Below are positions 1 to 32,000 of a stretch of 32,000 bases of DNA, in pieces (the stretch's first letter is position 1; each line of letters starts with the position of its first letter). The stretch is from the NCBI GenBank assembly GCA_041661045.1, contig JBAZVE010000001.1, positions 600,001 through 632,000 on the forward strand, written 5' to 3'. Origin of the DNA: Candidatus Saccharimonadota bacterium. GTDB taxonomy: Bacteria; Patescibacteriota; Gracilibacteria; UBA1369; 2-02-FULL-48-14. Both the position numbers and the translations under genes were made by a program. The notes below the pieces were generated by a model that had not been told where the DNA came from, did no database searches, and worked only from the letters and a program-made list of their open reading frames with translations.

Positions 1-93
1 TTATATCAAACAATTTGATTCACGCGACTTCGCATGATCACTAAAAACAAAAAATTTCCTTTATTCATCCTTTAATCCCTTAACCCAAATTAT

Positions 94-324
94 ATGGATG
101 CAGAAATGATGAAAATGCTCGCCGCTGCGCTCGCAGTTGCAGTGGGAGTTACCGCTCCGGCCCTCGGAGAAGCCCACATCGCCGCTAAGACGATGGAATC
201 TGTTAGCCGTAACCCAGAAATGGGAGGAAAGATGTTCACCAACATGTTGATCAGCATGGCCTTCGTGGAATCTCTTGGAGTTTACTCCTTCCTTGTTGCT
301 TTGATCATTATGTTCGTTTTGTAA
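94..324 (+). CDS. atpE: F-type ATP synthase Fo subunit c (proteolipid)
   Basis: 76-aa two-helix hairpin with polar loop R-N-P-E. Helix-2 carboxylate lies in FVESLGVYS. First gene of a canonical c-b-delta-alpha-gamma-beta-epsilon order. Confidence 0.93.
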   Translation: MDAEMMKMLAAALAVAVGVTAPALGEAHIAAKTMESVSRNPEMGGKMFTNMLISMAFVESLGVYSFLVALIIMFVL

Positions 325-334
325 TTTTTATTTA

Positions 335-351
335 ACCCCGCTTAGCGGGGT
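335..351 (+). promoter_or_regulatory. Intra-operon stem-loop between atpE and atpF (ACCCCGC-tta-GCGGGGT)
   Basis: Perfect 7-bp GC-rich inverted repeat with a 3-nt loop, 11 nt after the atpE stop. No T-tract follows, so it is not a classical terminator. It could be an mRNA stability or partial-attenuation element. Confidence 0.35.
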
Positions 352-369
352 GTTAACAGCCCCTTACTT

Positions 370-879
370 ATGCAAGGTTTAGCTACCCTCGGAATTGATC
401 CGCTGAGTATCCTATTGTATCTGCTCAATACGGGGCTGCTTCTTGTCGTTTTAATTTACGTTCTTTATAAGCCAATTCTTCGCTACCTCGATCAAAGAAG
501 AGATCAAATAAGAAGGAGCGTGGAAGAGGCACAACTTTTGAAAGTCGAGCTCGATAAAAAGTCCGTTGAAGCTGAAGAAGCTTCCAAGAAAGCAGAAGAA
601 ACGCTCAAACGCGAAATGGAAAATCTCCGCAAGTTTACGGAGGACAAACGCGCTGAGTTGACTGCCGAAATGGAAATGGCCCGCAATGAAATGCTGGCCA
701 AGGCGGATGCAGACATCACTCGTCGAAAAGAGGAGCTCATGAAAGATGCCGAACGGGCAACCATGGACCTCATCAAGAAAGTTGTGCTCCACATTGTTCA
801 GAATAAAGTTCCTGAAGAAGTGGTGGAAGCCAGCATCCAGGACAGTTGGAAGCAATTTAACAGCGCCGACAGGCGTTAA
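370..879 (+). CDS. atpF: F-type ATP synthase Fo subunit b
   Basis: 169 aa. One N-terminal hydrophobic helix (LSILLYLLNTGLLLVVLIYVLY) followed by a long, highly charged helical region. Position between c and delta. Confidence 0.85.
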   Translation: MQGLATLGIDPLSILLYLLNTGLLLVVLIYVLYKPILRYLDQRRDQIRRSVEEAQLLKVELDKKSVEAEEASKKAEETLKREMENLRKFTEDKRAELTAEMEMARNEMLAKADADITRRKEELMKDAERATMDLIKKVVLHIVQNKVPEEVVEASIQDSWKQFNSADRR

Positions 880-884
880 TCAAA

Positions 885-1520
885 ATGTTTAAAGATTTCC
901 TCAGCGCACTCGTTCTAGAAATCCTTCGTTCCTTCAAAAAGGAAGGTGGTTTCGCGGGCCCAAAAATCTACAAAGATTATTTGGACGGTGTGAGTGAAGA
1001 GGATTTGATGAGTGATCTCCGTTTGGTCTTTCAAGTGATCAACGGGATGGACCTCAACTCCCTCAACCTAAAAGGAAGTGCGTTTTTTAAAAGCACTTTA
1101 CGGTTCTTTGCTGAAGATTTCGCTTCTAAACTGGATGCACTGGGGGGCAGTTTCTATTTGCTCCCCTATGAAGAACGCAAGAAAAAGGCAGAGCAGCTCA
1201 TTGAGGGCGACTCCCACACGGTAGCGGCGCTTCGAGATCTTTTGGTTACGAATTCATACCAGGAAATCACCGAAGCCATTGAACAACTTTCCAAAAGTGT
1301 TGCCGATGCAGGTACCATTGTGGTGCAGACACCCCGGGACATTGATCCCGAACTTAAAAAAGAAATGCGCGCGAAACTTGCGGCGGATTTTCCGCTCACT
1401 TTTCCCGCTTTTCAAATCAACCGTCAACTCATTGGCGGGTTTCGAGTCTTTGTTAACGGCAAGTCTCATGACCTTTCTTGGTTCTCTCAAGTTCAAAAAC
1501 TCACTTCTCTAAAATCTTAA
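885..1520 (+). CDS. atpH: F-type ATP synthase F1 subunit delta (OSCP)
   Basis: 211 aa, positioned between b and alpha. The C-terminal GGFRVFVNGKSHDLS resembles the conserved delta C-terminal GG-x-[IV]-x-[IV]-G-x-x-x-x-D-x-S segment. Somewhat longer than typical. Confidence 0.75.
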   Translation: MFKDFLSALVLEILRSFKKEGGFAGPKIYKDYLDGVSEEDLMSDLRLVFQVINGMDLNSLNLKGSAFFKSTLRFFAEDFASKLDALGGSFYLLPYEERKKKAEQLIEGDSHTVAALRDLLVTNSYQEITEAIEQLSKSVADAGTIVVQTPRDIDPELKKEMRAKLAADFPLTFPAFQINRQLIGGFRVFVNGKSHDLSWFSQVQKLTSLKS

Positions 1521-1526
1521 CAATTT

Positions 1527-3035
1527 ATGGCTAAAGAAACTTTACATCAATTTCTGGCTCACATTGAGACCGCGCTCACGCAGTCTGAAGAAGCTAGTGA
1601 GGCCGGCGGAAACCATGGGGTTATTCAGTCTTATAAAGACGGAGTAATTTGGATTAAAGGCCTTTCCAATTTAAAAATGAACGAGGTAGTGAAAATTGAA
1701 GGTGTAGAAGTGGAAGCGCTCGTGATGAATCTTGAAAAAGACTCTGCGTACGCTCTGGTACTGCAGGCTAATCGTGGAGTTCGTGAAGGACTCTTCGTTC
1801 GCGCGACTGGACAATCCATGTCTCTTCCCGTGAGTGAAGAACTCCTCGGACGCGTGGTGGACCCTCTTGGGACTCCGCTCGATGGACAAAGCCCCATTAA
1901 AGGGGACAAGCGGATGCCACATGAGGCTCCGGCTCCATCCGTGATGGTTCGAAAATCCGTGCACCAACCGGTGCAGACCGGAATCGTGGCCATCGACTCT
2001 TTGATTCCCGTAGGTCGTGGACAACGCGAACTTATTATTGGAGATCGTCAGACCGGTAAAACAACGATTGCAATCGACACTATCATCAATCAAAAAGACC
2101 AAAATATGGTCTGTATTTATGTCGCTATTGGACAACGCGAATCTCGCACTGCTCAGGTTATTGAGACCTTGAAACGACACGGAGCCATGGATTACACCAT
2201 TGTGGTGTCTGCTCCCGCCGCTTCTTCCGCCGTTATGCAATACTTGGCGCCTTATGCCGGATGTGCCGTTGGAGAATATTTTATGGCCAAAGGAAAAGAT
2301 GTGCTCGTGATTTACGACGATCTTTCCAAGCACGCTGTGGCTTACCGTGAAATGTCCTTGCTGCTCCGCCGACCTCCCGGACGCGAAGCGTACCCTGGAG
2401 ATGTATTCTACCTCCACTCCCGCTTGCTCGAACGAGCCGCTAAGCTCAACGATGAAAATGGAGGAGGAAGTCTCACGGCTTTGCCCATCATTGAAACGCA
2501 GGCCGCGGATGTTTCCGCGTACATTCCTACGAATGTGATTTCTATTACAGACGGACAAATCTTCTTGGAACCTCAACTTTTCAACAAGGGTATTCGTCCC
2601 GCTATTAATGTGGGTATCTCCGTTTCCCGTGTGGGAGGTGCAGCTCAAACCAAGATCATTAAGAAAGTGTCCGGATCTGTGAAGCTCGACCTTGCGCAGT
2701 ATTACGAATTGGAAGCGTTCTCTCAATTTGCTTCTGAACTCGATGCTTCGACCAAGGCTCAGCTCACTCGTGGAAAACGCGTGGTGGAAGCTTTGAAGCA
2801 AGGCGTGAATCAACCCCTCAAGTTGTGGCAAGAAGCCTTTGTGCTTTACAGCGCGACCAAGGGTTACCTCGATAGCATTGAGGCCGAAGAAGTGGGTCCA
2901 AAAGTGAAGGCACTCTACGCTCTTGTGGAAAGTAGCCATTCAGATTTGGTGAAGGAAATTGAGACCAAAAAAGAACTCAGTGCTGAAATTGAAAGCAGCA
3001 TGAAAGGTATTATTGAGAAATTCTTTAACGCTTAA
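1527..3035 (+). CDS. atpA: F-type ATP synthase F1 subunit alpha
   Basis: 502 aa. Walker A GDRQTGKT; conserved blocks [29 protein letters not shown] and ITDGQIFLE. Confidence 0.98.
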
Positions 3036-3037
3036 AA

Positions 3038-3931
3038 ATGTCCGGTTCATTACTCGAAATTCGAAAGCGGATCGGCAGCGTAAAAAATACGCGCAAGATC
3101 ACCAAGGCTATGCAGCTTGTGGCTGCGAGCAAGATGCGTCAGTTCCAAAAACGCGCTGTTTCTGCACGACGATATGTCTGGGATCTTATTGATCTTTTGG
3201 AAGAAAATATTTTAGTGCAAAGCTCGTACACCGAGAAACGAGAAAAAGGACAGGTGCTCTTTGTGCTCTACACTTCCGATAAAGGACTGTGTGGATCCCT
3301 CAACACCAAGCTCATCAACGGACTTTTCCGCAGCGAGCGATGGAACAGTTTGGCAGAGGATGAACGCATGCTCGTGACCCTGGGTAAAAAGGGAACTGAC
3401 TTTGCCCGCAACAACAAGATTCACATCGACAAGCATTTTATTGGAGTGCCTGAAAAAATGAACAATGTGGAGGCGCTGAAATTGGTGGATGAACTGCTTG
3501 GATTTTGGCGCAGTGGGGCGGCTAAGGAAATTATTCTGGTGGCTCCGCACTACAAAAACTCTTTCACTTTTTATCCTGTGCTCAAGACTTTCCTCCCGTT
3601 CACTCGGGAGATGGTGGAGAGCAATATTGGGACTGAAGAAAACAAGCACCGTCGCAATAAAAAGCCCGACGATTTGATGATTTACGAACCCAGCAAAGAA
3701 TTTGTGGTGAGTCGTTTGCACGAACAAGTGGTGTCCTCACTCTTCTTGGAATCTTTCTTGGAACTCAAAGCCAGCGAATATTCCAGCCGTATGATGGCCA
3801 TGCAAAGTGCCACCGATGCCGCCGACAAAATCACGGCCGCTCTCTCCCTTCAATACAACAAAGCTCGTCAGCAAGCCATCACGCAAGAAATTGCCGAATT
3901 GGTGGGTGCGAGTGCCGCAATATCTAACTAA
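3038..3931 (+). CDS. atpG: F-type ATP synthase F1 subunit gamma
   Basis: 297 aa. The N-terminal IRKRIGSVKNTRKITKAMQLVAASKMR and C-terminal YNKARQQAITQEIAELVGASAA are the conserved gamma coiled-coil ends. Confidence 0.93.
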   Translation: MSGSLLEIRKRIGSVKNTRKITKAMQLVAASKMRQFQKRAVSARRYVWDLIDLLEENILVQSSYTEKREKGQVLFVLYTSDKGLCGSLNTKLINGLFRSERWNSLAEDERMLVTLGKKGTDFARNNKIHIDKHFIGVPEKMNNVEALKLVDELLGFWRSGAAKEIILVAPHYKNSFTFYPVLKTFLPFTREMVESNIGTEENKHRRNKKPDDLMIYEPSKEFVVSRLHEQVVSSLFLESFLELKASEYSSRMMAMQSATDAADKITAALSLQYNKARQQAITQEIAELVGASAAISN

Positions 3932-5347
<1,416 letters not shown>

Positions 5348-5352
5348 TTTCC

Positions 5353-5763
5353 ATGAGTGAATTTCACCTTACAATTCGGACGCCGGAGAAAGATGTTTTT
5401 GATGGCAAAGTGAGCTCGCTGAGTTTCAACACGGAGCTCGGGCGGGTGCAGATTTTGGCGCATCATGCCAATTTCACCACGACTTTGCAGTTTTCGCCGG
5501 TGAAAATAGAAGACCCGGTGGACAATCGGGATCAGAACTTTTTAGCCCGCAGTGGAATCTTTAGTTTTGATCACAAAAAGAACGAGGCTTTGCTCTTGTG
5601 TCTATTCTGTGAAGAACAAAGCCAAGTGAGCTACCAGACCACTGAAGAATACTTGAAATTCCTCACCGCTGAATTGGCGAAAGGAGATCTTAGTGATTTC
5701 CAAGTACTCTTCCTCAAAGGAGAAAGATTGGCGGTGGAAAAGCAGATGAAGGCGGTCAAGTAA
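5353..5763 (+). CDS. atpC: F-type ATP synthase F1 subunit epsilon
   Basis: 136 aa, last gene of the operon. The N-terminal beta-sandwich pattern LTIRTPEKDVFDGKVSSLSFNTELGRVQILAHHANFTTTL matches the epsilon consensus. Confidence 0.8.
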   Translation: MSEFHLTIRTPEKDVFDGKVSSLSFNTELGRVQILAHHANFTTTLQFSPVKIEDPVDNRDQNFLARSGIFSFDHKKNEALLLCLFCEEQSQVSYQTTEEYLKFLTAELAKGDLSDFQVLFLKGERLAVEKQMKAVK

Positions 5764-6505
5764 ACGGTTTCCAAACCTTGAGCAGTGCTTCTACGAAGGC
5801 TAGATTTTCTGCCGTGGAGGGACAGGGGATTTGCTCTACTCTCGTGAGGCCTTTTGACGCACAGTACTCTGGGAACATGTCGAAATATATTCGTCTTTGT
5901 CTCTCGATTGTTAGCATAGGTAGATGCACAAATAGAGCTTTGTCACCAAACTTATCATCATTGAGTTTTCCGGCTTCATTGCAATAAAAAGGTCCCGCAT
6001 TTGAGCTCAATGCTACGGAAGGGAACCGCGCTTCTAATGCAGTTACTACTCGCGCTGGACCCTCTCTTGGCTCCGTCCTGGCTTCGGGGTCTTCTGATGC
6101 GTTTATAATGGCGGTGTCTCCTCCCGGTAGTATGAGTTTATTGCCGAATTGCTGTTCAATGAGTGGGCCTTTTTCAAGATGGCCCTGGCCAAGGGAAAGT
6201 ATGGCTCCCTTTTTACCGAGCTTTCTGTAGACTCCCCTAATAAGCTCGGACTCCAAGAAGTCTCTGGCGATTTGAGGGTTCCCTATATTAGGTAGAGGAA
6301 GGCGTAGTATTTGTACGAGGAGGGTATCTGCTTCCGCGGCTTCCATTAAAACTCGCTTGAGTTTTGGGTTTTCTCGTATTTCTTCAATGATTGCACCGGA
6401 TGGATTTGTGATGATTCCAATAGGTTCCCCCGTATAGCCCTCAGGTGGCTTTGGGATAGAAAAATTTTCGAAGCCGGTTATTGCGAGGATGCGTTTTTCT
6501 GCCAT
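5756..6505 (-). CDS. Peptidase C15 (pyroglutamyl-peptidase I)-like protein, divergent
   Basis: 249 aa. Ordered motifs match the C15 fold and Glu-Cys-His triad spacing: LAITGFENF...ITNPS, LSLGQGH...IEQQ (candidate Glu), SSNAGPFYCNEAG (candidate Cys nucleophile), ALFVHLP (candidate His). Assigned by eye only. Confidence 0.5.
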   Translation of the reverse strand: MAEKRILAITGFENFSIPKPPEGYTGEPIGIITNPSGAIIEEIRENPKLKRVLMEAAEADTLLVQILRLPLPNIGNPQIARDFLESELIRGVYRKLGKKGAILSLGQGHLEKGPLIEQQFGNKLILPGGDTAIINASEDPEARTEPREGPARVVTALEARFPSVALSSNAGPFYCNEAGKLNDDKFGDKALFVHLPMLTIERQRRIYFDMFPEYCASKGLTRVEQIPCPSTAENLAFVEALLKVWKPFT

Positions 6506-6520
6506 AGGCTTTACTATACA

Positions 6521-7615
6521 TCAATCCACGCTTTTGCCAATAGCCGCTTGGAGTGAGGAGTAACCGTCCTTTTTTAAGAGGTGGACGAGGCCGCGGTTGA
6601 TTTCGCTGATGCTTTGGGGGCCTTGGTAGATCATCCCGGTGATCAGCTGGAGTAGGGAGGCGCCGGCTTTGATTTTTTCGTAGGCATCCTTTGCGGTGAA
6701 AATGCCACCGCAGCCGATGAGTACAAATTTTCCGCGGGTCTTTTTGTAGAGATATTTAAGCTGTTCATTGGAAAGATCTTCCACGGCTTTTCCGCTGAGG
6801 CCGCCGAGGCCCAAATCGTGTTTTTTAGTGAGATTGGTGGAAATGAAACCGTGAACGGTGTAGCGGCTTGCGCAGTCCACAATGGTGTCCAGCTCGGAGT
6901 GGGTGAGGTCCGGGGAGAGTTTGATGAAAATGGGTTTTTGGGTTGGGATTTGATCGAGAGCGGTGAGCAGTTTTTCAAGGCGGTCCTCATCCGTGAAGGG
7001 TTGTCCGCCGAAGGCATTGGGGCAGCTTATGTTGATGGTGAAGTAGTCGCCAATGTGGGCGAAGGCTGTGAAAGCCTTGGCGTAATCTTGGATGCCCGCC
7101 TCCGTTTCACAAGTTTCCTTGCAATTGGTCTTGGCGATGCTGGTGCCAATGGGGAAGGCGAAGCGCTGTTTTTTGAGCCGTTTGGCAATGGCGACTGCGC
7201 CGTCGTTTTTGAGGCCGTAATAGACTCGTAACGCTTTTTTATCGGGGTGGCGCCAGAGCCTGGGTTTGGGATTTCCCTCACAAGGCTCTCCGGTAATGGA
7301 GCCCATTTCTTCGTAGCCGAAGCCTGTGCAGGGAATGATTTTAGTGAGGAGGCCGTCTTTGTCAAAACCGGCGGAAAGGCCGATGGGGTTTTTAAAGTGA
7401 ATGCCGAGAATGGTTTGCTCAAGCATGGGGTGGGAATAACCAAAGAGGACTCGGGTGAGGCCGCGAGTGACGGGGTTGCTTCCCAGTAAACGGCCCATAA
7501 AAGTGAAGCGGTCGTGCACAAATTCCGGATCCATTTTAAAGAAAATCGGCTTGAGGAAATGAGCATATTTCCAGCCCAGGAATTTGTTTCGAATTTTAAC
7601 TAAAGTGTCCTTCAT
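6521..7615 (-). CDS. pyrD: Dihydroorotate dehydrogenase, class-2-type scaffold (N-terminal extension) with a Cys at the catalytic-base position
   Basis: 364 aa. The N-terminal FFKMDPEFVHDRFTF...GIHFKNPIGLSAGFDKDG and GFGYEEMGSITGEPCEGNPKPRLWR align with the class 2 (E. coli-type) PyrD blocks. Active-site loop is NISCPNA. C-terminal GGLSGK...GCGGI...GASLLQLITGMIYQGP. ATG at 7615 overlaps the upstream gene stop by 20 nt. Confidence 0.88.
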   Translation of the reverse strand: MKDTLVKIRNKFLGWKYAHFLKPIFFKMDPEFVHDRFTFMGRLLGSNPVTRGLTRVLFGYSHPMLEQTILGIHFKNPIGLSAGFDKDGLLTKIIPCTGFGYEEMGSITGEPCEGNPKPRLWRHPDKKALRVYYGLKNDGAVAIAKRLKKQRFAFPIGTSIAKTNCKETCETEAGIQDYAKAFTAFAHIGDYFTINISCPNAFGGQPFTDEDRLEKLLTALDQIPTQKPIFIKLSPDLTHSELDTIVDCASRYTVHGFISTNLTKKHDLGLGGLSGKAVEDLSNEQLKYLYKKTRGKFVLIGCGGIFTAKDAYEKIKAGASLLQLITGMIYQGPQSISEINRGLVHLLKKDGYSSLQAAIGKSVD

Positions 7616-9884
7616 AGTCGTGGATGCGAGGATCTAAAACGAGGATTTTTTTGCCCTTCCATTCATTGCCCAAAAAGTGCCGGAGCAGCGTTGCATACCG
7701 CAATCCCGCCTGGGGCAGTGTGAACTCTTTGTAGGCATCTTTCAAGCGAGCGGTACGTGCTTTTTGTATGGGGTCCTCCGGGCTGCTGAATGGAATGCGG
7801 TGCAGGGCCAAAAAGGAGAGATTGATGCCCTCTTCCAGAAGGAAGTCCAAGAAACTTTCGTTCCCAACGAATACATTTTTCCCATCGGTTTTTCCGGAAA
7901 GCTTTGTGATTTTGCCCATCCCTCCACTTAGGTTTTGGACCAAAAGTTTGCGGCCCAATTCTTTGCAGGGTTTCGCCAGTTTGTAGAAAAATTGTTCCGC
8001 CGTGGTCATGGAATTGGCGATGATGATGGCATTTCCCTCTTGTTCCGTCAGCCACTTTTTAAGTTCGTTTACGGCTTCTTCAATGTTTTGCGCATCGTTC
8101 GGATTTTTGATGGGGGTTTCTGGATAGTAGAGGGGGAGGGGAAAGATTTCTTCCGCGGATTTGAACAGAGTTTCCGGTGGGAGTCCCAGCTCTTGCTTGA
8201 GGAAAGCGAAGTCATCTTTTAAGTTTCCATGGTTTGCAAAAAGGTGTAAGTTCGGCACGGCTTTCCATACGCGTTCCACAAAAATTTCATGCGTATTTTT
8301 TGGAAAGGCATGAACAATGGGCTGACCTTCTTTGCTGAAAGAAAGCCAAAGGAGCGGACTGTCCATTTGTAGGATTTTGGTGAGGTAGAGGAGGTACCGC
8401 GTGAATTCTTCCAGGTTTGGTGTTTCTTTGCATGATTCACCCAGCGCCGCCGCCGCATTTTCGATGGACTGGGCGGAACCTTTCACTTTGTTCCATTCCG
8501 TGGTGTTGAAATGATGGGCTTCCAAAACCAGGGCGTGCCGAGGGTCATTGGGGGTCCCTTGATTTTGCAGCATCATGCCGAGGAATCCAAAGAGGATGGA
8601 CACTTTTGTGGCCAAGGCGTCGATGAGTTCTTCGGCAGTGGGATTGTCTTTTTTGAGTCTGTGTAAATCTTGGATGAACCGTGTTTCACTGAGTCGTATG
8701 TGCCACGCTTCTTCCAGAGCTTGCACCAATTGCTCGACTTCTCCCACAATCAAATGCTCGGGCAGCTCAAGCAGTGGATCTTTGCGACTGCGGTCTTTTA
8801 AAAGATATTGATGGCTCACCACCATCACTTTTTTCTCCAGTCCTTTGTTTTGCGCACGGGCAAAAAAGGATTGAGGCGTTCCACCTTCTTGGCAAGCCAG
8901 GTCGAACCAAATTTCCTTTTCCTCTTTGATGAATCGTAGCTCTGATTTTTCTCCCGTTTCGGTTTCCAAAAGCCAAAGGCTCATTTTCACCCCGATCATG
9001 GTTTCCACTCCATTGAGGCGCTCTTTTTTAAGGAAAGAATGGAAGCGCTCTTCATCCAAATAATAGCTCGGATGTTTTAAAATTCCTGCGTCCGCATGGG
9101 GCGGTACTTTTTCCGGAGCGGCCACCACGAGGAGAGATTTTTTATCTTGGGCCAGGGCGTACGCCAAAAGATCTTGGTAGGTGTGGCTCCGTTCTTCGAG
9201 CAAAAATGGAGGGGTAAGGTCTTGGCTGAGTTCACTCAAATTGGCGTGCACTTCGCTGTGAACGGCACGATCGGCGTCCTCCGTGGGAGGGATTTTTTCG
9301 CCGCCGGTTTCGTCCAATAATGGGAGCAAGTGTACAGCCCAAGGCCAGTCGCTCTTTTCAAGAAGGGGGCGCACGGTTTCCTTTTCGTTTTGTGAGAGTG
9401 CACGGACATGAGAAGAAATGCGCCAGAATAAGTCTATATTCGCCTTCACATCGTCCAGGGCGCGGTGAGCGCTCACCTGGCAAATATTAAGCTTCTGGCA
9501 GAGGACTTCCAGGCTGTAGCTGGGCTCTTTGGCCAAAAAAGCTTGGGCCAATTGGCAGGTGTCCAGTGGAGCATTCGTAAGGCCGAATCCTTTGGCGTTT
9601 AAAAAACCAATATCAAAGGGGATAAAATGTCCCATAATCGGGTAGTCGCCGAGTTTTTCCAGGATGATGGCCTTGAGTTCCGCCAAACTTGGCGCATCTT
9701 TAACCATTTCATTATTAATCCCCGTGAGATGCATGGTGAAGGCGGGAATACTGACAGAGGGTTTTACCAGGCTGGACCATTCGTCCACAATCTTTTCGTG
9801 GTCGAAACGAACAATAGCCACTTCAATGATGTGGTCATCTTGCGCGCTGAGCCCCGTGGTTTCTAAATCTAAACAAACAAACAT
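7596..9884 (-). CDS. DnaQ-like DEDDh 3'-5' exonuclease fused to a DinG/XPD-like helicase scaffold (ATPase motifs apparently degenerate)
   Basis: 762 aa. Exo I is CLDLETTGL...IIEVA, Exo II is GHFIPFDIGFL, Exo III is HRALDDV. The C-terminal NVFVGNESFLDFL...LHRIPFSSPEDPIQKARTARL...EFTLPQAGLRYATLLRHFLG...ILVLDPRI matches the DinG-type Helicase_C_2 end. I found no GxGKT/S Walker A and no DEAH box. Confidence 0.65.
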   Translation of the reverse strand: MFVCLDLETTGLSAQDDHIIEVAIVRFDHEKIVDEWSSLVKPSVSIPAFTMHLTGINNEMVKDAPSLAELKAIILEKLGDYPIMGHFIPFDIGFLNAKGFGLTNAPLDTCQLAQAFLAKEPSYSLEVLCQKLNICQVSAHRALDDVKANIDLFWRISSHVRALSQNEKETVRPLLEKSDWPWAVHLLPLLDETGGEKIPPTEDADRAVHSEVHANLSELSQDLTPPFLLEERSHTYQDLLAYALAQDKKSLLVVAAPEKVPPHADAGILKHPSYYLDEERFHSFLKKERLNGVETMIGVKMSLWLLETETGEKSELRFIKEEKEIWFDLACQEGGTPQSFFARAQNKGLEKKVMVVSHQYLLKDRSRKDPLLELPEHLIVGEVEQLVQALEEAWHIRLSETRFIQDLHRLKKDNPTAEELIDALATKVSILFGFLGMMLQNQGTPNDPRHALVLEAHHFNTTEWNKVKGSAQSIENAAAALGESCKETPNLEEFTRYLLYLTKILQMDSPLLWLSFSKEGQPIVHAFPKNTHEIFVERVWKAVPNLHLFANHGNLKDDFAFLKQELGLPPETLFKSAEEIFPLPLYYPETPIKNPNDAQNIEEAVNELKKWLTEQEGNAIIIANSMTTAEQFFYKLAKPCKELGRKLLVQNLSGGMGKITKLSGKTDGKNVFVGNESFLDFLLEEGINLSFLALHRIPFSSPEDPIQKARTARLKDAYKEFTLPQAGLRYATLLRHFLGNEWKGKKILVLDPRIHDYEGHFS

Positions 9885-9905
9885 GCGTGGATTCTACCGT
9901 GAATT

Positions 9906-10991
9906 TTAGAGCAAAGCCACGAATTCATCGAAGAGGTAGGAAGTATCTGTTGGTCCGGGTGCGGCTTCTGGGTGAAATTGAACGGAAAAGAAGGGGAGCG
10001 TTTTGTGCCTCAACCCTTCCACACAGCCGTCGTTGGCGTTTTCAAAGTACACCTCCCACTCTTTGGGAAGACCTTTGGGGTCTACGGCGTACCCGTGGTT
10101 TTGCGAAGTGATGGAGCAGCGACCGGTTTGAGTGTTGATGCAGGGTTGATTCTGTCCACGGTGGCCATATTGCAATTTGTAGGTTTTTGCACCCGCCGCC
10201 AGGCCCATGATCTGTGTCCCAAGACAAATCCCAAACGAAGGTATTTTTCTCTTCATGCATTCTTTCATCACTTCCACCGTTTCTTTCATGATGCTGGGAT
10301 CTCCGGGGCCGTTTGAGAAGAACACGCCGTCGAATTTTTCTCCGGTTTTATCTTCGTAGTCAAAAGGATTGGCGTTCCAAGGGAAGCGGGTGATTTTTAT
10401 CCCTCGGTTTAGAAAGCTGCGCAAGGAATTGTTTTTAACCCCACAGTCGATCACCGCGATGTGTTTTTTACCCGTCCCATAAGTTTTGATTTCCGTTGGG
10501 CTCACTTTTGCCACTAGATTCACCGTGTTGGGGTCATAAAACTCTTTGTTGGGTTTGACGCTTTCGAGATGGATTTTCCCCGGCTGAGACCCTTTTTCGC
10601 GTAAAAGTTGAGTGAGCGCTCGTGTGTCTATACCGGTGATTCCCGGAACATTGTATTCACGCATCCAGTCCGAAAGACTCTTTGCAGCTTTCCAGTGAGA
10701 ATAAATTTCACTGTAATCACTCACGATGAGGCCCTTGATGTGCATGCGATCGCTTTCAAAAAACTTGCTTATTCCTTCCTCATCCAGCTCTTCCGCGGGT
10801 ACTCCATAATTGCCGACTAGAGGAAAAGTGATCACCAAGATTTGATCTTTAAATGAAGGGTCGGTGAGACTTTCCGGGTAGCCCACCATGCCCGTGGTGA
10901 AGACCACTTCTCCTTCACTTTCTTCAAGAGCGCCAAAAGCCTTTCCTGTGAACTGTGTGCCGTCTTTGAGAGTAAGAGTGAGTTTTTCCAT
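9906..10991 (-). CDS. carA: Carbamoyl-phosphate synthase small (glutaminase) subunit
   Basis: 361 aa. N-terminal GEVVFTTGMVGYPESLTDPSFKDQILVITFPLVGNYGV. GATase triad context GICLGTQ...QNHGYAV...VQFHPEA. Confidence 0.95.
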   Translation of the reverse strand: MEKLTLTLKDGTQFTGKAFGALEESEGEVVFTTGMVGYPESLTDPSFKDQILVITFPLVGNYGVPAEELDEEGISKFFESDRMHIKGLIVSDYSEIYSHWKAAKSLSDWMREYNVPGITGIDTRALTQLLREKGSQPGKIHLESVKPNKEFYDPNTVNLVAKVSPTEIKTYGTGKKHIAVIDCGVKNNSLRSFLNRGIKITRFPWNANPFDYEDKTGEKFDGVFFSNGPGDPSIMKETVEVMKECMKRKIPSFGICLGTQIMGLAAGAKTYKLQYGHRGQNQPCINTQTGRCSITSQNHGYAVDPKGLPKEWEVYFENANDGCVEGLRHKTLPFFSVQFHPEAAPGPTDTSYLFDEFVALL

Positions 10992-11019
10992 CTCCGGCAG
11001 TTTAGCATGCCATTTGTTT

Positions 11020-11056
11020 GAGAAAAGGGGGAGGGGTGGCGGAGGAGGAGGAAGGG
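11020..11056. other. Purine-only (G-rich) tract on the + strand, which is a C/T tract on the carA-sense strand
   Basis: GAGAAAAGGGGGAGGGGTGGCGGAGGAGGAGGAAGGG has 35 of 37 purines. It lies in the carA/orphan divergent intergenic region and ends 1 nt before the predicted -35 box of the + strand promoter. Confidence 0.8.
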
Positions 11057-11057
11057 C

Positions 11058-11086
11058 TTGACGGAGTTAGGTATATGTATTATGAT
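11058..11086 (+). promoter_or_regulatory. Sigma70-type promoter candidate for the 236-aa orphan gene
   Basis: TTGACG (11058-11063), 17-nt spacer, TATGAT (11081-11086). ATG lies 27 nt downstream of the -10 box. Confidence 0.5.
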
Positions 11087-11112
11087 TTCGCCGTAATTCC
11101 TCTTTATTATAA

Positions 11113-11823
11113 ATGTCAAAGCCTACGATAGAAGAAGCTCTGTCTTGTCCAGATGAATTTAGGGTGAGTTATTCTAGCGAGGAAGTAACTGCTGCTCTCC
11201 CCGGATTCCCCCCATTTCTCTTGGTTGAGCCGGCTTCCACCTCCAATCCTACTCTTTGTGCGGTCCGTGCTGCGATTGATTATCAGAAAGAGGCTCTTCT
11301 TTATTGTCATGATGTCTTTCGCAAAAAAGGCTTTTTCTTTGGGATCAGCCCTGAAAAAGCTCAAGAAGTGCGTGGACTCTCTCTGCCGCCCAGACTTAAC
11401 CTTTCCGTTGCTCGATTATACTTTTCTTCCTATGGATCTCAAAGTGCAGGTACAGCTCCTTTTGAATCGCGTTTCCCAAATGGATGGGCCCAGGTGCTTA
11501 TGCGCACATGGGATGGGGACCTGCTTCCCCGATCTAAAGCGATTGCTGATGAGTTGAAAAGGGTCACTTCTTTTTGGGCAACTTTTGATACTCTAGTTCA
11601 AGAATTTGGTTTGAGTGTGCAGATGGAGGAGAGGGCTGTCAGAACTGAGCTTCGTGAGAGTGTCTTTGTTTATCTTCCGAGTGATCTCCCTGGGCCACAA
11701 GTGGTGATAGAGAACATATCGTTTGGTAAGACTCCCATTTTTTCTGTTGGAGATGAACCTAGATTGAAGGAATTTGCTCGAAGATTGAGTGAGGTGCACG
11801 GCGTCCATTTTTCTGAAAATTAA
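11113..11823 (+). CDS. Hypothetical protein (no recognisable domain)
   Basis: 236-aa ORF with its own promoter candidate, sitting between carA and pyrB. It has no PRPP-binding loop (so not PyrR-like), no Cys4 zinc motif (so not PyrI-like) and no TM segment. Confidence 0.6.
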   Translation: MSKPTIEEALSCPDEFRVSYSSEEVTAALPGFPPFLLVEPASTSNPTLCAVRAAIDYQKEALLYCHDVFRKKGFFFGISPEKAQEVRGLSLPPRLNLSVARLYFSSYGSQSAGTAPFESRFPNGWAQVLMRTWDGDLLPRSKAIADELKRVTSFWATFDTLVQEFGLSVQMEERAVRTELRESVFVYLPSDLPGPQVVIENISFGKTPIFSVGDEPRLKEFARRLSEVHGVHFSEN

Positions 11824-11837
11824 AGTGCTTGCTCCCA

Positions 11838-11866
11838 TTGCCCCGGGGCTTTGCGTTGTGTAGAAT
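11838..11866 (+). promoter_or_regulatory. Sigma70-type promoter candidate for pyrB-pyrC
   Basis: TTGCCC (11838-11843), 17-nt spacer, TAGAAT (11861-11866). The pyrB ATG at 11883 would give a leader of roughly 10 nt. Confidence 0.45.
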
Positions 11867-11882
11867 CCTAGTAAAAGGGCTT

Positions 11883-12800
11883 ATGAAACACCTTCTTTCT
11901 TCTCAAGATCTGACTCGCGATGACATTTTGGGTCTTTTGAGTCGGGCGGAGGAGTTTTTGCCAACTGTTTTGGAGCGAAAGCGGCTTGGTTTGGCGGAGG
12001 GGAAAATTTTGGCCACCTTGTTTTATGAACCTTCTACGCGAACACGCTTTTCTTTTGAAACGGCGATGTTACGGCTCGGTGGACAAGTGATTTCCAACGC
12101 GGATATGGGCACTACTTCTTCGGCTAAAAAAGGGGAAACTCTTTATGACACGGGGAAGATGGTGTCCAGTTATGCGGACATTATTGCGATGCGTCATCCT
12201 GAAAAAGGAAGTGTGGCTGAGCTTGCAAAGGGCAGCAGTGTGCCCGTGGTGAATGGGGGAGATGGGGCGGGAGATCACCCCACACAGGGGCTTTTGGACC
12301 TGCTGACGATCAAGATGGAAAAAGGTCGTTTGGAACATTTGACCATTGGAATGGTGGGGGATTTGAAAAATGGACGAGTGCCGCATTCCGAGTGCGCCTA
12401 TTTGTCTCATTTCACAGGTTTGAAGTTTATTTTTGTGGCACCGGAGGCTTTGAAAATGCCAAGGGAGATTGTGGAAATGTTGAAGGGCAAGGGACATGAA
12501 GTGGTGGAAACAGAAAATTTGTCTGAGGTCTTGAGTGAGATGGATGTGATTTGTCACACCCGTATTCAAAAAGAACGCTTTGAGAGTGAGGCGGAATATC
12601 TTAAATATAAAGGTGTTTATGTTTTGAACGCGGAACTCATGAATCGTGCAAAGGCAGATGCGATCTTGCTGCATCCCTTGCCTCGAGTGGACGAAATTGC
12701 CACTGAAGTGGACAGTGACCCCAGGGCCAAATACTTTGTACAGCCCACTTATGGGGTGGCCATGCGCATGGCGATTTTGGCGACTTTACTTGGCTTATGA
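11883..12800 (+). CDS. pyrB: Aspartate carbamoyltransferase catalytic subunit
   Basis: Motifs STRTRFSFE, HPTQGLLD and HPLPRVDEI. I prefer the ATG at 11883 (MKHLLSSQDLTRDDI...) over the TTG at 11829 in the ORF track, because the extension is non-conserved and would swallow the promoter. Confidence 0.95.
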   Translation: MKHLLSSQDLTRDDILGLLSRAEEFLPTVLERKRLGLAEGKILATLFYEPSTRTRFSFETAMLRLGGQVISNADMGTTSSAKKGETLYDTGKMVSSYADIIAMRHPEKGSVAELAKGSSVPVVNGGDGAGDHPTQGLLDLLTIKMEKGRLEHLTIGMVGDLKNGRVPHSECAYLSHFTGLKFIFVAPEALKMPREIVEMLKGKGHEVVETENLSEVLSEMDVICHTRIQKERFESEAEYLKYKGVYVLNAELMNRAKADAILLHPLPRVDEIATEVDSDPRAKYFVQPTYGVAMRMAILATLLGL

Positions 12801-12806
12801 TCGATA

Positions 12807-13868
12807 ATGCTAAAGATGGAACTAAAAATAGAAACTGCCGGTGAAGGGAAGTTTTGGATTCCCGGTTTGATCGATTGTCATGTGCATTTTCGAGATCCGG
12901 GGGCGCCGGAAAAGGAAGATTGGGCAAGTGGGAGCGCGGCGGCTTTGGCGGGTGGGGTGACTACGGTGTTGGACATGCCCAATACGAATCCCGCCACCAT
13001 CACGGTGGAGGCTTTGGAAGCAAAACGGGCGATTGCTCAAGCAAAAAGTAAGGTGGCCTTTGGCCTATTTTTTGGAGCCACGCGCGACAATTTGGAGGAA
13101 ATTCGCAAAGCCCAGAACATTTGTGGCATTAAAATTTACATGGGGTCTTCCACGGGGAATCTTTTGTTGGACGATCCTGTTGTTTGGGAAGAAGTTTTTA
13201 AAATTGCAAAGGAGAAAAATGTGCCGGTGGTGGTGCACGCGGAGACGGAATCCATGATTCAGCAGGGGAGGCGCGACTGTGAATGTGCCCGGGTGGCTAC
13301 TGAGGCCGCGATCATGCTTCGAGAAAAAGTGGGGAATCGTTTGCATATTGCTCACATCAGCTGCAAGGCTGAACTGGATCTTGTGCGTGCGCACAAATGC
13401 CCCGAACTCAGCTGTGAAGTGACGCCACATCATCTTTTTTTTACGGAAGAAGACCGCAAAGACGCCTTTTTAAAGATGAATCCCCCTCTACGGTCAGCAG
13501 CGGATCAAGCTGCTCTTTGGGAGGGACTTCGGGATGGGACTATCGACTGCATCGCTACCGATCATGCGCCTCACACCGAGGAAGAAAAGAGCTTGCCCTT
13601 TGAGGACGCACCGGCCGGAGTGCCGGGGGTGGAGTTTATGCTGCCCTTGATGCTGAATGCCGTTAACGAAGGAAGACTCACTCTGGAGCGCTTGGTGGAA
13701 CTCACTTCGGTGAATCCTTCTCGAATCTTTGGGGTCCCGGTGCAGGGCCAGGTTCTGGTGGACATGAATGCTACGAAAACCATCCATAAAGAAGACATCC
13801 AATCCAAATGCGGATGGTCCCCTTATGTGGGACGCACTTTAAAGGGGTGGCCTATTAATCCGCAGTAG
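12807..13868 (+). CDS. pyrC: Dihydroorotase (short form)
   Basis: 353 aa. Metal ligands are in order: DCHVHFRDPG (HxH), GIKIYMG (Lys), VVVHAE, HIAHIS, ATDHAPH. Only about 24 aa precede HxH and the C-terminus is short. Confidence 0.9.
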   Translation: MLKMELKIETAGEGKFWIPGLIDCHVHFRDPGAPEKEDWASGSAAALAGGVTTVLDMPNTNPATITVEALEAKRAIAQAKSKVAFGLFFGATRDNLEEIRKAQNICGIKIYMGSSTGNLLLDDPVVWEEVFKIAKEKNVPVVVHAETESMIQQGRRDCECARVATEAAIMLREKVGNRLHIAHISCKAELDLVRAHKCPELSCEVTPHHLFFTEEDRKDAFLKMNPPLRSAADQAALWEGLRDGTIDCIATDHAPHTEEEKSLPFEDAPAGVPGVEFMLPLMLNAVNEGRLTLERLVELTSVNPSRIFGVPVQGQVLVDMNATKTIHKEDIQSKCGWSPYVGRTLKGWPINPQ

Positions 13869-13894
13869 AAAGCCAATTTCCGTGGGCTTTCGAC

Positions 13895-13922
13895 TTGACG
13901 GTTGTACTCTTTCAGGTACAAT
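13895..13922 (+). promoter_or_regulatory. Sigma70-type promoter candidate for the surface-protein gene
   Basis: TTGACG (13895-13900), 16-nt spacer, TACAAT (13917-13922). ATG at 13956. Confidence 0.5.
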
Positions 13923-13955
13923 ACCCTCTTGTCTATTTTTTAATTCCCTTCCCCT

Positions 13956-16007
13956 ATGAGTTTACTTCGCACCTTAATCTTGAGTACTTTTGTGCTCAGT
14001 ATCCTTGCCCTTCCTGTAGGGGCTTCTGAGTTTGATACCGATGAGGATGGTATTTTGGATGAAGATGAAATGTTTTATGGTTTCGACATTTTAAATCCCG
14101 ATGAAAACAGCAACGGTATTTTGGATGGTTTGGATGACTACGATGGAGACGGACTTAGCACTCAAGATGAAATTTATGTTTATGGTACTTATCCCACCTT
14201 TTCTGATACGGATGGAGACGGACGAAGCGATGGGGAAGAGGTGACCGCTGGTACCGATCCTCTTGTGGCTGAAGTGGCTGATATGACGATCACTGCTATT
14301 TCTACCGTTCTTTTGGGTGGAAATGAGATTTTGGCATACACCGCGGGGAATGCCGGTAACCTTTCTGTGGATTACACTTTGGAGTCCGAAGCTTCCACGC
14401 AAGTGTTTGTGGATTATGTTGAGGGAGATGGAAGCTACAGCGCTCTTTATACTTATGACTGGAACATTGAAATGGGTGCCGGGACTTGGACCGGAGCACT
14501 TTTCTCCGCTGCTGGAAGTGAGGAGATTGCAACCGGAGTTGAGCTTACGCCCGGAGATCACATCATCATGGTGTGTATTGATGCGGCAGTGAATCACGGA
14601 GAGAGTGAAGGGGGGCTCGCAAACTGTTTGACTGATACGGTTACCATTCCTTTTCCTTCTCCGGATCTTATTGTGAGCCAAGTGGCCTTTGATACCACTG
14701 ACAATAGTATCGACTTTGTGGTGCGAAACATTGGAGAAGATACCGTTAGCCTAGATGAAGTTCCTGTCCTTAATTTTACTTTTGATTTCTTGAATGCAGA
14801 CTTTTCCACTGCATCTTCTTTGGATTATACGATCGATGACTTTGGAACGGGATACCGAACTCCTCTCGGAGCGACTACGGTGACTTCTGGTCCAAGTGAT
14901 GGAGAATTCATCAGCTGTACTCTTTATGTATTGGCTACAGTGGACAGCACTTTGCTTGTGACGGAGTCTGATGAAAGCAACAACACTTACTCAACGGTTT
15001 TGGACCTTTGTCCCGGCGATGGAGAAGTGGTGAATGGATTCACCGTTGAGGCCGGACCTGATCAGGGGATTGGGCTTGGAGGCACATTTAATCTTGTGGA
15101 TGCCTACGCGGAAAATGCTGTTTCTTTGACCTCTACCAGCATCAACTGGGGGGATGGATCTGCCTTGGAATCTGCCGTTGAAACAGTGAGTGGAGACCGT
15201 ATTTATTTGGGTGGCAGCCACTATTACACCTATCTCGAAACTTTTACCGTTACGGTTTGTGCCAATGACGGCAGTGAAGAAGTGTGTGACTCTTTTAAAC
15301 TTTCTGTAAGTGGAACTTCCAGTGGTGATGGAGGTTCTAGTGGTGGATCTTCCGGTGGTTCCAGTGGTGGTTCCTCCAGTGAATCAGATCAGGATGTTGA
15401 TTTGACCGAAGAAACTGAAGAAACTGTTGAGGAAGATCAAGTGGTGGACCTGAGCTCTGATGACGATGTTGTGAATTGTGACGCTATGGCATTTGAAGAT
15501 ATCAGTGAGGAGGATTCCTTCTATACTGCTGTTTGTGAAATGTGGGCGGCTGATGTCCTTCACGGAAAGACAGATGCCGTATTTGATGCCGAAGACGATA
15601 TTCGTCGAGATGAAGCGTCCAAGATCTTTACTCGTTTGTTTGGATATGTGGAAGAGGCTTATGAAGAAACTCCTGCGGTAGAAGAAAGCTCCTTTGTCGA
15701 TGTAGAAGCTACGGATCCTTTGGCTTACTATGTGGAATTGGCGGTGGAAGAAAGTATTATGGATGCCGATACCGATTCGTTCAGTGTTGATTTTGTTGAG
15801 TCAGAAGCAGAAGGTTATGTGGAAGTGATTTCTCAGTCCAGCTTTAGACCCAAGGATTCCATGACAGCTTTGGAAATTGCCGAAAGCTTGGAAATGCTTT
15901 TGGGAGACAATGAAGCTGGAGAATCGTTGGATGCGGATGGATATGAAGTGGAAGACACCATGAGCCGCGGAAACTTTGTGGAGTTCCTTTATAATCTTTT
16001 GGACTAA
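13956..16007 (+). CDS. Secreted, highly acidic mosaic surface protein (TSP3-type Ca-binding repeats, CARDB/PKD-like beta domains, Gly-Ser linker, SLH-like C-terminus)
   Basis: 683 aa. Signal peptide MSLLRTLILSTFVLSILALPVGASE. D-x-D-x-D-G-x-x-D repeats (DTDEDGILDEDE, DYDGDGLSTQDE, DTDGDGRSDGEEVTAGTDPL). PDLIVSQVAFDTTDNSIDFVVRNIGEDTV is CARDB-like. FTVEAGPDQ...INWGDGS...FTVTVCANDG is PKD-like. SSGDGGSSGGSSGGSSGGSSS is a linker. The C-terminal FEDIS..FYTAV..L.GKTD..F.....IRRDEASKIFTRL is SLH-like. All domain calls are by eye. Confidence 0.7.
   Translation: MSLLRTLILSTFVLSILALPVGASEFDTDEDGILDEDEMFYGFDILNPDENSNGILDGLDDYDGDGLSTQDEIYVYGTYPTFSDTDGDGRSDGEEVTAGTDPLVAEVADMTITAISTVLLGGNEILAYTAGNAGNLSVDYTLESEASTQVFVDYVEGDGSYSALYTYDWNIEMGAGTWTGALFSAAGSEEIATGVELTPGDHIIMVCIDAAVNHGESEGGLANCLTDTVTIPFPSPDLIVSQVAFDTTDNSIDFVVRNIGEDTVSLDEVPVLNFTFDFLNADFSTASSLDYTIDDFGTGYRTPLGATTVTSGPSDGEFISCTLYVLATVDSTLLVTESDESNNTYSTVLDLCPGDGEVVNGFTVEAGPDQGIGLGGTFNLVDAYAENAVSLTSTSINWGDGSALESAVETVSGDRIYLGGSHYYTYLETFTVTVCANDGSEEVCDSFKLSVSGTSSGDGGSSGGSSGGSSGGSSSESDQDVDLTEETEETVEEDQVVDLSSDDDVVNCDAMAFEDISEEDSFYTAVCEMWAADVLHGKTDAVFDAEDDIRRDEASKIFTRLFGYVEEAYEETPAVEESSFVDVEATDPLAYYVELAVEESIMDADTDSFSVDFVESEAEGYVEVISQSSFRPKDSMTALEIAESLEMLLGDNEAGESLDADGYEVEDTMSRGNFVEFLYNLLD
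15309..15386 (+). repeat. Short tandem AGT/TCC-GGT-GGT repeats encoding a (S-G-G-S)n linker
   Basis: agtggtggatcttccggtggttccagtggtggttcctccagt. Imperfect 12-nt periodicity inside the surface-protein gene. Confidence 0.6.
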
Positions 16008-16033
16008 TCGACCTCGTATTACGGGTTCTTGGG

Positions 16034-16060
16034 AAAGCCACTAAAGACTAGTGGCTTTTT
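16034..16060 (+). terminator. Rho-independent terminator after the surface-protein gene
   Basis: Perfect 9-bp stem AAAGCCACT / AGTGGCTTT with a 7-nt loop. The 3' arm runs into TTTTT. Confidence 0.7.
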
Positions 16061-16092
16061 CATTATTGCTTTTTTAAAGGCGGCATGGTTTT

Positions 16093-17055
16093 ATGCTTGG
16101 TGAACCCTTATTCATGGCTGACCTCTCAGTAGAATTCTGCGGTGTGAAGTTCAAGAACCCTATCGTTCTCGCTTCCGGCATTTTAGGTGTTACGGCGGAT
16201 AGCATGGCCCAAGTGGTGCGGAATGGAGCCGGAGGAGTGACGAGCAAGAGTCTTTGGCCTTATGAGCATCAAGGGCACCCGAATCCTGTTATTGTGACCA
16301 CGGAGCATTATATGCTCAATGCGGTGGGTATCCCTGATGCGGGACCTGAAAAAGCCAGGGAGGAAATGGCTCGATTCCGGGAGGTGTGTAAGGCGCCGTT
16401 TATTGCGAATATTGTGGGGGGAGTTATGGAAGATTACAGCGCCATTGCGGCTGAGGTGGCTTCGATGCGGCCGGATATTGTGGAGTTGAATATTTCATGC
16501 CCGAATGTGGAAGATGAATTGGGAAAACCCATGGCGTGCTCCATTGTGAAGTCGGCGGAGGTTACGCGGTTGGTGAGAGCTCAGTTGGATGCCAATGGAG
16601 GAAAAGGGATTCCGTTGGTGGTGAAACTTTCTCCGAATGTAGAAAATATTGTGAGCATTGCACAGAGTGTTTTGGAGGCAGGGGCGGATGGAATTACAGC
16701 GATCAACTCTGTGGGGCCGGGCATGGCCATTGATATTGATTTTGCGCAGCCGATTTTATCGAATCGTGTGGGGGGGCTCACCGGCCCGGCCATCAAGCCT
16801 TTGGCCGTTAAATATGTCTATGACATTTATAAGGCTTCCAAGTGTCCGATCATTGGAACCGGTGGCGTTTCCACGGGAAGAGATGCTATTGAAATGATGA
16901 TGGCGGGAGCTACGCTTGTGGGGGTGGGCAGCGCGGTGTGGCAACGAGGCCAGGGCGTCTTCGGAAAAATTGCAGAAGAAATGAATGAATGGTGTGATGC
17001 AAACGGGGTAAAAAAACTTTCAGACTTAATTGGAAAAGTTCATGCAAATCATTAA
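16093..17055 (+). CDS. pyrD: Dihydroorotate dehydrogenase class 1B, catalytic subunit
   Basis: 320 aa. FKNPIVLASG, NISCPNV (Cys base), GVGPGMAID...GGLTGPAIKP, IGTGGV...GATLVGVGSA. Immediately followed by pyrK. An alternative start is the ATG at 16114 (MADLSVEF...). Confidence 0.93.
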   Translation: MLGEPLFMADLSVEFCGVKFKNPIVLASGILGVTADSMAQVVRNGAGGVTSKSLWPYEHQGHPNPVIVTTEHYMLNAVGIPDAGPEKAREEMARFREVCKAPFIANIVGGVMEDYSAIAAEVASMRPDIVELNISCPNVEDELGKPMACSIVKSAEVTRLVRAQLDANGGKGIPLVVKLSPNVENIVSIAQSVLEAGADGITAINSVGPGMAIDIDFAQPILSNRVGGLTGPAIKPLAVKYVYDIYKASKCPIIGTGGVSTGRDAIEMMMAGATLVGVGSAVWQRGQGVFGKIAEEMNEWCDANGVKKLSDLIGKVHANH

Positions 17056-17854
17056 TACCATGCCCAAAGCAATGACGATAAAAGAGATCGTTCAGGAGAC
17101 TGAACAGGTTAAGACTTTTGTTTTGGATGGAAGCATTGGGGCCAAGCCCGGGCAATTTGTGAATGTGTGGATTCCACGACTCGATGAAAAACCTTTTTCC
17201 GTGGCTATGGATACTGGCCTGGAATTGCATCTTTCCATCGCGGCGGTTGGGCCTTTTTCGAATGCCATGCATGAACTTAAGGTGGGTGATAAAGTTGGAG
17301 TGCGTGGACCTTTTGGAACCCAGTTTACTTGTGAAAAAGGCCAGCATCTTGCTTTTTTGGCCGGGGGATATGGCGCCGCGCCGCTCTACTTTTTTGCGCA
17401 TCAAGCGGTGGCCAATGCCTGTACGGTAGAATTTATTGTGGGGGCGCGGCGCAAGGATCTGCTGCTCTTCACCGATCGCATCTCAAAACTCAAGGGCGTG
17501 CGACTGCACACCGCCACCAATGACGGCAGTGATGGTTACAGCGGCTTCAATACTGATGTTTTGAAGAAAATTTTGGGGGAGGAGAAAATAGATTGTGTGT
17601 ATACCGTGGGGCCGGAGATCATGATGCTCAAAGGAATGCAAATGGCGGAAGAACTCGGCATTGATGCTCAAATTTCCGTTGAACGGTATATGAAATGCGG
17701 TTTTGGTGTTTGTGGGAACTGTTGTGTGGATGGACTCGGAGTTCCCAGCTGTATTGAGGGCCCCGTGATGCCTTTGGAAAAAGTAAAACAACTCAAGGAT
17801 TTTGGGAATTATCACCGTGACAAACTTGGCAAAAAACAATATTACAATACCTAA
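17042..17854 (+). CDS. pyrK: Dihydroorotate dehydrogenase class 1B electron-transfer subunit (FAD / 2Fe-2S)
   Basis: Ferredoxin-reductase-like fold (GQFVNVWIP...KPFS, LAGGYGAAPL). C-terminal cluster motif CGFGVCGNCC...SC. The start is uncertain: the ORF track uses TTG at 17030, and in-frame ATGs occur at 17042, 17060 and 17072. Confidence 0.88.
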   Translation: MQIINTMPKAMTIKEIVQETEQVKTFVLDGSIGAKPGQFVNVWIPRLDEKPFSVAMDTGLELHLSIAAVGPFSNAMHELKVGDKVGVRGPFGTQFTCEKGQHLAFLAGGYGAAPLYFFAHQAVANACTVEFIVGARRKDLLLFTDRISKLKGVRLHTATNDGSDGYSGFNTDVLKKILGEEKIDCVYTVGPEIMMLKGMQMAEELGIDAQISVERYMKCGFGVCGNCCVDGLGVPSCIEGPVMPLEKVKQLKDFGNYHRDKLGKKQYYNT

Positions 17855-17857
17855 CTC

Positions 17858-18502
17858 ATGGAAAACTACCCTTTGTCCATTGCTCAGGATCTCCTCGCCA
17901 CCGGTGCTTTTAAAATTTCCCTCGACCCTCTTTTCACTTGGACCAGTGGACTCAGATCTCCAGTGTACTGTGACCTGAGAGCGCTTATTTCCAATGTGGA
18001 GGCGAGGAGAAATATCACAGAAGCGTTTCAAAAAATGTACCCCGGTGTTGCTGCCGCTGATGTGATTGCGGGTACTGCCACGGCGGGTATTCCGTGGGCT
18101 GCCTGGCTCGCTGAGGCGCTTGGGAAACCCATGGTTTATATCCGTGGTGCCGCAAAAGAGCATGGGACTAAAAAACGAATTGAAGGGAGTCTGATTCCCG
18201 GCCAAAAAGTTGTTCTTGTGGAAGACCATATTTCCACCGGAGGCAGCAGTATCTCTGCTGTGGAGGCCCTACGAACAGAGGGGCAGGCCCTTGTGGACAC
18301 GATTGTGGCCATCAATACTTATGAACTTCAAAAATCCAAGGACCAATTTGAGGCTGCAGGGTTAACAGTTTTCACCCTCACCAATTTCACGGTCATCCTT
18401 TCTGCGGCTAAAGATCTTGGGCTTATTGATTCCGAGAAGGAGATGATCTTGGCAGATTTTAGGAATGACCCGGCTTCTTGGGCCGAAAAACACGGACTTT
18501 AA
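17858..18502 (+). CDS. pyrE: Orotate phosphoribosyltransferase
   Basis: 214 aa. PRPP-binding loop VVLVEDHISTGGS. SGLRSPVYCDLR near the N-terminus. Confidence 0.92.
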   Translation: MENYPLSIAQDLLATGAFKISLDPLFTWTSGLRSPVYCDLRALISNVEARRNITEAFQKMYPGVAAADVIAGTATAGIPWAAWLAEALGKPMVYIRGAAKEHGTKKRIEGSLIPGQKVVLVEDHISTGGSSISAVEALRTEGQALVDTIVAINTYELQKSKDQFEAAGLTVFTLTNFTVILSAAKDLGLIDSEKEMILADFRNDPASWAEKHGL

Positions 18503-18511
18503 CCCCTTTTT

Positions 18512-19438
18512 ATGCATTTCGCTGACAGACTCACCGCCGCTATAAAAGAAAAAAATAGTGTCATTTGTGTGGGCTTAGACCCTCAGGCCAATAAAATTCC
18601 CGCCTTTTTGCTCAAACAAGCGTTGGAAGAATATGGGCAGACTTTTGAGGCTTTGGCTCATGCGTATTTAGAATTCAATAAAGGAATTATCGATTCGGTT
18701 AAGGATTTGGTCCCTGCGGTGAAGCCTCAAATCGCTTTTTATGAAGAACTGGGACACCATGGAATTTGGGCTTTTGAAGAAACCTGTAAATATGCGCGCG
18801 CGGCCGGTCTTTTGGTGATTGCCGATGGAAAGCGAAATGATATCGGTTCTACGGCAGAGGCGTATGCGAATGCCTTTTTGGGGGGAACTGAGGTGTTTGG
18901 AGTGAAGCTTATGGCAAATGCCGTGGATGCGCTTACCGTGAACGCTTACCTTGGCTTAGATGGAATTCGGCCCTTTTTAAAAGCTTGCGAGACCGAAGGG
19001 AAGGGTATTTTTATTCTTGTCCGCACCTCCAATCCGTCTTCGGGAGACTTGCAGGATCGGGTGACGGTGGATGAGCAAATGAGCATTGCCGAATTGATGG
19101 GACACTTTGTGGAGGCATGGGGAGATGATTCCGTTGGAGAGTGTGGGTATAATTTTGTGGGGGCCGTGGTTGGTGCCACTTATCCCGCCGAGGCAGCCAA
19201 ACTTCGTAAAATCATGCCTAAAACGCTCTTTTTGGTGCCGGGCTATGGGGCTCAGGGAGGAACGGCGGCGGACACAAAAGCTTGCTTTGATGAAAAGGGT
19301 CTAGGAGCTTTGATTGTGAGTGCCCGTGGAATTATTTATGCCTATGCAGAATCTGGTGATAAGGACGGGAAGAACTTTGGAGAAGCGGCTCGAGCGGCGG
19401 CTGTGAAGATGAATGAAGAGCTCAACCAAGTTCGTTGA
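18512..19438 (+). CDS. pyrF: Orotidine-5'-phosphate decarboxylase (long, type 2 form)
   Basis: 308 aa. VGLDP, ADGKRNDIGSTAEAY, PGYGAQGG. Confidence 0.9.
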   Translation: MHFADRLTAAIKEKNSVICVGLDPQANKIPAFLLKQALEEYGQTFEALAHAYLEFNKGIIDSVKDLVPAVKPQIAFYEELGHHGIWAFEETCKYARAAGLLVIADGKRNDIGSTAEAYANAFLGGTEVFGVKLMANAVDALTVNAYLGLDGIRPFLKACETEGKGIFILVRTSNPSSGDLQDRVTVDEQMSIAELMGHFVEAWGDDSVGECGYNFVGAVVGATYPAEAAKLRKIMPKTLFLVPGYGAQGGTAADTKACFDEKGLGALIVSARGIIYAYAESGDKDGKNFGEAARAAAVKMNEELNQVR

Positions 19439-20201
19439 ATAGCTTTTGCCACTCTTCCATATTTAGATCCTCTGCGCGGATGTCCGGATTGATCTGAAGG
19501 GAGGTCAAGAGTTCGCGGATTTCGGGTGCCGGTTTTCGGAGGGCGCTGGAAAGGTTGTTGGTGAGTTTTTTGCGTTTTTGGGCGAAGCTGATGTGAAAAA
19601 GCCAGAACAGTTTTTTAAGGTCCCCTTTAATCTTAGGCTCTTTGTTCACGCGAATTTTAATCACCGCGGAATCCACCTGAGGGATTGGTCTAAACGCTTG
19701 TTTGGGTACGGGGCAAACCAGTTCAGGGTCTCCAAACAAATGTACTTGCAGGGAAAGCACCGAATGCTTCCCTTTCTTTGCGATGATTTTTTCAGCTACT
19801 TCTTTTTGTACCATGACCACCAAAAGAGCGGGTGGATTTCCCCCGGTGAATTGTTCCACCAAAAAATGATTGAGAAGAGGCGAGGTGATGTAATAAGGGA
19901 TATTGGCCACCAATTTATAGGTCTCAGTGGGAGGGGTGAACTTGAGGGCATCTCCATGGACGAGTGTGAAGTTTTTGTGGGTGAGGTAGCCCGCCTTGAG
20001 TCCGGGCAGGAGATCTTCATCCAACTCCACGGCAATGATATGCCCCGCCTTTTTCACCAGTTCATCGGTGAGGAATCCACGGCCGGGGCCTATCTCCACC
20101 ACGGTGTCTTTTTCACTCAATTCACCGGCTTCAATGATTTTGCTCAAGACCCCTAAATCGTGGAGAAAGTTTTGTCCGAGTCTTTTTTTTGCGTGCATCA
20201 C
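19422..20201 (-). CDS. rsmA: 16S rRNA (adenine1518/1519-N6)-dimethyltransferase
   Basis: KKRLGQNFLHD, VVEIGPGRGFLT, VANIPYYITSP. The start is either GTG at 20201 or the adjacent ATG at 20198; both overlap the DUF167 stop codon. Confidence 0.93.
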   Translation of the reverse strand: MMHAKKRLGQNFLHDLGVLSKIIEAGELSEKDTVVEIGPGRGFLTDELVKKAGHIIAVELDEDLLPGLKAGYLTHKNFTLVHGDALKFTPPTETYKLVANIPYYITSPLLNHFLVEQFTGGNPPALLVVMVQKEVAEKIIAKKGKHSVLSLQVHLFGDPELVCPVPKQAFRPIPQVDSAVIKIRVNKEPKIKGDLKKLFWLFHISFAQKRKKLTNNLSSALRKPAPEIRELLTSLQINPDIRAEDLNMEEWQKLFNELG

Positions 20202-20440
20202 CAGGGAAGGGTTACGGAGTCCGGGATTCTAACGAGTTTTCTGGCATCGGTAAAGCCGCTTACGATTTCAATATCTTCTTTCTGGGCATGCAGAGACTCT
20301 GCCAGAAAAGAAAGAAGCACTTCATTGGCACGACCTCTCTCCGGCACTGCCTTGAGGCGAATTTTAAATGAGCCATTGCTCATTCTTTCGACGAATTCCG
20401 TTTTTTTTGCACGGGTGATTACTTTTATAGGGAGGATCAT
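20198..20440 (-). CDS. DUF167 (YggU-like) small protein
   Basis: 80 aa from the ATG at 20440 (MILPIKVITRAKKTEF...). KIRLKAVPERGRANEVLLSFLAESL...IEIVSGFTDARKLVRI matches the DUF167 pattern. The longer ORF-track start at 20518 would overlap the ATPase by 82 nt and is rejected. Confidence 0.75.
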   Translation of the reverse strand: MILPIKVITRAKKTEFVERMSNGSFKIRLKAVPERGRANEVLLSFLAESLHAQKEDIEIVSGFTDARKLVRIPDSVTLPW

Positions 20441-23061
20441 ATATGGGTGGATTTTGGACGAGAAAGTTTCCAAACTTCGAGTATGGTTACGGCGCCCATG
20501 CAGAGTCCAACCATCCAAACCCAGTCACTTTTTGAGAGTGGCTCCGTTTCTAAAATCTTTTGCATAAAAGGTGTGTAGATGGCCATGAGCTGAAGGCTCA
20601 AGCTCAGCACCACGCTGAAAAGCAGCAGTTTGTTTTTAAAGAATGCGGTAAAGAAATGCTTATCGCTGAAGCGCACCGAGAACACCAAGAACAGTTCAAA
20701 AATCACGATGGTGGTGAATGCGATCGTACGGGTTCTCTCGATGCTGTATTCATTCACGACGCGGAAATAGAGGAAAATGGACACGAGCGCGGAAAGGATT
20801 CCCGCCAGGAGACTGAAGCTTATGAGCTCTTTGAAAATACTTTGTTTGGGGTCCCGTGGCTTTAAGGTCATAATATTTTTTTCCGCGGTGTCCGTACCCA
20901 GAGCAATGGCCGGCAAAGCTTCTGTAACAAGGTTAACCCATAAGACTTGCAGAGGCAGAAAGGGAAGTGGAAACCCCAGTAAGAAAACGACGCTTACCAA
21001 AATCACCTCATCAAAGTTTGCGACGAGCAAAAAGCGAATAAACTTTTTGATATTGAGGTAAATGGTCCGGCCACTTTCTATGGCCCCAACGATGGTGGCG
21101 AAATTATCATCCATAAGGACCATGTCGCTGGCTTCTTTGGAGACATCCGTTCCGGTGATTCCCATGGCTACGCCGATGTCCGCTCCCTTGAGAGCGGGTG
21201 CGTCGTTGACGCCATCTCCCGTCATAGAAACTGTGTGCCCCTTGCTTTGCAGAGCTTTTAGAATTTTAACTTTATCGCTGGGATTCACTCGAGCGTAAAT
21301 GCTCACTTTTTCCACCACGCTGCAGAGTTTGGCGAAGCTCATTTGTTCCAGTTCCGTGCCCGTTAAAACCAAATCTCCGTCATTGTAGAGTCCAATTTGT
21401 TTCCCGATTGCGGTGGCCGTAAGGGCATGATCTCCGGTGATCATCACCGTTCGGATGTGCGCTTGTTTACAGATTTGAATGGCGTCTTTCACCTCAGGGC
21501 GAGGGGGGTCTATCATGGCAGCCAGTCCTAGGAAAATCATATTCTCTTCTTTTAAATCACCCCCACTTTGCTTCGGCGGCTTGTAGGCAAAACCCAAAAC
21601 GCGATAGGCTTTTTTCGCCAAATCTTCATTGGCTTTGAGTAGTTCTTTTTTCTTTGCAGGACTGAGTTTAATGATTTTCCCTTCGACTTGAATATGGCTA
21701 CAAATCTTAAGGATTTCATCCGGAGCCCCCTTTGTGTACAGGACGCCTTTGTTTAGGGTGGACATGCGCTTACGGTTGGAATCAAAAACCAATTCTGTTT
21801 CACGGGGGAATTTTTTATTTAGGCTGACGGCTTCCATCCCTGCCTTCCTCGCCAAGGTGAGCAGAGCCCCCTCAGTGGGATCTCCTCCTATGTTCCATCG
21901 ATTTCCATTTTGGAAAAGTGATGCATTGTTGCACAGAGCGGCGGTTTTGATGAGGAGCTCAAGCTCGTCGTCTTCCACTGGAATTTTTTCGTCAGGACTG
22001 TAGCCGATGCCCGGGATTTCAATGGTTCGATTGTTGACCCAGAGCACCTTTACTGTCATTTCATTTTGAGTGAGGGTTCCGGTTTTATCTGTACAAATGA
22101 CACTCACGCTGCCCAAGGCTTCTGCAGCGGCCAGTTTACGGATAATGGCGTTTTGCTTTGCAATCCGTTGCACGCCCAAGGCTAGGGTTAAAGTGATTAC
22201 AGTGGGTAGACCCTCCGGTATGATGCTTACCGCCAGGCTTACACTGAGCAAGAAAACTTCAAGCAAATTGCTGCCTCTCAGCAATGAAAGCAAAAACATT
22301 CCCACTGCAATGGATAGCACTAAAATGGCCAGTATTTTACTGAGGCGGCCCATTTGTTTCTGTAATGGGGTTGCTTCACTTTTCGCCACTTGAACCATGT
22401 GTGCTATTTTTCCAAACTCCGTCTGCATACCCGTTGCAACCACCACTCCAAGCCCATGACCTTGGCTCACCACCGTTCCCAAAAAGGCCATATTTTTAAG
22501 ATCTCCAAGCCCGTTGATCTTTTTACTTAGGGTTAAGGATTTTTCGATGGGTAAACTTTCTCCGGTTAGACTGGATTCTATAGTGTAGAGTTGAGCCAAG
22601 TCGATTAAGCGAAGATCGGCCGGAATTTGCTCACCCTCCTCCAAAACAACGATATCTCCTGGGACCAAGTCGTGTGCGGCTATTTTTTGTACTTCACCTT
22701 CACGGCGAACCAATGCATAGGGGGCGGTCATTTTTCGTAAAGCTTCAATTGCTTTTTCCGCTTTATACTCTTGAATAAAACCCACGGTGGCGTTGATCAA
22801 AATGACGAATCCTATGGCGAGAGCATTCAACGATTCTCCTATGATGAAGCTCACACTCATGGCCGCAATTAAAATCAGCACCAGTATATTGATGAACTGG
22901 CTTAGCAAAATGGTCGTCCATTTCACTCCACCTTTCTCTTTAATCTCGTTCGCTCCATACTGTTTTAAACGAGCTCGTGCTTCAGCGGAGCTGAGTCCTT
23001 TTTCAGAGCTCTTCAATTCCTTCAAAACAGTGGGGATGGAGGCCGTTGACCAATCGTTCAT
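20437..23061 (-). CDS. P-type ATPase, P2A (Ca2+/SERCA-PMCA-like) cation pump
   Basis: TGES; CTDKTGTLTQNEM; MITGDH; MTGDGVNDAPALK. M4 is IIPEGLP, M5 is ANFDEV, M6 is LWVNLVTEALPA. N-terminal Cation_ATPase_N-like VLKELKSSEKGLSSAEARARLKQYGANE. I prefer the ATG at 23061 (an ATGA overlap with the trmD stop) over the TTG at 23091. Confidence 0.9.
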   Translation of the reverse strand: MNDWSTASIPTVLKELKSSEKGLSSAEARARLKQYGANEIKEKGGVKWTTILLSQFINILVLILIAAMSVSFIIGESLNALAIGFVILINATVGFIQEYKAEKAIEALRKMTAPYALVRREGEVQKIAAHDLVPGDIVVLEEGEQIPADLRLIDLAQLYTIESSLTGESLPIEKSLTLSKKINGLGDLKNMAFLGTVVSQGHGLGVVVATGMQTEFGKIAHMVQVAKSEATPLQKQMGRLSKILAILVLSIAVGMFLLSLLRGSNLLEVFLLSVSLAVSIIPEGLPTVITLTLALGVQRIAKQNAIIRKLAAAEALGSVSVICTDKTGTLTQNEMTVKVLWVNNRTIEIPGIGYSPDEKIPVEDDELELLIKTAALCNNASLFQNGNRWNIGGDPTEGALLTLARKAGMEAVSLNKKFPRETELVFDSNRKRMSTLNKGVLYTKGAPDEILKICSHIQVEGKIIKLSPAKKKELLKANEDLAKKAYRVLGFAYKPPKQSGGDLKEENMIFLGLAAMIDPPRPEVKDAIQICKQAHIRTVMITGDHALTATAIGKQIGLYNDGDLVLTGTELEQMSFAKLCSVVEKVSIYARVNPSDKVKILKALQSKGHTVSMTGDGVNDAPALKGADIGVAMGITGTDVSKEASDMVLMDDNFATIVGAIESGRTIYLNIKKFIRFLLVANFDEVILVSVVFLLGFPLPFLPLQVLWVNLVTEALPAIALGTDTAEKNIMTLKPRDPKQSIFKELISFSLLAGILSALVSIFLYFRVVNEYSIERTRTIAFTTIVIFELFLVFSVRFSDKHFFTAFFKNKLLLFSVVLSLSLQLMAIYTPFMQKILETEPLSKSDWVWMVGLCMGAVTILEVWKLSRPKSTHI

Positions 23062-23711
23062 AAAGGTTTTTTGAGTTTGCTGTTGCGCCAACGGGCAATC
23101 TCTCCGTGATTTCCGGACATCAATACTTCGGGTACCTTTAAGCCTTCGTAGTCAGCCGGCTTGGTGTAATGGGGGTATTCGAGCATACGGCCGGTTGCCA
23201 GGCTAAAAGATTCTTCTTGAGCACTTTCCTCATCCCCCAAAACTCCCGGGATCAAGCGGCTCACGCTGTCCACAATGCAGAGAGCCGGCAATTCACCTCC
23301 GGTAAGTACAAAATCGCCCACGGAAATCTCTTCATCCACGAGTTCCTCTATCACCCTTTGGTCAATTCCTTCGTAGCGGCCGCAGAGCAGTATCATTTCC
23401 TTCAATTCGGCCAGTTCTTCCACTTTTTCTTGGGTTAATCGTTTCCCCACGGGTGAAAGGTAGATCACAGGCCCTTTATTCGTCTTTTTAACGGCTTTTA
23501 TGGCGTCAAAGAGGGGTTGGCAGCTCATCACCATGCCCGCCCCGCCTCCGTATGGTGTATCGTCCACTTTTTTATGCTTATCCTTACTGAATTCACGAAT
23601 ATTGTGCACGGCCACCTCGATTTTTTTGCTCTGAATGGCCCTTTGCAAAATAGAGTCCTCAAAATAGGGGAGGACTAGCGACGGGAATAGAGTGAGGATG
23701 TCGAAGCGCAT
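23058..23711 (-). CDS. trmD: tRNA (guanine37-N1)-methyltransferase
   Basis: 217 aa. MRFDILTLFP, DDTPYGGGAGMVM, CGRYEGIDQRV, SGNHGEIARWR. Confidence 0.95.
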   Translation of the reverse strand: MRFDILTLFPSLVLPYFEDSILQRAIQSKKIEVAVHNIREFSKDKHKKVDDTPYGGGAGMVMSCQPLFDAIKAVKKTNKGPVIYLSPVGKRLTQEKVEELAELKEMILLCGRYEGIDQRVIEELVDEEISVGDFVLTGGELPALCIVDSVSRLIPGVLGDEESAQEESFSLATGRMLEYPHYTKPADYEGLKVPEVLMSGNHGEIARWRNSKLKKPL

Positions 23712-23777
23712 GCGTTCATATTACAGAACTCACGACAAAAGGGAACAGAGACAGGGAGACTGTGCTTCGCCCAGGGT

Positions 23778-24188
23778 TTATCGTTTGCTGAACTGTGGAG
23801 CGCGACGAGCCTTGTGGAGACCGAATTTCTTTCGTTCTTTGATACGGCTGTCACGGGTGAGGTAGCCTTCCGGTTTGAGTCGTGCACGATTTTCGGAATC
23901 TACTTCGAGCATGGCCTTGGCGATTCCGTGGCGGAGTGCATCGGCTTGCCCGTGTTTTCCTCCACCTTCTACAATTGCGGAAATATCATAATTTTTCTCT
24001 ACACCCAAGAGGACGAGAGGTGCCATGAACACATTCACGCTTTCATCGGTTCCAAAGTATTCTCGTGCATCCATTCCATTCACCACCACTCGTCCATTTC
24101 CTTTGTATAAACGAACTCGGGCAACGGCAGATTTTCGCTTTCCGTTTGCGTAGAAGTAAGTTCCGGTGAATGTCATTGCGTCAGCCAT
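23778..24188 (-). CDS. rpsI: 30S ribosomal protein S9
   Basis: 136 aa. GKRKSAVARV...GGG..GQA.A.RHGIA.AL...TRD.R..ERKK.G..KARRAPQFSKR. Confidence 0.97.
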   Translation of the reverse strand: MADAMTFTGTYFYANGKRKSAVARVRLYKGNGRVVVNGMDAREYFGTDESVNVFMAPLVLLGVEKNYDISAIVEGGGKHGQADALRHGIAKAMLEVDSENRARLKPEGYLTRDSRIKERKKFGLHKARRAPQFSKR

Positions 24189-24192
24189 TTTA

Positions 24193-24633
24193 CTAGATCG
24201 TTAGAGGTTTAGGGTTTTGTCCGTTGTGTGGATGCTCGCTTCCGGCATACACATGGAGTTTTTCGAGAGCAAATTGACGGATTCTATTTCGTGGGATCAT
24301 TCCTGTTACGGCAAGCTCGATCATTTTCTCAGGTTTTTCTGTGCGCATTTTTCCGGCCGCCTTAACTTTGAGTCCTCCGCGGTAACCCGTGTGGGTGATG
24401 TACTCCTTGTTTGCTTCTTTAGCTCCGGTCAAAACCACTTTGTCGGCATTGATCACAACCACATGGTCCCCACAGTTTAAAGAGGGATGCCAAAGAGGTT
24501 TGTGTTTTCCACGAACCACATCCGCCAATTTAGTGGCGACTTGTCCGAGTACTTTTCCTTCCGCATCAAGGATGAACCACTTTTCAGTGGCGTTCATTTC
24601 CTTTGATTTTGGGTGTGTAGTGGTTTGTCTCAT
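24193..24633 (-). CDS. rplM: 50S ribosomal protein L13
   Basis: 146 aa. WFILDAEGKVLGQVATKLADVVRGKHKP...GDHVVVINADKV. Confidence 0.97.
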   Translation of the reverse strand: MRQTTTHPKSKEMNATEKWFILDAEGKVLGQVATKLADVVRGKHKPLWHPSLNCGDHVVVINADKVVLTGAKEANKEYITHTGYRGGLKVKAAGKMRTEKPEKMIELAVTGMIPRNRIRQFALEKLHVYAGSEHPHNGQNPKPLTI

Positions 24634-24641
24634 AAAATAGT

Positions 24642-25034
24642 TTATTTTTTACTCTTTTTAACAGGAGCAGGCTCGGCTTCGCCGAGTAGTTGAATAGATA
24701 CCATTTCTGCCGCATCTCCCGCTCGGTAACCGAGTTTTACGATACGAGTGTAACCTCCGTTACGGTCCTTGTAGCGCTCTTTGAGCACTTCGAGGAGCTT
24801 CTTTCCGGCATTTGGATCTTGAACGATCCGATCAATTTGACGAATCGCTGCTACGGGAGTCTTGGTTTTAGCCTTGGTGATCAGACCTTCCACGATGGGA
24901 CGCACTTGTTTAGCACGGGCCACGGTGGTCTTTACTTTTTCGAACAGGATTACAGAGGTGGCCAGGTTACGAAGCAGCGCTTCGCGGTGGTCCCGTTGCA
25001 TGTTCAGTTTGAGATTTTTCTTTCCGTGTCGCAT
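24642..25034 (-). CDS. rplQ: 50S ribosomal protein L17
   Basis: 130 aa. MRHGKK..KLN....HREALLRNLATSVI..EK..TT.ARAK..RP..E.LIT.AK. Follows rpoA. Confidence 0.96.
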   Translation of the reverse strand: MRHGKKNLKLNMQRDHREALLRNLATSVILFEKVKTTVARAKQVRPIVEGLITKAKTKTPVAAIRQIDRIVQDPNAGKKLLEVLKERYKDRNGGYTRIVKLGYRAGDAAEMVSIQLLGEAEPAPVKKSKK

Positions 25035-25068
25035 AGTTTAAATTGCTGGGCGATGAATGCTAAATCAA

Positions 25069-26049
25069 TTATTCCTCAAGAGCAAGTGCAAATCCGCGTT
25101 TTTCGAGGGCTTCGGCCACTTCCGTGAGGGCTTTCTTCCCAAAACCGCGTAGATTTGCCAGTTTGGCCTCTGAAGCCTTGGTCAATTCCTCAATAGATCC
25201 AATGCCACCATTGATGAGTGCATTGAGTGTTCTTGGAGAGAGGCCCAGGATTTCAATTGGAGTGTAGGACTGTTGTTGAGGCTTGGCACTGTCTTCTTCA
25301 GCCTTTGCCTTTGCAGCGATCTTTTCAAAATCACTCATGAATTCGGGTTCTACAGGCTCTTGGTTGCGGTTGAAGAGGTTGAAGTATGACTCCAACACGC
25401 CTCCCGCAAACTTCAGTGCCTCGTCCGGAGTGAGTGAACCATTGGTCTTCACCTCCAAAATAAGTTTGTCGAGATCTGTTTTTTGACCCACACGAGTGGA
25501 TTCAATCGTGTAGTGAATTCTCTTAAGAGGGGAGAATGCGGCATCGATCTCGATCATTTCTGCATCTCCATCTTTGGTGTCTCCAATCAAAGCGGCGCGG
25601 TATCCCACTCCTTTTTCGATTCGGATTTCCATATCGAGCACACCGCCCTTATCGAGGGTGGTGATGTAAAGATCCGGATTGTGAACCTTAACTCCGGAAG
25701 GAAGATCAATGTCTCCGGCGGTCACCACTCCCGCTTGCTTAACCTTCAAAGAAATCAAACGCGTCTCGCTGCCATCCATACTCACCGCCAATTGCTTGAG
25801 GTTGAGCATAATGTCCAGAACGCTGTCTTTTAGACCTTTAACCACGGTGTATTCGTGGGTAATACCTTTGATTTTAATACCTGTAACAGCAGTTCCGGGC
25901 AGGGAAGAAAGCATCGTCCTTCTCAAACTGTTTCCCAGCGTAGTCCCATAACCTTGCGGAAGTGGACTGATGGTGAAAGAGAAGTGGAAATCCCCCATTT
26001 TCTGTTCAGAAATTTTTGGGAGACCGATTTCTTCTTGGATGATATGCAT
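25069..26049 (-). CDS. rpoA: DNA-directed RNA polymerase subunit alpha
   Basis: 326 aa. GYGTTLGNSLRRTMLSSLPG in the N-terminal domain. C-terminal domain IEILGLSPRTLNALINGGI. Confidence 0.97.
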   Translation of the reverse strand: MHIIQEEIGLPKISEQKMGDFHFSFTISPLPQGYGTTLGNSLRRTMLSSLPGTAVTGIKIKGITHEYTVVKGLKDSVLDIMLNLKQLAVSMDGSETRLISLKVKQAGVVTAGDIDLPSGVKVHNPDLYITTLDKGGVLDMEIRIEKGVGYRAALIGDTKDGDAEMIEIDAAFSPLKRIHYTIESTRVGQKTDLDKLILEVKTNGSLTPDEALKFAGGVLESYFNLFNRNQEPVEPEFMSDFEKIAAKAKAEEDSAKPQQQSYTPIEILGLSPRTLNALINGGIGSIEELTKASEAKLANLRGFGKKALTEVAEALEKRGFALALEE

Positions 26050-26072
26050 ATCAAGAAGGTTAAGGTTATGGA

Positions 26073-26687
26073 TTACTTAGAATAGTACTCAACAATGAGT
26101 TGAGTTTCAATCAGTTGATCGAGGTCTCCGTCTTCTGGGAGAGAGGCCACTTCAACTCTAAGGGCTTTCTGATCAGATTTTAGCCAGCGGGCGTGATCGA
26201 AATCTTTATCCTCTTTAACCGCGATGAAGAGAGGACTTTCTTTGAGACGGGGGCGCACTTCAATCACATCATTTTCACGAACTTGAATGGAAGGGATGCT
26301 GACGCGAGTTCCATTGAGGGTGAAGATACCGTGATTCACCATTTGACGAGCCTGGGCACGAGTTTTTGCAAATCCACCTCGGTACACCACATTGTCCATG
26401 CGTTTCTCGATTGATTTCAAAAGTTCCGTGCCTGTAGCTCCTTTGCGAGAAGCGGCTTTGAGATAGTAGTTTCGAAGTTGTTTCTCGGTGAGACCATACA
26501 TGAGACGAAGCTTCTGCTTTTCAAGAAGTTGTTTCTTGTATTCGGAAGCCTTTCCGGCTCGGGCAGCTCCGTGCATACCGGGGCCATGTGGGCGCTTCTC
26601 CAAGAGTTTAGCCATCTTCGTGGTTCCGAAGATATCTACTCCGAAGCGTCGTACTAAGCGGCCTTTGGGTCCAGTGTATCGTGACAT
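26073..26687 (-). CDS. rpsD: 30S ribosomal protein S4
   Basis: 204 aa. MSRYTGPKGRLVRRFG...EKQKLRLMYG..EKQ.RNY...RMDNVVYR.GFA.TR.QARQ.V.HG. Confidence 0.97.
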   Translation of the reverse strand: MSRYTGPKGRLVRRFGVDIFGTTKMAKLLEKRPHGPGMHGAARAGKASEYKKQLLEKQKLRLMYGLTEKQLRNYYLKAASRKGATGTELLKSIEKRMDNVVYRGGFAKTRAQARQMVNHGIFTLNGTRVSIPSIQVRENDVIEVRPRLKESPLFIAVKEDKDFDHARWLKSDQKALRVEVASLPEDGDLDQLIETQLIVEYYSK

Positions 26688-26707
26688 TTTATTCTAGTTA
26701 GATAAGA

Positions 26708-27175
26708 TTATACTCTTCGAGTGCGAGGTTGTCGGCACCCGTTGTGAGGGATAGGAGTGGTATCGATGATGCGAGTGATGGCAATTCCTTGAGCAATGAG
26801 TCCACGGAGCGCTTGTTCGCGACCATGTCCAACCCCTTTTACAAAGATGTCCGCTTTCTCGAATCCGTAAGCTTTCGCCTTCTCAGCAGCGTTCTCTGCC
26901 GCCATTTGAGCGGCGAAAGGCGTTGCCTTCTTGGATCCTTTGAATCCGCAGGTTCCGGAAGTGGACCAGGCTATAACAGCTCCATCGGGGTCTGTAATCG
27001 TGATGATGGTGTTGTTGAAGCCTGCATTCACAAACACTTTTCCGGAAGTCACTGTTTTTTTCTTGCTTCGGCGAACGGCCTTTTTCTCTTCAGCAGCGCC
27101 TTCTACAGCGGCTGTACCCTCCGCAACAGCAGCGGGGGCAAGTTCCTTTTCGGGTTTTTTAGTCTCTTCGGCCAT
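26708..27175 (-). CDS. rpsK: 30S ribosomal protein S11 with an A/E-rich N-terminal extension
   Basis: 155 aa. Core is GKVFVNAGFNNTIITITDPDG...GFKGSKKATPFAAQ...V.VKG.G.GRE.A.R. Preceded by about 26 extra residues, MAEETKKPEKELAPAAVAEGTAAVEGAAEE. Confidence 0.95.
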   Translation of the reverse strand: MAEETKKPEKELAPAAVAEGTAAVEGAAEEKKAVRRSKKKTVTSGKVFVNAGFNNTIITITDPDGAVIAWSTSGTCGFKGSKKATPFAAQMAAENAAEKAKAYGFEKADIFVKGVGHGREQALRGLIAQGIAITRIIDTTPIPHNGCRQPRTRRV

Positions 27176-27191
27176 AGGTCAAAAAAATTAA

Positions 27192-27572
27192 TTAAGTTTT
27201 ACTTTCTTTTACACGGCCACTTCCCATGGTCATACGGCGACCGCGTTTGGTTCGCGCGTTGGTCTTGGTGCGTTGTCCACGGGCAGGGAGGCGCTTCTTG
27301 TGACGGTATCCTCGATAAGAGGAAATGTCTTGAAGTCGTTTGACATCCATTTGAACCTTTCGTCGTAAATCTCCTTCAGTTCGAAGCTTGGTGAGTGCAT
27401 CACGGAGCTTGGCCAGTTCGTCTTCAGTCAGATCTTTAATCTTTGTGTCTAGAGAAATGTTCAACTCGTTCAATATTGTTTTAGACAAGTTTCGTCCAAC
27501 GCCATAGATGTAGGTGAGACCTACTTCAACGCGTTTTTCCATTGGCAGTTGTACTCCAGCGAGACGGACCAT
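27192..27572 (-). CDS. rpsM: 30S ribosomal protein S13
   Basis: 126 aa. MVRLAGVQLP..KRVEVGLTYIYGVG...YRG.RH...LP.RGQRT.TNART. Confidence 0.97.
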   Translation of the reverse strand: MVRLAGVQLPMEKRVEVGLTYIYGVGRNLSKTILNELNISLDTKIKDLTEDELAKLRDALTKLRTEGDLRRKVQMDVKRLQDISSYRGYRHKKRLPARGQRTKTNARTKRGRRMTMGSGRVKESKT

Positions 27573-27592
27573 AATATAGAGAGTAGTAAGGG

Positions 27593-27706
27593 TTAACCTT
27601 GTCTTTGCTTGTGCTTAGGGTTGTCGCAGATGATGCGAACCACTCGATTGCGACGAATCTTGCGGCATTTTTCACAGATGATTTTTACAGAGGCTCGGAC
27701 TTTCAT
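27593..27706 (-). CDS. rpmJ: 50S ribosomal protein L36
   Basis: Not in the ORF track because it is under 60 aa. Hand translation of the minus strand gives [37 protein letters not shown], a textbook L36. Its ATG overlaps the infA stop as ATGA (27703-27706). Confidence 0.93.
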
Positions 27707-28071
27707 TGTTTTGGAGTTGATTCAGTTGATACTTCAGGGCCTGTTTCTCCGGGGGCTTCAGGACTTGCTTCTGCAGGAACCGCTTCGGGAGCAGCCGGAG
27801 TGGCCGATGGGCCGCCGAGATGCTCGGGTAGGGGTTGCCCCTTTTTATGTCGGAAAACAATACGTCCCTTATAGAGATCGTAAGGCGTAAGCTCGACGGT
27901 GACCGCATCTCCGGGAATGATTCGAATATAGTTTATTCGCATCTTTCCTGAGAGGTGACAAAGCACTTCGTGGTCAGTCGGGTAAGCCGGGTCATCCAGT
28001 CTTACTTGGAAGGTTGCGTTGGGTAGACATTCTACCACAATCCCCTTCACTTGGATGACTTGTTTTGTCAT
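27703..28071 (-). CDS. infA: Translation initiation factor IF-1 with a 44-aa P/A/E-rich C-terminal tail
   Basis: From the ATG at 28071: [25 protein letters not shown]...[39 protein letters not shown] (S1-like IF-1 core, 78 aa). This is followed by [44 protein letters not shown]. The ORF-track start at 28215 is rejected because it would cover the promoter region and is non-conserved. Confidence 0.9.
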
Positions 28072-28094
28072 TAATTTAAGGCAAAAGCAGGGGG

Positions 28095-28123
28095 ATTCTA
28101 CACGGCGAATATGACAAATGCAA
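28095..28123 (-). promoter_or_regulatory. Sigma70-type promoter candidate for infA-rpmJ-rpsM...
   Basis: On the minus strand: TTGCAT (28123-28118), 17-nt spacer, TAGAAT (28100-28095). The infA ATG is 24 nt downstream of the -10 box. Confidence 0.5.
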
Positions 28124-28176
28124 GCCAATTTTGAAAGGCTACTTAAAATCTGCATTTCTTTTGGAAGGGGACCGAG

Positions 28177-28182
28177 TATAAT
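28177..28182 (+). promoter_or_regulatory. Consensus -10 hexamer TATAAT upstream of the TM repeat-protein gene (no convincing -35)
   Basis: Perfect TATAAT ending 9 nt before the ATG at 28192. If used, the transcript would be leaderless or nearly so. Hexamers at 16-18 nt spacing (TTTCTT/ATTTCT) are poor -35 matches. Confidence 0.3.
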
Positions 28183-28191
28183 TTGCCTACT

Positions 28192-29496
28192 ATGGCTCAA
28201 TCGAAGAAGCAGCAAAAACCGGCACAGAAACTAGTAAAACTGGTGACGACGCAACGCGTTCAGGCGGTTTTGCTGCTTGTGCTGGGGCTTTTGCTCTTGA
28301 ATCAGACGGTTCAGTTTTACAAACTTAAGGATGAAATTGCGTTTGTGGAGAGGCTCCGGGCGCAGAACAGTGCAGTGCTTCAGGATCTGGACCAAAGTAA
28401 ACAATATTTGAGTAGTTTTGGAGAAGATTTGAACGGGATTCGACAGTTTTTACTCTTGCCCACAAAGCCTTATCACTTTGGAGATTTTGGGGGAGAGGAG
28501 GTGGAGCTTGCGGAAGAGGGAGAGGATTTGACCACGGAGCTCTTCACTTATATTGAAAAGCTGGGGACTTATGAGCAAAATCAGATTCGTTACAATGAGA
28601 ATTTGGCTGCTTTCCAAACCGGGTTGGGGGAGCCGTACTGGGCTGAAAAGGGCTTGAGTGTGGACAAGGCCGGACAGGCGGGCACGGAGGCCATGGTGTT
28701 TAGCTTTAAAGATTCTGCGATGGGAGGGGTGGAACTGTTTGCGGTGCATTTGGGTTACAATGGATTCTTTAAAATAGAGGCTTTGGATGAAGGGTTTAGC
28801 TTGAGTGAACGAGAAGACAGCGCGCAAGTGCTTTCTGAACTCAAGAGTTTGGTGGAGAGTGACTTGGAAGGTTTGAGGGTTCAGGTGGCAGATTTACAGG
28901 AAGCACGAGCCGAGATGGCCGCCCTGGTGGCTGCGGCTCCCGTGCAGGCAGTTTTGAATGAGCGGGGACTCAAGGTTTCCGCGGAGCTGAGCTCCTCCAA
29001 TAAAATTTATTATGAATTCAAGAGCACGGAGAGTGAGCCTTTGGCGGCCCTTTTTGTAGAAAAAGGGGACAGCGACTTGGTGTTGAATGTAAAGGCTCCT
29101 ATTGAACCTTATGAGGGGGAAATTGCTTTGACTGAGGACGCGGAGGCGGTGCTGGTGGATGTCCTGCAGAATGGAGTGGACAGCCGAAGCTCTTTGCAAA
29201 AACGGGTGGATGAACAGGAAGCTGAGATGGAATCTGTTTTTGAGGATCGGGCCTTTAAGGCCGTTTTGGGAGAATTGGAACTTCAGTTTGGGCCTAAAAC
29301 AGAGACCGAGACTCGCATTTCTTACCCTTTGATTCGGGAGGATGGACAGGTTTTACGGATTATCTTTATAGACAAGACCAGTGGGGAAGTGAAAGTGGAA
29401 ATGCCCACCGGAACAGACACTCACACGCTTTCGATGGCGATAAGCCTCATTGATCTGACGGGTAAAAAAAAACTTTCGACCCCTCCGTTATCCTGA
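28192..29496 (+). CDS. Membrane-anchored protein with coiled-coil and about three divergent ~90-aa repeats; possibly the N-terminal part of the LCP gene
   Basis: Basic N-terminus followed by one TM helix ([14 protein letters not shown]). Three segments share the pattern helix-(E/G)(K/R/L)GL.V...F.FK...hydrophobic beta stretches. Ends 8 codons after an A9 run. The ORF-track start is TTG at 28183; I prefer the ATG at 28192. Confidence 0.65.
29464..29472 (+). repeat. A9 homopolymer (GGT AAA AAA AAA) at the junction of two envelope ORFs; potential slippery site or indel hotspot
   Basis: Nine consecutive A. It contains an in-frame A_AAA_AAA heptamer. The -1 frame is open from 29466 into the LCP ORF. 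Confidence 0.9.
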
Positions 29497-29513
29497 GTTC
29501 TTCAGGAGAAATT

Positions 29514-30338
29514 GTGGATGAAGATGGGCATTTTAATGTGCTGATCATGGGGAAACATGGCAGCAATGTGGACACCATGATTTTTACGAATGTGGATGAG
29601 GAAACGCGTGAAATCACTTTGATCAGCATCCCCCGAGATCTCTATTTTAACGGAAGAAAAATCAACAGCGTGTATGCCGAGTATGGCATAGAAGAGCAGG
29701 TGAGTTGGGTGGAAGAAATTGTTGGGCAGCAGATAGATAACTTTATTTTGATCGACATGTATGTGTTTCGAGACATTATTGATTTGATGGGTGGAGTGGA
29801 CATTATACTGGAAGAAGACTTGATTGATCCCACTTACAAAACTTGCGATGTCGGGGTGTGTTCCACTCTGTATTATGAGGCGGGATTGCATCATTTGGAT
29901 GGCACGGCGGCGCTTCGCATTGCTCGGTCCAGGCACAGCACTTCGGATTATTCGCGCGCGGCGCGCCAGCAACTGATTTTAGAGGGGATTAAAGACAAAG
30001 CCATGAACCTGGGCATTGGGGATGCCGCGGCGCTCATGTCTATTTTAAATACTCTCATCGACTCCACGGAAACGGACATCTCGGTGGACAGTGCCTTAAG
30101 GTACTATTTCCGCTACCAAAACTTTGAACTCAATAATGGTAATGTGATCTCCACCGCCAATGTGCTCGATGCCGTGCCGGTTCCGGTGGATTACCTTACT
30201 TCGCATCCCATCCAAACCTGTTTGGATGAGAGTCGTCCGGAAACATGTACACAAACTTATGCCATCGACACTCTTATGCCCATTGATTCGAACTGGGGCC
30301 TGATTAGAGGCTTTGTTCAGCAGCTTTTGGATGAATAG
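29514..30338 (+). CDS. LytR-CpsA-Psr (LCP) family domain protein, lacking its own membrane anchor as called
   Basis: 274 aa from the GTG at 29514. FNVLIMGKHGSNVDTMIFTNVD...ITLISIPRDLY...KINSVYAEYG...DNFILIDMYVFRDIIDLMGGVDI...LDGTAALRIARSRHSTSDYSRAARQQLIL matches the LCP catalytic-domain blocks. The domain starts at about residue 7, with no signal peptide or TM segment. Confidence 0.85.
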   Translation: MDEDGHFNVLIMGKHGSNVDTMIFTNVDEETREITLISIPRDLYFNGRKINSVYAEYGIEEQVSWVEEIVGQQIDNFILIDMYVFRDIIDLMGGVDIILEEDLIDPTYKTCDVGVCSTLYYEAGLHHLDGTAALRIARSRHSTSDYSRAARQQLILEGIKDKAMNLGIGDAAALMSILNTLIDSTETDISVDSALRYYFRYQNFELNNGNVISTANVLDAVPVPVDYLTSHPIQTCLDESRPETCTQTYAIDTLMPIDSNWGLIRGFVQQLLDE

Positions 30339-30356
30339 GTGAGGGCGAGTCTACTT

Positions 30357-31220
30357 TTACAATTTTGTGCGATTCTCATATGCCGCCAGTATATCTGTGC
30401 AATCGGGGCTGTTGACGGTGATGAGATAAAAAAGATTTTCTCCTCGCAAAAGGATAGTGCTCCCACCGGATTGGATTTTTGTGTAGACCTTGGGTCGAAT
30501 ATTGTTTTTCAGAAAGGCATACCACTCTTTTGGAGCGGAGCTTTGTTGTTTTAGGTTGGGAGCAAATTCGTACCGCAAATACGCTTTTGCTTCTTGAAAG
30601 TTTAGAAGTCTCATTTCGATGATCTCATCAAAACTTACATGAATGGTGAATTTTCTATCTGGGTGGGAGAGGTCTTTGTCGGTAAAAATGAAGTTTATGC
30701 CTGTAGGATCCAGTTCGTATTTGGGCAATAAAATCTGTCCCCATTTTTTGAGTTTGTTTAGGATGGGGTCCATCATCCTGCGCAAAATGGCGATATATAC
30801 GCCATAGGTGGCGATTTGAATGTAGAACTCCCGATTTAGGCTAAAGTCCTTTTCGTACTTTAAAATGAAATAACTGATGCCCACCATGATGGTGGATAAG
30901 AATATTAAACTTAGAATGGTCCCCAAGAAATTCTTTACGAGAAGAAAATGATTGAGACCTTTCCCAAAACTTTGGAACTTGTCTTGAGCTTGTGTTTCGT
31001 TCCAGCTCTCCGTTCGGTAGACAGTCTGTTTCATCAGGGAATATCCATTCTCCATAAAGGTACAGAAAAAGAGTGGGACAATAATGGCTGTCATTGGAGT
31101 GAACTGTGAGCCGGAGGACAGGGAAAGGAGCAAACAGATGAATCCAAAGAGCATTCCTCCAGAAAATAAGATCAGTCCGCTTAACCTTGTTTTGAGCTTG
31201 GAAAGTTTGTGAGTGAACAT
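30357..31220 (-). CDS. Hypothetical integral membrane protein (about 4 TM helices plus a ~135-aa soluble C-terminal domain)
   Basis: 287 aa. Hydrophobic helices at LSGLILFSGGMLFGFICLLLSL, MTAIIVPLFFCTF, FLGTILSLIFLSTIMVGISYFIL and FYIQIATYGVYIAIL. The C-terminal domain has no motif I recognise. AT-richer than its neighbours in sampled blocks. Confidence 0.6.
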   Translation of the reverse strand: MFTHKLSKLKTRLSGLILFSGGMLFGFICLLLSLSSGSQFTPMTAIIVPLFFCTFMENGYSLMKQTVYRTESWNETQAQDKFQSFGKGLNHFLLVKNFLGTILSLIFLSTIMVGISYFILKYEKDFSLNREFYIQIATYGVYIAILRRMMDPILNKLKKWGQILLPKYELDPTGINFIFTDKDLSHPDRKFTIHVSFDEIIEMRLLNFQEAKAYLRYEFAPNLKQQSSAPKEWYAFLKNNIRPKVYTKIQSGGSTILLRGENLFYLITVNSPDCTDILAAYENRTKL

Positions 31221-31232
31221 AGGCTGTTGAGC

Positions 31233-32000
31233 TTATTGGCGTTTCTCTCCTTCCCGCAGAGTTAAGATTTCGTTGCCACGGTCGGTGATAAGGAGGGTAT
31301 GTTCGTGTTGAATGGCGAGGGAGCCATCTTCGGTGATGATGGTCCAGTCGTCGTCGAGCGTTTGAATTTCGGGACGGCCCATGGCAATGATGGGTTCGAT
31401 GGCGATGCACATACCGGGAACCAATTCTTCTCCTTCTCCGGGTTCCCCATAGTTGCAAACGAAGGGAGGCTCGTGCAGACGAGTGCCGATGCCGTGTCCG
31501 GTGAGTTCACGAATGATTGAAAATCCCGCCGCTTCCACAATGGTTTGGATGGCGTGACCGATATCGCCAACATGGTTTCCGGGTTTGGCCTGTGCCACTC
31601 CGCTCCATAAAGCGGTAATACAAGTGTCCACCAGTCGTTTGGCTTCACTGATGGTCTCGTTTCCCACAATGCAGGCCACAGCGGAATCACTGTTCATTCC
31701 ATCAATAATCACTCCGCAGTCGATGGAGAGGATGTCCCCCTTTTGCATGGGGATTTTGTTGGGAATGGTGTGGACCACTTCATCGTTCACCGAAGTACAC
31801 AGAATGTTGGGGTAGCCGTTGTACCCTTTAAAACCCGGTTGTACTTGATATCTTTTGAATAGCTCTTCGGCTTTTCTTTCCAGGTCCATGGTGCTCATTC
31901 CGACTTCTAAAACTTTTTCGAGTTCACTCAAAATCACCGCGAGAGCTTTGCCGGATTCGCGCATCGCACGGATTTGATTTGGTGTTTTTATGCTGACTTT
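31233..32000 (-). CDS. map: Methionine aminopeptidase type I (5' end runs off the window)
   Basis: Metal ligand blocks SIDCGVIIDGMNSDSA, HGIGTRLHE, IAIEP and QHEHTLL. The reading frame stays open upstream of the track's ATG (31964) to the window edge (KVSIKTPNQIRA-MRESG...), matching the usual MAP N-terminus, so the true start lies beyond 32000. Confidence 0.93.
   Translation of the reverse strand, partial: KVSIKTPNQIRAMRESGKALAVILSELEKVLEVGMSTMDLERKAEELFKRYQVQPGFKGYNGYPNILCTSVNDEVVHTIPNKIPMQKGDILSIDCGVIIDGMNSDSAVACIVGNETISEAKRLVDTCITALWSGVAQAKPGNHVGDIGHAIQTIVEAAGFSIIRELTGHGIGTRLHEPPFVCNYGEPGEGEELVPGMCIAIEPIIAMGRPEIQTLDDDWTIITEDGSLAIQHEHTLLITDRGNEILTLREGEKRQ

Follow-up and report, generated by a model that had tools for sequence, protein, structure and literature searches.

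Two consecutive open reading frames in the 32-kb stretch of DNA analysed here (the window), an upstream frame that we call ORF-A and a downstream frame encoding an LCP (LytR-CpsA-Psr) domain, probably constitute a single gene whose halves are offset by a fixed single nucleotide at a conserved run of nine adenines (A9) and expressed by programmed slippage. Strict conservation of the A9 throughout one clade of Peregrinibacteria points to programmed slippage as the means by which the halves are rejoined. Standard decoding would yield a 434-aa membrane-anchored protein whose transmembrane (TM) helix is N-in and whose three alpha/beta repeats are extracytoplasmic. A proportion of events would instead shift the frame to -1 inside the run, giving rise to a 715-aa protein in which the LCP glycopolymer-transferase domain would be carried outside the membrane on the anchor of ORF-A. 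The likeliest route would be realignment of RNA polymerase on the nine A's with addition of one non-templated A; the identical protein would also result if tRNA-Lys slipped in tandem by -1 on A_AAA_AAA, which may contribute. From comparison of sequences we infer the occurrence and efficiency of slippage at the A9, which polymer slips (RNA polymerase or ribosome) and the need for both products.

Table 1. Coordinates of the proposed recoded gene and of its junction, in window positions
Feature	Position	Strand	Remarks
ORF-A	28192..29496	+	434 aa from ATG; alternative TTG at 28183
Sole predicted TM helix	28258..28317	+	about V26-F45 counted from TTG; Kyte-Doolittle scan of the fused model
-1-frame TAA stop	29463..29465	+	5' edge of the 31-nt shift window
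A9 slippery run	29464..29472	+	three AAA Lys codons; A_AAA_AAA in 0 frame
Linker codons, -1 frame, 5' of the called GTG	29472..29513	+	homologous to the linker of fused proteins
Small hairpin TCCTGA-GTTCT-TCAGGA	29491..29507	+	contains the 0-frame stop and 'AGGAG'
ORF-A 0-frame TGA stop	29494..29496	+	3' edge of the shift window
LCP domain ORF	29514..30338	+	-1 frame; 274 aa from GTG; PF03816 at about 29568-30002

The layout on which the original prediction was built, namely the A9, the ORF-A stop and the LCP ORF, is present at the positions that it gave (Table 1). Read in the window, the junction is GGT AAA AAA AAA CTT TCG ACC CCT CCG TTA TCC TGA, in which A_AAA_AAA (29466-29472) has the correct phase for a 0-frame slippery heptamer, as had been proposed. 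The -1 frame is likewise open from 29466 into the LCP ORF, being closed upstream by a TAA and offering no start codon ahead of 29514, and the change of frame is confined to the 31 nt from that stop to the 0-frame stop, with the A9 inside. One additional A (A10) or a -1 slip joins ORF-A to the LCP ORF in one frame, and the proposed single CDS is join(28192..29472,29472..30338). The predicted length of the product, about 715 aa, was borne out (715 aa from ATG, 718 aa from TTG), whereas the four lysines foreseen at the junction are in fact three, the shifted reading being GKKKTFDPS. The A9 is the longest homopolymer of the window, but its presence in 32 kb is no more than chance would provide: 4.5 such runs are expected, and 93% of dinucleotide shuffles hold at least one. 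The non-random features are its placement within the 31-nt shift window and the fact that orthologues retain it. Elsewhere in the window, an A7 at 17010 shares the local sequence GGTAAAAAAACTTTC with the junction; as a candidate second shift site it was rejected, being an ordinary pyrD/pyrK overlap.

In ORF-A, a lysine-rich N-terminus leads into a single TM helix, which is followed by a long helix and then by three alpha/beta repeats. A Kyte-Doolittle scan of the fused model found a hydrophobic segment only near residues 26-45, in agreement with the prediction that ORF-A carries the sole TM helix and that the LCP ORF is anchor-less. By the positive-inside rule, the orientation of such a helix follows from its flanking charges; Lys/Arg-rich residues precede the helix, which therefore implies an N-in orientation, with a predicted cytoplasmic N-terminus and the C-terminus outside. 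For the three repeats that had been proposed, support comes from an internal repeat (aa 234-314 against 338-418, z ~4.7) and from an AF2 model with three helix-plus-sheet units. No Pfam or NCBIfam profile matched ORF-A. In the fused model, the anchor and the LCP domain would thus be separated by a repeat module of 380 aa with no detectable family.

By sequence, the downstream half belongs to the LCP family. PF03816 matches residues 35-179 of the translation starting at 29466 with 108.7 bits (cut-off 24.6) over profile positions 2-148 of 150, TIGR00350 matches with 101.4 bits (cut-off 62.3), and the half is homologous to LCP proteins of known structure, including TagV (PDB 6uf3, E 9.5e-17), TagT, TagU, Cps2A and MsrR. 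The motifs VDT, SIPRD, RIARSRH and RQQ can be discerned in it and appear to be kept in the alignment of homologues. LCP enzymes work outside the membrane. The Kyte-Doolittle scan found no hydrophobic segment in the LCP half, which has neither a signal peptide nor a TM helix, and an N-terminal anchor for the domain is absent from the GTG ORF and present in the frameshift-fused model only. Correspondingly, roughly 100 of the best 120 protein clusters matching the LCP half are likewise without an anchor, their called N-termini lying inside the linker.

When the frames are joined, the fused model gives one local alignment that runs across the junction with fused homologues of about 700 aa and covers up to 96% of its length, in keeping with the claim that a -1 shift or a 1-nt insertion would fuse the two; in the fused homologues, KK(K)T-L-x-L-P continues across the junction point without a break. 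ORF-A itself ends 8 codons past KKK, with LSTPPLS as its C-terminus. The 25 protein clusters closest to it (39-61% identity) all stop a few codons after (G/S/A)KKK, exactly 8 codons past KKK in 23 of them, and none is a fused form. Thirteen of 13 related -1-type split loci read as DNA, drawn from GTDB, JGI, ENA, NCBI and Logan assemblies with a split-only alignment as query, have an unbroken A-run (9-10) with the LCP ORF in the -1 frame; the run is A10 in two of them (L019 and L021, same frame state) and A9 in the remainder. A further locus (L020) has A11 and the LCP ORF in the +1 frame, and with it counted the A-runs of the 14 related split loci span 9-11. In fused genes the in-frame runs are A7, A9 and A10. 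A tree of the ORF-A part places the split sequences as a single clade nested within fused forms, which suggests one origin for the split state, and the fused single-frame architecture is that of most Peregrinibacteria. Several of the fused genes share the genomic place of the split ones, antisense between infA/rpsM and map.

This distribution bears directly on whether the frame disruption is real. Indel errors classically occur in homopolymers, and a sequencing or assembly error would mean that the true genome has A10 and a single ORF. The same out-of-frame state recurs at 13 other loci, for which projects, assemblers and sequencing platforms were independent; the split state is found again in the 25 protein clusters, and its distribution is phylogenetically coherent, so that an error is highly improbable. 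Reassignment of UGA (code 25, as in Gracilibacteria) was rejected as well: the LCP ORF is not in the frame of ORF-A, and L004, L005, L008, L020 and L023 end the 0 frame with TAG or TAA.

A real frame disruption in a reduced genome could alternatively mark a decaying pseudogene, the LCP half being the dead remnant left by a frameshift mutation. The LCP ORF is intact in all split lineages, and its dN/dS between them (0.05-0.16, against 0.11-0.32 for ORF-A) is below that of ORF-A in every measurable pair. By these estimates the LCP half appears functional and under purifying selection stronger than that on ORF-A, and we consider decay exceedingly improbable.

An argument for programmed slippage comes from the codons of the run. 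The KKK(T) motif is kept as a peptide in 84 of 95 fused homologues, and therefore only the synonymous third positions can argue for selection on the homopolymer as such. At those positions, all 42 junction lysine codons (from the window and 13 related split loci, L020 included) read AAA, whereas lysine codons elsewhere in the same ORF-A genes are 202 AAA against 170 AAG (54% AAA), and none of the four other runs of at least three lysines in these genes is pure AAA. Moreover, the lineages have diverged to saturation at synonymous sites (pS 0.55-0.81 among non-identical pairs). The A-run is thus conserved at synonymous positions throughout the clade. L002 also has an in-frame A9 in the N-terminal K-run of its ORF-A, and A9 runs are therefore tolerated without obvious function. 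The junction shows three of the features that mark a slippage site: an A-run of at least about 9, synonymous conservation, and a shift-dependent downstream frame under purifying selection.

Two genes could also be taken at face value. A genuinely split gene would have the LCP half translated alone, whether by initiation at the GTG (29514) or through termination-reinitiation, giving an anchor-less product that is cytoplasmic or recruited by ORF-A. In the window this GTG is preceded by AGGAG, and gene callers report two ORFs throughout the clade. The start itself is poorly kept: L005, L018 and L019 have no such GTG, and the AGGAG is not maintained among split loci. Furthermore, Shine-Dalgarno (SD) sites are unused in this genome, as the original prediction had remarked: an SD-like 4-mer lies upstream of 2 of the 32 long ORFs in the window, against a background of 13.7%. 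No promoter or terminator above chance was found between the two halves. The codons 5' of the GTG align with the linker of fused proteins, and after the 0-frame stop variability by -1-frame codon position (0.13/0.10/0.38) has the same pattern as the LCP body; the linker accordingly evolves as -1-frame coding sequence. A separate LCP protein would also be without signal peptide or TM helix in a family that acts outside the membrane, and it offers no reason to keep three AAA codons unbroken. We therefore give a genuinely split gene little credence. Uniform A9 with two-gene orthologues, an independently anchored or otherwise secreted LCP protein and no conserved A-run had been named in advance as the pattern that would speak against a shift; orthologues in the clade are consistently called as two ORFs, and yet its A-run is conserved and its LCP protein not independently anchored.

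A homopolymer in the coding region of a surface-related gene also invites an explanation by phase variation, in which slipped-strand mispairing at replication would switch the LCP domain ON (A10) or OFF (A9), with assemblies recording the majority OFF state. Tract lengths and frame states vary across the wider family (A7, A9, A10, A11); the DNA itself can therefore change at the tract, through indels that arise and become fixed. A freely switching tract should, however, show an ON consensus or other lengths in some lineages. The frame state is instead invariant in the clade, with 0 of the 25 protein clusters fused and the DNA loci in one state despite saturated synonymous divergence, and three near-identical strains from different samples (L004, L008, L009) all have A9. 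Phase variation is accordingly an unlikely account. Of the explanations left in competition by the original prediction, the comparison of orthologues that it had called for thus disposes of error, disfavours a split gene and favours a programmed shift, its phase-variable form being less likely.

How programmed slippage at the A9 would be brought about can be approached through what surrounds the run. The elements that stimulate ribosomal shifts (a structure 5-9 nt 3' of the site, an upstream SD-like element) are not conserved among split loci, and the GGT upstream of the run is not conserved in L018 and L019. RNAalifold on 11 junctions found essentially no consensus structure (-0.38 kcal/mol). 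The small hairpin of the window (Table 1) begins 18 nt 3' of the A9 and is absent in part of the clade; among the 11 sequences 80% of cells pair with modest covariation, and RNAalifold did not recover it as a consensus structure. It is probably not a frameshift stimulator, and a conserved stimulatory RNA structure was rejected on the near-nil RNAalifold result and the wrong spacing of this local hairpin. Absence of a conserved structure fits slippage that depends on the homopolymer only, and because none was found we favour slippage by RNA polymerase, a ribosomal -1 shift on A_AAA_AAA being possible. In view of the A11 and +1 frame of L020, some states lie beyond rescue by a ribosomal shift of -1. 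The window contains no tRNA genes from which a tRNA-Lys repertoire could be read, and a scan for viral contigs found nothing. Nine A's equal the length of the RNA:DNA hybrid, a length known for high-efficiency slippage.

Several characterised systems resemble this arrangement in part. Bacterial RNA polymerase slips efficiently on runs of 9 A or T, as in Thermus thermophilus dnaX (PMC5009743), and in E. coli 40% frameshifting was obtained with an A9 cassette (PMC3711429). A close parallel is tssM1 of Citrobacter rodentium, where an A11 run gives two length variants (Gueguen et al., 2014; PMC4256274). Like ORF-A, its product is an N-terminally membrane-anchored envelope protein; a C-terminal extracytoplasmic domain, essential in tssM1, lies out of frame behind a poly-A just before the stop; and there is neither an SD site nor a structural stimulator, two length variants coming from one gene, as we infer here. 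tssM1 differs in its A11, in belonging to a T6SS family, in slippage demonstrated by mass spectrometry of cDNA, and in being confined to a few enterobacteria, whereas the LCP site spans a deep clade with saturated synonymous divergence. The tau/gamma products of dnaX (T. thermophilus A9; two-ORF A10 dnaX; PMC5009743, PMC3711429) similarly share an N-terminus ahead of an A9-A10 run, and the long product is in-frame or shift-derived depending on lineage, much as LCP genes are fused with A10 or split with A9. In contrast, dnaX encodes a cytoplasmic replication protein for which it is established in what ratio the products are made and that both are needed. The -1 programmed ribosomal frameshifting of E. 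coli dnaX and of IS elements (A_AAA_AAG with SD and hairpin) shares a Lys-Lys heptamer in phase and a -1 shift to the long product; the LCP site is without a conserved structure at 5-9 nt or an SD-like element. In poly(A) rescue of frameshifted genes in the insect endosymbionts Buchnera and Blochmannia (cited in PMC5009743), a 1-nt indel is tolerated through heterogeneous transcripts, also in reduced genomes, but many genes with sporadic, recent indels are involved, as opposed to a single gene whose run would be fixed by selection. TagT, TagU, TagV, Cps2A and MsrR, finally, have the homologous catalytic domain, and the fused model supplies the same N-terminal TM anchor and outside domain; the gene described here is set apart by its 380-aa three-repeat module and by a domain reached only through a change of frame. 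A literature search returned no report of frameshifting or slippage for Peribacteria, for CPR or for LCP genes; the site itself is unreported in the searched literature, and the mechanism is of a known kind.

Well over a hundred clusters of the clade are filed as a 'hypothetical protein' and an anchor-less 'LCP family protein', and such pairs most likely represent one recoded gene. Few conserved non-mobile bacterial genes depend on homopolymer slippage, these being dnaX, the Shigella T3SS genes and tssM. To these the LCP gene adds a candidate with an unusually clean comparative signature, its run fixed amid saturated synonymous sites, in a lineage without SD-led initiation. This suggests that, in these CPR bacteria of small genome, control at the RNA level throttles expression of the enzyme attaching wall glycopolymers or sets its ratio. 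More tentatively, the A-run may act as a stoichiometry device that fixes the ratio of scaffold to scaffold-plus-LCP, both needed for glycopolymer attachment, with the default product flipped across Peregrinibacteria between fused A10 and split A9, as in dnaX; we hold this as a possibility that could well prove mistaken. If true, it would represent deeply conserved programmed transcriptional slippage on the chromosome of an uncultivated CPR lineage, acting on an enzyme of the cell envelope.

Re-reading the sequence and frames at the junction (29461-29496, GGT AAA AAA AAA CTT TCG ACC CCT CCG TTA TCC TGA) bore out the arrangement in the original prediction, in which a run of nine A's (A9) lies shortly before the end of ORF-A, the upstream frame encoding a transmembrane (TM) helix and three repeats, and the -1 frame continues into a LytR-CpsA-Psr (LCP) ORF. 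Because the -1 frame is closed by a TAA at 29463-65 and has no stop from 29466 on, while the 0 frame ends at 29496, any change of frame is confined to the 31 nt at 29466-29496, and the A9 run lies inside them. One added A yields 718 aa (from TTG) or, as had been predicted, about 715 aa (715 from ATG); the sole hydrophobic segment of this fused model lies near residues 26-45, in agreement with a TM helix in ORF-A only and an anchor-less LCP ORF, and the proposed slippery heptamer A_AAA_AAA is present in the correct phase. Dinucleotide shuffles predict ~4.5 such runs per 32 kb, and the window is if anything depleted; since chance alone would be expected to supply an A9 in a sequence of this length, the signal is the position and conservation of the run, not its mere presence. 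A frameshift was also considered at an A7 in 'GGTAAAAAAACTTTC', where the local sequence is the same as at the LCP site, and was rejected: the run lies at the overlap of pyrD and pyrK, by Pfam two ordinary complete genes.

Junction and other features of the window
Feature	Position	Strand	Remark
A9 run	29464-29472	+	longest homopolymer of the 32-kb window
ORF-A	28183 (TTG) or 28192 (ATG) to 29496	+	ORF reading
LCP ORF	29514-30338	+	-1 frame relative to ORF-A
Hairpin	29491-29507		6 bp (TCCTGA/TCAGGA); encloses the 0-frame UGA stop and AGGAG
secY-adk-map / infA-rpmJ-rpsM-rpsK-rpsD-rpoA cluster	26073-31964		TM-repeat-LCP gene lies antisense within it
287-aa hydrophobic protein	30357-31220	-	between LCP gene and map, convergent with LCP gene
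683-aa protein	13956-16007	+	bacterial TSP3 repeat, weak SLH domain match
A7 run	17010-17016		rejected as frameshift site
pyrD	16093-17055		
pyrK	~17030-17854		

Relatives retrieved with the fused model were of two kinds. Fused proteins of ~640-756 aa carry PF03816 and align at 32-46% identity in one local alignment over up to 96% of the query. Short proteins (25 clusters, 406-443 aa, 39-61% identity to ORF-A by alignment) lack the LCP domain, and all 25 stop a few codons past KKK (exactly eight in 23), ending ...(G/S/A)KKK-L-S-T-P-x-x-S*. The same columns in fused proteins read through as ...KK(K)-T-L-x-L-P..., KKKLSTP being the one-base-out-of-frame version of KKKTFDP or KKKTLxxP. Related loci (numbered with the prefix L) were read as DNA from GTDB genomes, JGI and ENA metagenomes, and NCBI and Logan assemblies. 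The LCP is in the -1 frame behind an unbroken A-run in all 13 related -1-type split loci: 11 read (GGT/AGT/CTC)-A9, and L019 (GC-A10, owing to a preceding GCA codon) and L021 (AGT-A10) have the same frame state. The contig that holds L022 is 1.34 Mb long and has a chromosome-type accession (CP064962.1), and near-identical strains from separate samples (L004, L008, L009) all have A9. The same out-of-frame run in independent loci rules out sequencing error, which had been offered as one explanation. By neighbour joining on the ORF-A part, the 25 split sequences group as a single clade inside a grade of fused ones. Genes of the fused type (L011, L013) and of the split type (L018, L019, L022, window) occupy the same genomic place, antisense between infA/rpsM and map, and are therefore orthologues. 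The antisense placement within an otherwise conserved gene cluster is common to both forms in these loci. The neighbouring 287-aa protein belongs to no family, its only match being sub-threshold (Lit, PF07314, E 0.033).

As KKK(T) is conserved as a peptide (84 of 95 fused proteins), only synonymous positions are informative on selection for a homopolymer. Junction lysines are AAA in 42 of 42 codons (window and 13 related split loci), against 202 AAA and 170 AAG elsewhere in the same ORF-A genes; other K-runs there are pure AAA in 15 of 32 cases, and in none of four with at least three lysines. Saturation of synonymous sites (pS 0.55-0.81 for non-identical pairs) leaves the split lineages close to independent at them. 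The run is also unbroken in the fused, AT-richer genes (A7, A9, A10, A10, A10), which is not significant given their codon bias (74-88% AAA). What codon choice shows at the junction is selection for the homopolymer itself. L002 also carries an in-frame A9 (2989-2997, AAG AAA AAA AAA) in the N-terminal cytoplasmic KKKK motif of ORF-A, broken by AAG in other loci; A9 runs can evidently arise without obvious role.

The out-of-frame LCP half is the better-conserved half of the split gene: its dN/dS between split lineages is 0.05-0.16, in every measurable pair below that of ORF-A (0.11-0.32), and together with the comparative data this rules out a pseudogene. A genuinely split gene, with the LCP half translated on its own, is disfavoured. 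The AGGAG noted ahead of the called GTG is indeed present in the window, but neither is conserved: AGGAG is replaced elsewhere by CGGGAG, CAGGGG, CAGGTC, CAGATT or CGGATG, the first in-frame start of L005 comes only at VMGKHG of the catalytic domain, and in L018 and L019 the sole candidate is a TTG, one to three codons past the run. SD-like motifs precede just 2 of 32 long ORFs in the window (background 13.7%), much as had been claimed. Moreover, in the 17-nt stretch from the 0-frame stop to the GTG, variability follows -1-frame codon position (0.13/0.10/0.38) in the pattern of the LCP body (0.19/0.08/0.42), and the encoded linker aligns with that of fused proteins, E(L/I)VD..G.F.VL. The LCP half lacks an export signal, no promoter or terminator was found between the halves, and independent translation gives no reason for three unbroken AAA codons. 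Among 268 relatives of the LCP half (E <= 1e-40), anchor-less ORFs of 250-300 aa, called from arbitrary linker points (MDLPxSLPEY..., MPESLPSY...), make up ~100 of the best 120; only about six have a TM segment of their own, and these are paralogues. Taken together, these sequence patterns suggest that the LCP half is expressed, shift-dependent and unable to stand alone. Upstream of ATG starts in the window, TAAC, CTAA and TAAT are enriched about ten-fold at -25 to -1 (10 of 26 versus 3.6%; e.g., 1527, 3941, 18512, 26049-, 26687-), which may partly reflect TAA stops of upstream genes.

LCP enzymes act on the outer face of the membrane, and ORF-A, predicted from its K-rich N-terminus to be oriented N-in, C-out, is the only anchor available to the LCP half. 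PF03816 covers the domain nearly end to end (108.7 bits), NCBIfam assigns it as an LCP glycopolymer transferase, and the solved TagV, TagT, TagU, Cps2A and MsrR domains are its homologues. ORF-A has no Pfam or NCBIfam match. Its AF2 model (mean pLDDT 82, >90 across most of residues 120-420) has a long N-terminal helix (TM and stalk) and three units, each a 3-4-stranded sheet with a helix packed against it, in agreement with the internal sequence repeat. Foldseek against the PDB gave no match at E <= 0.001; the top one, the YpeB C-terminal domain (E 1.7e-3), is too weak for any fold assignment. The modelled repeat module persists whether the gene is fused or split, and so seems to serve this LCP subfamily as an accessory ectodomain. 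Elsewhere in the window, the 683-aa protein may, from its domain matches, be an S-layer or cell-surface protein.

We consider it rather likely, from these comparisons, that the junction is a conserved site at which recoding occurs; given recoding, transcriptional slippage seems somewhat the better candidate than a ribosomal shift. RNA-polymerase realignment on A9 would add one A and join ORF-A to LCP, the simpler reading; a -1 slip on A_AAA_AAA would give the same protein, and could dominate if the host tRNA-Lys is shift-prone. The A9 length fits the 9-10-bp RNA:DNA hybrid, runs of nine A's or T's slip efficiently in bacterial RNA polymerase (PMC5009743), and in E. coli frameshifting reached 40% with an A9 cassette (PMC3711429). 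At tssM1, where the run is A11, transcripts contain 10 to 15 A's and the protein occurs in two variants, SD site and structural signal both being absent (PMC4256274); the LCP junction likewise has no conserved RNA structure (alifold consensus energy -0.38 kcal/mol). A window hairpin, paired in 80% of cells across 11 sequences with some compensatory changes, is missing from part of the clade and, at 18 nt from the run, is poorly placed for a classical frameshift stimulator. In L020, a distant relative, the run at this junction is A11 (2482-2492) and the LCP is in the +1 frame, so that ten A's would put it in frame; no other +1-type state was seen. A recent indel or an error could account for it, or it may be one more state that depends on slippage. 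Such a gene could be rescued by a heterogeneous transcript pool, but not by a ribosomal slip to -1. Phase variation by slippage of the tract would account for a mutable run in a surface gene, whose length has changed over deep time, yet it is less likely, as it predicts that relatives should show an in-frame consensus or differ in tract length, and neither is seen in the clade.

The searched literature contained no paper linking Peribacteria, CPR or LCP genes to frameshifting or slippage. What is new is the gene family, the lineage and how deeply the site is conserved, not the kind of mechanism. The two ORFs are best annotated as a single recoded CDS, join(28192..29472,29472..30338).
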